64,000 nucleotides of DNA from an uncultured Actinomycetota bacterium (GTDB lineage Bacteria > Actinomycetota > Actinomycetes > Propionibacteriales > Propionibacteriaceae). Of the stretch, positions 1-64,000 are shown piece by piece. The translations under genes and the position numbers were made by a program. The stretch lies in assembly GCA_963713165.1 (NCBI GenBank), contig CAVQKU010000002.1:566845-630844 (forward strand). Reading direction: 5' to 3'. Position 1 is the first letter of the stretch, and each line of letters begins with the position of its first letter. The notes under the pieces are model-generated. The model ran no database searches and was not told the DNA's origin. It was given only the letters and a program-made list of their open reading frames with translations.

Positions 1-93
1 CGGGGTCCCTCGACCGCCACGATCGGGGCGCTGGACGGTCCCGGGGCCGCTCCCGACGTCGTCGTCGAGGTCGAGGGCGAGGAGCCGGTGTGA
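1..93 (+). CDS. 3' end of an unidentified CDS (partial, window edge)
   Basis: Frame 1 is open from base 1 (RGPSTATIGALDGPGAAPDVVVEVEGEEPV) to TGA 91-93, overlapping the next GTG start. Confidence 0.45.
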   Translation, partial: RGPSTATIGALDGPGAAPDVVVEVEGEEPV

Positions 94-818
94 GCGCCCT
101 GCTGGAGGTCGTCGTCACCCACGCCGCCGACGCGCAGCGGGCCGAGGCGGGCGGCGCCGACCGGGTCAGCCTGGTCGGCGACCCGCTGCCGGGCACCGAG
201 CGCGAGGCCGGGGCGCTCTCGCCCGCGCCGGACCTCGTCGAGCAGGTGCGGGCCGCCACGAGCCTGCCCGTCCGCCCGCTGCTGCGGCTGCGCGACGGCT
301 ACGGCACCGATGGCGGGGAGGTCGCGCACCTGCGCGGGCTGCTGTCGGCGTACGCGTCCGCCGGCGCCGACGGCGTGGTGATGGGCTTCCTCAACGGGCT
401 CACCGAGATCGACCTCGAGGTGGTCGCCGGGCTGATCGAGGGGGCCGACGTGCGCTGGACCTTCTCGCGGGCCGTCGACGCCTGCATCTCCACCGACCGC
501 GCCTGGCGCGAGCTGCCGCACCTGCCGGGGCTCGACGCCGTCGCCACCGCCGGTTCCGCACGCGGCGTCGCCGAGGGCCTCGACGAGCTCGTCGCCCGGG
601 CCGAGGACGACCCGGCGGCGCGCCGGCTGGTGATGGCCGCGGGCGGGCTCGCGCCCGAGCACGTGCCGTGGCTCGTGCGGGCCGGGGTGTCGATGTTCCA
701 GGTGTCGACCCAGGTCCGGCCGCTCGGGTCGTGGAAGGCCTACGTCGACGCCGACCTCGTCGGCACCTGGCGCGCCCTGCTGGACAGCGAGGCGGGCCCG
801 CGGAGCGCGACGCGGTGA
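90..818 (+). CDS. cutC: CutC-family (copper homeostasis) TIM-barrel protein
   Basis: LLEVVV..ADAQRAEAGGADRV, GADGVVMGFL, WTFSRAVD, VATAG and MAAGGL match CutC-family motifs. Confidence 0.8.
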   Translation: MSALLEVVVTHAADAQRAEAGGADRVSLVGDPLPGTEREAGALSPAPDLVEQVRAATSLPVRPLLRLRDGYGTDGGEVAHLRGLLSAYASAGADGVVMGFLNGLTEIDLEVVAGLIEGADVRWTFSRAVDACISTDRAWRELPHLPGLDAVATAGSARGVAEGLDELVARAEDDPAARRLVMAAGGLAPEHVPWLVRAGVSMFQVSTQVRPLGSWKAYVDADLVGTWRALLDSEAGPRSATR

Positions 819-1090
819 TCATGGTCGACGACCCGACGTGGCCGGCGCACGGCCGCCTCTGGTCGCACCTGGCCAGCGACACCTCCTACGCCGAGCTGCA
901 CGACTTCGCCGCACGCATCGGGCTGCCGCCGCGCGCCTTCGACGGCGACCACTACGACCTGGTCGAGGACCGCTACGCCGAGGCGGTCGCCGCCGGCGCG
1001 GTCCCGTCGACCTCCCGCGCGATCGTCGCCGCGCTCCACGCGGCCGGCCTGCGGCGTCGCAAGCGCTCGCGCCTCGCCCCGCAGGCGTGA
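815..1090 (+). CDS. DUF4031-family small protein
   Basis: VDDPTWPAHGRLWSHLASDTSYAELHDFAARIGL..FDGDHYDL; GTGA overlap with the cutC stop. Confidence 0.8.
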   Translation: MIMVDDPTWPAHGRLWSHLASDTSYAELHDFAARIGLPPRAFDGDHYDLVEDRYAEAVAAGAVPSTSRAIVAALHAAGLRRRKRSRLAPQA

Positions 1091-1493
1091 CCCCGGTGGG
1101 CGGGAGGCCCGCGACCCCTCCGAGCGTCGGCCGGTGGAGGGCCCGGCGGCCGTCAGGCCTCGCCGGGCGCGCGGCGGAGCACGTCACGCCCCGCTGCGTA
1201 CGCGTCACCCTCTCGTCACCGGGCCGGGCAGGGCAGCCGGTGCTGCACCCCACCGTCTGCGCCACCTCGAGGCGCCGCGGCTGACGCCGCCCGGACGGCT
1301 TCGAGCCGTCCTGCGCCGACTGCGCGCCGACCGGCGAGCGGTGGACGCAGCGGCGGCAGCGCTCCGAGGTCCGGCTCGGCTCGCGCGCGGAGCGGCCCCG
1401 CGCCAGCGGGTGAGCCGGTCCGCCCGCCGCGGGCGTGCGGCACGGGGTGGGCGAATCGACCTGGCGGAGCGAGATCCCGGTTAGCCTGTCGGC

Positions 1494-2003
1494 ATGGTGG
1501 CGGCACAGAGCGAGGGGCAGCCCGGCTCGACCTCGCTCGTCACGCCCGAGGATGCCGACGCCCTCTCGCTGGACGACCGCCTCTGCCTCGCCCTCTACAC
1601 CGCGTCGCGCTCGATGACCGCCCGCTACCGGGTCGCGCTCGAGGACCTCGGGCTCACCTACCCCCAGTACCTGGTCATGGTGCTGCTGTGGGAGGAGGGC
1701 CCGGTGCCGGTCGGCCGCCTCGGCGAGCGGCTCTACCTCGAGTCGAGCACGCTGTCGCCGCTGCTCAAGCGACTCGAGTCGATGGGCCTGATCAGTCGCA
1801 CGCGCGACCGCGCCGACGAGCGCCTGGTCATCATCAGCCTCACCCGCGCCGGGCGCCGCCTGCAGGACCGGGCGGGTTCGGTGACCCTGGAGGTCTGCCG
1901 CGCGTCCGGGCTGACGATGAGCGACGCCGCCGACCTGGTGAAGGAGCTCCGCTCCCTCGACGCCCGCCTGCGCGACTCCACGCGCGGGGCGCGCTCCGCG
2001 TAG
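1494..2003 (+). CDS. MarR-family regulator, OhrR-like
   Basis: LSLDDRLCLALY (N-terminal Cys), LGLTYPQYLVMVLLWE, LESSTLSPLLKRLE, R..DER; TAGCCT -10 lies 6 nt before the ATG. Confidence 0.85.
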   Translation: MVAAQSEGQPGSTSLVTPEDADALSLDDRLCLALYTASRSMTARYRVALEDLGLTYPQYLVMVLLWEEGPVPVGRLGERLYLESSTLSPLLKRLESMGLISRTRDRADERLVIISLTRAGRRLQDRAGSVTLEVCRASGLTMSDAADLVKELRSLDARLRDSTRGARSA

Positions 2004-2030
2004 CCTCGCTCCTCGCTCCTCGCTCCTCGC
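2004..2030. repeat. Tandem heptamer (CCTCGCT)x4
   Basis: cctcgct cctcgct cctcgct cctcgc directly after the MarR stop codon. Confidence 0.85.
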
Positions 2031-2116
2031 ACCGCTCGAACGCGGACCGGGCGCCGGTCCGCGCGGTCCGGTGCGGGTCCGGCCTCCACCGGTGGTTCCG
2101 CCGAGACGTGGTCGGA

Positions 2117-4192
2117 TCATCCAAGGGCCTGCGGCAGGTCGGCCGCGTGCACGACGACGAGGCTCGTCACGGCCCGGGTGAGGCAGACGTAGAGGCGGCG
2201 CAGGCCGGTGACCTCGTCGGCCTCGGCGGCGACGAGCTCGGCCGGCTCGAGCAGCACGACGTGGTCGAACTCCAGGCCCTTGACCAGGGTCGCCGGGACG
2301 ACGTCGACGCGGCGCGCCGGGCCGTCGGCGCCGAGGTCGCTCGCCTCGCCGAGCAGGTCGTACGCGATGCCGGCCCCACCCAGGCCGGCGGCGGCATCGG
2401 CAGCCCGGGCGTCGGGCACGACGACCCCGACCGTCCCCTCGTGCCGCAGCGCCTCGCCGACGGCGGCGACGAGGCCGGCGAGCGGGTCGGCGCTGCGACG
2501 CAGGTCGAGCTCGCCGGCGGAGTGGCGCACCGAGCGGGGCGGCGTCAGCGTCGGGGCGATCACCGGCAGCAGCCGGGCGGCGTAGTCGATCACCAGGCCC
2601 GGCACCCGGAAGCCCTCGACGAGCTCGGTGACCACCGCGTCGGGTTGGCCGAGGTGGGTGAGGGCCTCCCTCCACGACCCCACCGACCAGGGCGTCGTGG
2701 CCTGGGCGAGGTCGCCGAGCACGGTCATCGACCCGGTGCTCGCGCGTCGACCGACCGCCCGCAGCATCATCGGTGAGAGGTCCTGCGCCTCGTCGAGCAC
2801 GACGTGGCCCAGGCTCGGCGTCCGGCTGAGCACGTCGCCCACCTCGTCGACGAGGGTGAGGTCGGCCAGCGTCCAGCGGGCGGTCCGCGGCGTACGCCCG
2901 GGGCGGCTCGCCAGCAGCTCGGCCTGCTCCTCCGCGCTCAGCACGCCGTCGGCGGCGGCCGCGAGCAGCTCGGCGTCGGTCAGCAGCCGGAGCACCAGCT
3001 TCGCGGGGTCGAGGGCCGGCCAGAGGGCGGCGACGTACGCCTTCACCTCGCGGCTGCGCGCCACCGCGGCCTGGACGCGGTCGTCGGGGGAGTCACCGGC
3101 AGCCTCCATCCGCAGCAGCACCTGGTGCGCGAGCCGCTGCGCGAGCATCGTGCGGCCGGCCTCGTAGCGCACGCCGCGCCCGCGGAGCTCGCCGACGACC
3201 TCGTCGGCGAGGTAGGCGGGGACCCGCCACTGGTGGATGCCGCGGGGCAGCACGAGCGTCTCCCGCGCGGCGGCGAGGTGGCCCCAGGCCGCGCGCCGCA
3301 CGACCTCGGCCAGGCGCGCGTCGCCCTTGAGCCGGGCGCGTGCTGCGGGTTCGGTGGCGCGGACGGCCAGCCCGGTCGCGTCGGCGAGCATCGACTCGAC
3401 CGTCGACTGCGCGGCGTCGATCTCGCCGAGCGCGGGGAGCACGTCGCCGATGTAGGACAGGAAGCTCGCGTTCGGCCCGACGACGAGCACGCCCGAGCGG
3501 GCCAGCTGCTCGCGGTGGGCGTACAGCAGGTAGGCGGCGCGGTGCAGCCCGACGGCCGTCTTGCCCGTGCCCGGCGCGCCCTGCACGCAGACCGAGCGGG
3601 CGAGCCCGGCGCGCACGATGACGTCCTGCTCGGGCTGGATGGTGGCGACGATGTCGCGCATCGGCCCGGTACGGGGCCGCTCGATCTCCGACTGCAGGAT
3701 CGCGGAGCCGGTCCCGGCCACCGCCGCGCCGCCGGTCAGGTCCTCGTCCTCGTACGCGGTGAGGGCCCCGGTGGAGAAGCCGAACCGCCGCCGGCGGCGT
3801 ACGCGCATCGGTTCGGCGGGTCGCGCGCGGTAGAAGGGCAGCGCCATGCCGGCCCGCCAGTCGATGACCAGCGGTTCGCCGCCGGCCTCGCCGGTGACGT
3901 GGCGCCGGCCGACGTAGAGGGTCTCGTCGCGCTCCGCGCCGAGGTCGGCGGCGTAGTCGAGGCGGCCGAAGAAGAGCGGCACCGTCGGGTCGTCCTGGAG
4001 CGACAGCATCCGGCGGTGCAGGACCTGCTTGAGGTGCTCGGTGGAGACGCGGTCACCGCCCTGGGCGGTCAGGCCGGCGGTCGTCGCCCGCATCCGGGCG
4101 AGGGCGTGGCGGGACTCGAGGAGGTGGTCCTGCTCGGCCCGCAGGACCGGATCAGGGGGGCGGTCGGGCGTCGCGGTCCGGTCCGTGGGCAT
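2117..4192 (-). CDS. HelD-family (UvrD-like) RNA polymerase recycling ATPase
   Basis: MRDIVATIQPEQD, VQGAPGTGKT, LHRAAYLLY, DEAQD, KGLEFD and LYVCLTRA motifs; start placed at ATG 4192 (MPTDRT). Confidence 0.85.
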   Translation of the reverse strand: MPTDRTATPDRPPDPVLRAEQDHLLESRHALARMRATTAGLTAQGGDRVSTEHLKQVLHRRMLSLQDDPTVPLFFGRLDYAADLGAERDETLYVGRRHVTGEAGGEPLVIDWRAGMALPFYRARPAEPMRVRRRRRFGFSTGALTAYEDEDLTGGAAVAGTGSAILQSEIERPRTGPMRDIVATIQPEQDVIVRAGLARSVCVQGAPGTGKTAVGLHRAAYLLYAHREQLARSGVLVVGPNASFLSYIGDVLPALGEIDAAQSTVESMLADATGLAVRATEPAARARLKGDARLAEVVRRAAWGHLAAARETLVLPRGIHQWRVPAYLADEVVGELRGRGVRYEAGRTMLAQRLAHQVLLRMEAAGDSPDDRVQAAVARSREVKAYVAALWPALDPAKLVLRLLTDAELLAAAADGVLSAEEQAELLASRPGRTPRTARWTLADLTLVDEVGDVLSRTPSLGHVVLDEAQDLSPMMLRAVGRRASTGSMTVLGDLAQATTPWSVGSWREALTHLGQPDAVVTELVEGFRVPGLVIDYAARLLPVIAPTLTPPRSVRHSAGELDLRRSADPLAGLVAAVGEALRHEGTVGVVVPDARAADAAAGLGGAGIAYDLLGEASDLGADGPARRVDVVPATLVKGLEFDHVVLLEPAELVAAEADEVTGLRRLYVCLTRAVTSLVVVHAADLPQALG

Positions 4193-4342
4193 GCGTGCGC
4201 TCCGATGCTCGATCGGTGGGGTGGCGGGGTGCCGCAGGGGCGAGGGGACACGGTAGGCCCCGGCGCCCGCCGCGTCCAGGGGTGTGCGGGCCGACGCGCC
4301 CCCGGCGACATCGCCCGCGGAGGCCTTCCTACGCTGGGTCGT

Positions 4343-4918
4343 GTGAGCCACCCCGCCCAGCCGCCCGCTCGGACCCGCTCGTTCTCGGCGGTCGAGAACC
4401 CCGCCGACCGGCCCCGGACCTCGCGCAGGACCGTCCGCGTCCTGCTGCTCAACCCGGAGGGCGCGACCCTGCTCTTCGAGGACAGCGATCCCGGCCTGGT
4501 CGACGTGCGCTGGTGGGTGACGCCCGGCGGCGGCATCGACCCCGGTGAGTCCGAGCCCGAGGCCGCCGTGCGCGAGGTGCGCGAGGAGACCGGCTTCGAC
4601 CTCGACCCGTCCGCGCTGCTCGGGCCCGTCGCGCGGCGCCACGTCGTGCACGGCTACTCCGACCAGGTGATCGAGCAGGACGAGTCCTTCTACCTGGCCA
4701 AGGTCGACACGTTCGACGTGGACGTCTCGGCGCACACGCCCGAGGAGAAGATCACCTTCAAGGGCCACCGCTGGTGGTCGACCGAGGACCTGCGCGGCAG
4801 CGACGAGTGGGTCTGGCCGCGCGAGCTCGAGGAGATCCTGCTGCTCCTCGACCAGGCGGACCGCTGGCCCGTCGAGCTCGGCTTCCAGGAGGAGTCGACG
4901 GTTCCCGACGTCGGCTGA
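4343..4918 (+). CDS. NUDIX hydrolase
   Basis: Nudix box GGGIDPGESEPEAAVREVREETG; TACGCT -10 lies 7 nt before GTG 4343. Confidence 0.9.
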   Translation: MSHPAQPPARTRSFSAVENPADRPRTSRRTVRVLLLNPEGATLLFEDSDPGLVDVRWWVTPGGGIDPGESEPEAAVREVREETGFDLDPSALLGPVARRHVVHGYSDQVIEQDESFYLAKVDTFDVDVSAHTPEEKITFKGHRWWSTEDLRGSDEWVWPRELEEILLLLDQADRWPVELGFQEESTVPDVG

Positions 4919-4978
4919 GCCGCTGGGCGAGCCCTGGCCCCGTCACGGTGCCCGGGCTCATCGGCGTCTCGTGACGGT

Positions 4979-6634
4979 TCACTCGGCCGCGAGCGCGTCC
5001 TCGGCGTCCATGATCGTGTACGCGTAGCCCTGCTCGGCGAGGAAGCGCTGCCGGTGCGCGGCGAACTCCGCGTCGACGGTGTCGCGGCTGACGACGGCGT
5101 AGAAGCGCGCGGTCAGCCCGTCGGACTTGGGCCGCAGCAGCCGGCCCAGCCGCTGGGCCTCCTCCTGACGCGAGCCGAACGCCCCTGACACCTGGATCGC
5201 CACCTGGGCGCTGGGCAGGTCGATGGAGAAGTTCGCGACCTTGCTGACCACGAGCAGGTCGATCTCGCCGGAGCGGAACGCCTCGTAGAGGCGCTCGCGC
5301 TGCCGCACGGTCGTGTCGCCGGTGATGAGGGCCGCGTCGAGGCGCTGCGCGAGCTCCTCGAGCTGGTCGACGTACTGGCCGATGACCAGGGTCGGCTGGC
5401 CGGCGTGCTTGCGCACGAGGTCGACCACGACGTCGGTCTTGGAGTCGGCGGTCGAGGCGAGCCGGTAGCGCACGTCGGGCTCGGCGACCGCGTACGTCAT
5501 CCGCTCGGGTTCGCTGAGTGTCACCCGGACCTCGACGCAGTCGGCCGGGGCGATGTAGCCCTGCGCCTCGATGTCCTTCCACGGCGCGTCGTAGCGCTTG
5601 GGCCCGATGAGGGAGAACACGTCGCCCTCGCGCCCGTCCTCCCGGACGAGGGTCGCGGTGAGGCCGAGGCGGCGGCGCGCCTGCAGGTCGGCGGTCATGC
5701 GGAAGACCGGCGCCGGCAGCAGGTGCACCTCGTCGTACATGACCAGGCCCCAGTCGCGGGCCCCGAAGAGCTCGAGGTGGGGGTGCACGCCGCCCCGCTT
5801 GGTGGTGATCACCTGGTAGGTCGCGATGGTGACCGGCCGGATCTCCTTCTTGGAGCCCGAGTACTCGCCGATCTCCTCCGGCGTCAGGCTCGTCCGGCGT
5901 ACGAGCTCGTCGCGCCACTGGCGCGCGGAGACCGTGTTGGTGACGAGGATCAGCGTGGTCGTCTTGGCCGTGGCCATGGCGGCCGCGCCGACGATCGTCT
6001 TGCCCGCCCCGCAGGGCAGCACCACGACGCCCGAGCCGCCGTGGAAGAAGGACTCGGCGGCCTGCGCCTGGTAGGGCCGCAGCTCCCAGCCGTCCTGCTC
6101 CAGCTCGATCGCGTGAGCCTCGCCGTTGACGTAGCCGGCGAGGTCCTCGGCCGGCCAGCCGAGCTTGAGCAGCACCTGCTTGAGGTGGCCGCGCTCGCTG
6201 GCGTGCACCACGACGGTGTCGTCGTCGACGCGGAGCCCGACCAGGCCCTTGACCTTGGCGCTCTTGAGCACCTCGGCGAGCACCGGGCGGTCGGTCGTCA
6301 CGAGCACGAGGCCGTGGGTCGGGTGCTTCTCGATGCGGAGCCGGCCGTAGCGGTCCATCGTGTCGGCGACGTCGACCAGCAGCCCGTTCGGGACGGGGTA
6401 GCGGCTGTAGGTGAGCAGGGTGTCGACGACCTGCTCGGCGTCGTGGCCGGCGGCGCGCGCGTTCCACAGGCCCAGCGGGGTCAGCCGGTAGGTGTGGATG
6501 TGCTCGGGCGCGCGCTCCAGCTCGGCGAAGGGCGCGATGGCGATCCGGCACGCCTCGGCGGCGGGGTGGTCGACCTCGAGGAGCAGGGTCTTGTCGGACT
6601 GGACGACGAGTGGCCCAGGGGCTTCAGCAGACAT
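4979..6634 (-). CDS. XPB/Ssl2-like DNA repair helicase
   Basis: LVVQSDKTLLLEVDH, LRPYQ, VLPCGAGKT, DEVH, SKVANFSIDLP, QRLGRLLRP. Confidence 0.92.
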   Translation of the reverse strand: MSAEAPGPLVVQSDKTLLLEVDHPAAEACRIAIAPFAELERAPEHIHTYRLTPLGLWNARAAGHDAEQVVDTLLTYSRYPVPNGLLVDVADTMDRYGRLRIEKHPTHGLVLVTTDRPVLAEVLKSAKVKGLVGLRVDDDTVVVHASERGHLKQVLLKLGWPAEDLAGYVNGEAHAIELEQDGWELRPYQAQAAESFFHGGSGVVVLPCGAGKTIVGAAAMATAKTTTLILVTNTVSARQWRDELVRRTSLTPEEIGEYSGSKKEIRPVTIATYQVITTKRGGVHPHLELFGARDWGLVMYDEVHLLPAPVFRMTADLQARRRLGLTATLVREDGREGDVFSLIGPKRYDAPWKDIEAQGYIAPADCVEVRVTLSEPERMTYAVAEPDVRYRLASTADSKTDVVVDLVRKHAGQPTLVIGQYVDQLEELAQRLDAALITGDTTVRQRERLYEAFRSGEIDLLVVSKVANFSIDLPSAQVAIQVSGAFGSRQEEAQRLGRLLRPKSDGLTARFYAVVSRDTVDAEFAAHRQRFLAEQGYAYTIMDAEDALAAE

Positions 6635-6808
6635 CCGTCCCAGCGTAGGCGCGCGTCCCGCACCGGGCCCGGGTTCCGTCGAACCCCTGCCACGGTGACC
6701 GCCGCCGCCTCGGCCAGCGCCACCGCCTCTGCCGACCTGCCCCGCCCCTGCCGACCTGCCCCGCCCCGACCTGCGCGTGCCGGCCCCGCTCGTCTGCGCG
6801 TCGGGCCG

Positions 6809-6904
6809 GTCGGTTTACCACGTTGACGTGGTGTTCCTCCCGTGACCGCGGCAAATTCGCTGGGTCCACGGTCGGTTTACCACGTCAACGTGGTAACCCG
6901 ACCG
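6809..6904. repeat. Composite palindromic repeat (hairpin A' - linker B - hairpin A), BIME/REP-like
   Basis: gtcggtttaccacgttgacgtggt at 6809; 17-bp-stem hairpin cggtcggtttaccacgt-ca-acgtggtaacccgaccg at 6869-6904; linker 6841-6870 matches 46473-46502 at 23/30 nt. Confidence 0.8.
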
Positions 6905-7006
6905 GCCCGAGGAGGCCCGAGGAGGGGCGAGGAGGGGCGAGGAGGGGGAGGAGGCCCGAGGAGGGGGCGGAGGGGCGCGGACGGTGCGGGGAGGGCGGCA
7001 GGGGGG

Positions 7007-9226
7007 TCAGACCGGCTCGACGGCGGCGATGCGGCTGAGGGCGATGGTGACGATCTCGGCGTTGGTGCGGTCGACGGCGCGGACGAGTCCGGCGGAGAGG
7101 TCGAGGGGGGCGAGGTCGCGCTGGGTGGAGCGGCCGTCGTTCTGGACCCACGTCACGCGGACGGGCAGGCCGTCGCGGGTCGCGGCGCGCAGGTCGTCGA
7201 GCGCGGCGGCGGCGGCCGTCGCGGTGGCCGCCCGCTGGTCGGCGGCCACGAGGGCCGAGGCGACGTCAGCCGTACGCGGGGGCGTGGGCGCCGGTGCGAG
7301 GCGGGCGGCCGGCGCGCGGGGGACCGGCGGTGCCGGCAGGCCCCGGCCGTGCGCGTCCTCGGCGACCGGGCTGAGGCCCACCTCGCGGAGCGCCTCGAGC
7401 AGCTCGTCGGGCTCGGCCGCGGCGATGACGACGCCGGCGGCGAGGCGGCGCAGGCCGAGCGCCGCGGCCTGCGGGTGGCGCAGCAGGACGCTCAGCTGGG
7501 CGTCGTCCTCACTGGTCACGAAGCTGAGCGCGGGCCCGACCCGGACGGCGCCGTGGCGGCGGGCGACGTCGCCGAGCAGGTACTCCAGCGGCTGCGGAAC
7601 CGGCGTGGTCGCGTGCGCGCGCAGCCACTCCAGCGACTGCTCCGCGCTCCAGCCGGCGTCGAGCGCGCGGCGCACCGAGTCGGCGCTGAACCGGAACACC
7701 GCCCCCGCACCGCGCGACTCCTGGGTCGCGAGCAGGCGCAGGTCGGCGGCGACGTCGTGGCGCAGCGGCCCCGGGGCGACCGCGGTCAGGTCCGCCTGGA
7801 GGACCAGGTGCGTGACCGCCTCGGGGAAGAGGTCGGCCAGCTGGGGAGGCAGTGCCTCGCCGGCGAGCAGCCCGGGAGCGAACCCCGACACCGCGTCCAG
7901 CGCGACGAACCCCAGCCAGGACGCCTCGCGCCACAGGTCGCGGGTCAGCTCGACCGCGGCCTCGGGCGTCCGCGCCAGCCGTGGTCGTTCCCAGGCCAGC
8001 GCGGCGCCCAGCTCGGCAGGGTCGAGCACCGTGCCCGGGCCGGCGGTGACGGCCAGCCCGAGGGTGGTCCGGCGCAGGGCCGGCGCGGAGGGCGACTCGG
8101 CCTCGGGCCCCAGCGCGTGGCCGCCGTTGGTCGCCGAGCGCGCGAACCAGCGCGTGGCGCCGAGCCAGGCCCGCGCCACGACGGTCCAGCGCTCGGGAGC
8201 GGGCCGGGTGAGGAAGCGGTCGTACGCGGGCGTGGGCAGCACGCCGTGGCTGCTGCCCGGCGCGACCAGCCCGGCGGCGGCGGCCAGCTCGACCAGGAAG
8301 GTCGCGTGGCCGACGTCGGTGCCGAGCGCCCGGACGAGCGCGGCCAGGTCGCGCGTCGCCAGGCCGCCGGTGCGCAGCGGGCGGAACGGCTGGTCCTCGA
8401 GCGCGCGGGCGACCAGGTCGAGGTCGTCCAGCAGGGCGAGCACGGCGCCGGCCGCGGCCCGGTCGACGAGGGTGGCCGACCGGCTGCGTCCGCTCAGCAC
8501 GGGTCCCTGGGTGGGTACGGGCGCGGGGGTCAGCCGACCCCCGCGGAGGCGCAGCGCGACCTCGCGGGGCAGCACGACCGTGTCGCCGTCGAGCGTACGG
8601 AGCAGGCGCAGGGCCAGCAGCGCGCCGACGGGGGAGCGGGAGGGGTCGGCACCCGCCCGGTCGGCCTGGCGCGACACCCCCGTCGGCGACCACACGAGCC
8701 GGTCGAGCACGGCGTTCATCGCCGGTGTGCAGGCGGCGAGGCCCGACTCGATCTCGGCGTCGTCGAGGGGCTGGCGCGAGGGCACCGCGAGCCCGAGGGG
8801 GTGCGGCTCGAACGCCTCGCGCACCGTGCGGACCAGGTGCAGGACGTCGTCGTCGCCCCAGGCGAGGGCGCGCCGGCGCAGCACCTCGACGGTCGCCGCG
8901 ACGTCCCCGTCCGGCGGTGCGTGGTCCTGCGCCCCGCCGTCGCCGACGGGCCGCGGGCCGGCACCGAGCAGCGCCTCGAGCTCGGCCAGGGTGGTGGGGT
9001 CGGGCAGCGCGGCGAGCGCCTCGGCCACCAGCCGCTGCCAGGCGTCGAGGTCGTCCAGCGCGCGGGCCGTGGAGGCCGACGTCGTCGCCCGGGAGGCGAG
9101 CTCGGAGAGGTCGCGCGGCATCGGCACGGTCAGGTCCGGGCGGGCGCGCAGGAGCGCCTCGACCGTGTCGACGGGCCAGCGGCGCAGGCTCTCGGTCAGG
9201 GTGCGCGGACGGGTCGGGTCAGCCAC
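7007..9226 (-). CDS. XPB-associated helicase C-terminal (Helicase_C_3-like) domain protein
   Basis: N-terminal LLRARPDL..P..L.ELA.R; C-terminal LVLQADLTAVAPGPL and ESRGAGAVFRFSADSVRRALDAG..PVPQPLEYL; WYL-like tail; adjacent to XPB. Confidence 0.8.
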   Translation of the reverse strand: MADPTRPRTLTESLRRWPVDTVEALLRARPDLTVPMPRDLSELASRATTSASTARALDDLDAWQRLVAEALAALPDPTTLAELEALLGAGPRPVGDGGAQDHAPPDGDVAATVEVLRRRALAWGDDDVLHLVRTVREAFEPHPLGLAVPSRQPLDDAEIESGLAACTPAMNAVLDRLVWSPTGVSRQADRAGADPSRSPVGALLALRLLRTLDGDTVVLPREVALRLRGGRLTPAPVPTQGPVLSGRSRSATLVDRAAAGAVLALLDDLDLVARALEDQPFRPLRTGGLATRDLAALVRALGTDVGHATFLVELAAAAGLVAPGSSHGVLPTPAYDRFLTRPAPERWTVVARAWLGATRWFARSATNGGHALGPEAESPSAPALRRTTLGLAVTAGPGTVLDPAELGAALAWERPRLARTPEAAVELTRDLWREASWLGFVALDAVSGFAPGLLAGEALPPQLADLFPEAVTHLVLQADLTAVAPGPLRHDVAADLRLLATQESRGAGAVFRFSADSVRRALDAGWSAEQSLEWLRAHATTPVPQPLEYLLGDVARRHGAVRVGPALSFVTSEDDAQLSVLLRHPQAAALGLRRLAAGVVIAAAEPDELLEALREVGLSPVAEDAHGRGLPAPPVPRAPAARLAPAPTPPRTADVASALVAADQRAATATAAAAALDDLRAATRDGLPVRVTWVQNDGRSTQRDLAPLDLSAGLVRAVDRTNAEIVTIALSRIAAVEPV

Positions 9227-9230
9227 CCGC

Positions 9231-10178
9231 TCAGCCCCAGGGCGTCGTCGGCGGCGTGCTCGGCCGCGTCAACGCCTGCCGCACGACGAGCAGCACCACC
9301 ACGAGCGAGATCCAGCAGATCGCCACCGACCACCCCGACACGAAGCTCCACCAGGGGTCGCCGACCGTGACCGAGCGGACGAGGCCGACCACCGCGAAGA
9401 AGGCGACGGCTCCGGCGGCGACGCGCAGCGTCATCCGCACGGCGGCCTGCGCGACCCGGGCCCGCATGGAGAGGAACACGGCCACGACGACCATGACCGG
9501 CGCGAGCGGGAAGATCAGCCCGCCCAGGGCCAGGCTGATGCACAGGCCCGGGGTGGCCGCCTCGAAGACCTCGCGGCCGGTCGGGCGGCCGGGCTGGCGG
9601 GAGTCGCCGTACGCGGTGGGCGGCGGGGTGAACCACGCCGGGGTCCCGGGCTGGGGGTAGGGGCCCTGCGCGGCGGCGTGCGGGAAGGGGGACGACGGCG
9701 TCGCCAGGGGCGGCCCCACGGGGACGCCGGGACCGGTCGGCCGGCCCAGCGCGTACGGGGGGGCGGAGGGCTGCGCGTACGGCGGCGCGGGCGGCTGCCC
9801 CGGGGCCGGCTCGAGCAGCGGCCAGGGCGCCCCGGCCGCGGGCAGCGGGGCCCGGGTCCCGGGAGCCGCCTCGGGGGCGGTGAGCGCGGCGCTGCCCAGC
9901 GGGGACGTCGGGGAGCCCCACGACGACTCTGAGGTCAGCGTCGCCGTGACCACGTCGAAGGGCCGGCTGGGGTCGCGCTCGTCGGGCGGCGTGGGCACCA
10001 GGCTCGCCAGCGGGGCGACGGGGGCGGCGGGCTCGTCGAACCGCGGGCGGGCGGCGGGCCGCCCGTCGGCGGGCCGCTGGGGCGGTGGCGCCTGCTCGAG
10101 CGGGGGCAGGGGTGCGTCGGCGAAGTACTGCGGCCGCTCGCGCGGTGCGTACTCCGGTCCGTCCTCCCACGTCGCCAC
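9231..10178 (-). CDS. Hypothetical membrane protein with Pro-rich N-terminus
   Basis: Pro/Ala-rich N-terminus then about 3-4 hydrophobic segments; TAGACT -10 lies 6 nt before the GTG. Confidence 0.7.
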   Translation of the reverse strand: MATWEDGPEYAPRERPQYFADAPLPPLEQAPPPQRPADGRPAARPRFDEPAAPVAPLASLVPTPPDERDPSRPFDVVTATLTSESSWGSPTSPLGSAALTAPEAAPGTRAPLPAAGAPWPLLEPAPGQPPAPPYAQPSAPPYALGRPTGPGVPVGPPLATPSSPFPHAAAQGPYPQPGTPAWFTPPPTAYGDSRQPGRPTGREVFEAATPGLCISLALGGLIFPLAPVMVVVAVFLSMRARVAQAAVRMTLRVAAGAVAFFAVVGLVRSVTVGDPWWSFVSGWSVAICWISLVVVLLVVRQALTRPSTPPTTPWG

Positions 10179-10472
10179 CGCTCGAGTCTAGTGAGCGCGG
10201 GCCGTGTGCAGGGGGTGCGCGGGAGGCGGCGGGCCCGGCGACCCCGTCCGGGCGCCTGGCCGATCCCGGTTGGGCGCGTCGGGCGTTCCCGCTAGGCTTG
10301 GCGAGTTGCCCGGTGCGGCGACCCGCACGTGCCGTGGCGCTGCCCGTAGGGTTCGGCAGCCGGCCCGGCCCTGGCGGCGCACGACCAGCCACGACCAGCA
10401 CGGTCCAGCACCGGACGACGACCACAGCCAAGCTCCACCCGCGGGCCGGGCGCCCGCGGCGCCCCGAGATCA

Positions 10473-10532
10473 TTTCCGACACCACTCTCTTTCCGACACC
10501 GTTCTCTTTCCAACACCGTTCTTTCCAACACC
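10473..10532 (+). repeat. Four copies of TTTCC(G/A)ACACC upstream of csp
   Basis: Copies at 10473, 10490, 10507 and 10522 (spacing 17, 17, 15). Confidence 0.85.
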
Positions 10533-10577
10533 GTTCTCCCGACGAACCCCGGGGAACACGAGCAAGCGAGGTTCGGC

Positions 10578-10961
10578 GTGCCGACTGGCAAGGTCCGTTT
10601 CTACGACGCCGAGAAGGGCTTCGGCTTCCTGACCAAGGACGACGGCGGCGACGTCTACGTGCGCTCCAACGCGCTGCCCGCCGGCGTCACCAGCCTCAAG
10701 GCCGGGCAAAAGGTCGAGTTCGGCATCGTCGAGGGCCGTCGCGGCGAGCAGGCCCTGTCGCTGCGCGTGCTCGAGGCGCCGCCGTCGCTGTCCAAGGCGC
10801 AGCGCAAGCCGACCGAGCAGATGACCATGATCGTCGAGGACCTGATCAAGACCCTCGACGGGGTGGGCAACGGCTACCGCCGCGGGCGCTACCCCGACGC
10901 GCGGACGTCGCAGAAGCTCGCCTCCGTGCTGCGGGCCGTCGCCGACGAGCTGGAGCTCTAG
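10578..10961 (+). CDS. Cold-shock domain protein with C-terminal extension (CspB-type)
   Basis: MPTGKVRFYDAEKGFGFL (RNP1), DVYVRSNAL; actinobacterial C-terminal helix LASVLRAVADEL. Confidence 0.9.
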   Translation: MPTGKVRFYDAEKGFGFLTKDDGGDVYVRSNALPAGVTSLKAGQKVEFGIVEGRRGEQALSLRVLEAPPSLSKAQRKPTEQMTMIVEDLIKTLDGVGNGYRRGRYPDARTSQKLASVLRAVADELEL

Positions 10962-11764
10962 TGCCCGCCGCCGGGACCACGACCCGTACGCCGCGCGCGC
11001 CCAAGCCCGACCAGGCCTGCCTCGACGCCGTCGACCTCGCCCGTGCGGCGGCCGAGGAGACCGCCGGCGTCGTGGGCGTCGGCGAGCACCTGGGCGCGGT
11101 GCCCGAGGCCGAGCGCGTCCTCACCCACGTCTTCGCCTGCACCCACCCCGGCTACACGGGCTGGCACTGGTCGGTGACGGTCGCCCGCGCGTCGCGGGCC
11201 AAGGTCGTCACCGTCGACGAGGTCGTCCTGCTGCCGGGTGACGGTTCGCTGCTGGCACCGCGCTGGGTCCCGTGGGCCGAGCGCGTCGGCCCCGGCGACG
11301 TGACCGCGGGGCTCCTGATGGCCGCGCGCGACGACGACGCCCGGCTCGAGCCGGGCTACACCGGCGGCGAGCACGCCGCCGACACCGACCCGGCCGAGGC
11401 CTCGGCCGCCCGGGTCGTCGTGGCGGAGCTGGGGCTCGGCCGCGAGCGCGTGCTGACCCGGTTCGGGCGCGACGAGGCGACCGAGCGCTGGCTCGCCGGC
11501 CCGCCCGGGCCCGACAACAACCTCACGCGGCAGGCGCCCGACGTCTGCGAGACCTGCGGCTTCTTCACCCGTCTGCAGGGTGGCCTGGGCGTGCTCTTCG
11601 GCGCCTGCACCAACGCGTTCTCGGCCTCCGACGGCCAGGTCGTCAGCGTCGACCACGGCTGCGGCGCGCACTCCGGCGTCGTCGAGGAGGACCACGCCGA
11701 GGAGCTGCCCGCCCCCGCCTGGGAGACCATCGACTGGGAGCAGCCGGGCTCGCTCTTCGACTGA
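10961..11764 (+). CDS. DUF3027-family protein
   Basis: HPGYTGWHWSVTVARA, VTVDEVVLLPG..LLAPRWVPWAERV, CETCGFF and C..DHGCGAHS. Confidence 0.85.
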   Translation: MPAAGTTTRTPRAPKPDQACLDAVDLARAAAEETAGVVGVGEHLGAVPEAERVLTHVFACTHPGYTGWHWSVTVARASRAKVVTVDEVVLLPGDGSLLAPRWVPWAERVGPGDVTAGLLMAARDDDARLEPGYTGGEHAADTDPAEASAARVVVAELGLGRERVLTRFGRDEATERWLAGPPGPDNNLTRQAPDVCETCGFFTRLQGGLGVLFGACTNAFSASDGQVVSVDHGCGAHSGVVEEDHAEELPAPAWETIDWEQPGSLFD

Positions 11765-11849
11765 GGGCGCCCGCGCTCCGCGCACGCCACCGGACGGCGC
11801 CCACGACACTCCACGCGTCACCTCGACGCGGATCGGACAGACTGTGCCC

Positions 11850-12386
11850 ATGACGAACGAGCCGACCGAGGAGCGCGAGGCGGTCGTGCTCCCGCGGGGC
11901 GACGCCGCGGAGCTGCGCCAGGCGGTCGCGACGTTCGTCGAGGCCGGGGCCGACGAGTCCGTCCAGCGCGTGACGACCGCGGTCCACCGGCTGTCGCGCC
12001 GGCTGAACCAGTGGTACGACCGCCAGCTCGTCGACCTCGACATCTCGACCAACGAGTACCTCGTGATCAGCGAGCTGGCCCGCAGCCCTGGCCACGCGCC
12101 GCTGACGCCGTCGCAGCTCGCGGCCGCGACGAACATCGCCCCCTCGTCCATGACCCACCGCCTCGACCGGCTCGTCGAGCGCGGCCTGATCACCCGCGAG
12201 CAGGACCCGGACAACCGCACGCGGGTGCTGATCCGGCTCAGCGACGCGGGCTACGCGCTCTTCGTCGAGGTCATCCGGCAGTCGGACACGCTGGAGTCCG
12301 ACGTGCTCGGCGGGCTCACCGACGAGGAGATCGAGACGATGGCCTCGCTGCTGGAGAAGGTCATCGCCGGGCTCGAGGACATCTAG
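11850..12386 (+). CDS. MarR-family regulator
   Basis: LTPSQLAAATNIAPSSMTHRLDRLVERGLITREQDPDNRTRVLIRLS winged HTH. Confidence 0.88.
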   Translation: MTNEPTEEREAVVLPRGDAAELRQAVATFVEAGADESVQRVTTAVHRLSRRLNQWYDRQLVDLDISTNEYLVISELARSPGHAPLTPSQLAAATNIAPSSMTHRLDRLVERGLITREQDPDNRTRVLIRLSDAGYALFVEVIRQSDTLESDVLGGLTDEEIETMASLLEKVIAGLEDI

Positions 12387-12447
12387 GCCGTCCCGTCCCG
12401 TCCCGACGCGGTCCGCACCCGCCCGGACCCGGGACGCCCGCCTGGCC

Positions 12448-12927
12448 TCAGAGCGTGGCGGCCGCGACGTCGCGGTGCACGCGGGTCAACCGGTCGAGCT
12501 GGTCGGCGGCCCGGCGCGCCAGCTCGTCGAGGTCGACCGCGGGTGCCGGCGTGCCCGCGACGCGCAGCACCGCCCAGCCGGCCGCCTTGGCGTGCACCGC
12601 GTCGAGCCCCGCCTCGACCTCGACGAGGTCCGAGAGCGGCGAGCGCCGCACGACCCGGCCGTTCGGCTTGAGCCGGCCCACCCGCTCGCCGAGGCGGACG
12701 GCGAACGTCGACCAGGGGTCGGGCGAGACGTCCCAGCCGCGCATCAGCCTGCGCAGCGAGCGCAGGTCCTCGCGCACGTCGACGCTGACCGTACGGAGCT
12801 CTCCGCCCCAGGGCCTGGGGGACTGCGCCCGGGCCGCCCGGGCGAAGAGGTCCGCGCCGCCGCGTGCCGCGGCCTCGTGGTTGCGCAGGTAGATCGCGAG
12901 CATCCGCGACACCCGGGTGCCGCTCAT
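12448..12927 (-). CDS. Conserved hypothetical protein (ferritin-like helical)
   Basis: LAIYLRNHEAAARGGADLF, LGERVGRLKPNG..SPLSDLVEVEAG; GC3-rich codons. Confidence 0.7.
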   Translation of the reverse strand: MSGTRVSRMLAIYLRNHEAAARGGADLFARAARAQSPRPWGGELRTVSVDVREDLRSLRRLMRGWDVSPDPWSTFAVRLGERVGRLKPNGRVVRRSPLSDLVEVEAGLDAVHAKAAGWAVLRVAGTPAPAVDLDELARRAADQLDRLTRVHRDVAAATL

Positions 12928-12992
12928 CGCCGTCGCGCCGCTGCAGGGTCCACGTCCCGGGTGTACCCGTGCACCGACCGCCCAACCGCGAC

Positions 12993-14126
12993 TCAGCCCA
13001 GGCGCAGCCTGGCCTTGGTGTCCGGCAGCTCGACGAAGGTCCGCCCGGCGGCCATCTTGAGCGCCCGGCCGTCCTCGAGCGTGAACCCGAAGGGCTCCGC
13101 GACGCCGGCCTTGCGCCAGGTGCCCGTGACGTACCGGCCGCCGTGGAGGTAGTAGAAGGTGCCCTTCGCGTCCACGATGTCGTGGAACGGCTCGTGGTGC
13201 TCGAAGTGCTGGTGCGCCTTGACCACGAGCACGTTGTCGGTCCACACCCGCTCGCCGTCGGCCAGGACGTGCGGCCCCCAGGGCATGCTGCGCAGGTAGC
13301 GCCCGGACTTCTTGTCGTAGGTGTAGCCCATGAGGTAGCCATCGCCCTTGTAGGGGACCCCGAGCGTGCGGGCGCGCCTGCCCTGCACGGTGCTCACCTC
13401 CTTGCGGCTCGAGGCGATCGGGAAGTAGACGCGCGGCGGGCCGTCGCGGAACCGCTTGGTCTGCCTGGCCAGGACCTTCGGGTGGCAGGTCGTGGCGCGG
13501 TCGTAGTACGTCTGGCCCTGGTACTGGTACACCCGCGACTGGTCGGTCCCGTAGGAGCCGGTGCCCCGGGTGGCGAGGTAGGAGAGCATCGCCTCGAGGT
13601 GGCGGCGGTGCTTCTTGACGTAGGCGATGGTCCACCGCGCGGCGCCGGTGTTGCCGATGATGGCGTCCATCGGGCTGAGCAGCGCGACGTCGACCGGCCG
13701 GATGGAGCGGACCGGCTCGACGGTGTCGGGCATCGCGGAGTGGAACACGGGCACGAGCCGGGTCGAGCTGTAGCCGTCGGCGTCGAGGTAGCCCTCGAGC
13801 TGGACGAAGACGATGTCGGCGTCGTTGATGCCGCGCTGCGGGTGCTCCTGGCGGTTGTCGGGCACCTTGACCGCGACGGCGGCGTGGCGCGCGTCCGCCC
13901 TGTCCTTGAGGAGCTCGCCGGTGAGCGGCCAGCGCGGGCGCGTGTCGACCGGGACGGCCGGGGTCGGCGTCGGGGTCGGCGTGGGCGCGCTCGTGGTGGC
14001 CGGACCCGCCGCCGCGGGAGCGGGGGCGGGCTCGTCGGAGCAGGCCGCGAGCGTGGCGGCCAGCGCGCCGGCCACCAGCGCGCGCCGGCTGACCTGCGCC
14101 GTGCCGTACCCGTCCGTGCGGTCCAT
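12993..14126 (-). CDS. DUF3048-family lipoprotein, probable Tat export
   Basis: SRRALV twin-arginine plus LAAC lipobox; WPLTGE, VKVPDN..PQRGINDADIV, EPVRSIR. Confidence 0.8.
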   Translation of the reverse strand: MDRTDGYGTAQVSRRALVAGALAATLAACSDEPAPAPAAAGPATTSAPTPTPTPTPAVPVDTRPRWPLTGELLKDRADARHAAVAVKVPDNRQEHPQRGINDADIVFVQLEGYLDADGYSSTRLVPVFHSAMPDTVEPVRSIRPVDVALLSPMDAIIGNTGAARWTIAYVKKHRRHLEAMLSYLATRGTGSYGTDQSRVYQYQGQTYYDRATTCHPKVLARQTKRFRDGPPRVYFPIASSRKEVSTVQGRRARTLGVPYKGDGYLMGYTYDKKSGRYLRSMPWGPHVLADGERVWTDNVLVVKAHQHFEHHEPFHDIVDAKGTFYYLHGGRYVTGTWRKAGVAEPFGFTLEDGRALKMAAGRTFVELPDTKARLRLG

Positions 14127-14262
14127 GCCCCGTCCTCTCCCGCCGTCGCCGGAACCCGGCGGGCACATCGTACGGAGCCCGGCCGCCGGGACCGCCCATC
14201 TCGACCGCGACACCCGCCGGTCCGCCGGTCCGCCCCGCCAGCGGGCGGCGCCGGAGAGATGC

Positions 14263-14298
14263 TTAGCCCTTGTATTTAACAATGCTAAAGAGTACGGT
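14263..14298 (+). promoter_or_regulatory. Primary-sigma promoter with overlapping imperfect palindrome (probable MarR operator)
   Basis: TTGTAT(14270)-N17-TACGGT(14293)-N7-ATG; TTAGC...GCTAA and TTGT...ACAA symmetry at 14263-14288. Confidence 0.65.
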
Positions 14299-14305
14299 GG
14301 CCCGC

Positions 14306-14770
14306 ATGAGCACCCCGACGATCACGCGGAGCGCCCGCAGCGACCTGCGGAGCGTCGCCGGGCTGTCCGACGCGCTGCGCCCGGCGGTCATGCAGCTCGC
14401 CCGCCGGCTGCGCCAGGTGCGCGCCGACGCCGTCGAGCTGACACCGACGCAGCTGTCCGCGATGGGCGTGCTGGCGCGCAACGACGACCAGCCGATCGGC
14501 GCGCTCGCCGCCGCCGAGAAGGTCGCCGCGCCGTCGATGACGCGGACCGTCAACGCGCTGGAGGAGCGCGGGCTCGTGACGCGTGCGCCCGACCCGGCCG
14601 ACCGCCGCCAGTCGCGCGTCTCGCTGACCCCGGCCGGGCGCGAGCTGCTGGCGGCCAACCGCCGGCGCCGCAGCGAGTGGCTCGCCCAGCGCATCGCCGA
14701 GCTCGACGCCCAGGACAGGGAGGTGCTCCGCCGCGCGGTGGGCATCTTCGAGAGGATCACCGACCGGTGA
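14306..14770 (+). CDS. MarR-family regulator
   Basis: LTPTQLSAMGVL, IGALAAAEKVAAPSMTRTVNALEERGLVTRAPDPADRR. Confidence 0.88.
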   Translation: MSTPTITRSARSDLRSVAGLSDALRPAVMQLARRLRQVRADAVELTPTQLSAMGVLARNDDQPIGALAAAEKVAAPSMTRTVNALEERGLVTRAPDPADRRQSRVSLTPAGRELLAANRRRRSEWLAQRIAELDAQDREVLRRAVGIFERITDR

Positions 14771-16131
14771 GCGCCCCCGCCCGCGTCGACGCCGACAGCG
14801 ACAGCGACGACGCCACCGACGCCCCGAGCGGCCGGGCAGGGCGCTCCGCCGAGGCGCGGGCCGGGGACGCCAGGACGAGCGGCATGTTCGCCGCCCTGGC
14901 CGAGCCCAACTACCGCCTCTACGTCGGGGGCGCCTTCGTCTCCAACATCGGCACGTGGATGCAGCGCGTGGCCCAGGACTGGCTCGTCCTCGAGCTCTCG
15001 CACGGCTCGGCCCTGGCCGTGGGTGTGACGACCGGGCTGCAGTTCCTGCCGATGCTGCTCCTCTCGCCGTACGGCGGGCTGATCGCCGACCGCTTCGACA
15101 AGCGGCGGATCCTGCGGATCACCCAGGCCTGGCTCGCCGTCTGCGCCGCCGTCCTGGGCGTCCTCGCCGTCACCGGGGTCGCGCAGACCTGGCACGTCTT
15201 CGTCGTCGCGCTCGCCTTCGGGCTGGGCACCGCCTTCGACAACCCGGCCCGGCAGGCCTTCGTCTCCGAGGTCGCGGGCAAGGTGCACATCGCCAACGCG
15301 ATCGGGCTCAACTCCGCGAACTTCAACGTCGGCCGCATCATCGGCCCGGCCCTCGCCGGTCTGGTCATCGCCGCGTTCGGCTCCGGCTGGGCGATCCTGT
15401 CGAACGCCGTCACCTACGGCGCGATGATCCTCGCCCTGAGCCTGATGGACGCGCGGCTGCTGAACCGCGCCGAGCGCCCGCCGCGGGCCGAGCACCAGGT
15501 CCGCGAGGGCATGTCGTACGTGTGGCACCGCACCGACCTGCTGCTCATCCTCTGCGTCGCGTTCTTCGTGGGCACGTTCGGCATGAACTTCCAGATGACC
15601 TCGGCGCTGATGGCCCAGCAGCAGTTCCACAAGGGGCCCGCGGAGTACGGGATGCTCGGCACGGTCATGGCGGTGGGCTCGCTGACCGGCGCCCTGCTCG
15701 CGGCCAGGCGCCGGGTCCGCCCGCGCGGCCGGTTCGTGGTCGTCATGGCGCTGGCCTTCGCGGCCGTCGAGATCGTGGCCGGGCTGATGCCGACGTACGC
15801 GACGTACGCCGCGATCCTGCCCCTGCTCGGCCTCGCCGCCCTCTCCACGCTGACGGCGGCGAACGCCTCCGTGCAGCTCGGCGCCGCGCCGCACCTGCGC
15901 GGCCGCGTCATGGCGCTCTACATGATGGTGCTGATGGGCGGCACCCCGATCGGGGCGCCGCTGCTCGGCTGGGTCGGCGAGGTCCTCGGCCCGCGCTGGA
16001 CCCTCATCGGCGGTGGCGCCCTCACCGCCCTCGGCGTCCTGGGCACCGTCGCGTTCGTCCTGCACCGCGAGCACCTGCGCATCCGGCCGCACCTGCGCTC
16101 CCGCCCGCTGCTCGAGGTCCATCCCCGCTGA
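14767..16131 (+). CDS. MFS transporter (MFS_3/DUF894-like)
   Basis: About 12 hydrophobic segments; SNIGTWMQRVAQDWLV, GGLIADRFDKRRIL, FDNPARQAFV; GTGA overlap with marR. Confidence 0.9.
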   Translation: MSAPARVDADSDSDDATDAPSGRAGRSAEARAGDARTSGMFAALAEPNYRLYVGGAFVSNIGTWMQRVAQDWLVLELSHGSALAVGVTTGLQFLPMLLLSPYGGLIADRFDKRRILRITQAWLAVCAAVLGVLAVTGVAQTWHVFVVALAFGLGTAFDNPARQAFVSEVAGKVHIANAIGLNSANFNVGRIIGPALAGLVIAAFGSGWAILSNAVTYGAMILALSLMDARLLNRAERPPRAEHQVREGMSYVWHRTDLLLILCVAFFVGTFGMNFQMTSALMAQQQFHKGPAEYGMLGTVMAVGSLTGALLAARRRVRPRGRFVVVMALAFAAVEIVAGLMPTYATYAAILPLLGLAALSTLTAANASVQLGAAPHLRGRVMALYMMVLMGGTPIGAPLLGWVGEVLGPRWTLIGGGALTALGVLGTVAFVLHREHLRIRPHLRSRPLLEVHPR

Positions 16132-16468
16132 GCACCGGTCCCTGCGCCGGTCGGCGTGCACGGTCGTCGTCCGGGCCCTCGCGGGGGTCGCCCCCGAGCG
16201 CCTCGCCGACCTGACCGTCAGCGCCTGCGTCCGCCGCTCCGATCGACCCACCTGCTCCGCCCGACCCACCTGCTCCGCCCGACCCGCCCAGCGACGGGTG
16301 CTCCCACGAGCCCTTGACGGGGCGGGGCCCGGCGGGAGCCCCCGGGCGGATGGTGGCGAAGGCCTCGCTCCGGAGCAGCCGTCCCGGACCCGACGGCAGC
16401 TCGGCGAGCGGGCCGTCACGACGAGACGTGTAGCAGGTCGGTAACACACGGCCCGGTAGGTTGCGGCC

Positions 16469-19876
<3,408 letters not shown>

Positions 19877-19897
19877 GCCGGGGGTCCGCCGCCGACG

Positions 19898-20220
19898 ACG
19901 TTCCTCGGCCTGCTGGCCATCGCCCCCGGGGTGTCCGCGGACGCCTTCGCCGTGGCCCTCGGCACGGGCTGCACCTGGCGACGTCCGACGTCCGCCGCGC
20001 CGTGGCGATCGCGCTGACCATCGGCGGCTCCCAGGCCGTCGTGCCGCTGGGTCGGGTGGGTGCTGGCCAGCCGGTTCGCCCGCTCCAGCACCGACGTCGA
20101 CCACTGGATCGCCTTCGGCCTGCTGCTGCTCATCGGGCTCACGATGGTCTGGGAGGCGGTCCGTGGCGGCGAGGACACCGACGAGGACAGCGACGCGCTC
20201 GGCGTCGGTGAGCTGCTGGA
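19898..20220 (+). pseudogene. mntP: Degenerate manganese efflux pump MntP remnant
   Basis: VSADAFAVALGTG / GLHL..DVRRAVAIAL / DHWIAFGLLLLIG..MVWEA lie in alternating frames (two frameshifts); C-terminal half absent. Confidence 0.75.
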
Positions 20221-20379
20221 CCACACGGGCGTGATCGAGGCCTGCCTGCTCCGAGCTCTCGAGCGGCAGGCTGCAGACGTCACGAACCCGTCCCGGAGCA
20301 CGGGGCGATCGCCTCGTCGGGGGACGGGTGGGTCTTGGGGTGGCCCGGGCGGGGGAGCCTGACGGCGTCCCGGGTGGCG

Positions 20380-20541
20380 TCAGGCCGTACGCGCGTTGGG
20401 CTTGGAGTCGCGCTCCTGCTCCATCTCGCGGCGTACCTTGGCCTCGGCGCGGCGGCGGGCGCGTTCGAAATACCCCTTGGGGTCGGTCAGGATCGCCTCG
20501 ATCCGCCGGTCGTGGTGGTCACCGTCGATCGTCATCGCCAT
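20380..20541 (-). CDS. Small 53-aa basic helical protein
   Basis: GAGGAGG SD before ATG; MAMTIDGDHHDRRIEAILTDPKGYFERARRRAEAKVRREMEQERDSKPNARTA. Confidence 0.6.
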   Translation of the reverse strand: MAMTIDGDHHDRRIEAILTDPKGYFERARRRAEAKVRREMEQERDSKPNARTA

Positions 20542-20660
20542 GTGCGTCACCTCCTCGGTCGCCTCCATTGTCGCACCCGTGTCCAACGTGGGCGAGCACC
20601 CGACGCGTCGTCGCGCCAGGTGCTGCGGCAGAAGCGGACCGGCCCGGTCCGGCGGACCCG

Positions 20661-21428
20661 TCACCGGATGCTCAGCGCCGTGCCGAGCAGCCCGGCCATC
20701 AGCCAGAGCAGGGCCACGTCGTCGTCGTCGAAGGCCCCCGGCTCGAGCGCGTCGAGCGTGATGACGCCGAAGGCGACGTTGCCCACGGTCACGGGCGCCA
20801 CGACCAGGCTCTGGTAGCCGACCGCGTCGTCCAGGCGCCACTGGCCGTCGGCGGCCTCGGCGAGGTCGTCGAGGCGCAACGGGCGGTTGTCGGTCACCAC
20901 GGCGAGCGCCGCGTCGCCACCCGGCGTCCCCGCGGTGAAGACGGTCGTCACGGGCCCGGCCCGCCCGAGCGACTCCTGCGGCTCGAGCCGCTGGGGCGGT
21001 CCCGGGTCGAGCGCGAACCAGCACGCCCGGACGCGGTCCTCGCCGGTCAGCTGTGCCGCGGTCGTCAGCACCAGCGGCACCGCCTGCGCGCGCAGCTGGT
21101 CGCGCGGACCGCGCTTGGTCTCCTGCGCCACCTCGCCGAGGAGCCGGACGATCGGCTCGAGCGCGTCGTTGAGGGCGAGCTTGACCTCCACACGGGTGTC
21201 GAACTCCCGCTCCTCGGCCCGCGACTGGCGCTGCTCGGAGCGGATCTGGCGGACCTGCGGGATGAGGAAGGCGGCGGCCGTGGCGAGCGCCTGGACCGCG
21301 ACCCAGGCCAGCGAGGTGCGGCCCGTGGAGTCGCGGGTGAGCATCGACGCGACCGGTGAGAGCACGACGAAGACCAGCGCGACGGCCACCCAGGGCCACG
21401 CTCTCGGCTCGTCCGTCCTTCTCACCAC
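20661..21428 (-). CDS. 2-TM membrane protein with C-terminal GAF-like domain
   Basis: Two N-terminal hydrophobic helices and a coiled segment; YQSLVVAPVTVGNVAFGVITLDALEPGAFDDDDVALL GAF signature; TAGGGT -10 lies 7 nt before the GTG. Confidence 0.75.
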   Translation of the reverse strand: MVRRTDEPRAWPWVAVALVFVVLSPVASMLTRDSTGRTSLAWVAVQALATAAAFLIPQVRQIRSEQRQSRAEEREFDTRVEVKLALNDALEPIVRLLGEVAQETKRGPRDQLRAQAVPLVLTTAAQLTGEDRVRACWFALDPGPPQRLEPQESLGRAGPVTTVFTAGTPGGDAALAVVTDNRPLRLDDLAEAADGQWRLDDAVGYQSLVVAPVTVGNVAFGVITLDALEPGAFDDDDVALLWLMAGLLGTALSIR

Positions 21429-21480
21429 GTCGTCGACCCTAGGGCCCGGGTCCGACAGTTCGGCCGTCGCTCCAGCCGGC

Positions 21481-22041
21481 TCAGCCCGTCGGGCCGTCGT
21501 CCTCGCGGGCGGTCCAGAAGACCACCACCTCCGTGGCGTCGTCGAGACCGTCGGCGTCGCCGGACAGGCCCGCGAGCGCGGGCACCGAAGCCACCCGGGT
21601 CGTGGTCCAGGTCCCGGCCGCGTGGTCGGCGGACACGGGCAGCGGGAGCCCGAGCGGCCCCAGGTCGTGGGGGCGCGCGGACCGCGTCCGGGCCGAGGCG
21701 AGGGCGAGGCCGGCGACCAGCGCCTCGACCAGGCGCCAGGCGGCCCGCACCCGGCCGGGCGGCACCGGCACGCCATCGAGGAGCCGGTCGAGGTCGGCGG
21801 TCGTGGGCTCGTCCTCGGGCACCACCCGGGTGCCGGGCACGCGGGCGAAGAGCGGACCGAGCGGGTGCGGCGGTGCGGCGGGCGGGAGCACCGGCCGCAC
21901 CAGCCGCAGCACCCGGTCGCGCCCGGCGCGCCCCTCTACCCGTCCGTCGACCCGTCCGTCGACCCGTCCGTCGGCGCGTCCGTCCGCGAGGGCGCCCCGC
22001 AGCGCGCCGAGGGGCAGCGCGTACGCCCGCAGCTCGCCCAC
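21481..22041 (-). CDS. Hypothetical protein
   Basis: TACGGT -10 lies 6 nt before GTG 22041; contains an in-frame 12-bp repeat x3 (DGRV) at 21938-21973. Confidence 0.5.
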   Translation of the reverse strand: MGELRAYALPLGALRGALADGRADGRVDGRVDGRVEGRAGRDRVLRLVRPVLPPAAPPHPLGPLFARVPGTRVVPEDEPTTADLDRLLDGVPVPPGRVRAAWRLVEALVAGLALASARTRSARPHDLGPLGLPLPVSADHAAGTWTTTRVASVPALAGLSGDADGLDDATEVVVFWTAREDDGPTG

Positions 22042-22088
22042 GTGCCCACCGTAGGGCCGGGCACGGCGCCCGCTCCTATCCTCGGTCC

Positions 22089-22184
22089 GTGAACCCCCGG
22101 ACGCGCCGCCTGATCGTGTCCGGCGTGCTCGCCGGCCTCGTGGTCCTCGTGCTGGTGGCCGCGCTGCTGCGCACGTACGGCTGA
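22089..22184 (+). CDS. 31-aa single-TM small protein
   Basis: VNPRTRRLIVSGVLAGLVVLVLVAALLRTYG; TATCCT -10 lies 6 nt before the GTG; basic N-terminus plus one TM helix. Confidence 0.6.
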   Translation: MNPRTRRLIVSGVLAGLVVLVLVAALLRTYG

Positions 22185-22309
22185 TGAGCGCGTCCCGCCG
22201 TGCGTGGCGCGTCGCCCGCGCACGGCTCGTCGGCGGAGACTGGACGCACGTACGCTGCCGCCTGGTCGCCCGACCAGCTGCGGCCGGGACTTCAGAGCGG
22301 GAGCACGGG

Positions 22310-23287
22310 ATGCGAAGGCGCGCGGCGCTGCGGGGGACGGCCGCGGCGGTGGCCGCGCTGGGCCTGGCGGTGGTCTTCCCGGTCACGGCGGGCGCGGCGG
22401 GCAAGGTCGCCTTCACGATCAAGGACAGCCGGATCACCGAGGACTCCGGGATGGCCCGCGACACGACCAACAAGGTCTACTGGACGGTCAACGACTCGGG
22501 GGCGCTCGGGGTCGTCTACGGCGTCGACTCCACGGGCAGGGTCAAGGGCACGCTGCGCTACAACGCCTTCCCCGTCGACGCCGAGGCCGTCGCCTGGCGC
22601 AAGGACCGCCTCTACGTCGGCGACATCGGCGACAACGACGAGAAGCGCAAGACGATCCGCGTCTACTACTTCGACGACCCCAGGCCCGACGACCAGGTCC
22701 GGAGCTACCGCGCGTACGACTTCCGCTACCCCGATGGCGCGCACGACGCGGAGACGCTGCTCGTCACCGGAGCCGGCGTCCTCTACGTCGCGACGAAGGA
22801 GGCGCAGGGCGGGCTCTACCGCGCGCCGGAGAAGCCGAGCCGCGCCGGGGTCAACACGCTCAAGCGCATCAAGGACGTCCCCGCGACGCTCACCGACGGC
22901 CTCGTCCTGCCGGGGGGCAAGGAGATCGCCTACCTGACCTACGGCAAGGTCCTCGTCGTCAACGGCACCTCCGGGCAGGTCGTCGCGTCGGAGGACGTGA
23001 CCGACGTCGGCCAGGCGGAGGCGCTGACGCTGTCGCTGGACGGCAGGTCGCTCCTGGTGGGCGGCGAGGGCAAGAACGCCAAGGTCGTCTCCATGCCGGT
23101 CCCCGGCGCGGCGAGCGCGTCGCCGAGCGCCTCGCCGTCGTCCGACCCCGGTTCCGACGTGGACCCCGGGGACACCTCCGCCACACCCGTGGCCCGGCAG
23201 CGGGGGACCTACCTCGCCGTCGGCCTGGCCGGGGTCGTCGCCGTGGTGGCCGGCGTCGTCGTGGCCGTGGTCCGCCGACCGGGCTGA
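22310..23287 (+). CDS. Secreted, C-terminally anchored beta-propeller-like protein
   Basis: Signal peptide MRRRAAL..AGA; EDSG..WTVNDSG, DAEAVA..LYVGDIGDN, YPDGAHDAETL; Ser/Pro linker and C-terminal TM followed by RR. Confidence 0.75.
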   Translation: MRRRAALRGTAAAVAALGLAVVFPVTAGAAGKVAFTIKDSRITEDSGMARDTTNKVYWTVNDSGALGVVYGVDSTGRVKGTLRYNAFPVDAEAVAWRKDRLYVGDIGDNDEKRKTIRVYYFDDPRPDDQVRSYRAYDFRYPDGAHDAETLLVTGAGVLYVATKEAQGGLYRAPEKPSRAGVNTLKRIKDVPATLTDGLVLPGGKEIAYLTYGKVLVVNGTSGQVVASEDVTDVGQAEALTLSLDGRSLLVGGEGKNAKVVSMPVPGAASASPSASPSSDPGSDVDPGDTSATPVARQRGTYLAVGLAGVVAVVAGVVVAVVRRPG

Positions 23288-23330
23288 CCCGGACCGGCGC
23301 CCGGCGAGCCGCGGTCGTCGCCCGGCCCGG

Positions 23331-24452
23331 TCAGGCCCCGAGGCGGGGGACGAGCCAGTCGACGCAGGCGAGCAGCGCGCTCACGTCGTCGGGGTCGATG
23401 TTCGGGAACAGGCCGACGCGCAGCTGGTTGCGGCCGAGCTTGCGGTAGGGCTCGGTGTCGACCACGCCGTTCTCGCGCAGGGCCGCGGCGAGGCGGGCCG
23501 CGTCCACGCCCTCGAAGTCGACCGTCGCGACGACGGGGGAGCGGTGCGCCGGCTCCGCGACGAACGGGGTCGCGTACGCCGACGCCTCGGCCCAGCCGTA
23601 GACGCGCGCGGCCGAGTCGGCCGTCCGGGCGGCCGCGCCCGGGAGGCCGCCGAGCCCGAGGAGCCAGCGCAGCTGCTCGCGCATCAGGAAGAGCGTCGCG
23701 ATCGCCGGGGTGTTCAGGGTCTGCTCGAGGCGGGAGTTGGTCAGGGCGACCGCGAGGCTCAGGCTCTCCGGGACCCAGCGCCCGCTCGCCGCGATGCGCC
23801 CGACGCGCTCCACCGCGGCGGGGGAGAGCAGCGCGAACCACAGCCCGCCCTCGGAGCCGAAGCCCTTCTGCGGCGCGAAGTAGTAGACGTCGGTCTGGCT
23901 GACGTCCAGCTCCACGCCACCGGCGGCGGAGGTCCCGTCGACCACGACGAGGGCGCCCGCGTCGGCGCCCGCCACGCGCCGTACCGGGGCGATCGCGCCG
24001 GTGGAGGTCTCGTTGTGCGCCCAGGCGTAGGTGTCGACGCCCGCGACCGCGGTCGGCACCGCGACGGAGCCGACGGGGGCCGTCACCACGCTGGGGGCCT
24101 CCAGGTGCGGGGCCGCGGCGGCGGCGGCGGTGAACTTGGCCGAGAACTCCCCGAAGCTCGCGTGCGCGCTGCGCCGCTCGACGAGCGAGGCGACGGCGAC
24201 GTCCCAGAAGGTGGTGGACCCGCCGTTGCCGAGCACGACCTCGTACCCCTCGGGCAGCGCGAAGAGCTCGGCCAGACCGCGGCGCACGTCCCCGACCAGC
24301 GAGCGCACGGGCTGCTGGCGGTGCGAGGTGCCGAGGAGGCGGGCGCCCTCGCCGGCCAGGGCGGCGACCGCCTCGGGCCGGATCTTCGAGGGCCCGCAGC
24401 CGAAGCGGCCGTCGGCGGGCAGCAGGTCGGCGGGGATCCGGAGGTCCGTCAC
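23331..24452 (-). CDS. serC: Phosphoserine aminotransferase
   Basis: DGRFGCGPSK, LLGTSHRQ, AHNETSTG, VDGTSAAGG, YYFAPQKGF, QTLNTP. Confidence 0.95.
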   Translation of the reverse strand: MTDLRIPADLLPADGRFGCGPSKIRPEAVAALAGEGARLLGTSHRQQPVRSLVGDVRRGLAELFALPEGYEVVLGNGGSTTFWDVAVASLVERRSAHASFGEFSAKFTAAAAAAPHLEAPSVVTAPVGSVAVPTAVAGVDTYAWAHNETSTGAIAPVRRVAGADAGALVVVDGTSAAGGVELDVSQTDVYYFAPQKGFGSEGGLWFALLSPAAVERVGRIAASGRWVPESLSLAVALTNSRLEQTLNTPAIATLFLMREQLRWLLGLGGLPGAAARTADSAARVYGWAEASAYATPFVAEPAHRSPVVATVDFEGVDAARLAAALRENGVVDTEPYRKLGRNQLRVGLFPNIDPDDVSALLACVDWLVPRLGA

Positions 24453-24572
24453 GATCGCTCATCCTCCCACCGGGCCGCCGGTGGCACCCGGCCGTTCCGC
24501 GTACGGGCCCGCACCCGGACCGGGCGGTCTGCCGTGTCGCGCACGGCCGAGCCGTCCTGCCAGGATGGGACC

Positions 24573-25220
24573 GTGCCCGACCTCGCCGCCGAACGGATGG
24601 ACTACGACGCCGGCACCCTGCGGGAGGAGTCGGCACCGCTCGAGCCGTACGCGCTGTTCGACGCCTGGCTGGCCGACGCGTTCGAGGCGAAGGCGCAGGG
24701 CCGGCTCCCCGAGCCGACGGCGATGGTCGTCGCGACCTCGCTCGGCGACCGGCCGAGCTCACGCACGGTGCTGCTGAAGGCCGTCGAGGACGGCACGTTC
24801 GTGTTCTTCAGCAACTACGACTCGGCCAAGGGCCACGACCTCGTCGTCAACCCGTACGTGGCGCTGCACTTCGGCTGGTACCCCCTGCAGCGCCAGGTCC
24901 GGGTCGAGGGGCTGGCCCGGCGGGTGCCGCGCGAGGAGTCGGAGGCGTACTTCGCCACCCGCCCGCGCGGCTCCCAGCTCGGCGCCTGGGCCTCGGCCCA
25001 GTCCAGCGCCGTGAGCGGTGTCGAGGAGCTCGAGGCGGCGTACGCGCGGGTGGAGCGGCGCTTCGAGGGCGTGGAGGTCCCGTGCCCACCGCACTGGGGC
25101 GGGTTCGGTGTGCGGCCGTCGATGCTCGAGTTCTGGCAGGGCCAGCCCAGCCGCATGCACGACCGCCTCCGCTACGACCGCACCGACCGCGGCTGGTCCC
25201 GCACCCGCCTCGCCCCCTGA
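24573..25220 (+). CDS. pdxH: Pyridoxamine 5'-phosphate oxidase
   Basis: EPTAMVVAT, PSSRTVLLK, FFSNYDSAKG, RQVRVEG, SQLGAWAS, EFWQGQPSRMHDR. Confidence 0.95.
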   Translation: MPDLAAERMDYDAGTLREESAPLEPYALFDAWLADAFEAKAQGRLPEPTAMVVATSLGDRPSSRTVLLKAVEDGTFVFFSNYDSAKGHDLVVNPYVALHFGWYPLQRQVRVEGLARRVPREESEAYFATRPRGSQLGAWASAQSSAVSGVEELEAAYARVERRFEGVEVPCPPHWGGFGVRPSMLEFWQGQPSRMHDRLRYDRTDRGWSRTRLAP

Positions 25221-25225
25221 CGAGC

Positions 25226-25270
25226 ACTGGGTGTGATCGTGCACCGTCACGGTGCAGGATCACCCCCAGT
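25226..25270. repeat. Left hairpin (22-bp stem) with 27-bp core GATCGTGCACCGTCACGGTGCAGGATC
   Basis: actgggtgtgatcgtgcaccgt-c-acggtgcaggatcacccccagt, 2 mismatches; core at 25235-25261. Confidence 0.9.
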
Positions 25271-26226
25271 CCTCACCCGGTACGCGACGACAGCGCGCGC
25301 ACCGCGTGAGGACGCCGTCCCAGCCGTGCTGCTGCAGCAGCCTCGCCGACCTGACGCGCGACCTGGCACGGGCGGCCGACGAGGTCCGCGTGACCGAAGC
25401 GGAGCGTCGCCAGGCCGTCCAGGAGGGCGAGGTTGTCTCGCTCCATGTCGCGGAACCGACCCAGCCCCTCGTGCCCGAGCCGGCCGTCGAGCTCGACGAC
25501 GACCCCGAAGGGGAGGTACAGCACGTCGCGCCAACCGCGGCGACGCCCGGTGGGGGCCTGGCGGGTCCCGTCGGGCAACCCGTGGGCGCGCTCCACGTCG
25601 TGCAGGTAACGGAGCTCGATCGGTGACTCGGCCCCGACGGCGACGTCGGCCAGGAGGCTCTCCAGCAGCCGGCGGTGCGGTGCGCGCGGCCGTGCGGCGA
25701 GGGCCCGCCGCAGGCGCGCGGGCGTCGTCCGGCGGCGCTGCACGGCGGTCGTGAGCCAGCCGACGGCCTCGTCGGGCCGGCCGTCGGCGCACAGGTCGAG
25801 GACGGTGTCCTCGACCGTCGTCCTCGGGGGGTCACCCACCGAGCGCGCTCCGCGGACGCCGGGCCGCTCGCGGCGGAACTCCCAGCCGGCCCTGAGGGGT
25901 GGCTGACGGGTGTGCGGCACCAGGACGCGGACCAGCTCGGGCTCCTCGTCGTGCAGGCCGTGGAGCCGTGCCGCGGCCAGGCTGCCGATGCGTGACCCGG
26001 AGCCACCGAGCAGGACGCCGGCCCAGGCCCGGGCCAGGAGGGTCGGGTCGACGTCGACCATGAGGAAGACCCCCGGCGCGAGGCGTCGCCAGTGACCCTG
26101 GTGCACGAGGCGAGCGACGACACGGTCGGAGAGCCCGTGGCCGAGCGCCTGCTCGCGTGACACGACCTGCGCCTGGGCCGCACCCAGGCCACGGAGGTCG
26201 GCGAGCGCGTTGCGGGACGAGTGCAC
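25260..26226 (-). CDS. AbiEi-type wHTH plus DUF559/Vsr-like PD-(D/E)xK nuclease-domain protein; apparent frameshift near 25341
   Basis: QAQVVSREQAL..GHWRRLAPGVF (AbiEi_4-like), TTVEDTVLDL, AESPIELRY, WRDVLY..VVELDGRLGH..RDMERDN..LRFG; a plausible C-terminus LLQQHGWDGVLTRCARC is one base out of frame (stop 25260), whereas the unshifted frame stops at 25273. Confidence 0.75.
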
Positions 26227-26283
26227 CTCGAAAGTCTCGGCCCGCTCAGCACCCTCCGACCTGGTTGTGCACAGCCGGACATG

Positions 26284-26332
26284 GCCGTGGGTGGGATCCT
26301 GCACCGTGACGGTGCACGATCCCACCCACGGC
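26284..26332. repeat. Right hairpin (24-bp stem); its core is the exact reverse complement of the left core
   Basis: gccgtgggtgggatcctgcaccgt-g-acggtgcacgatcccacccacggc, 1 mismatch; core at 26295-26321. Confidence 0.9.
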
Positions 26333-26343
26333 GGAGACCGGGC

Positions 26344-26958
26344 TCAGATGAGGCCGGGCGTCTGCGCCTTCGCCTTGAGGAAGCGCTCCTGGGCGTCGGC
26401 CCAGTTGACGACGTTCCACCACGCCTTGGCGTAGTCGGCCTTCACGTTGCGGTACTGCAGGTAGAAGGCGTGCTCCCACATGTCGAGGAGCAGCACCGGG
26501 ATCTGCGCGAGCGGCAGGTTGCCCTGCTGGTCGTAGAGCTGGACGACGTTCAGCCGCTGGCCGAGGGCGTCCCAGACCAGCATCGACCAGCCCGAGCCCT
26601 GGATCGCGTTCGCGTTGGCCTCGAACTGCGCCCGGAAGCCGTCGAAGCTGCCGAAGAACTCGTCGATCGCCGCCGCGAGCTCACCGGTCGGCTTGTCGCC
26701 GCCGTCGGGGGACATGTTCGGCCAGAAGACCGAGTGGTTGATGTGGCCGCCGAGGTGGAAGGCGAGCGTCTTCTCCAGGCCGTTGATGGGGCCGAAGGCG
26801 TTCTTGTCACGGGCCTCGGCCAGCTGGTCGATGACCGTGTTGATGCCGGCGACGTAGGTCGCGTGGTGCTTGTCGTGGTGCAGCTGCATGATCTCGCCCG
26901 AGATGTGCGGCTCGAGAGCGCTGTAGTCGTACGGGAGATCAGGGAGTGTGTACGCCAT
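26344..26958 (-). CDS. sodA: Superoxide dismutase [Mn/Fe]
   Basis: [45 protein letters not shown]; TATGGT -10 lies 7 nt before the ATG. Confidence 0.96.
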
Positions 26959-27001
26959 GCCCACCACCATACGAAGGGGTGGGGGGCCGCGGCGGTGGGG
27001 G

Positions 27002-27607
27002 TCAGCCCTGCGCCGTGCTCACCAGCAGCACCCGGAACCCCTTGCTGCTCGCGACGCGCGTGCAGCCGAACCCCTGCTCGACGAGCCAGCGCTGCAGCGT
27101 GTCCGCGCCGAGGTTCTTCGACACCACCAGGCGCGCCTCGCCGGCGGGCGCGAGCCGGGGCAGCCAGGTCAGCAGCAGGGCGTGCAGGGCCTGCTTGCCG
27201 ACGCGGATCGGCGGGTTCGACCAGATCTGGTCGTACGTCCGCCCGGGCTCGACGTCGGCGGGACGCATCACGCGGACCCGGTCGGCGACGCCGAGCGCGG
27301 CGGCGTTGTCGCGGCAGAGCGCGAGGGCCCGCTCGTTGACGTCGACCGCGTCGACGCGTGCCGCGGGGCAGGCCAGCGCGATCCCCAGCGCGACCGGCCC
27401 GTAGCCGCAGCCGAGGTCGAGCACGGTCGGGGCGCCCGTCGGTGGCGCGGACTCCCGCAGCAGCACCTCGGTGCCGCGGTCGAGCCCGTCGCCGGCGAAG
27501 ACGCCGTTCGCCGTGGTCAGCGTGAACGGACGTCCCCACACCTCGACCTCGACCTGGCGCCGGTGCTCGGGCCCGCTGGGGGTCTCGGTGAAGTAGTGCG
27601 CGCTCAC
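27002..27607 (-). CDS. Small class I SAM methyltransferase (MTS/RsmC-like)
   Basis: [38 protein letters not shown]. Confidence 0.88.
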
Positions 27608-28437
27608 GCGAGCACCCGGACGGCCCGCGCCTCGCCGGCCCGGCGGGCGAGCTCCTCGTCGGCCGGGTAGCCGACCTCCTCCAGCGTCAGCCCGCGCGCC
27701 GGCAGCACCGGGACCGACGAGACCCGGGACGGGGCGTCGAGCAGCGCGACGAGCCACCCGGGGTCGCGCCGACCGTCCATCACGGCGACGAGCGCCCCGA
27801 CCAGCGAGCGCACCATCGAGTGGCAGAACGCGTCCGCCCGCACCGTCACCTCCACCACGCCGGCCAGCGGGCCCGACGCCACCCGCTCCAGGTCCAGGTC
27901 GAGCAGCGTACGGATGGTCGTCGCGCCCTCGCGCCGCTTGCAGAAGGCCGCGAAGTCGTGGAGCCCGAGCAGCCCTCGTGCCGCGGCGGAGAGCCGGTCG
28001 ACCTGCAGGGTGCCGGGGACGTCCTGGACGAACCCGCGCACCAGCGGGTCGCGCACCGACGCCTCGTCGGCGAGCCGGTAGACGTAGCGGCGCCACACCG
28101 CGGCGAACCGCGCGTCGAACCCCTCCGGCGCCACCCGCGCCGCGCGCACGACGAGGTCGGGCGGCAGCACGCGCGCCAGGCGCCGGGCCAGCTCCTGCGG
28201 CGTCGAGCCCACCCCGGCGGGCACGTCGACGTGGACGACCTGGCCGCGCGCGTGCACGCCGGCGTCGGTGCGCCCCGCGCACACCAGGGTGGGGGCGGGG
28301 TCGAGGCGCAGCACCGTGCCCGTCCAGCGCTCGAGCTCGCCGGCGACGGTCCGCAGACCGGGCTGCGTGGCCCAGCCCGCGAACCCCGCCCCGTCGTACG
28401 CGACGTCGAGGCGCCAGCGCTGCGTCGGCTCAGGCAC
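27604..28437 (-). CDS. truA: tRNA pseudouridine(38-40) synthase
   Basis: LDVAYDG..F.GW, CAGRTDAGVHARGQ, HDFAAFC, ADAFCHSMVRSLVG, GLTLEEVGY. Confidence 0.95.
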   Translation of the reverse strand: MPEPTQRWRLDVAYDGAGFAGWATQPGLRTVAGELERWTGTVLRLDPAPTLVCAGRTDAGVHARGQVVHVDVPAGVGSTPQELARRLARVLPPDLVVRAARVAPEGFDARFAAVWRRYVYRLADEASVRDPLVRGFVQDVPGTLQVDRLSAAARGLLGLHDFAAFCKRREGATTIRTLLDLDLERVASGPLAGVVEVTVRADAFCHSMVRSLVGALVAVMDGRRDPGWLVALLDAPSRVSSVPVLPARGLTLEEVGYPADEELARRAGEARAVRVLA

Positions 28438-29140
28438 GCCGGAGGACCAGGTCGGTGATGGCGCGGCCCTCGGCCGTGCCGCGGCGCTCGAACCGGGTGA
28501 CCGGGCGGTCACCGCGGTCGGTGCTCTCGAGGGCGAGGTCCGGGTGGGCGCCGAGGACGTCGCGCATCCGCTCGGCGTAGCCGTCCCAGTCCGTCGCCAG
28601 CCGCCAGAGCCCGCCCGGGGCGAGGCGGGAGGCCACGAGGTCGGCGAACGCCGGGTCGACCAGCCGGCGCTTGTGGTGCTTGGCCTTCGGCCAGGGGTCG
28701 GGGAAGAAGGTCCAGACCTCGCTCAGCGAACCCTCGCCCAGGAGCCGTTCGAGGCCTGCGACAGCGTCGACGGGCGCCACCCGGACGTTGCCGACGTCCT
28801 CCCGCACGAGCCGGGCCACGAGGGCCGCGACGGCGGGCTCGTAGACCTCGAAGGCCAGCACGTCGACCTCGGGTCGCGCCGACGCCATGGCGACCAGCGA
28901 GTCACCCGGGCCGCAGCCGATCTCGACCACGACCGGTGCCTGCCGGCCGAAGAGCGCGGGCAGGTCGAGCCGGGGCGCGTCCGCGGCGACCGAGGTGCGG
29001 AGCTCGCCCTGCGCGACGTCGAGCACCAGCCCGCCGAGCTGCGCGTCGTACGTGCGCCGCAGCGAGTCGCGCATCCGGGCCGAGCGCCGCACGAAGGACG
29101 TCACCTCGCGGCGCGGTCGCGGGCGGAGGTCGGTCGGCAC
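28430..29140 (-). CDS. trmB: tRNA (guanine-N7)-methyltransferase
   Basis: SFVRR, VEIGCGPG, AFEVY, FFPDPWPKAKHHKRRL, LATDW. Confidence 0.95.
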   Translation of the reverse strand: MPTDLRPRPRREVTSFVRRSARMRDSLRRTYDAQLGGLVLDVAQGELRTSVAADAPRLDLPALFGRQAPVVVEIGCGPGDSLVAMASARPEVDVLAFEVYEPAVAALVARLVREDVGNVRVAPVDAVAGLERLLGEGSLSEVWTFFPDPWPKAKHHKRRLVDPAFADLVASRLAPGGLWRLATDWDGYAERMRDVLGAHPDLALESTDRGDRPVTRFERRGTAEGRAITDLVLRRA

Positions 29141-29280
29141 GGTGCCGAAGCCTAGTCCGCCCGACCGGCCCGCGGCCCCGTCGTCACCACCGCAGCGGCA
29201 GGGACGGCACCGACGAGGGCCCTGGCGGCCGTGGGCCCGGGGTCGCCGGGGGACCCCGCCCGCGAGCGGGGTCCGAGGGC

Positions 29281-30165
29281 TCAGGAGGTGATGTCCTTGC
29301 TGGCGAAGCGCGCCCAGGCCGCCGTCATGAACACGGCCGCGTACGCGAGCGCGACGAGCAGGCCCCGGCCGATGGCGTCGGTGGCCATCGGGTCGCGCAG
29401 CAGGTCGCCGAAGGCGACCCAGTGGTCGACCAGCAGGAAGGGGTGCAGCCAGCTGACCTGCGGGATCTGGTCGAGGATGAACATCAAGACGTCCACGCCG
29501 ACGGTCGCGACGATGGCCGCGATCGGCTGCTCGGTCAGCGTGGAGACGAACATCCCGATCGCGCCCAGTGCCGCGAAGCAGGCGCTGAGGTAGAGCACGC
29601 TGAGCGCGAGGCGCCCGACGCCGTCGAGCAGGCTGGTCGTGGTCCCCGACAGCAGCACCACGTCGCCGCCGCCGAAGAGGGCGAGGCCGGCGACGACCCC
29701 GGCCAGCGCCACCAGCGCGGTGGCGACGAAGCCGAAGACCACCACGGCCGCGTACTTGGTCAGCAGCAGCCGGGTGCGCCCGGCCGGGATGGTCAGCAGG
29801 TAGCGCAGCGTGCCCTGGTTGGCCTCGCCGGCGATCGCGTCCCCCGAGGCCGCGGCGACGGCGAGCGGCAGGAAGAGCGGCAGCTCGGCGGCCAGCGCCG
29901 CGAAGGCCACGAACAGCCCGTTGCTGGTGATCGCCTCGAAGAAGCCCGGACCGTCGCCGCGCCGGCCGCTGTCGGAGGACAGCTTGATCGCGACCGCGAG
30001 CAGCACCGGGATCGCCGCGAGGACGGCGAGCAGGGCGACGTTGCGGCGCCGCCCGAAGATGATCGACAGCTCCGAGCGCAGGAAGCGCGCGGGCAGCGCG
30101 CGGCCCTGCCGCACGGGCGCGGTCCTCGGACCGCCCTGCAGCACGTCGGTCTCAGCCGCTGACAT
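29281..30165 (-). CDS. ABC-2 type transporter permease
   Basis: About 6 TM segments; GDAIAGEANQGTLRYLLT..GRTRLLLTK. Confidence 0.88.
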   Translation of the reverse strand: MSAAETDVLQGGPRTAPVRQGRALPARFLRSELSIIFGRRRNVALLAVLAAIPVLLAVAIKLSSDSGRRGDGPGFFEAITSNGLFVAFAALAAELPLFLPLAVAAASGDAIAGEANQGTLRYLLTIPAGRTRLLLTKYAAVVVFGFVATALVALAGVVAGLALFGGGDVVLLSGTTTSLLDGVGRLALSVLYLSACFAALGAIGMFVSTLTEQPIAAIVATVGVDVLMFILDQIPQVSWLHPFLLVDHWVAFGDLLRDPMATDAIGRGLLVALAYAAVFMTAAWARFASKDITS

Positions 30166-31120
30166 CGAAGCCCTCCCCGGTCAGGGACACGAAGACGTCC
30201 TCCAGCGACGGCCGCAGCACCGCGAAGCCCAGCACCGGCACCCCGTCGTTCACGAGCTCCGGCACCACCTTCTCGACGGCCACGTCACCCAGCAGCGCGG
30301 TCACGTGACCCGCCGTCGGTCGCACGTCGGTCAGGCCGAGCGTCCGCAGCACCGAGGCCGCGTCCTCGACCCGGTCGGTGTCGACGCGGACGGTCTGCTC
30401 GGTCGAGCCGTGCAGGGCGTCGAGCCGGCCCTGCGTCAGCAGGCGGCCCTCGAACATCACCCCCACGTGGCTGCACATCTGGTCGACCTCGCTGAGGAGG
30501 TGGCTGGAGACCAGGACGGTCGTGCCCTCGTCGGCGAGCTCGCCGACCAGGTGGCGCACCTCGCGGGTGCCCTGGGGGTCGAGGCCGTTGGTCGGCTCGT
30601 CGAGCACCAGGAGGTCGCGCGGGACGAGCAGCGCGTTGGCGATCGCCAGTCGCTGCCGCATGCCGAGCGAGTACGCGCGGAAGCGCTTCCTCGCGGCCGG
30701 CAGCAGCCCGACGCGGTCGAGCGCGGCGTCGATCCGCGCGGGCGCCGTACGCGCGTCGCTGTGCGGGTCGGCGGCGTCGAGGCGGGCGAGGTTGGCGCGT
30801 CCGGAGAGGTACGGGTGGAAGGCCGGGCCCTCGACCAGCGCCCCCACGCGACGCAGCGTGCGCGAGGCACCGGCCGGCATCGGCTCGCCCAGGACCTCGA
30901 TCTCGCCGGAGGTGGCGCCGATCAGCCCGAGGAGCATCCGGATCGTCGTGGTCTTGCCCGACCCGTTCGGCCCGAGGAAGCCGTAGACGGCGCCCACCGG
31001 GACCTCGAGGTCGACCGCGTCGACGGCCGTCTGGTGCCGGAACCGCTTGGTCAGCCCCCGGGTCCGGACCGACGCGGGGGAGCCGTCACCCCGCGCCGGA
31101 CCCGTCACGTCCGCGCTCAT
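30152..31120 (-). CDS. ABC transporter ATP-binding protein
   Basis: GFLGPNGSGKTT, YSLGMRQRL, LDEPTNGLDP, SSH; alternative start at 31183. Confidence 0.92.
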   Translation of the reverse strand: MSADVTGPARGDGSPASVRTRGLTKRFRHQTAVDAVDLEVPVGAVYGFLGPNGSGKTTTIRMLLGLIGATSGEIEVLGEPMPAGASRTLRRVGALVEGPAFHPYLSGRANLARLDAADPHSDARTAPARIDAALDRVGLLPAARKRFRAYSLGMRQRLAIANALLVPRDLLVLDEPTNGLDPQGTREVRHLVGELADEGTTVLVSSHLLSEVDQMCSHVGVMFEGRLLTQGRLDALHGSTEQTVRVDTDRVEDAASVLRTLGLTDVRPTAGHVTALLGDVAVEKVVPELVNDGVPVLGFAVLRPSLEDVFVSLTGEGFDVSG

Positions 31121-31151
31121 GCGCGGCGCCTGCTCCGCGTCCTCGCGCCCG

Positions 31152-32246
31152 TCAGCGGGCGAGGGCCCGGGAGACGACGTCACCGTTGACGGCGCCGACC
31201 GCGAGGCGGCCGTCGTCGGTCAGGATCGCGGTGACGACCGTGCCGTCGAGCTCGCGCCCGGAGCCCCACGAGCCGGAGACCGGCTTCAGCTGGGCCAGGA
31301 AGCCCTTCAGCGTCGGGTCGTCGGTCGTGGTCGCCCCGCTCGGCAGCTTGGTGACCACGACGGTGCTCCAGCCCTCGCCGACGGTGGTCGTGTCGCGCTC
31401 GGCCCGGGCCTTGCGGGACGCGAGGTCCTTCTTCTCCGCGGCCGTCGGGGCCTTGCGCTCCGGTGCCGCCTTCTCGGTGACCTTGGTGCCCTCCGGCGGG
31501 TTGAACGCGAACATCCGGGCGTCCGGGCGACCGAAGGCGATGTCGGTGTAGGCGACGTCGAGGGCCGTCTTGTCGTTCGGCCCGAAGACCTGGACGCGCA
31601 GCGGGGTGTAGTTCTCGCCGTCGACGGCGACCCGGACCTGCTTGACCAGCGAGGCGCTGTCGAGCGGGGTCAGCACGAGGTCGTACGCGGCCCGCCCGGC
31701 CACGGTGACCTCGGGGTCGACGCGGACGTCGGTGGTCGGCGTCAGCTTGGCCAGCACCGCCGTCGCGGCGTCCTGCGGCGTCTGCGGGGCACCCTCGGGG
31801 GCCGTGCGCCGGGTCCTGTCGCCCGCGGGCAGCGTCGTCTTCGTCGCGGTCTTCTGGCGGCTGTCGTAGGTCCAGACGTCGGTGCCGTTCGTGACGACGT
31901 CGGTCTCGGCGTACTGGTCGTTCACCGCCAGACGGGCCTGGTCCGGCGCGCCGTACCAGACGCGCATCGTGTGGCTGCCCGACAGCAGCGAGGTCAGCTT
32001 GCCGCCGGGGCTGTCGCTGCCGCCCGGGACGGCCGGGATGCCGAGGTCGGCGTCCTGCACGACGGTGCCCGAGAGCCCGTCGACCTTCGACTCCGACACC
32101 TTGACCAGCAGGTCCTGCGCGGAGATGTCCGGCAGCGGGTCCTTGGCGTTGGCGCGCGTGGTCGCGAGGAAGCTCGCGAGGACGACGAGCAGGACGGCGA
32201 GCGGGACCAGCCAGCGCAGGGCGGGCCGGGCGGTGAGCGAACGCAT
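31152..32246 (-). CDS. Membrane-anchored LolA/DUF2092-like protein
   Basis: N-terminal TM/signal, LSGTV...DLG.P, SHTMRVW, VVTNGTDVWTYDS, AYDLVLTP, VRVAVDG..PLRVQV, FAFNPPEG. Confidence 0.7.
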   Translation of the reverse strand: MRSLTARPALRWLVPLAVLLVVLASFLATTRANAKDPLPDISAQDLLVKVSESKVDGLSGTVVQDADLGIPAVPGGSDSPGGKLTSLLSGSHTMRVWYGAPDQARLAVNDQYAETDVVTNGTDVWTYDSRQKTATKTTLPAGDRTRRTAPEGAPQTPQDAATAVLAKLTPTTDVRVDPEVTVAGRAAYDLVLTPLDSASLVKQVRVAVDGENYTPLRVQVFGPNDKTALDVAYTDIAFGRPDARMFAFNPPEGTKVTEKAAPERKAPTAAEKKDLASRKARAERDTTTVGEGWSTVVVTKLPSGATTTDDPTLKGFLAQLKPVSGSWGSGRELDGTVVTAILTDDGRLAVGAVNGDVVSRALAR

Positions 32247-32356
32247 GTGATGAGTCTGCAAGCCCTCCGCTGTCAGGACGCTGAGAGGTCGGGCGCCGCC
32301 CGCTGCTGCTCGGCGATGGTCCGATGGTCTGACCGCCTGGCGGACACACTGGTCCC

Positions 32357-33013
32357 ATGCGGCTGCTGCTCGTGGACGACGAACCGGGACTCCGGTCCGC
32401 CCTGCGCAAGGGGCTGGCGGCGGACGGGTTCGCCGTCGACGTCGCCGCCGACGGGGCCGAGGGGCTGGCGCTGGCCGGCAGCGAGACGTACGACGCCGTG
32501 GTGCTCGACGTGATGCTGCCGCGGCTGTCGGGCTACGAGGTGGTGCGGCGGCTGCGGGCGGCGGACAACTGGGTGCCGGTGCTGATGCTCTCGGCCAAGG
32601 ACGGCGAGCACGACCAGGCCGACGCGCTCGACGACGGGGCGGACGACTACCTGACCAAGCCCTTCTCCTACGTCGTCCTGCTCGCCCGGCTCCGGGCCCT
32701 GCTGCGCCGGGGCGCCGCGGCCCGGCCGGCCGTGCTCGAGGTCGGCGAGGTGCGCCTCGACCCGGCCAGCCGCCAGGTGAGCGTCGCGGGTGAGCCGGTG
32801 GAGCTGACGAGCCGGGAGTTCGCGCTGCTGGAGTACCTCGCGCGCCACGCCGGGCGCGTGCTGACCAAGACCGAGCTGCTCGACCACGTCTGGGAGGCGG
32901 CGGCGGAGACCGCGCCGAACGCCGTGGAGGTCTACGTCGGCTACGTGCGGCGCAAGATCGGGGCCGAGCGGCTCGTGACCGTGCGCGGCGCGGGCTACCG
33001 CCTGGTCGGCTGA
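32357..33013 (+). CDS. OmpR-family response regulator
   Basis: LLLVDDE, VVLDVMLP, MLSAK, GADDYLTKPF, LTSREFALL, VEVYVGYVRRK, TVRGAGY. Confidence 0.95.
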   Translation: MRLLLVDDEPGLRSALRKGLAADGFAVDVAADGAEGLALAGSETYDAVVLDVMLPRLSGYEVVRRLRAADNWVPVLMLSAKDGEHDQADALDDGADDYLTKPFSYVVLLARLRALLRRGAAARPAVLEVGEVRLDPASRQVSVAGEPVELTSREFALLEYLARHAGRVLTKTELLDHVWEAAAETAPNAVEVYVGYVRRKIGAERLVTVRGAGYRLVG

Positions 33014-33014
33014 G

Positions 33015-34431
33015 GTGGCCCGTCCGCCCGCGCCGGGCCGCGCCCGCCTCGGGCTGCGCACCCGGCTGCTGCTGATCGGGGTCACCGGCGTGGCCCTGGC
33101 GCTGCTGGTGGGGGGCGTCGGGTTCTACCAGGCCCTGCGGGTCTCCACCGACCGCACGCTCGACCGGGAGGCGCTCTCGAGCGCCCACGAGGTCGCCGCG
33201 CTCGTCGACGAGGGCCGGCTGCCCGACGCGCTGCCCAGCTCGGGCGCCCAGCTCGTCCAGGTCGTCGACGCCGGGCAGCGCGTGCTCGCGGCCTCGCTCG
33301 GTGCCGACCGCCTCGTGCCGGTGCTCGACCCGGGCCAGCTGCGCGACGCGCTGGCCGGGGAGGCGGTGCTCGTCGACGGGGGCAGGTTCGGGTCGTCGGG
33401 CCCGCTCCGCGTCCGGGCCGTCGCCGCCGGGGCGCAGGACGACCCGGTCTCGGTGGTCGTCGCCGTCCAGGTCGGCGACGTGCTCGCGGCCCGGCGCGCG
33501 CTGCGGGCGGGCCTGCTCGTCGTCTTCCCGGCGGTGCTGCTCGTGATGGCCGCGCTCGCCTGGGTCGCCATGGGCCGCACCCTGCGCCCGGTCGAGGAGC
33601 TGCGGGCGGGGGCCGAGCGCATCGGGGCGCCGCCCGGCACGGCAGCCCCCGCGCCCGACCCGGACGCCCGGCTGCCGGTGCCGCCGGCCGCCGACGAGAT
33701 CCGGGCGCTCGCGCTCACCCTGAACGGCATGCTCGACCGGCTCGCGGCCGCCCGGGAGCGGCAGCGGACCTTCGTCGCCGACGCCGCCCACGAGCTGCGC
33801 AGTCCGCTGGCGAGCATGCGGGTGCAGCTGGAGGTCGCCGGGCGGCTGGGGGAGGGCGGCGACCTGCCGGCCGAGCTCGCGCCCGACCTGGCCCGCCTGT
33901 CCGCGCTCGTCGAGGACCTGCTGCTGCTCGCCCGCAGCGGCGCCGACAGCCCGGTGCCCGCACATCCCGAACGGGTGGCGGTGCGCGCCCTGCTCGCCGA
34001 CGTCGCGGCCGACGTCCCGGCCCGCGAGGGCGTCCGCGTCGAGGCCGTCGGGGCCGTCGCCTCCACGGGACCCGGGTGACCTCGCCGTCCGGGCCGACCC
34101 CGCCGAGCTGCGCCGCGTCCTGCTGAACCTCACGACCAACGCCGTGCGCCACGCCCGCTCCCGGGTGCGCCTCGACGCCCACGCCGAGACGGCCGGGCAG
34201 GTCGTGCTCACCGTCGTCGACGACGGGCCGGGGATCCCGACGGCGGACCGGGAACGGGTGTTCCAGCGCTTCACCCGCCTCGACGACGCGCGGGACCGGG
34301 ACGCCGGCGGGTCCGGCCTCGGCCTGCCGATCGTCCGCGAGCTCCTCACCCGGGGCGGCGGCTCGGTCACGCTGGACGACGCCCCCGGCGGCGGGCTCCG
34401 GGCCGAGGTGCGGCTGCCCGGCGTGCCCTGA
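33015..34431 (+). CDS. Sensor histidine kinase, split by a frameshift near 34070
   Basis: HAMP domain and FVADAAHELRSPL in ORF 33015-34079; N box (LLNLTTNAVRH) and G boxes (DDGPGI, GGSGLGL) continue in the next frame to 34431. Confidence 0.85.
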
Positions 34432-34589
34432 CCCGGGCCGCCCTGCCGAGAAGGACGGGAGGCGCCGGCCGGGCTCGGCGGGCGCTCGTGGGGCGTGGGC
34501 GTCCACCTCGCGCTTCCTGCTGCGCAGGTCGGGCGGCCTGCGCAGGTCGGGCGGCGCGGGCAGCGCACCGGGTGACGTGCGGGGGCGCT

Positions 34590-34650
34590 GGTGGCGCTTG
34601 GTGGCGCTTGGTGGCGATTGGTGGCGATTTGGTGGCGATTTGGTGGCGAT
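34590..34650. repeat. Tandem 10-11-bp repeat GGTGGCG(C/A)TT(T) x6
   Basis: Units at 34590, 34600, 34610, 34620, 34631 and 34642. Confidence 0.9.
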
Positions 34651-34738
34651 CCGGCCCCGGGGGCCGCGTCCTCTTGTGGAGCGGTCGGACGGGATGCACG
34701 CTGAGTTCTCGCACCACCCGCGCGTGGAGGAGTCGTCC

Positions 34739-35278
34739 ATGACCAGCTCCGAGGGTTCGCCCCGACCGTCGATCGAGGTCGCCCCGCTTCAGTCGCGCGG
34801 GTCGCTCTACGGCTTCCTGCTCATGGGCCGCTGGCCCGACGACACCGTCGAGTGGGCGAAGTTCCTGGTGCTGGCCGTCCGGATGGCCGCCGTGCCCGGC
34901 CTGCTGGGCACGAGCACCGTCTTCCGGGTCCGCGAGGAGCTGCCCGAGGACCCGCAGCCCGGGGCCGTGGGCCTCGTCGTCGCCGAGGGCTCGCTGGTCG
35001 GGAGGAACCCGCTGCGGCCTGGTCAGTTCGCCGAGAGCACCCCGCCCGGCCTTCTCGTGCTGCACCCGCCGGGCAGCACCCCGCGCGCCCTGCCCGAGTA
35101 CGAGGTCGCCTCCGGCTGCGTCTTCCTCCCCGGGCTCCCGCACCTCGGTCTCGACCACCGCGCGGCGTGGGTCCAGGCCGACGTCGAGGGGACCGTCACC
35201 CGCCTCGACACCCGGACCGGCGTCGACCCCCTGGGCAACGCCGACACCGCCGCGCTGGCCCTGCTCCTGGCCGCCTGA
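34739..35278 (+). CDS. Conserved actinobacterial hypothetical protein
   Basis: GGAGG SD; GRWPDDTVEWA..AVRMAAVPGLL, SGCVFLPGLPHLGLDHRAAWV, DTAALALLLAA. Confidence 0.8.
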   Translation: MTSSEGSPRPSIEVAPLQSRGSLYGFLLMGRWPDDTVEWAKFLVLAVRMAAVPGLLGTSTVFRVREELPEDPQPGAVGLVVAEGSLVGRNPLRPGQFAESTPPGLLVLHPPGSTPRALPEYEVASGCVFLPGLPHLGLDHRAAWVQADVEGTVTRLDTRTGVDPLGNADTAALALLLAA

Positions 35279-35337
35279 CGCTCCGCGGGCGGCAACCCGG
35301 GTGACGCCCGCGCCGCGGACGCCTACGCTTCCCGCCC

Positions 35338-37020
35338 GTGGGCCACGTGGAGCTGTCGGGCACCGGCTACGACCTGCCGGACGGGCGGCCGCTGCTGGAC
35401 GACGTGTCCTTCCGCGTCGGTGACGGGGCGGTCGTCGCGCTGGTCGGGGCGAACGGGGCGGGCAAGACCACGCTGCTGCGGCTCGTCTCCGGCGACCTCG
35501 ACGCCACCCGCGGCACCATCAGCCGCAGCGGCGGCCTCGGCGTGATGCGGCAGTTCATCGGCTCGATCCGCGACGCCACGACCGTGGCGGAGCTGCTGTT
35601 CTCCCTGGCGCCCGACCGGCTGCGCTCGGCGTACGCGAGCGTCGAGGCGAGCGAGCTGGAGCTCATGGAGGACGACACCGAGCCCGTCCAGATGCGCTAC
35701 GCCACCGCGCTCGCGGAGTACGGCGACGCCGGCGGCTACGAGGCCGAGGTGCGCTTCGACGCCTGCTGCACGAGCGCGCTCGGCATCCCGTTCGACCGCG
35801 CCCGCCACCGCGAGGTCCGCACCCTCTCGGGCGGCGAGCAGAAGCGGCTGGCGCTCGAGGCGCTGCTGGGCGGGCCCGACCAGGTGCTGCTGCTCGACGA
35901 GCCGGACAACTACCTCGACGTGCCCGGCAAGCGCTGGCTGGAGGCCCAGCTGCGGGCCACGCAGAAGACCGTGCTGCTGGTCAGCCACGACCGCGAGCTG
36001 CTGGCCGAGTCCGCGACCGCGATCGCCGCGCTCGAGCTCGGCGCGGCGGGCAACACGGTGTGGGTGCACGGCGGCGGGTTCGCGACGTTCGCCGCGGCGC
36101 GGGCGGACCGCTCCGCGCGGCTGGAGGAGCTGCGGCGGCGCTGGGACGAGGAGCACCAGAAGATCAGGGACCTGGTGCAGATGTACAAGGTCAAGGCCGA
36201 GTTCAACGACGGGCTGGCCAGCCGCCTCCAGGCCGCGCGGACCCGGCTGGCCAAGTTCGAGGAGGCCGGCCCGCCGGAGGCGACGCCGCTCGAGCAGAGC
36301 GTGACGATGCGGCTCTCGGGCGGGCGTACGGGCAAGCGCGCGGTGGTCGTCGAGGACCTCGGGCTGACCGGGCTGATGCGCCCCTTCAGCACCGAGATCT
36401 GGTTCGGCGACCGGGTCGGCGTGCTCGGCTCGAACGGGTCGGGCAAGTCGCACTTCCTGCGGCTGCTGGCCCGGGGCGGGAGCCTGCCCGACCGTGAGCA
36501 CGAGCCGGTCGGCTGGCTCGACATCGCGCCCGTGGCCCACACGGGGCAGGCCCGGCTCGGCGCCCGCGTACGCCCGGGCTGGTTCGCCCAGACCCACGCG
36601 CACCCCGAGCTCGCCGGGCGCACGCTGCTGGAGGTCCTGCACCGCGGCGACGAGCACCGCCAGGGCATGGGCCGCGAGCTCGCCTCGCGCAAGCTCGACC
36701 GCTACGAGCTCGCGCACGCGGCCGAGCAGGGCTTCGAGTCGCTGTCGGGCGGCCAGCAGGCGCGGTTCCAGATCCTGCTGCTGGAGCTGTCCGGGGCCAC
36801 CCTGCTGCTGCTCGACGAGCCGACCGACAACCTCGACCTGGCGTCGGCCGAGGCGCTGGAGCAGGGTCTGGCGTCCTTCGAGGGCACGGTGGTCGCGGTG
36901 ACCCACGACCGCTGGTTCGCCCGCAGCCTCGACCGGTTCCTGGTCTTCGGGGCCGACGGCGGCGTCCACGCCACCGACGAGCCGGTCTGGGACGAGGCGC
37001 GCGTGCAGCGCGCCCGCTGA
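35338..37020 (+). CDS. ABC-F family ATPase
   Basis: Two NBDs (GANGAGKTT/LSGGEQKR/LLDEPDN and GSNGSGKS/LSGGQQAR/LDEPTDNLD) and no TM domain. Confidence 0.9.
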   Translation: MGHVELSGTGYDLPDGRPLLDDVSFRVGDGAVVALVGANGAGKTTLLRLVSGDLDATRGTISRSGGLGVMRQFIGSIRDATTVAELLFSLAPDRLRSAYASVEASELELMEDDTEPVQMRYATALAEYGDAGGYEAEVRFDACCTSALGIPFDRARHREVRTLSGGEQKRLALEALLGGPDQVLLLDEPDNYLDVPGKRWLEAQLRATQKTVLLVSHDRELLAESATAIAALELGAAGNTVWVHGGGFATFAAARADRSARLEELRRRWDEEHQKIRDLVQMYKVKAEFNDGLASRLQAARTRLAKFEEAGPPEATPLEQSVTMRLSGGRTGKRAVVVEDLGLTGLMRPFSTEIWFGDRVGVLGSNGSGKSHFLRLLARGGSLPDREHEPVGWLDIAPVAHTGQARLGARVRPGWFAQTHAHPELAGRTLLEVLHRGDEHRQGMGRELASRKLDRYELAHAAEQGFESLSGGQQARFQILLLELSGATLLLLDEPTDNLDLASAEALEQGLASFEGTVVAVTHDRWFARSLDRFLVFGADGGVHATDEPVWDEARVQRAR

Positions 37021-37026
37021 GCCGGC

Positions 37027-37437
37027 TCAGCTCACGACGGGCTCGACGTCGCGGGTGCAGTACATGCAGACCGACGCGTCGACCGGGATGAAGCTCTTGC
37101 AGTGGTCGCACTCGCGGCTGCCCTGGGCACCGGCCGCCTCTCGCCCCGTCGCCCGCCGGATCGCCGCGACGAGCAGCATGATCGTGAACGCGAGCAGCAG
37201 GAACGACACGAACGTGGTCAGGAAGTGGCCGTAGGTGATCTCGGCCCCGTTGAGGTGGGCCACGAAGGCGTCGAAGTTCGGCTGACCGAAGATCGCGGCC
37301 ACCAGCGGCAGGATGATGTCCCCGACGAGGGAGTCCACGACGCTGGCGAACGCCGCGCCGATCGCCAGCCCGACCGCGAGGTCGACGAGGCTGCCCGCGA
37401 AGGCGAAGTTCTTGAAGCTGGTGAGCAGGCTCCGCAT
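37027..37437 (-). CDS. mscL: Large-conductance mechanosensitive channel with C-terminal CxxC..CxxC tail
   Basis: FKNFAFAG.LVDLAVG..IGAAF..VV.SLV.DII.P, YG.FL; ECDHCKSFIPVDASVCMYC. Confidence 0.88.
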   Translation of the reverse strand: MRSLLTSFKNFAFAGSLVDLAVGLAIGAAFASVVDSLVGDIILPLVAAIFGQPNFDAFVAHLNGAEITYGHFLTTFVSFLLLAFTIMLLVAAIRRATGREAAGAQGSRECDHCKSFIPVDASVCMYCTRDVEPVVS

Positions 37438-37537
37438 GGGCGCGACACTAGCGCTCCGGCCGGGTCAGGGGTCGGCCGGAGCGCTCCCGGGCCCCGCCCT
37501 GAGGAGGGCGGAGGACGGCGGGCCGGGTGCGGTCCGG

Positions 37538-38893
<1,356 letters not shown>

Positions 38894-38992
38894 GGGGCCT
38901 AATCTAGGAGGACGTCCGAATACTCTTGCGGGGTGGGCGGCACACCGACCAGGTGATCCCTGCCACGGAGGTCCCTCGTCGGCGACGCTGTT

Positions 38993-39022
38993 TTGACCAC
39001 CGTTGCCGGGCGCGGGTATCTT
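38993..39022 (+). promoter_or_regulatory. Primary-sigma promoter of rplM-rpsI
   Basis: TTGACC-N18-TATCTT. Confidence 0.65.
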
Positions 39023-39154
39023 GGACGGCTGTTGCGTCCGCGCACGTGTCCGTGCCGTGCCAGGCCTCCCGGCCAGGCGGATGCGCGAGCTCGACCGCAC
39101 CGCATGAACGAACGACTCGATCCACCCACTGATCCGAGAGCTGGTCCACGACCC

Positions 39155-39616
39155 GTGTCCACGTACAGCCCCAAGCCCGGTGACCTCTCGAGGGACTGGC
39201 ACGTCATCGACGCGTCCGACGTCGTCCTCGGACGGCTCGCCGTCACCGTCGCCACCCTGCTGCGCGGCAAGCACAAGCCGACGTTCGCGCCGCACGTCGA
39301 CGGCGGCGACTTCGTCGTCGTGGTCAACGCGTCGAAGATCTCCCTCGGCGGCAGCAAGGGGACCGACAAGATGTACCACCGCCACTCCGGGCGTCCGGGT
39401 GGCCTGAAGTCGGTGGCGGCCGGCGACCTGCTCGCCCGCGACCCGCGCAAGGTCGTCGAGCTGGCGGTCTGGGGCATGCTCCCCAAGAACCGCCTCTCGC
39501 GCCAGCTCATCAAGAAGCTGAAGGTCTACTCGGGCCCCGAGCACCCGCACAGCGCCCAGCAGCCGCAGCCCTACACGATCACCCAGGTCGTGCAGCAGCA
39601 GCCGGCGTCTGTCTGA
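39155..39616 (+). CDS. rplM: 50S ribosomal protein L13
   Basis: [43 protein letters not shown]. Confidence 0.97.
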
Positions 39617-39668
39617 CCAGCGTCCTGACCGCCACACCGACACCCAGATCTTCGACAGGAACTCCGCT

Positions 39669-40166
39669 GTGACCGACACCGCCACCGAGATCGCCCCCAT
39701 CACCGAGGGCGACCGCGAGATCGCCTACCGCTCCGAGGCCAACCCGGGCGCGACCGCGGGCAACCGTCCGGCCGTCGTCGCCCCCGCCGGCGCGACCGGC
39801 CGCCGCAAGGAGGCGATCGCCCGCGTGCGCATCGTCCCCGGCTCCGGCCAGTGGACGATCAACGGGCGCGACCTCGAGAACTACTTCCCGAACAAGGTCC
39901 ACCAGCAGATCGTCGCGGAGCCCTTCGGCACCGCCGCGGTGACCGGCTCGTACGACGTCATCGCCCGCATCCACGGCGGCGGCGTCACCGGCCAGGCCGG
40001 CGCGCTGCGCCTCGGGATCGCCCGCTGCCTGAACGCCGTCGACGAGGAGGCGAGCCGCCCCGCGCTGAAGAAGGCCGGGATGCTCACCCGCGACGCGCGG
40101 ATCAAGGAGCGCAAGAAGGCCGGTCTCAAGAAGGCCCGCAAGGCTCCGCAGTACTCCAAGCGCTGA
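39669..40166 (+). CDS. rpsI: 30S ribosomal protein S9
   Basis: [40 protein letters not shown]. Confidence 0.97.
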
Positions 40167-40211
40167 TCGCGTCGGCCTGCGTCGCGTCGTTCCGTCTGGC
40201 AGGGTGAGGGC

Positions 40212-41564
40212 GTGGGTCGTCTCTTCGGCACCGACGGGGTGCGTGGTCGCGCGAACGACGCGGTGACCGCCGAGCTCGCGCTCGACCTCGGCGTCGCCGC
40301 GGCGCACGTGCTCGCCGAGTCGGGCGAGTTCAGCGGCCACCGCCCGTTCGCGGTGGTCGGTCGCGACCCGCGCGCCTCGGGGGAGTTCCTCGAGGCCGCG
40401 GTCGTCGCCGGGCTCGCGAGCGCCGGCGTCGACGTCGTGCGTGTGGGGGTCGTGCCCACGCCGGGCGTCGCCTTCCTGACCGGCCAGCAGGGCGCCGACC
40501 TCGGCGTGATGCTGTCCGCGAGCCACAACCCGATGCCGGACAACGGCATCAAGTTCTTCGCCCGCGGCGGGGTCAAGCTCGACGACGCCGTGGAGGACGC
40601 GATCGAGGCCCGGCTCCGCGAGCCCTGGGCCCGTCCCACCGGGGCCGGCGTCGGTCGGGTGCGCGACGAGCCGTCGCTGGTCGAGGCCTACGTCGCCCAC
40701 CTCGTCTCGAGCGTCGGCACGCCGGTCAGCCTCGAGGGCCTCAAGGTCGTCATCGACTGCGCGAACGGGGCGGCGTACGTCGCCGGTCCCGCCGCCTTCG
40801 AGGCGCAGGGCGCCGACGTCGTCCGCATCCACGCCGAGCCCGACGGGCTCAACATCAACCGCGACTGCGGGTCGACGCACATGGACTCGCTGCGCGCTGC
40901 CGTGGTCGAGCACGGCGCCGACCTGGGCATCGCCCTCGACGGCGACGCGGACCGCTGCCTGGCGGTCGACGCGACCGGCCGCGTCGTCGACGGCGACCAG
41001 ATCCTCGCCGTCCTGGCGCTGGCCCTGCGCGAGAGCGGCCGCCTCAAGAACGACACCGTCGTGGCGACGGTGATGAGCAACCTCGGCTTCCTGCAGGCGA
41101 TGCGCCGCTCCGACGTCGCGGTCGAGCAGACCGCGGTCGGCGACCGCTACGTGCTCGAGGCCATGAAGGCGTCCGGCCACACCCTCGGCGGGGAGCAGTC
41201 CGGCCACGTGATCATGTCCGAGCACGCGACGACGGGCGACGGCGTCCTCACCGCCCTGCACCTCGCGAGCCGGATGGCGACGTCCGGCCAGAGCCTCGCC
41301 CAGCTCGCGGGCGTGATGCACCGGCTGCCGCAGGTGATGGTGAACGTCTCCGGCGTCGACAAGGCCCGGGCCGCGAGCGACGAGGGCCTGCTGGCCGCGG
41401 TCGCGCAGGCCGAGGGCGAGCTGGGCGACGCGGGCCGGGTGCTGCTGCGCTCGTCGGGCACCGAGGCGCTCGTCCGGGTGATGGTCGAGGCCGAGAGCTA
41501 CGACGTCGCCGATGCGGTGGCCCAGCGGCTCTCCGGGGTGGTCCGCGAACGGCTGGCCCTGTGA
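40212..41564 (+). CDS. glmM: Phosphoglucosamine mutase
   Basis: [29 protein letters not shown]. Confidence 0.97.
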
Positions 41565-41592
41565 GACCACCTCCGCGCAGGACGCGGGCGCG

Positions 41593-43028
41593 ATGACCAT
41601 GCCGGTGACCCCCGACGCCGGCAGCCCCAGGACGGGGCCCTCGCTCCAGCGTCGCGTGAGCAGGTTCACCCTGCTCATGGTCTCCCTCGCCGTGCTCGTC
41701 ACCGGCCTCGGCGCGTACGGTGCCACCCGCATCTCCGTGGACGACCGCATCGACGCCGTCCTGCTGCGTGCCTCGACCGGGGCCGTCGGCGCGCTCGGGC
41801 CGTCGCCGTCGAGGGCGGAGGTGGAGCGCTACGTGGCGCAGGACCGCGACCTCGAGGTCGACCTGCTGCTCGCCGCCGTCCGCGCCGACGGCAGCGTGGT
41901 GACGTCGCCGGGCTCCCAGGTCGTCCTGGTCGACGGGCGCGACCGTGCGGTGGCGCAGGGGCGGCTCGGGACCCTCACGCACGCCGCCCGCACCACGGCC
42001 GGCAGCGACTACCGCGTGCGCGTGGTCCCGCTGGGCCGTGAGTCGGGCACCGCCCTCGTCGTCGGGCGCCCGCTGAGCGGCTCCGCCCAGATCCTCGGCG
42101 CCCTCGCCCTGGCCCTGGTCTGCTTCGGGGCCGTCGCGGTCGCCGCGGCCGGGCTGGTGGCCCGCCACGTCGCCCGGGCCGGCGTCGCCCCCGTCCGGAA
42201 GCTGACCGCGGAGGTGGAGGAGCGCGCGGCGGCGGAGGACCTCACCCCCGTCCGTGTCGAGCGCGACGACGAGATCGGGCGCCTCGCGGTCGCCTTCAAC
42301 CACCTGCTCGAGACGATCACCGTCTCCCGCGTGCGCCAGGCGCGTTTCGTGGCCGACGCCGGCCACGAGCTGCGGACCCCCTGACGAGCCTGCGGACCAA
42401 CGTCGAGCTGCTGGCCGCCGACACCCAGCACGCGATGCTGCGGCCCGACGACCGGCTGACGATCGTGCGCGACGTGCAGGCCCAGCTCGTCGCCTTCTCC
42501 TCGCTCGTCACCGACCTCATCGGGCTGACCCGGGAGGACCGGACGGCCGGGGAGCTGACCGAGGTCGACCTGACCGCCGTCCTGGAGGAGGCGGTCGACC
42601 GGGTGAGCATGCGCACCGCCGGGCTCTCGTGGCGCGTCGACCTCGAGCCCGCGCACGTGCGGGGCGACGCGGACCTGCTGGCCCGGGCCCTGGGCAACGT
42701 GCTCGACAACGCGGTGCAGTTCTCCCCGGCGGGCGGCACGATCACCGTGACGCAGCGCGGGGGCGAGATCCGGGTCAGCGACGAGGGGGGCGGCGTGCAG
42801 CCCGAGGAGCGGCCCTTCGTCTTCGACCGCTTCTTCCGCGCCGAGGCCGCCCGCGCGACGCCGGGGACCGGCCTCGGCCTGTCGATCACGGAGTCGGTCG
42901 TCCGGCAGCACGGCGGGACCGTCGTGGTGACCGACGCCCCGGGTGGCGGCGCGCTCTTCGTGCTGCGCCTCCCGACGGTGACGTCGTCCGCGGCGCCCGA
43001 CGTGCTCGGCGCGGCGCCCCCGAGCTAG
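41593..43028 (+). CDS. Orphan MprB-like sensor histidine kinase with a one-base frameshift at about 42381
   Basis: HAMP (RDDEIGRLAVAFN), ADAGHELRTP|LTSLRTNVELL broken at a C5 run; NVLDNA, DEGGG and GTGLGL downstream. Confidence 0.85.
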
Positions 43029-43042
43029 CGGGCGCGCGGGAC

Positions 43043-43246
43043 TCAGGGCGTGGTGACGGCCCAGAAGAGCTGCGCCACACCGGGCAGGACGCCGAGCGCG
43101 GCCAGGACCAGGGCGACGACCACGACGACGAGGGTCAGCAGCAGCGCGAAGGCGACGACGCCGAAGGCCCCGAAGAACCCCGCCTTGAAGGCGGTGCCGG
43201 CGCCCAGCCGGGTGCGACCGGGCAGCGTCTCGTGCTCGTTCGCCAT
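43043..43246 (-). CDS. Small membrane protein (67 aa)
   Basis: Long hydrophobic stretch; TACGGT -10 lies 6 nt before the ATG. Confidence 0.6.
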   Translation of the reverse strand: MANEHETLPGRTRLGAGTAFKAGFFGAFGVVAFALLLTLVVVVVALVLAALGVLPGVAQLFWAVTTP

Positions 43247-43333
43247 GGCCTCACCGTAGTCGCGGGGCCCGGCCCCGGCGGTGCGCGGCGCGACCGGCGG
43301 ATGTCCGCCGGCCGCACGGGAGGACCGGGGACG

Positions 43334-43369
43334 GCGCACCGGCCGGGTCCCCCACGCCGGCCGGTGCGC
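43334..43369 (-). terminator. GC-rich hairpin downstream of coaA
   Basis: 13-bp perfect stem gcgcaccggccgg/ccggccggtgcgc with a 10-nt loop. Confidence 0.5.
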
Positions 43370-43465
43370 ACGTCGGGGAGCAGGAGCGCGGCGGGACGGT
43401 CCTGATACACGGGCCCGGTCGCGGTCCGCGACCGCCGGAGGTGCCGGGACCCGCGCGCGGCGCGC

Positions 43466-44440
43466 TCAGACCTTGCGGATCCGCACCCACTCGACGCGGT
43501 GGTCGGCGCCCTTGCGCAGGATCGCCGTGGCCCGGCCGCGCGTCGGCAGGATGTTCTCGAGCAGATTGGGGCCGTTGATGCTGTCCCACAGGTGCTCGGC
43601 CCGGGCGACCGCCTGCTCGGCGGTCAGGTCGGCGTAGCGGGTGAAGTAGGAGCGCGGGTCGCGGAAGGCGGTCTCGCGCAGCGCCAGGAAGCGCGAGACG
43701 TACCAGGAGCGGATCTCCGCGGCGTCGGCGTCGACGTAGACCGAGAAGTCGAAGAAGTCGCTGACCGCGAGCCCGCTCGTGCCGTCGGCGCGGGCCACGG
43801 CGGGCTGGAGCACGTTGAGGCCCTCGACGATGAGGATGTCGGGGGAGCTGATGGTCTCTCGCCGGTCGGGGACGATGTCGTAGACGAGGTGGCTGTAGAC
43901 GGGCACGTCGACCTCGGTGCGCCCGGACTTGACGTCCATCACGAACTGCAGGAGCGCACGCCGGTCGTACGACTCGGGGAAGCCCTTGCGCTCCATCAGG
44001 CCGCGGCGCGCGAGCTCGACGTTCGGGTGCAGGAAGCCGTCGGTCGTCACCAGCGCGACCTTGGGGTGGCCGGGCCAGGCGGCCAGCAGCTCGCGCAGCA
44101 GGCGCGCGGTCGTCGACTTGCCCACCGCCACGGAACCGGCGATGCCGATGACGAACGGCGTGCGCCCGACCGAGAGGTGGAGGAAGGCGCCCGTGCTGCG
44201 GTGCAGCTCGCCGGTGAGGTCGACGTAGCGGGTGAGGAGGCCCGACAGCGGGAGGTAGACCTCGCGCACGTCCTCCAGCGAGGTCGGGTCGTCGAGCCCC
44301 CGGAGCCTCTCGAGCGTGGTGGTGTCGAGGGAGAAGTCCTCGAGCGCGTCGCTGGCCGCCAGGGCCGCCCAGTCCGCACGGCGGCGCTCCACGTACGGGC
44401 TCGACGGTGCCCCGACACCGAGCACGGGCGACTGCGTCAC
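43466..44440 (-). CDS. coaA: Type I pantothenate kinase
   Basis: [54 protein letters not shown]. Confidence 0.96.
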
Positions 44441-44558
44441 GGTCGGCCACAGTAGTGGTCGCGGGCGGGGAGGGGACCTCTCGCCACGGGGCGGGCGACG
44501 TGGCGGAGGTTTCCGTCGCTCCGGGGCCGGGCCGCCGCGCTCCCGTAGGCTGCGGCGC

Positions 44559-46403
44559 ATGTGCGGAATCGTCGGCTACGTCGGCCCGCGGCCGGCCCTC
44601 GGCGTGGTCGTCGAGGGCCTGCGCCGCCTGGAGTACCGCGGCTACGACTCCGCCGGCGTCGCCGTCGTCCAGGACTCCCGCCTGCACGTGGCCAAGAAGG
44701 CGGGCAAGATCGCCAACCTCGACGCCGAGCTGGCGGCGCGGCCGCTGCCCGCCGACGGCCTCGGCCTCGGCCACACCCGGTGGGCCACGCACGGCGGCCC
44801 GACCGACACCAACGCCCACCCGCACGTGTCCGCCGACGGGCGCGTGGCCGTGGTGCACAACGGGATCATCGAGAACTTCGCCGCGCTGCGCACCGAGCTC
44901 GCCGAGGACGGCATCACCTGCGTCTCCGAGACCGACACCGAGGTCGTCGCCCACCTGCTCGGCCGCCAGGTCTGCGCCGGGGTCGGGCTGCCCGAGGCGA
45001 TGCGGCTCGTGTGCCACCGGCTGCAGGGCGCGTTCACGCTCGTGGCGATCGACGCGCAGGGCCCGCGCCAGGTGGTCGCCGCCCGGCGGAACTCCCCGCT
45101 CGTGGTCGGCGTGGGGGAGGGTGAGAACTTCCTCGCCTCCGACGTCGCCGCCTTCATCGAGCACACCCGCGACGCGATCGAGCTCGGTCAGGACCAGGTG
45201 GTCGTGATCACCGACACCGACGTGACGGTCACCGACTTCGACGGCGCGCCGGCCGACGTCCGTCCCTTCCACGTCGACTGGGACCTGTCGGCCGCGGAGA
45301 AGGGCGGCTTCGACTGGTTCATGCGCAAGGAGATCTACGAGCAGCCGAAGGCCGTCGCCGACACCCTCCTCGGCCGCCACGACGAGGCGGGGCGGCTGAT
45401 GCTCGACGAGGTGCGGATCTCCGAGGAGGAGCTGCGCCGCATCGACAAGATCATCATCATCGCCTGCGGCACCGCCTCGTACGCCGGGCTCGTCGCCAAG
45501 TACGCGATCGAGCACTGGACCCGCATCCCCTGCGAGGTCGAGCTGGCCAGCGAGTTCCGCTACCGCGACCCGATCGTCGGGCCGACGACCCTGGTCGTCG
45601 CGGTCAGCCAGTCGGGCGAGACCGCGGACACGCTGATGGCCATCCGCCACGCCCGCGAGCAGCGCGCGCGCGTGCTGGCGGTCTGCAACACCAACGGCTC
45701 GACGATCCCGCGCGAGTCCGACGCGGTCATCTACACGCGGGCCGGTCCCGAGATCGGCGTGGCCTCGACCAAGGGGTTCCTCACCCAGGTCGTGGCCTGC
45801 TACCTCCTCGGGCTCTACCTCGCCCAGGTGCGGGGCACGAAGTTCGGCGACGAGATCGCCGCGGTGATGGCCGAGCTGGCCACCATGCCCGACGCGATCG
45901 CCCGCGTGCTCGAGGACATGGACCCCGTGCTCAAGCTGGCCGCGGACTTCGTCGACGAGCCGTCGGTGCTCTTCCTCGGGCGCCACGTGGGCTACCCGGT
46001 GGCGCTGGAGGGCGCGCTCAAGCTCAAGGAGCTCGCCTACATCCACGCCGAGGGCTTCGCCGCCGGCGAGCTCAAGCACGGCCCGATCGCGCTCATCGAG
46101 GACGGCCTGCCGGTCTTCGTGGTGATCCCGCCGCGGGGGCGCGACATGCTCCACGACAAGGTGCTGTCGAACCTGCAGGAGGTCCGCGCCCGGGGCGCGC
46201 GCACGATCGTGCTCGCCGAGGCCGACGACCACGAGGTGCTGCCCTACGCCGACGTCCTCGTCCCGCTGCCGAAGGTCTCGACCCTGCTGCAGCCGCTGGT
46301 CGCCACCGTGCCGCTGCAGATGTTCGCCTGCGAGCTCGCCACCCGCAAGGGCCACGACGTCGACCAGCCCCGGAACCTGGCCAAGTCCGTCACCGTCGAG
46401 TGA
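44559..46403 (+). CDS. glmS: Glutamine--fructose-6-phosphate aminotransferase
   Basis: [54 protein letters not shown]. Confidence 0.97.
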
Positions 46404-46440
46404 CCCCTCGCTGCGCCCCGCCTCCCGTCCCCTGGGGGGC

Positions 46441-46502
46441 GTCGGTTCACCACGTCAACGTGGTGGACCGACCGTGACCGTGGCAGATGTGCCGGGGTCA
46501 CG
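46441..46502. repeat. Second locus of the hairpin A + linker B repeat
   Basis: gtcggttcaccacgt-ca-acgtggtggaccgac (15-bp stem) followed by the hairpin cgtgaccgtggca-gatg-tgccggggtcacg; colinear with 6809-6870. Confidence 0.8.
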
Positions 46503-46571
46503 GGCCGTTTTCCCGGGTCACCGACGGGACGGGGCAGGGCGCGTACGGCTCCTCCGGCGCGGGGTGCGCCG

Positions 46572-46922
46572 GTGATCGTCGGCGTGGGCATCGACGTCTG
46601 CGACGTCGAGCGCTTCGGGCAGACCATCGCCCGGCGCCCCGGTCTCGTACGCCGTCTCTTCACGCCCGCGGAGGCCGAGCGGCCGGTGGCGTCGCTGGCC
46701 GCACGGTTCGCGGCCAAGGAGGCGCTGGCCAAGGCGCTCGGGGCGCCGCAGGGCATGTCCTGGCAGGACGCCGAGGTCGTCACCGACGAGCGCGGGCGCC
46801 CGACGTTCGTGGTGCGGGGGACGGTGGCCGCGCAGGCCGAGGCCGCGGGCATCACGTCGATCCACGTCAGCCTGTCCCACGACGCCGGCATCGCCTCCGC
46901 CGTCGTCGTCTGCGAGGGCTGA
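46572..46922 (+). CDS. acpS: Holo-ACP synthase
   Basis: [31 protein letters not shown]. Confidence 0.95.
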
Positions 46923-46945
46923 GCGCGCTGGATAGGGTCGGGGGC

Positions 46946-48373
46946 GTGCAGGCCTTCACCGTCGAGCAGGTCCGCCGTCTCGAGGCGGCGGCGATGGGTG
47001 CCCACGACGACGGGACCCTGATGCAGCGCGCCGCGACGGGGCTCGCGGCGGTGCTGCTCGAGGAGCTCCGGCAGCGCGCCGGGCGGACGTACGGCGCCCG
47101 CGTGCTCGTGCTGGTCGGTCCCGGCAACAACGGCGGGGACGCCCTGTGGGCCGGCGCCCGCCTCGCGCGACGCGGCGTCCGGGTCGACGCGGTCGGCGTG
47201 CTCGGCACGCCGCACGCGGAGGGGCTCGCGGGCCTGCGCGCGGCCGGCGGCCGGGTGGTCGCGACGGACGACCTGGGCGACCTGGCCGCGTACGACCTCG
47301 CCGTCGACGGGGTCCTCGGCATCGGCGGCCGTCCCGGCCTGCCCGACGACGTCGCCGACCTGGTCTCCCGCCTCGACGCCGCGCGCCTGCCCGTCGTCGC
47401 CGTCGACCTGCCCTCGGGCGTCGTGGCCGACACCGGCGCCGTCCCGGGGCCCGCGGTCACCGCGGCCGTCACGGTGACCTTCGGCGTGCTCAAGGTCGGC
47501 CACCTCCTCGAACCCGCCCGGAGCCGCACGGGGCGGCTCGTCTGCGTCGACATCGGGCTGGACACCACTCCCGAGGAGCCGGAGCTCGACGCCTGGGACG
47601 CCGAGCGCGTCGTCGACGCCTGGCCGTGGCCCGCGCCACGCAGCGACAAGTACGCCAAGGGCGTGGTCGGGGTCGACTGCGGCTCCGAGACCTACCCCGG
47701 CGCCGGGATCATGGCCACGTACGGCGCGGTGCACGGCGGGGCGGGCATGGTGCGGTTCCTCGGCCCGGCCTCGGCGCGCGGCACGATCACCGCGAACCTC
47801 CCCGACGTCGTCTTCGCCCCCGGTCGCGTCCAGGCGCACCTGCTCGGCTCGGGCTGGGGCGAGCGCCCCGACGGGGACCAGGCCGTCGCCGACGCCGTCG
47901 CCTCCGGCGTGCCGGGCGTCCTGGACGCCGACGGCATCGGCCACCGGCCCGCCCGGCTGCCGGCGACCTGGCTGCTGACCCCGCACGCCGGCGAGCTGGC
48001 CCGGCTGCTCGGCGTGGAGCGCTCCACGGTGGAGGGCGACCCGCTGGCCGCCGTCCGCGCCGGGGCCGAGCGCACCGGGGCGACCGTGCTGCTGAAGGGC
48101 TCCACCCAGCTCGTCGCCCGCCCGGGCAGGCACACGGTCGACGTCGCGGTGCCCGGACCGTCCTGGACCGGCCGTGCCGGTTCGGGCGACACGCTCGGCG
48201 GGCTCTGCGCCGCGGTGCTCGCCGCCGGCCGCCCGGCCCACGAGGCGGCGGTGCTCGCGGCGTCGCTGCAGGCGCTGACCGCCGCGGCGCACCCCGGGCC
48301 GCTGCCGCCGCACGTCCTGGCCGAGCGGTGCGCCGAACGGCTCGGTGCCTGGTGGCAGGAGCGGCACCCGTGA
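46946..48373 (+). CDS. nnr: Bifunctional NAD(P)H-hydrate epimerase/dehydratase
   Basis: LVGPGNNGGD, DGVLGIG, AVDLPSG, DKYAKG, LDADG, LTPHAGE, LLKG, AGSGDTL. Confidence 0.92.
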   Translation: MQAFTVEQVRRLEAAAMGAHDDGTLMQRAATGLAAVLLEELRQRAGRTYGARVLVLVGPGNNGGDALWAGARLARRGVRVDAVGVLGTPHAEGLAGLRAAGGRVVATDDLGDLAAYDLAVDGVLGIGGRPGLPDDVADLVSRLDAARLPVVAVDLPSGVVADTGAVPGPAVTAAVTVTFGVLKVGHLLEPARSRTGRLVCVDIGLDTTPEEPELDAWDAERVVDAWPWPAPRSDKYAKGVVGVDCGSETYPGAGIMATYGAVHGGAGMVRFLGPASARGTITANLPDVVFAPGRVQAHLLGSGWGERPDGDQAVADAVASGVPGVLDADGIGHRPARLPATWLLTPHAGELARLLGVERSTVEGDPLAAVRAGAERTGATVLLKGSTQLVARPGRHTVDVAVPGPSWTGRAGSGDTLGGLCAAVLAAGRPAHEAAVLAASLQALTAAAHPGPLPPHVLAERCAERLGAWWQERHP

Positions 48374-49599
48374 GCGTCGGAGCCGCCGCGCAGGTCGGCC
48401 CCGTCGTCCAGGTCGGCCAGGCCGCCGGGTCCGCGATCGACCCGACGACCGCCAGCGCCGACGTCGACCTCGCCGCCCTCCGCGCCAACGTCGCCGCGAT
48501 CGCCGCGCACGTCGGGGGTGCCGCGCTGATGGTCGTGGTCAAGGCCGACGCGTACGGCCACGGCATGCTCGTGTGCGCCCGCGAGGCCCGCGCGTCCGGG
48601 GCGGGCTGGCTCGGGGTCGCGACGCCGGGGGAGGCGCTCGCGCTGCGCGCCGCCGGCGACGTCGGGCCGCTGCTGTGCTGGCTCTACGGCCCGACCGAGG
48701 ACCTCAGCCCGTTGGTCGCCGCCGACGTCGACGTGTCCGCGGCCAGCCCCGAGGACGTCTCGCGGCTCGCGGCGGCGGCCGCCGTCGCCGAACGACCCGC
48801 CCGCGTGCACCTCAAGGTCGACACCGGGCTCACCCGCAACGGCGCGCCCGAGCCGGGCTGGGACGACCTGTTCGCGGCGGCCGCCGAGGCCGAGGGCGCC
48901 GGCGCGCTCCGCCTCGTCGGCCTCTGGTCGCACCTGGTCGCGGCCGACGAGCCGGGCCACCCCTCGGTCCGGGTCCAGCTCGCGGCCTTCGACCGGGCCT
49001 ACCAGCGCGCGCGGCTCGCCGGGCTCGAGCCCGAGCTGCGCCACCTGGCCAACTCCGCCGGCGCGCTGGTCGTGCCGGAGGCCCGCTTCGACCTCGTCCG
49101 GGTCGGCATCGCCGCGTACGGGGTGGAGCCCGCGCCCGGGCTGGCCGCGCTCGCCGGGGTCGCGCTGACCCCGGTCATGCGGCTGCGCGCCCAGCTCGCG
49201 CTGGTCAAGGCGATCCCGACCGGCGCCGGCGTCTCGTACGGCTGGACGTGGACCGCGCCCGAGGACACCGTCGTCGGGCTGGTCCCGCTCGGCTACGCCG
49301 ACGGCGTCCCGCGCCACGCCGGCAACGTCGCCGAGGTCGCGGTCCACGGTCGGCGCGCACCGGTGCGCGGGCGGATCTGCATGGACCAGCTCGTCGTCGA
49401 GCTCGGCCCGGGCGCGCGCGAGGAGCCGGGCGACGAGGTGACGCTGTTCGGCGCCGGGCCGGACGTGCCGACGGCGGCCGACTGGGCTGCGGTCTGCGGC
49501 ACGATCGGCTACGAGGTCGTGACCCGCGTCGGCGCACGCGTGCCGCGCCGCTACCTGAACGCCTCGGCGGCCGCGGCCACCGGTCGGGCGGAGCGCTGA
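48370..49599 (+). CDS. alr: Alanine racemase
   Basis: MVVVKADAYGHG, HLKVDTGLTRNG, HLANSAG, VSYG, LGYADG, GRICMDQ. Confidence 0.96.
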   Translation: MSVGAAAQVGPVVQVGQAAGSAIDPTTASADVDLAALRANVAAIAAHVGGAALMVVVKADAYGHGMLVCAREARASGAGWLGVATPGEALALRAAGDVGPLLCWLYGPTEDLSPLVAADVDVSAASPEDVSRLAAAAAVAERPARVHLKVDTGLTRNGAPEPGWDDLFAAAAEAEGAGALRLVGLWSHLVAADEPGHPSVRVQLAAFDRAYQRARLAGLEPELRHLANSAGALVVPEARFDLVRVGIAAYGVEPAPGLAALAGVALTPVMRLRAQLALVKAIPTGAGVSYGWTWTAPEDTVVGLVPLGYADGVPRHAGNVAEVAVHGRRAPVRGRICMDQLVVELGPGAREEPGDEVTLFGAGPDVPTAADWAAVCGTIGYEVVTRVGARVPRRYLNASAAAATGRAER

Positions 49600-50858
49600 T
49601 GGCCCCGCGCGACCTCCTCGGCAGCGCCGCTCGTGCCCTCCGTGCGCGACCACGGCGCCCCCTCGGGCGCGCGGCCGCGCCCCGGCTCCCGCGCCGGCCG
49701 GCCGGCGGGCCGGGTGGAGGGCTCGGAGGCGGCCTGGGGGCCGGGATCGGCCTCGTCGCCGGCGTGCTCGCCCTCGCCGCCGGCGGCGTCGCCGCCGGGC
49801 TCGAGCTGGAGAAGCGGGTCGTGAGCAAGCGGATCGGCCGCGCGAGCACCGAGGACGTCGAGATCGTCCCGCCGCGCTCGGACGGGCCGGCCCTGCGCAC
49901 CCCCGACGGGGTCCCGCTGCACGTCGAGGTCGACGAGCGGGCCGAGGACCCGGCGGCCGCGTACGGCAACGCGCTGCCGCCGCTGCCCGAGGACGCGCCG
50001 ACCCTGGTGCTGGTCCACGGCTACGCGCTGAGCATGGACTGCTGGCTCTACCAGCGCGAGCACTTCCGCGGCCGGGTGCGCGAGGTGCTCTACGACCAGC
50101 GCTCCCACGGCCGGTCGGGGCACTCGTCGGCGGAGTTCTGCCGCGTCCCGCAGCTCGCCGAGGACCTGCGCCAGGTGCTCGCCGAGGTCACGGACGACGG
50201 CCCCGTGGTGCTCGTCGGCCACTCGATGGGCGCGATGACGATCATGCACCTGGCGCTGTCCCACCCCGACCTGTTCGGCCCGCAGGTCAAGGGCGTCGCG
50301 CTCTTCTCCACCTCGGCGGGAGAGCTGGCCGACCACTCGCCGGTGCGGGCGATCCCCGGGCGGGTCTTCTCGCGGGTCACGCCGCCGCTGCTCGCCGGGC
50401 TCAACCGGGTGCCCGAGCTCGTCGAGCGCAGCCGCCGGGCCGGGACCGACCTCGGCTTCGTGGTGACGAAGCGGATGGCCTTCGGCTCCGACGTGCCCGC
50501 GAACCTCGTCGAGCTCACCAGCGCGATGCTGGGGGAGACGTCGCTGGAGGTCGTCGCCGACTTCTACCCCACCTTCTCCGAGCTCGACGAGTACGAGGCG
50601 TTCACGGTGCTGAACCAGGTGCCCTGCGCGGTCGTCGGCGGGCTCGACGACGTGATCACGCCCATCGAGCACACCGACACGATCATCGAGCTGATGCCGC
50701 ACGCCGTCGCGCTGCGGGTCGAGGACTGCGGGCACCTCGGCCTGATGGAGCACCCCGACGCCTTCAACGCCGTCCTCGACGACCTGTACGCCCGCGTGCA
50801 GGAGCGCGCCGACGGCCGCGCGAGCGGTACCGGCGCGGAGGCCGGGCAGCGTGCCTGA
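49599..50858 (+). CDS. Alpha/beta hydrolase with N-terminal TM segment
   Basis: LVHGY, YDQRSHGRS, GHSMG nucleophile elbow, DVITP, CGH. Confidence 0.9.
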   Translation: MAPRDLLGSAARALRARPRRPLGRAAAPRLPRRPAGGPGGGLGGGLGAGIGLVAGVLALAAGGVAAGLELEKRVVSKRIGRASTEDVEIVPPRSDGPALRTPDGVPLHVEVDERAEDPAAAYGNALPPLPEDAPTLVLVHGYALSMDCWLYQREHFRGRVREVLYDQRSHGRSGHSSAEFCRVPQLAEDLRQVLAEVTDDGPVVLVGHSMGAMTIMHLALSHPDLFGPQVKGVALFSTSAGELADHSPVRAIPGRVFSRVTPPLLAGLNRVPELVERSRRAGTDLGFVVTKRMAFGSDVPANLVELTSAMLGETSLEVVADFYPTFSELDEYEAFTVLNQVPCAVVGGLDDVITPIEHTDTIIELMPHAVALRVEDCGHLGLMEHPDAFNAVLDDLYARVQERADGRASGTGAEAGQRA

Positions 50859-51489
50859 GTCCGTCCGCGCCGCGACCGCCGACCTGGTCGCCAGGGCCGC
50901 GGACCTCGCCGCCGCTCCTCGCCGGGTGCTCCTGGGGATCACGGGGCCGCCCGGTGCGGGCAAGACCACGCTGGCCCGCGCGGTCGTCGGCGCCCTGGGT
51001 CCGCAGCGCGCGGTGCTGGTGCCCATGGACGGGTTCCACCTCGCCGACCCCACGCTGGTCGCCTGGGGGAGCCGCGACCGCAAGGGGGCGCCGGACACCT
51101 TCGACGTCGGTGGCTACGTCTCGCTGCTCCGCCGCCTGCGCGACCAGCAGGAGGCGTACGTGCACGCGCCCGAGTTCGACCGGGCCAGCGAGACGTCGTG
51201 GGGCTCCGCGATCCCGGTGGCCCGTGAGGTCCCCCTCGTGGTCACCGAGGGCAACTACCTGCTCAGCGACGAGGGCGCCTGGGCCGGGGTGGCGCCGCTG
51301 CTCGACCAGGTGTGGTTCGTCGACGTGCCCGACCCCGTACGGATCGAGCGGCTCGTGCGCCGGCGCGAGGACCACGGCGCCGACCGCGCGGAGGCGCTGG
51401 CCTGGGCGACCGGGAGCGACCAGGTCAACGCCGACGTCGTGACGGGCACGCGCGAGCGCGCGGACCTCGTGGTGACGCTCGACGGCTGA
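50851..51489 (+). CDS. P-loop nucleoside/nucleotide kinase (uridine kinase/FrcK-like)
   Basis: GITGPPGAGKTT, MDGFH, KGAPDTFD, TEGNYLL. Confidence 0.85.
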   Translation: MPESVRAATADLVARAADLAAAPRRVLLGITGPPGAGKTTLARAVVGALGPQRAVLVPMDGFHLADPTLVAWGSRDRKGAPDTFDVGGYVSLLRRLRDQQEAYVHAPEFDRASETSWGSAIPVAREVPLVVTEGNYLLSDEGAWAGVAPLLDQVWFVDVPDPVRIERLVRRREDHGADRAEALAWATGSDQVNADVVTGTRERADLVVTLDG

Positions 51490-51760
51490 CGTGGAGGGAG
51501 AGCGGCCGCGGTCCGGCTCCCGGTCGGGTGAGCGACGTGCCCAGGTCAGGGGAGGCCGTTTCGACCTCGAGGGTCGAAGACTGTACAGTGGTGACCACCC
51601 GAGCGGAACCTCCACCTTCGGGACACCCCGCGCCCTCCACCGAGAGCGGCGCACCTGGGTTCGTCTTCCCTCTCCTGCGCACATCGTCGTTGCAGTCGAT
51701 CACGGTCGTTGACGTACCTGACCGAGATCCCCCGACCCCGGGGAGAGAAACGAGTGACGC

Positions 51761-54140
51761 ATGTCCCCGAAGTCCCAGGGTGCCGACGGCATCCCCAAGA
51801 AGCGCTGGTCGGCCGCCGAGCGCGCCGCCCGCGGCCACACGCCGCGCCGCACCGGTGGCAAGCCCCGCGCACCCCTGCGCGGCGGCCCCGCCCGTGACGC
51901 CAGCAGCTCCCGTGGGGGCGACACCGGCCGCGCCCGTGGCGAGTGGTCGACCCGCCCGCCCCGCGACGACCGTCCGCAGCGTGACGACCGTCCCGCCTAC
52001 GGCCGCAGCGACCGTCCCTCGTACGGCCGCGACGACCGCCCCGCGTTCAACCGCGACGACCGCTCGCGCGGTCGCGGCGATCGTCCGGCGTCCAACCGGG
52101 ACGACCGCCCTGCGTACAGCCGTGACGACCGCCCGCAGCGCGGCCGCGACGACCGCCCGGCGTACAGCCGTGACGACCGTCCGGCGTACAACCGGGACGA
52201 CCGTCCGGCGTACAACCGGGACGACCGTCCGGCGACGACCGTGACGACCGTCCGGCGTACAACCGTGACGACCGTCCGGCGTACAACCGCGACGACCGTC
52301 CGGCGTACAACCGTGACGACCGTCCCGCGTACAACCGCGACGACCGGTCGTCCTACAGCCGCGACGACCGCCCGCGCGGTCGCGACGACCGCCCTGCGTA
52401 CAACCGCGACGACCGTCCGCAGCGCAGCCGCGACGACCGCCCTGCGTACAACCGCGGCGACCGTCCGTCGTACGACACGGTACCGCGACGACCCGGTCCC
52501 CGTCCTACAACCGCGACGACCGTCCGTCGTCCGACCGGGACGACCGGGCGAGGCGCGACGACCGGCCCCAGCGCACCGCGTCGGGGCGTCCGTCCTTCTT
52601 CGACTCCTACGACGACAAGCGTCCGGCCAACCGGGCGTACGCCGAGCGGTCCGACCGCTCGCACCACGCGTCGTCCCCCCGCATCACCAAGGTCCGCCCG
52701 CCCCGCGAGCGTGACTCCGAGCGCGAGCCCGAGCTCGTTCAGGTCGAGGAGACCGCAGTGACACCCACCCCCGCCTTCGAGGGCACGTTCGCCGACCTCG
52801 GTCTGCCCGCGAACCTCGTCAGCACCCTCGAGCAGTCCGGCATCGCGACGCCCTTCGCGATCCAGGCGGCGACGATCCCGGACGCCCTGGCCGGGCGCGA
52901 CGTCCTCGGCCGCGGCCAGACGGGGTCGGGCAAGACGCTCGCCTTCGGCCTGCCGATGATCGCCAACCTCACCGACGGCTCCGGCGGCAAGCCGCCCCGC
53001 GGTCTGGTGCTGGTGCCGACGCGCGAGCTGGCCATGCAGGTCAACGAGGCGCTCGAGCCGCTCGCCCGGGTCGCCGGGCTCTCGACCGTCCTCATCGCCG
53101 GCGGCATGTCCTACGTCCCGCAGCTGCGGGCCTTCTCCCGCGGCGTCGACATCGTCATCGCCACCCCGGGCCGGCTCATCGACCTCATGGAGCAGGGCGA
53201 GCTCGACCTGAGCAAGGTCGAGGTCACCGTGCTCGACGAGGCCGACCACATGGCCGACCTCGGCTTCCTGCCGGCCGTCACGACGATCCTCGACACCGTG
53301 CCGAGCGGCGGCCAGCGGCTGCTCTTCTCGGCGACGCTCGACTCCGGCGTCGGTCGCATCGTGCGGCAGTACCTGGTCGACCCCGTCACCCACGAGGTCG
53401 ACTCGGCCAAGGCCAGCGTCACGACCATGAGCCACCTGATGGTCCAGGTCGCGCCGCACGACAAGGCGCCGCTGACCGCCGAGATCGCCGCCCGCGAGGG
53501 CCGCACGATCGTCTTCGTCCGCACCCAGCGCGGCGCGGACCGCGTCGCCGAGCAGCTGCGCGAGGCCGGCGTCATGGCCGGTGCGCTCCACGGCGGCCTG
53601 ACCCAGGGCGCCCGGACCCGCATCCTCGAGGCGTTCAAGGAGGGGTCCGTCCCCGCCCTCGTCGCGACCGACGTCGCGGCCCGCGGCATCCACGTCGACG
53701 ACGTCGGCCTGGTGCTCCAGGTCGACCCGCCGGCGGGCCCGAAGGACTACCTGCACCGCGCCGGCCGTACGGCTCGTGCCGGCGGCACCGGCGTCGTGGT
53801 CAGCCTCGTGCTGCCGCACCAGCGCCGAGACGTCACCCGCCTGCTCAACCAGGCGGCCGTGACGGCGGACCTGATCGTCGGCACCCCCGGCGACGAGGAG
53901 CTGGGCACCGTCACCGGCGGGCGTCAGCCGTCGTACGCCGCGGTCTCCGAGTCCGCCTTCCGGGCGATCATCGACCCGCCGGCGAAGCGCCCGGGCCGCG
54001 CCCGTCGGCCCGGTGGCCCGGGTGGTCCCCGCGGCGGTGGCCAGGGCGGCCACGGTGGCCCGCGCGGCGCCCGGCCGCCGCGCCGCGGTCCGCGCACCGA
54101 CCGCCAGCCCCGGTCCGAGACCTGGGGCGCCCAGGCCTGA
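51761..54140 (+). CDS. DEAD-box RNA helicase with a long repetitive N-terminal extension (frameshifted in this sequence); core ORF 52758-54140
   Basis: Q motif PFAIQ, GQTGSGKT, PTRELA, DEAD, LFSAT, VAARG and HRAGRT in 52758-54140; the same frame is open back to about 52503; RDDRPAYN repeats run through three frames from 51761. Confidence 0.85.
51962..52530 (+). repeat. Imperfect 24-bp coding tandem repeat (RDDRPAYN)
   Basis: cgt gac gac cgt ccg gcg tac aac and variants, more than 12 copies. Confidence 0.9.
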
Positions 54141-54265
54141 CCCGCCCACGGGCACCACGCACGACCCAGGAGCGGCACCCACCTCTGCGGAGGTGGGTGC
54201 CGCTGCGGCGTTCACCCTGCGCTCGCCGACCGGGGCGCGCGGACGGTGCCAGTAACCTCGCTGCC

Positions 54266-55222
54266 GTGAATCCGCCGCTGCCCGAGCCCGTCGTGGTCGT
54301 GGCGACGCCGGAGCACGCGGCCGCCATGGTCGAGGTCGTGCACGCGGCCTTCGGCGCCCGCCCACCGGTCGTCCCGCCCTCGACGGCGGACCAGGAGACG
54401 GCGGGGACGATCGCCGACGCGCTGCGCCGTGGTGGCGGGATCTACGCCTCGGTCGACGGCCGCCCCGCGGGCGCGATCCTCGTGGGCAGCACCGCCGAGG
54501 ACGTGGCGACCTTCGCCCGCGTCTGCGTGCACCCCGACTTCCAGCGCCACGGCATCGCCAGCGCCATGGTCGCCGCCGCCGAGGACCTCGCGGCGTTGCA
54601 GGGCCACGCGCGCGTCGACCTCTTCGCCCGCGAGGAGTTCGCCGAGCTCATCACGTTCTGGGGCCGGCGCGGCTACGCCGTCGCCCGCCTCGCGCCGCAC
54701 GGCGTCGTGCTCAGCAAGCCGCTGCCCCGGGTGCTCGCCCTGCCCGACGCGGACGCCACCCACGAGCTCGGCCGGCGGCTGGGCGAGGTCGTCCGGCCCG
54801 GCGACCTGCTCGTGCTGTCCGGCGAGCTCGGCGCGGGCAAGACGACCCTGACCCAGGGCCTCGGCCGGGCGCTCGGCGTCACCGGAGCCGTCATCTCGCC
54901 GACCTTCGTCCTCTCCCGTGTGCACGCCACGCCCGCGGGTCGGCCCGACCTGGTGCACGTGGACGCCTACCGCCTGGGCAGCGCCGCCGAGCTCGACGAC
55001 CTGGACCTCGACGCGAGCGCCCCCGCCAGCGTCACCGTCGTGGAGTGGGGTCGCGGGCTGGTCGAGCAGGGCTGGGACCACCGCCTCGAGGTCGACCTCG
55101 TGCACGACCCCGAGGGCGGTCGGCTCGCGCTGCTCCGACCGGTCGGCGAGCGCTGGAGCGGCGTCGACCTCCGTGCGCTCGACCCGCGCCGTCGCGCGTA
55201 CGCGGAGGTCTCCGGTGCCTGA
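54266..55222 (+). CDS. tsaE: GNAT acetyltransferase-TsaE fusion
   Basis: N-terminal RVCVHPDFQRHGIASAMV (GNAT motif A); C-terminal LSGELGAGKTT, SPTF, HVDAYRL, VEWG; TAACCT -10 lies 7 nt before the GTG. Confidence 0.88.
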   Translation: MNPPLPEPVVVVATPEHAAAMVEVVHAAFGARPPVVPPSTADQETAGTIADALRRGGGIYASVDGRPAGAILVGSTAEDVATFARVCVHPDFQRHGIASAMVAAAEDLAALQGHARVDLFAREEFAELITFWGRRGYAVARLAPHGVVLSKPLPRVLALPDADATHELGRRLGEVVRPGDLLVLSGELGAGKTTLTQGLGRALGVTGAVISPTFVLSRVHATPAGRPDLVHVDAYRLGSAAELDDLDLDASAPASVTVVEWGRGLVEQGWDHRLEVDLVHDPEGGRLALLRPVGERWSGVDLRALDPRRRAYAEVSGA

Positions 55223-55943
55223 ACCCCGTCCGGCGGGCCTGACCCTCGCCCTCGACACCTCCACCGACGTCACCGTCGGGCTCGCCCGCGGGACCGAGGT
55301 CCTCGCCTCCGAGCGCGTCACGGACCGGATGGCGCACGTCGAGCAGCTCGTCCCGCTCGTGCACCGCACGCTCGCCGCGGTCGGCGCGACCCTGGCCGAC
55401 GTCGACCGGGTCGTCGTCGGCCTCGGGCCGGGTCCGTTCACCGGCCTGCGGGTGGGCATCGTCAGCGCCCAGGTGCTGGCCCACGTCCGCGGCGCCACGC
55501 TGCACGGGGTCTGCAGCCTCGACGTGATCGCCCTCGCCCACGCTGCGGGTCAGTCTCCCGGTGGACAGGGCTCGGCGAGCGCCGGCGAGGGTCGTGCCCC
55601 CGAGGGGCGCGGCGAGTTCGTGGTGGCCACCGACGCGCGCCGACGCGAGGTCTACTGGGCCCGGTACGCCGCCGACGGCACGCGCGTCCAGGGTCCCGCG
55701 GTCAGCAGCCCCGACGAGGTCCCCCGGCTCCCGACGGTCGGCCCGGGCGCGGACCTCTACGCCGACCGGCTCGACGCCGTCGCCGGCCCCCGGAACCTCG
55801 ACGCCGGTCTGCTCGCCGCGCACGGGCCGGACCTGCCGGACGCCGGCAGCGAACCCCTCTACCTGCGTCGCCCCGACGCCGCCGAACCCTCCCGCCGCAA
55901 GTCGGTGCTCCGGCTGCCGCCCGGCCAGGCGGTGCACCGGTGA
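55215..55943 (+). CDS. tsaB: t6A biosynthesis protein TsaB
   Basis: [37 protein letters not shown]. Confidence 0.94.
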
Positions 55944-56542
55944 GCGCGGACCGGACGGGCGCCGGGCTGGAGCCCTCCGCGGCCTCCCTGCAGCTCGGCC
56001 TGCTGGCCGCGCGCCGCGACGACCTGCCCGCGATCCTGCGGCTCGAGGAGGAGGGCTTCGCCCCCGACGAGCGCTGGAGCGAGCGGAGCTGGGCCGGCGA
56101 GCTGCTGGGGCAGGGCCGTACGGTCCTGCTCGCCCGGGGCGCCCAGCCCGCCGGGGTCGTCGCCCTGTCGAGGGTCGGCGAGCTGGCCGACCTGCACCGC
56201 GTCGTCGTCGCCCCCTCCCACCGCCGCCAGGGCGTGGGCCTGCGGCTGGTCCGTGCGGGGCTCCTCGCGGTGCGCCACGCCGGTGCCCGCGCGGTGATGC
56301 TCGAGGTCGAGTGGACCAACGAGGCGGCGACCTCGCTCTACGCCCGGCTCGGCTTCGAGCAGCTGCACGTCCGGCGCGACTACTACGGCCCGGGACGCCA
56401 CGCGCTGATCATGAAGCTGTACGACCTCGAGACCTGGCCGGGCCGGTTCGCCCAGGCCGTGCGCGAGACCGAGGCCGACCTCGCGGCCGAGCGGGCGTCC
56501 GTCCCCGCGCCCGCGGACCCGAGCGCGGAGGAGGCACGGTGA
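55940..56542 (+). CDS. rimI: RimI-like N-acetyltransferase
   Basis: [17 protein letters not shown]...[24 protein letters not shown]; lies between tsaB and tsaD. Confidence 0.8.
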
Positions 56543-57606
56543 CCGGCCCGCTCGTGCTGGGCATCGAGAGCTCGTGCGACGAGACCGGGGTCGGGATCGT
56601 CCGCGGCCACGAGCTGCTGGCCAACGAGGTCGCCTCGAGCGTCGAGCTGCACGCCCGCTTCGGGGGCGTGGTGCCCGAGATCGCCAGCCGGGCGCACCTG
56701 GAGGCGCTGCTGCCGACCCTGCAGCGGGCCTGCGCCACGGCCGACGTCGACCTCACCGAGGTCGACGCGGTGGCCGTGACCGCCGGCCCGGGGCTGATGG
56801 GCGCGCTCGTGGTCGGCGTCGCCGCGGCCAAGGCGCTGGCGTACGCGCTGGGCAAGCCGCTCTACGGCGTCAACCACCTCGCCGGCCACGTGGCCGTCGA
56901 CCTGCTCGAGCACGGTCCGCTCCCCACGCCCTGCGTCGCCCTCCTCGTCTCGGGCGGCCACACCTCCCTGCTCCTCGTCGACGACATCGCCGGGAACGCG
57001 AGCCGGAAGGAGGGCGGGCGGGGGATCGTGGAGCTCGGCGCGACGATCGACGACGCGGCGGGGGAGGCGTACGACAAGGTCGCGCGCCTGCTCGGCCTGC
57101 CCTACCCCGGCGGACCGGTCATCGACCGGGCGGCGACGGGGGACCCGCGGGCCATCGCCTTCCCGCGCGGGCTGACCTCGGCCCGTGACCTCGAGCGGCA
57201 CCGGTTCGACTTCTCCTTCTCCGGGCTCAAGACCGCCGTCGCCCGCTGGGTCGAGACGCGCGAGCGCGACGGGCTCGACGTGCCGCTGGCCGACGTCGCG
57301 GCGAGCTTCCAGGAGGCGGTCTGCGACGTGCTGAGCGCCAAGGCCCTGGACGCCTGCGCCGCGACCGGCGCGACGAACCTGCTCATCGGCGGCGGGGTCG
57401 CCGCCAACGGCCGGCTGCGGGCTCTGCTGGCGGAGCGCTCCGCCGCGGCCGGGGTCGCGCTGCGCACGCCGCGACCGGGTCTGTGCACCGACAACGGCGC
57501 GATGATCGCGGTGCTCGGCTCCGAGGTGGTCACCGCGGGAGGGCGCCCCTCCGGGCCGGAGCTCGGCGCCGACTCCTCGCTGCCGGTCAGCCGCGTGCTG
57601 GTCTGA
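56539..57606 (+). CDS. tsaD: t6A transferase TsaD
   Basis: [57 protein letters not shown]. Confidence 0.96.
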
Positions 57607-57614
57607 CCGGGCCG

Positions 57615-58799
57615 GTGACCGGACCGCCGCTCGGGCTGACGGCCGAGGCGCTGGCGGCGGCCGAGGCCGAGTCCGACCCGGGCTCCCTCGCGGCGGGGAC
57701 GCGGCTGCGCAACCGGTTCCCCCCCGAGCTCGCCGCCAGCGCCCTCACCCAGGCGGAGCTGCGCCGGCGCGCGCGGTCCAAGTTCGGGGAGGCGGCCGCC
57801 GGGTGGTGGTTCACCCGCGACGGGCTCGAGCAGGCCACGCGCCCGGAGGTCGCCGCGCAGCACGCGCAGCGCTTCCTCGACGCCGGCGTACGCCGCGTGG
57901 TCGACCTGGGGTGCGGGATCGGGTCCGACGCCGTCGCGTTCGTCCGGGCCGGGCTCGACGTCCTCGCCGTGGAGCGCGACCCGGTGACCGCCGACGTGGC
58001 GCGGGCGAACCTGGCCGGGGCGGTGGCAGCCGCCCCGCAGGACCGCGGCGCCGACGTCGAGGTGGTCGTCGCCGACGTCACCGACGTGCTGGCCGCGGGG
58101 CTGCGGCCCGGGGACGGCGTCTTCGCCGACCCGGCCCGCCGCGACGCGCGCGGACGCCTCTGGCGGGCCCAGGACTTCAGCCCCGACCTCTCGGTGCTCC
58201 TGGCACTCGCCGCGCCGGACCGGGTGCTCGGGATCAAGCTGGGGCCCGCGCTGCCGCACGCCCTCGTCCCGGGCGACGCCGAGGCGGAGTGGGTCAGCCA
58301 CCACGGCGACGTGGTCGAGGTCGGCGTGTGGAGCGGACCCGGGTCCGTGCCCGGCCGGCGCAGCGCCCTGCTGGTGCCCGGCCCGCGCCTGGTGGCCGAC
58401 GACGTCCGGCTCGAGGTCCGTGACGTGGGCGCCTACCTGTACGAGCCCGACGGCGCGGTGATCCGCGCGGGCGCGGTCGGGGTGCTGGGGGAGCGGCTCG
58501 GCGCCGGGCTGCTCGACGCGCAGATCGCCTACCTGACCGCCGACACCCTGACGAGCACCCCGGGGGCCACCGCGTTCGCCGTCGAGGAGGTGCTGCCCTA
58601 CGACCTCAAGCGGCTCCGGCGCTGGGTCCGCGAGCACGAGGTCGGGTCGCTGGAGATCAAGCGGCGGGGGCTCGACGTCGACCCGGCGGACCTGCGCCGC
58701 CAGCTGAGGCCGCGGGGGAGCGTCGCCGCGACGCTGCTGCTGAGCCGCACCGGCGCCGGTGCGCTCGCCCTCGTGGTGCGCAGGGTGGCGCACCGGTGA
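57615..58799 (+). CDS. Class I SAM methyltransferase with THUMP-like C-terminus
   Basis: FTRDGLEQAT, VVDLGCGIGSD, FADPARR, YLYEPDGAVIRAG, LEIKRRG. Confidence 0.85.
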   Translation: MTGPPLGLTAEALAAAEAESDPGSLAAGTRLRNRFPPELAASALTQAELRRRARSKFGEAAAGWWFTRDGLEQATRPEVAAQHAQRFLDAGVRRVVDLGCGIGSDAVAFVRAGLDVLAVERDPVTADVARANLAGAVAAAPQDRGADVEVVVADVTDVLAAGLRPGDGVFADPARRDARGRLWRAQDFSPDLSVLLALAAPDRVLGIKLGPALPHALVPGDAEAEWVSHHGDVVEVGVWSGPGSVPGRRSALLVPGPRLVADDVRLEVRDVGAYLYEPDGAVIRAGAVGVLGERLGAGLLDAQIAYLTADTLTSTPGATAFAVEEVLPYDLKRLRRWVREHEVGSLEIKRRGLDVDPADLRRQLRPRGSVAATLLLSRTGAGALALVVRRVAHR

Positions 58800-58907
58800 C
58801 CGCCCCGGACCATGATCAATATCTCGTTACCAAAAGTTTATCCTCGTCGAGGAACTCGGTTAGGGTCGACGCCGACGTCCCGGGGGGACGACCACGAGGA
58901 GACCCTG

Positions 58908-60377
58908 ATGCCCACTGCCCGCGCACGACGATGCTGGACGGTGGCCCTCGCCACCGCCGTGGCGAGCGCCGCTCTCGCGCCCAGCGCATCCGCTGCACCC
59001 GCTCCCGCGGCCCTCACCGGGGCCTGCGCGGCGCTCGACGACTCGATCTACCAGACGGTGAAGCCGAAGAACGACGCGTCGCTGCTGACCACCTGGACCA
59101 ACGAGCTCATCGGTGCCGTGCTGCTCGGCTTCACCGACGACCGGGGTGAGCTGTTCACCGCCTCGCGCACCGCGGGCGACGGCCTGGTGGGGGTGCACCG
59201 CCTCTACGACAAGTCGGCCAACGACTTCCTCTTCACCGCGCAGACCGACGAGGTGGGCTCGCTGACCGCCGACGGCTACGAGGACCAGGGTGTGCGCTTC
59301 TACGTGCTCGACCAGGCCGACGACTGCGCCGTGCCGGTCTACCGCTACAGCAAGGCCGACAAGCACCGCATGGCGGTCTCGTCGAGCGACCGGAGCGCGC
59401 TGTCCGGCGACGGCTGGAAGTCCGAGGGCGTGTCCTTCTACGCCGCCGGCGACGCGGGCGACCCCGCACCGACGACCCCTGCGCCACCGCCCGAGCCCTC
59501 GGGCAGCTCCTTCAGCTTCGCCGTCATCCCCGACAGCCAGATGGAGGTCGTCAGCCCGACCGACCCGCGGATGAAGAACCGGACCACCTGGCTGGCCAAG
59601 CAGCCCGGCCTGGCCTTCGTGGACCACACCGGCGACGTCGTCAACTGGGACACCGACGACCACGGCCAGATGAAGGTCGCCAGGGCGGCCATGGACGTGC
59701 TGCACGCCGCGGACATCCCCTACTCGTTGAGCATCGGCAACCACGACACCGAGGCGACCGGCGTGGGCGGCGGCGCCCGCGACCCGAGGAACACCTACAG
59801 GCTCCAGCGCGACACCTCGACCTTCAACAGCTTCTTCGACGCCGGCGACTACGGCGACGTGGGCGGGGCCTACGAGGCGGGCAAGGTCGACAACACCTAC
59901 TCGCTCTTCACCGCGGGCGGGCTGAAGTGGCTGGTGCTGAACCTGGAGTTCTGTCCCCGTCCGGGTGCGGTCACCTGGGCCAAGGGCGTCGTGGCGTCGC
60001 ACCCCGACCACAACGTGATCATCTCGACCCACAGCTACCTCGACGGGGCCGGCAACCTCGACCAGTCCAACCAGGGCTACGGCGACACCAGCGGGCAGAA
60101 GCTGTTCGACGGGCTGGTCAGCCAGTACCCGAACGTCAAGATGGTCTTCTCCGGCCACGTCGGCTACGCGGAGAAGGCCCGGGTCGACACGGGCAAGAAC
60201 GGCAACAAGATCTACTCGTTCCTGACCACCATGCACGACGCCAGGACCAACCCGGTCCGGATGCTCACGGTGGACACGGCCGACGACAGCCTCTCGACCT
60301 CCATCTACGCGCCGTACACGAACCAGACCTGGAGCGCCTACACCCAGACGATCCGCGGGCTAGACTTCGTGCGCTGA
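58908..60377 (+). CDS. Secreted calcineurin-like metallophosphoesterase with N-terminal DUF5648-like repeats
   Basis: Signal peptide; GVHRLYD..DFLFT / YEDQGVRFY / PVYRY..HR / WKSEGVSFY repeats; IPDSQ, HTGDVV, GNHD, STHSY and FSGH metallophosphoesterase motifs. Confidence 0.82.
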   Translation: MPTARARRCWTVALATAVASAALAPSASAAPAPAALTGACAALDDSIYQTVKPKNDASLLTTWTNELIGAVLLGFTDDRGELFTASRTAGDGLVGVHRLYDKSANDFLFTAQTDEVGSLTADGYEDQGVRFYVLDQADDCAVPVYRYSKADKHRMAVSSSDRSALSGDGWKSEGVSFYAAGDAGDPAPTTPAPPPEPSGSSFSFAVIPDSQMEVVSPTDPRMKNRTTWLAKQPGLAFVDHTGDVVNWDTDDHGQMKVARAAMDVLHAADIPYSLSIGNHDTEATGVGGGARDPRNTYRLQRDTSTFNSFFDAGDYGDVGGAYEAGKVDNTYSLFTAGGLKWLVLNLEFCPRPGAVTWAKGVVASHPDHNVIISTHSYLDGAGNLDQSNQGYGDTSGQKLFDGLVSQYPNVKMVFSGHVGYAEKARVDTGKNGNKIYSFLTTMHDARTNPVRMLTVDTADDSLSTSIYAPYTNQTWSAYTQTIRGLDFVR

Positions 60378-60524
60378 TCACGAGACGTGGCGCACGGCCC
60401 TTCCCCCCCTTGGGCTGGGCGCCGGCGGCACGGCCCCGGACCTCTGGTCCGGGGCCGTGTGCCGTCTCCGGGGCCTGCACGCCGCCCCGTCCGCGTCCCC
60501 CTGCGTCGACCCCGCCTCCCGCTC

Positions 60525-60551
60525 CTGGCACTCGGTCGGGTCGAGTGCTAA
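60525..60551. promoter_or_regulatory. CIRCE (HrcA operator) 1
   Basis: CTGGCACTC-N9-GAGTGCTAA. Confidence 0.92.
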
Positions 60552-60558
60552 TGTCGGA

Positions 60559-60585
60559 TTAGCACTCCGACGAGGAGTGTGCCAG
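60559..60585. promoter_or_regulatory. CIRCE (HrcA operator) 2
   Basis: TTAGCACTC-N9-GTGTGCCAG. Confidence 0.85.
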
Positions 60586-60703
60586 CGCCGGCCCCGGTCG
60601 GCGCGGGCGGACGGGACGGCACCCGCGACGACGCCCCGACCACCTCCAGACAGCACAGACACCCGCGGAACGATCCGCACACTCACCCGTGAAAGGGGCC
60701 TGA

Positions 60704-62653
<1,950 letters not shown>

Positions 62654-62681
62654 GGTCTTCGCCTGATCGACCCGTACGACC

Positions 62682-62719
62682 CACGAGGCCGTCCCGCCAC
62701 CCGGCGGGGCGGCCTCGTG
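62682..62719 (+). terminator. groEL terminator hairpin
   Basis: 17-bp stem cacgaggccgtcccgcc/ggcggggcggcctcgtg with a 4-nt loop. Confidence 0.7.
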
Positions 62720-63101
62720 CCGTCTCCCGGGCCGGCCCGACCGCGCCTGCGCCCGCCGTAGCGCCTCTGTGGCTGCGGCCCGGTGCCCGGAGGACGGGGT
62801 TGTTGAACGGTCACGTTGTGTCGCAAACCTGAGTGCTGCTTTGTGAAGTAGCGCAACAGTCGAGGCATCACGACTTCGTAACGATGACCCCCCATGCTGT
62901 CGCTGACAACGGTGTTCCGTGAGAATCGCCAGTGAGTCGTTCGGGGGATCGCTCATAGGGGATGCGAAGGCTTCGGGCCCACCACCGGTCCGGCAGCACC
63001 AGGCTTTGAGCTCGTCGATCCACGTCCGGCCGGGAAGCCGTCGTGGTGAGCCGAGAGAACGTGCGTTGACCATCCGCTCGGGGAGTAGATGGAGTCCCTC
63101 G

Positions 63102-63725
63102 GTGACGAACACCGATCCCGGCCAGGCCTTGTCCGACCCCGAGCTCCTGGCGCGAGCCCGCGCCGGCGAGGTGGTCGCCGTGAACCTGCTGATCACGGCC
63201 GTGCGCAAGGCCGTCCAGCGTTACTGCCGCGCCCGCCTGTCCACCTACAGCGGTGGCACCGAGGCGGCGGAGGACGCGACGCAGGAGATCTGCCTCGCGG
63301 TCGTCGACGTGCTGCCGCGCTACCAGGACCAGGGCGCGCCCTTCGCCGCCCTCGTCTACGCGATCGCGTCCAACAAGGTCGCCGACGCGCAGCGCCGCTA
63401 CGCCCGCTCGCCCATCCAGGTCGTCGAGGAGCTGCCGGAGCAGGCCGAGGCCACGCTCGGTCCCGAGCAGCAGACCATCGCCCGCTCGGACGTGACGGCC
63501 GCCCTCGCGCTGCTCGAGCGGCTCCCCCCGCGGATGGCCCAGGTCGTGCGGCTGCGCGCCGAGGGCCTGAGCGCCGAGGAGGTGGGCGCGATCGTCGGCC
63601 TCACCGCCAACGCCGTGCGCGTCACCCAGCACCGCGCCCTCGCCCGGCTGCGTCGCCTGGTCGCCGACTCCGCCGACCACCGCGAACGCTTCGCCGACCG
63701 CTGGTCGGCACCCGTCGCCGCCTGA
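63102..63725 (+). CDS. ECF sigma factor, ShbA/SigD type
   Basis: RYCRARL, AEDATQEIC, PFAALVYAIASNKVADAQR, SAEEVG..NAVRVTQHRALARLR; located between groEL and probable guaB. Confidence 0.85.
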   Translation: MTNTDPGQALSDPELLARARAGEVVAVNLLITAVRKAVQRYCRARLSTYSGGTEAAEDATQEICLAVVDVLPRYQDQGAPFAALVYAIASNKVADAQRRYARSPIQVVEELPEQAEATLGPEQQTIARSDVTAALALLERLPPRMAQVVRLRAEGLSAEEVGAIVGLTANAVRVTQHRALARLRRLVADSADHRERFADRWSAPVAA

Positions 63726-63878
63726 CGAGGGACCGCCCCCGGGGACGGCTCCCGCGGAGCGCCCGGCGGGCGGTCCGGCGGAGGCCGCCACCGGGCGGAC
63801 GCCCGCCTCGCGCGGTGACTGCCCGGACGAGCGGCGGCGCTACAGTGGGCCCTCCGCCAGCGCCACGAAGGACCTGCC

Positions 63879-64000
63879 GTGCCCATGCTCCCGGGGCAGC
63901 CGCCCGCCGCCGACCACCAGCGCCCCGAGGGCGAGGTGGCCCCGTACGACCAGCAGGGCTGGGCCTCCGGCCCCGGGGTGCCGAGCCCGTTCGCGGCGCT
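63879..64000 (+). CDS. guaB: 5' end of a probable IMP dehydrogenase (partial)
   Basis: Ends GVPSPFAA(L), resembling the actinobacterial GuaB start GVPxxFAxLGLTxDDV; sigD-guaB synteny; only 40 codons visible. Confidence 0.45.
   Translation, partial: MPMLPGQPPAADHQRPEGEVAPYDQQGWASGPGVPSPFAA

Follow-up and report, generated by a model that had tools for sequence, protein, structure and literature searches.

A predicted AbiEi-like, Vsr-fold nuclease gene framed by dispersed palindromes: REP/RAYT-like layout with an unrelated enzyme in an actinobacterium

Within the 64,000-nucleotide stretch analysed here (the window), a single gene lies between two long hairpins of opposite orientation, and the question is what kind of unit this arrangement represents. 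The original prediction was an element analogous to REP/RAYT units that uses a PD-(D/E)xK nuclease, rather than a type IV antitoxin. In Proteobacteria, REP/REPIN-RAYT units ("REPtrons") consist of a single-copy gene between two, often inverted, palindromic repeats. REP-like palindromes are common in high-GC actinobacteria, and we know of no enzyme tied to them. Literature searches on AbiEi-DUF559 proteins, on Vsr with inverted repeats and on RAYT/REPIN in Actinobacteria found no description of a unit of this kind.

Hairpins and nuclease gene between pdxH and sodA

The locus comprises the following features.

24561-25220, plus strand: pdxH, pyridoxamine 5'-phosphate oxidase, left neighbour (Pfam PNPOx_N E 3.4e-23, PNP_phzG_C E 1.7e-18)
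about 25222-25274, no strand: hairpin A, palindrome family F1 (covariance-model match G000:C2:592065-592119, E 1.9e-11)
25260-25350, minus strand: frameshifted 3' end of NUC1 (nucleotide alignment with L083 and L084, three-frame translation)
25273-26226, minus strand: nuclease gene NUC1 in its present reading, 317 aa, GTG start at 26226
26284-26332, no strand: hairpin B, family F1, inverted relative to A (covariance-model match G000:C2:593125-593179, E 1.5e-11)
26344-26970, minus strand: sodA, Fe/Mn superoxide dismutase, right neighbour (Pfam Sod_Fe_N E 5e-33, Sod_Fe_C E 5e-36)

The 27-mer GATCGTGCACCGTCACGGTGCAGGATC at 25235-25261 recurs as its exact reverse complement at 26295-26321, and 100 shuffles of the sequence gave an expectation of 0 such exact inverted pairs. 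With mismatches allowed, the inverted repeat is 41 nt long (93% identity; 25228-25268 / 26288-26328). No target-site duplication was found in the bases outside these 41-nt repeats (GACGAGCAC / CGGCGGAGA). Each 27-mer is the centre of a long hairpin, with a stem of 22 positions and 2 mismatches in A and of 24 positions and 1 mismatch in B; the RNA-fold energy ranges from -41 to -59 kcal/mol (z -5.5 to -8.2), and the F1 hairpin measures 45-49 bases. The two hairpins have an internal mismatch in common (G.G in A and C.C in B, plus strand), and their outer arms differ in sequence, each hairpin pairing with itself nonetheless. These results bear out the description of the hairpins in the original prediction, as do the Pfam matches for the placement of the gene between pdxH and sodA. 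Hairpin A, 5 nt behind the pdxH stop, is situated between the convergent pdxH and NUC1; hairpin B begins 11 nt past the sodA stop and its far end is 57 nt from the NUC1 start codon. Nothing but this one gene lies between them.

The unit is neither an insertion sequence nor a transposon by the usual criteria, as its sole ORF is NUC1 and no transposase (DDE, HUH, serine or tyrosine) was found in it. A simple promoter/terminator scan gave no result, with no intrinsic terminator (GC-rich hairpin plus U-tract) in 24900-26700; the hairpins may still act as U-less terminators. Rfam gave no match above gathering score for the hairpins, the sub-threshold ones being generic matches to miRNA precursor models.

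The start codon of NUC1 is consistent with three homologues. HMM and structure searches returned an AbiEi-like protein with an added Vsr/DUF559-like fold, in agreement with the two domains originally predicted, except that a Pfam DUF559 match was not obtained. Residues ~1-200 are AbiEi-like, comprising a winged helix and the AbiEi C-domain, and match Pfam AbiEi_4 (PF13338, E 2.5e-6), PADLOC AbiEi (E 7.5e-16, residues 7-185) and, when the AlphaFold model (pLDDT 89.6, low at residues 304-317) is submitted to Foldseek, 6y8q (E 3.7e-5). In the same model residues ~215-300 are predicted to form a Vsr/DUF559 fold carrying D234, E245, D247, G248, H252 and D260, with Foldseek matches to 3hrl (prob 1.00, TM 0.77, rmsd 2.5) and 3r3p (prob 0.99). 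D234, E245, D247 and H252 are invariant in an alignment of 54 sequences. The Pfam DUF559 model does not match NUC1 even at E 10 and matches 5 of the 54 homologues weakly (best E 0.003); NCBIfam gave no match to NUC1. The assignment of the C-terminus to Vsr/DUF559 thus rests on the predicted fold and the conserved D..ExDG..H residues. These are the features that NUC1 shares with the Vsr/DUF559 family (PF04480; NGO0050, PDB 3hrl), from which it differs in being missed by the Pfam model, in having no partner cytosine methyltransferase in its context and in the fusion of its nuclease domain to an AbiEi module.

The original prediction had missed an apparent +1 insertion near 25340-25350, about 20 codons ahead of the gene end. 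A protein alignment of the six syntenic genes shows that it puts out of frame the conserved tail LLQQHGWDGVLTRCARCRRVPGEDWG*, which holds a nearly invariant G, W and CxxC. The ancestral frame is closed by a minus-strand TGA (25260-25262) within hairpin A, the outer arm of which codes for the last ancestral codons and the stop. Public sequencing runs were searched and none holds the locus (best share 0.14, probably sodA).

One gene and one palindrome family

When the genome was searched with the 27-mer, as the original prediction had proposed, the core turned up at 4 more places, and 8-9 sites in all were detected in this genome (G000) by a covariance model of F1. The 6-7 solo copies beyond A and B all lie just after stop codons.

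F1 solo copies in G000, after stop codons: C2:689978, C6:12204, C6:131428, C11:856407, C5:140526 and C5:199946

Among 22 members of the family, 15 of the 22 stem pairs carry changes on both sides, a value reached by 0 of 500 shuffles; the tip columns are invariant, and the column of the internal mismatch is unpaired in 9 of the 22 members. The symmetry of the F1 stem is kept through compensatory changes around an invariant tip of 15 bp, GCACC-N5-GGTGC. A solo hairpin after purL, orthologous between genomes, is in each genome of the subtype of that genome's own cassette. G000 and G014 carry identical hairpins at non-orthologous sites, whereas orthologous pairs have 6-8 differences over 39 positions. 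Solo copies have been gained or lost between species that are ~88% identical. Of 61 genomes searched with the covariance model, 15 have matches to the F1 superfamily, and each genome with more than about 4 such sites (G000, G014, G056, G009 and G044) has a nuclease gene directly flanked by matches.

Several observations on this superfamily count against a REP/RAYT-like reading. Gene and repeat are imperfectly matched in G014, which keeps ~7 TGCACC-type solos and has a cassette of TTCGACACC type, and G059 holds ~17 superfamily solos and a nuclease gene with a hairpin of different tip. The small size of F1 and the frameshift in NUC1 are further points against it. With its frameshift near the end and a family of so few sites, the NUC1 unit looks like a weak or decaying member of its class.

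Matching repeats in both flanks were found for 34 of 47 homologues in the genus and for 54 of 77 loci from named genomes. The genus sample holds one genome per species, and its lineages are non-independent. The architecture recurs in 70-72% of homologues, compared with 16 of 2232 control ORFs of this genome (0.7%). The top four of these control ORFs proved to be further genes of the AbiEi_4-nuclease type, which share 27-32% identity with NUC1 (hhalign E 1.5e-4). A tblastn search of the genome with NUC1 had been misleading in this respect, returning no paralogue; these distant genes were seen only through the flank-repeat control. Each paralogue is framed by a different palindrome family, which is likewise dispersed: F2 has 56 sites, F3 19, F4 22, F5 10 and Fx 3. 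The expectation that each paralogue would have its own cognate hairpin family holds for 5 of the 5 such genes of the genome. F2, counted at 55 copies in G000 when the genus was searched, has 0 copies in 60 other species of the genus. A census of 18-mers in addition revealed two further short dispersed repeats to which no gene is assigned.

A second species, Microlunatus spumicola (G059), shows the same pattern. Its homologue is 68% identical, and the distribution of the palindrome framing that gene was predicted ahead of the search. This palindrome is present in 60 copies in G059, 5 in G056 and 1 in G021, and is absent from 58 others. In G000 and G059 alike, a lineage-specific family, of 55-60 copies, corresponds to the palindromes framing the resident gene. 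Flank repeats are direct at some loci and inverted at others (30 versus 13 clear cases), and the arms of sister genes can differ in sequence, both of which weigh against the REP/RAYT-like reading.

Replacement of the block in relatives and rival explanations

Empty sites, which the original prediction had suggested looking for, exist in many relatives; the gap between pdxH and sodA is 23-164 nt in L019, L025, L029, L036, L038, L041 and L042. In close relatives, the entire hairpin-gene-hairpin block has been exchanged for diverged alleles, and nucleotide identity drops from ~90-100% to ~65% exactly between the two stop codons. The pdxH gene is 93% identical to its G014 orthologue. The syntenic nuclease genes are 63-78% identical among themselves. 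Rapid protein evolution was ruled out as the cause, as dS is raised as well as dN: dS of the nuclease gene is 0.77-0.95 versus 0.10-0.40 for the flanking genes, 2-9 times as high. With dN/dS at 0.16-0.41, the nuclease gene is under purifying selection. In the gene tree, the nuclease of G014 groups with that of G056, and the pdxH of G014 is 97.7% identical to that of L083. All six pdxH-sodA cassettes have the same orientation; elsewhere, one site is occupied by a cassette in opposite orientations in G039 and G032.

The six nuclease genes at pdxH-sodA form one clade, and therefore no movement between loci is seen at this site, which is a point against the REP/RAYT-like reading. The visible dynamics here is whole-block replacement by diverged alleles, not transposition. 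Three simpler accounts of the hairpins were discarded. Terminators owned by the site do not fit, as both hairpins switch type with the gene allele against flanking genes that are still 90-100% identical; insertion at the middle of a single palindrome is ruled out by the complete palindrome on each flank; and simple target-site duplication is a misfit with inverted copies. Synteny of the gene is thus not fixed, most homologues do carry flanking palindromes, the 27-mer recurs elsewhere and the hairpins are not terminators only, in each case the opposite of what the original prediction had named as contrary to it.

Such a history could be that of a homing-type selfish nuclease cassette. Pre-existing palindromes, whether terminators or repeats spread by other means, would be cut and the gene copied in by repair, leaving the target on both sides, so that the gene would exploit palindromes rather than multiply them. 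The catalytic fold and the E..D..H..D residues are those of the Vsr-like (EDxHD) homing endonuclease I-Bth0305I (PDB 3r3p), in which a nuclease is likewise combined with a modular DNA-binding domain. The position between conserved genes, the empty sites, the allele replacement with sharp borders and the sporadic distribution of the gene (0-9 copies per genome, many broken) recall free-standing homing endonuclease genes. The conflict between gene tree and flanks, the site with opposite orientations in two species and the different hairpin arms of sister genes are also in its favour. However, NUC1 lies outside any intron or intein, and the palindromes that frame the units are their own and also occur solo, in tens of copies. 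Homing would leave unexplained why families of 55-60 copies are restricted to the species whose gene they frame and why all five recognised palindrome families of the genome have a gene. Moreover, simple target duplication would yield direct repeats only, and many loci, NUC1 included, are clearly inverted; nor did any site turn up at which one genome has a solo hairpin and a close relative a freshly inserted cassette. We consider this explanation unlikely.

Less likely again is a host protein that acts in regulation or defence at sites it binds, that is, an AbiEi-type autoregulator or a single-protein defence nuclease whose palindromes are operators or terminator-type sites that co-evolve with it, with no mobility involved. 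AbiEi proteins are reported to autoregulate through inverted repeats in their own promoters (PMC7319586, PMC3985639). The invariant 15-bp tip resembles a dimeric operator, the purifying selection on the gene would be expected, solos at gene ends could terminate transcription, and defence loci typically show diversifying turnover of their alleles. Operators would not be expected at both ends of a gene, however, or as 55-60 near-identical copies arisen within one species. The gain and loss of solos between ~88%-identical species, the conserved nuclease active site, which a repressor does not need, and the absence of U-tract terminators also speak against it.

We regard as very improbable a programmed inversion switch, in which recombination between the inverted hairpins would flip the segment and so switch the gene, or read-through into its neighbours, on and off. 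Proteins annotated "DUF559 domain-containing protein" are 14-fold enriched among predicted programmed-inversion targets (PMC9881135), and the cassette orientations in G039 and G032 would fit. However, no invertase is present, the uniform orientation at pdxH-sodA and the direct flank repeats at many loci do not agree with it, and flipping does not account for the solo copies.

Finally, a type IV antitoxin whose toxin was lost or separated is scarcely credible: AbiEi_4, PADLOC and the likeness to 6y8q point to it, but no AbiEii (PF08843) was matched anywhere in the 96%-complete genome, which rules this reading out as it confirms the predicted lack of a toxin partner, and pdxH and sodA are the neighbours, the C-terminus is a nuclease fold beyond the antitoxin domain and five such genes accompany zero toxins. 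NUC1 resembles AbiEi antitoxins (S. agalactiae AbiEi, PDB 6y8q; M. tuberculosis Rv2827c) in its N-terminal winged helix and the domain that follows, and AbiEi is reported to bind inverted repeats (PMC7319586); NUC1 differs in the added C-terminal nuclease domain and in repeats that stand at both gene ends and are dispersed.

A REP/RAYT-like unit and its proposed mechanism

The locus is, on balance, probably a member of a class of actinobacterial units in which an AbiEi-like winged-helix/Vsr-fold nuclease gene is framed by palindromes that also occur solo, the layout being that of REP/RAYT and the enzyme unrelated. As architecture, the REP/RAYT-like reading of the original prediction is supported by the dispersed cognate families and the lack of AbiEii. 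Canonical REP/RAYT itself is ruled out, as a search for RAYT/Y1 transposase (PF01797) gave no match anywhere in the genome. The likeness includes the gene flanked by two palindrome copies, the scattering of the same repeat at gene ends with one repeat family per gene, lineage-specific families with a "master" sequence and a mostly vertical inheritance at a fixed locus. Unlike REP/RAYT units, those described here encode a winged helix with a PD-(D/E)xK nuclease instead of an HUH/Y1 transposase, have much longer palindromes (45-65 nt, composite in the sister subfamily), exchange the gene-plus-repeat block between lineages and reach copy numbers of 3-60, not hundreds.

In the mechanism that we propose for this REP/RAYT-like unit, the protein would bind the conserved tip of its own palindrome (GCACC-N5-GGTGC for F1), probably in dimeric form and on DNA that is either duplex or extruded as a cruciform, and its nuclease domain would nick or cut at the tip. 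Host repair and gene conversion from other copies might then homogenise the family and occasionally make new copies, and the same process could permit exchange or flipping of the block. The hairpins may also terminate transcription and in this way shield the unit from pdxH and sodA.

A wider proposal, which we advance tentatively as a possibility, is that the main REP-like palindrome families in Actinomycetota have AbiEi-like winged-helix/Vsr-fold nucleases as their dedicated enzymes, and that the REP-RAYT partnership was in effect invented a second time, independently. Each paralogue, on this view, would be specific for the tip of its own palindrome and would cleave duplex or cruciform DNA; through host repair it would multiply its family, to as many as 55-60 copies in a single species, keep the copies alike and drive the exchange of gene-plus-palindrome blocks between lineages. 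If true, gene and repeat would here form a second long-lived partnership of this sort, with a PD-(D/E)xK nuclease and host repair in place of an HUH transposase. If the nucleases make or maintain the palindromes, this would account for the origin of species-specific repeat families and for a large unnamed protein family, with at least 1657 relatives at E <= 1e-5 among the matches listed. Most of these relatives are annotated "AbiEi antitoxin domain" or "very short patch repair endonuclease", and such genes are mis-annotated as antitoxins. Palindrome repeats also break metagenome assemblies, and sequence-specific palindrome or cruciform nucleases could serve as tools. The genus has cultivable strains, among them Microlunatus kandeliicorticis DSM 100723 and M. 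spumicola JCM 16540.

A further motif was noticed upstream of NUC1.

26267-26274, plus strand: GTGCACAG, copy of a DnaA-box-like motif, one mismatch relative to GTCCACAG

All 5 such genes of the genome have the GTCCACAG motif in the interval from the upstream palindrome to the start codon, and it is present in homologue loci too. GT[CG]CACAG has 181 copies in the genome, 7 of them within 260 nt upstream of the five genes versus ~0.03 expected.

The nuclease gene NUC1 and its framing hairpins

NUC1 is the sole gene between two long hairpins, A and B, and is flanked by pdxH and sodA, in agreement with the original prediction.

Features of the NUC1 cassette (hairpin-gene-hairpin unit), in window coordinates
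about 25222-25274: hairpin A, centred on a copy of the 27-mer and starting 5 nt past the pdxH stop
25235-25261: 27-mer GATCGTGCACCGTCACGGTGCAGGATC
25260-25262, minus strand: TGA stop of the ancestral NUC1 frame, inside hairpin A with the last codons
26226, minus strand: GTG start of NUC1
26284-26332: hairpin B, starting 11 nt past the sodA stop and ending 57 nt before the NUC1 GTG
26295-26321: exact reverse complement of the 27-mer

Both copies of the 27-mer were located, each at the centre of its hairpin. No such inverted pair is expected by chance, and the inverted repeat reaches 41 nt at 93% identity. The internal mismatch common to the two hairpins is present (G.G / C.C) and, as had been noted, the outer arms are unlike between A and B while each pairs with itself. 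Fold energies lie 5.5-8 sd under those of shuffles on either strand.

The AbiEi-like N-terminus was confirmed. Pfam AbiEi_4 matches NUC1 with E 2.5e-6 (AbiEi_1 weakly), the PADLOC AbiEi models span residues 7-185 (E 7.5e-16) and, in the AlphaFold model (pLDDT 89.6, 54 homologues as input), the first about 200 residues are predicted to fold like AbiEi 6y8q in the PDB (E 3.7e-5). The proposed DUF559/Vsr-like C-terminus gave no Pfam DUF559 match in the protein, but was recovered in the predicted fold and in invariant residues. Residues about 215-300 of the model resemble the DUF559 protein NGO0050 (3hrl; prob 1.00, TM 0.77) as well as I-Bth0305I, a Vsr-like homing endonuclease, in its catalytic domain (3r3p; prob 0.99), and the alignment of homologues shows no variation at D234, E245, D247, G248, H252 and D260. 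An NCBIfam search of the protein returned no match. The absence of an AbiEii toxin partner was verified across the whole host genome (G000), where Y1/RAYT transposases are absent as well.

Compared with its closest relatives, NUC1 appears to carry a +1 insertion near 25340-25350, which would put the conserved tail (…HGWDGVLTRCARCRRVPGEDWG and stop) out of frame; as assembled, NUC1 is thus apparently a damaged gene. The protein family comprises at least 1657 relatives at E <= 1e-5, which bear the source names 'AbiEi antitoxin domain-containing' or 'very-short-patch-repair endonuclease'. Among the matches listed (P0002-P0120), many metagenomic homologues lie on contigs of 1.1-1.5 kb, about one cassette long, which fits assembly breaks at repeated flanking palindromes.

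Evolution of the pdxH-sodA block and of the F1 hairpins

The empty site sought in relatives was found in seven more distant species, in which the pdxH-sodA gap measures 23-164 nt and sometimes holds a small unrelated hairpin. A NUC1 homologue occupies the same place and orientation in the genomes G014 and G056 and in three metagenome contigs, and the six syntenic nuclease genes form one clade (support 100/100). At this locus the gene tree conflicts with the flanking genes. The pdxH of G014 is 97.7% identical to that of the relative L083, whereas its nuclease gene is only 64% identical to L083's and groups with that of G056, though pdxH identity to G056 is 81%. Between G000 and G014, nucleotide identity falls to about 65% exactly in the interval bounded by the two stop codons, against about 90-100% outside it, and dS is 0.77-0.95 for the nuclease gene versus 0.10-0.40 for the flanking genes. 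The hairpin type switches along with the gene allele, being TGCACC in the cassettes of G000, L083 and L084, TTCGRCACC in those of G014 and G056, and CCGGCACC in that of L085. Together, the identity drop, the dS excess and the joint change of hairpin and allele show that the hairpins belong to the block and that the block was swapped whole between lineages. The nuclease gene is under purifying selection (dN/dS 0.16-0.41). In G059 (M. spumicola, L015), the interval holds a GT2-type glycosyltransferase gene and the cassette family's hairpin on the sodA side only, which marks the site as a hotspot for inserts of more than one kind.

The pdxH-sodA spacer of G001 (L020 2145-2712) is devoid of the nuclease gene. 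It contains about five composite palindromic units, each roughly 115 nt long, in an array of 567 nt, and after this a hairpin of the GCACC type beside sodA. In another family of the order, G039 (L075) and G032 (L078) carry the cassette in opposite orientations at one chromosomal site; identity is 83-93% in the flanks and 68% in the cassette, and the borders coincide with the palindromes. In G017, two paralogous cassettes (L051 on C40, L055 on C21) are 83% identical in nucleotide sequence over a stretch that opens about 90 nt before the start and closes shortly after the downstream hairpin. One of the two is truncated, and the unit seems to have been duplicated fairly recently to a second locus.

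The window corresponds to G000:C2:566845-630844, and named relatives assign G000 to Microlunatus/Friedmanniella in the Propionibacteriaceae. The genome search for the 27-mer recovered the core of its palindrome family, F1, at four further sites in G000 (3.62 Mb, 74% GC), and a covariance model raised the total to 8-9; all sites are intergenic, directly past stop codons. Among 22 members from five genomes, compensatory changes occur at 15/22 stem pairs. Pairing holds in 89.6% of cells versus 34-44% with the partners slid, a value equalled by 0/500 shuffles, and the tip GCACC…GGTGC is without variation. Solo hairpins, those without a gene, were compared between G000 and G014, which at about 88% nucleotide identity is the nearest species sampled. 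Some are orthologous yet diverged, one shows a clean presence/absence difference and several stand at synteny breaks. Identical hairpins occur in the two genomes at non-orthologous sites, while the members of orthologous pairs show 6-8 differences over 39 positions. The orthologous solo past purL follows the subtype of each genome's own cassette, TGCACC in G000 and GGGGATGATCC in G014. Within a genome, copies are thus homogenised or replaced. Beside the G014 purL solo (L090 391-1479; G014:C1 about 3302890-3303980), an IS481-type transposase gene, identified by its integrase-core signature, is inserted; the orthologous G000 site has the hairpin alone.

The F1 superfamily has no match in 46 of 61 genomes. 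More than about 4 sites are present in G000, G014, G056, G009 and G044, and in each of these a nuclease gene is directly flanked by matches, G059 being a partial exception to this rule.

Palindrome framing across the nuclease family

The upstream flank of each homologue was compared with its downstream flank, the cut-off being the 99th percentile of mismatched pairs. The original prediction had named homologues without flanking palindromes as contrary evidence; instead, matching flanks were found at 34 of 47 homologue loci of the genus (Microlunatus/Friedmanniella) and 54 of 77 loci from named genomes, versus 16 of 2232 control ORFs of at least 200 aa in G000 (0.7%). In clear cases the repeats are direct (30) or inverted (13), and the downstream palindrome mostly overlaps or abuts the stop codon. 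The four best control ORFs proved to be distant NUC1 paralogues of like architecture, P2-P5, with an N-terminal AbiEi_4 domain and a D…E-F-D-G-K/R core (27-32% identity to NUC1; hhalign profile match E 1.5e-4).

Nuclease genes of G000 and their framing palindrome families
P2, C11:622211-623194: Fx, 3 sites
P3, C6:119417-120433: F4, 22 sites
P4, C9:350945-351856: F5, 10 sites
P5, C11:556876-557850: composite F2 + F3, 56 and 19 sites
NUC1: F1, 8-9 sites

The suggestion that each paralogue has its own hairpin family holds for all five genes: the framing family differs for each, and every family is also dispersed. An unbiased hairpin census of G000 had detected no multi-copy long palindrome family other than these gene-linked ones. 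At all six of the P5-type loci examined, the ends are composite and inverted and follow one two-palindrome design, with differing arm sequences.

The window itself holds F2/F3 copies at 6808-6904 and about 46476 (G000:C2:573652, 573714, 613320), reading GGTTTACCACGTYRACGTGGTAAACC and …GGCAGATCTGCC…; the composites around P5, their cognate gene, stand in inverted order. In 5/5 nuclease genes, the stretch from the upstream palindrome to the start codon contains a GT[CG]CACAG motif (window 26267-26274; G000 C11:622123, C11:622154, C6:120458, C9:351936, C11:557889 and C11:557921), which matches the actinobacterial DnaA box TTGTCCACA in its core and may act as a promoter, operator or DnaA site. These upstream stretches, 1.3 kb in all, contain 7 of its 181 genome copies, often two together and in either orientation.

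A REP/RAYT-like architecture on an unrelated enzyme

F2 has 55-56 copies in G000; 60 further species of the genus have no copy at all. The closest homologue of P5 (68% identity) lies in G059, and its framing palindrome was expected, before the search, to be abundant in G059 alone; this palindrome has 60 copies there, 5 in G056, 1 in G021 and none in 58 others. A homing-type gene that exploits pre-existing palindromes would account for the sporadic, decaying distribution and for the tree conflict, but leaves such species-specific families of 55-60 copies unaccounted for, and we consider it unlikely.

The data support the predicted REP/RAYT-like element with a PD-(D/E)xK nuclease as an architecture, through gene-per-family correspondence, framing and species-specific amplification. 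As in REP/RAYT systems, there is one gene per palindrome family and the gene is framed by its own family; families have been amplified in a species-specific way and their copies evolve in concert. Here, in addition, alleles are exchanged block by block. The domain make-up, the unvarying tip and the homogenisation pattern lead us to infer that the nuclease would recognise and cut its own palindrome, which repair would then copy or convert. Against a strict dependence of repeats on the gene, G014 and G059 retain solos unlike their current cassette, F1 is small and NUC1 is frameshifted.

We found no published description of the nuclease-palindrome unit in the searchable literature, whose nearest entries include the REP/RAYT papers. 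A PD-(D/E)xK survey groups Vsr/DUF559 with a homing endonuclease (PMC3424549), AbiEi is reported to bind inverted repeats (PMC7319586), and one table row lists DUF559 proteins as enriched among predicted inversion targets (PMC9881135).

G000 also contains two short dispersed repeats, CGGGAGCGACCACTTTCCGGG and ACCTGAACCCCCGAGCAGGC, with at least 6 copies each and not obviously palindromic (first set C2:151924, C2:172897, C2:195015, C5:131037, C5:159345 and C5:427397; second set C2:650364, C4:29303, C5:418980, C5:419448 and C6:99964).
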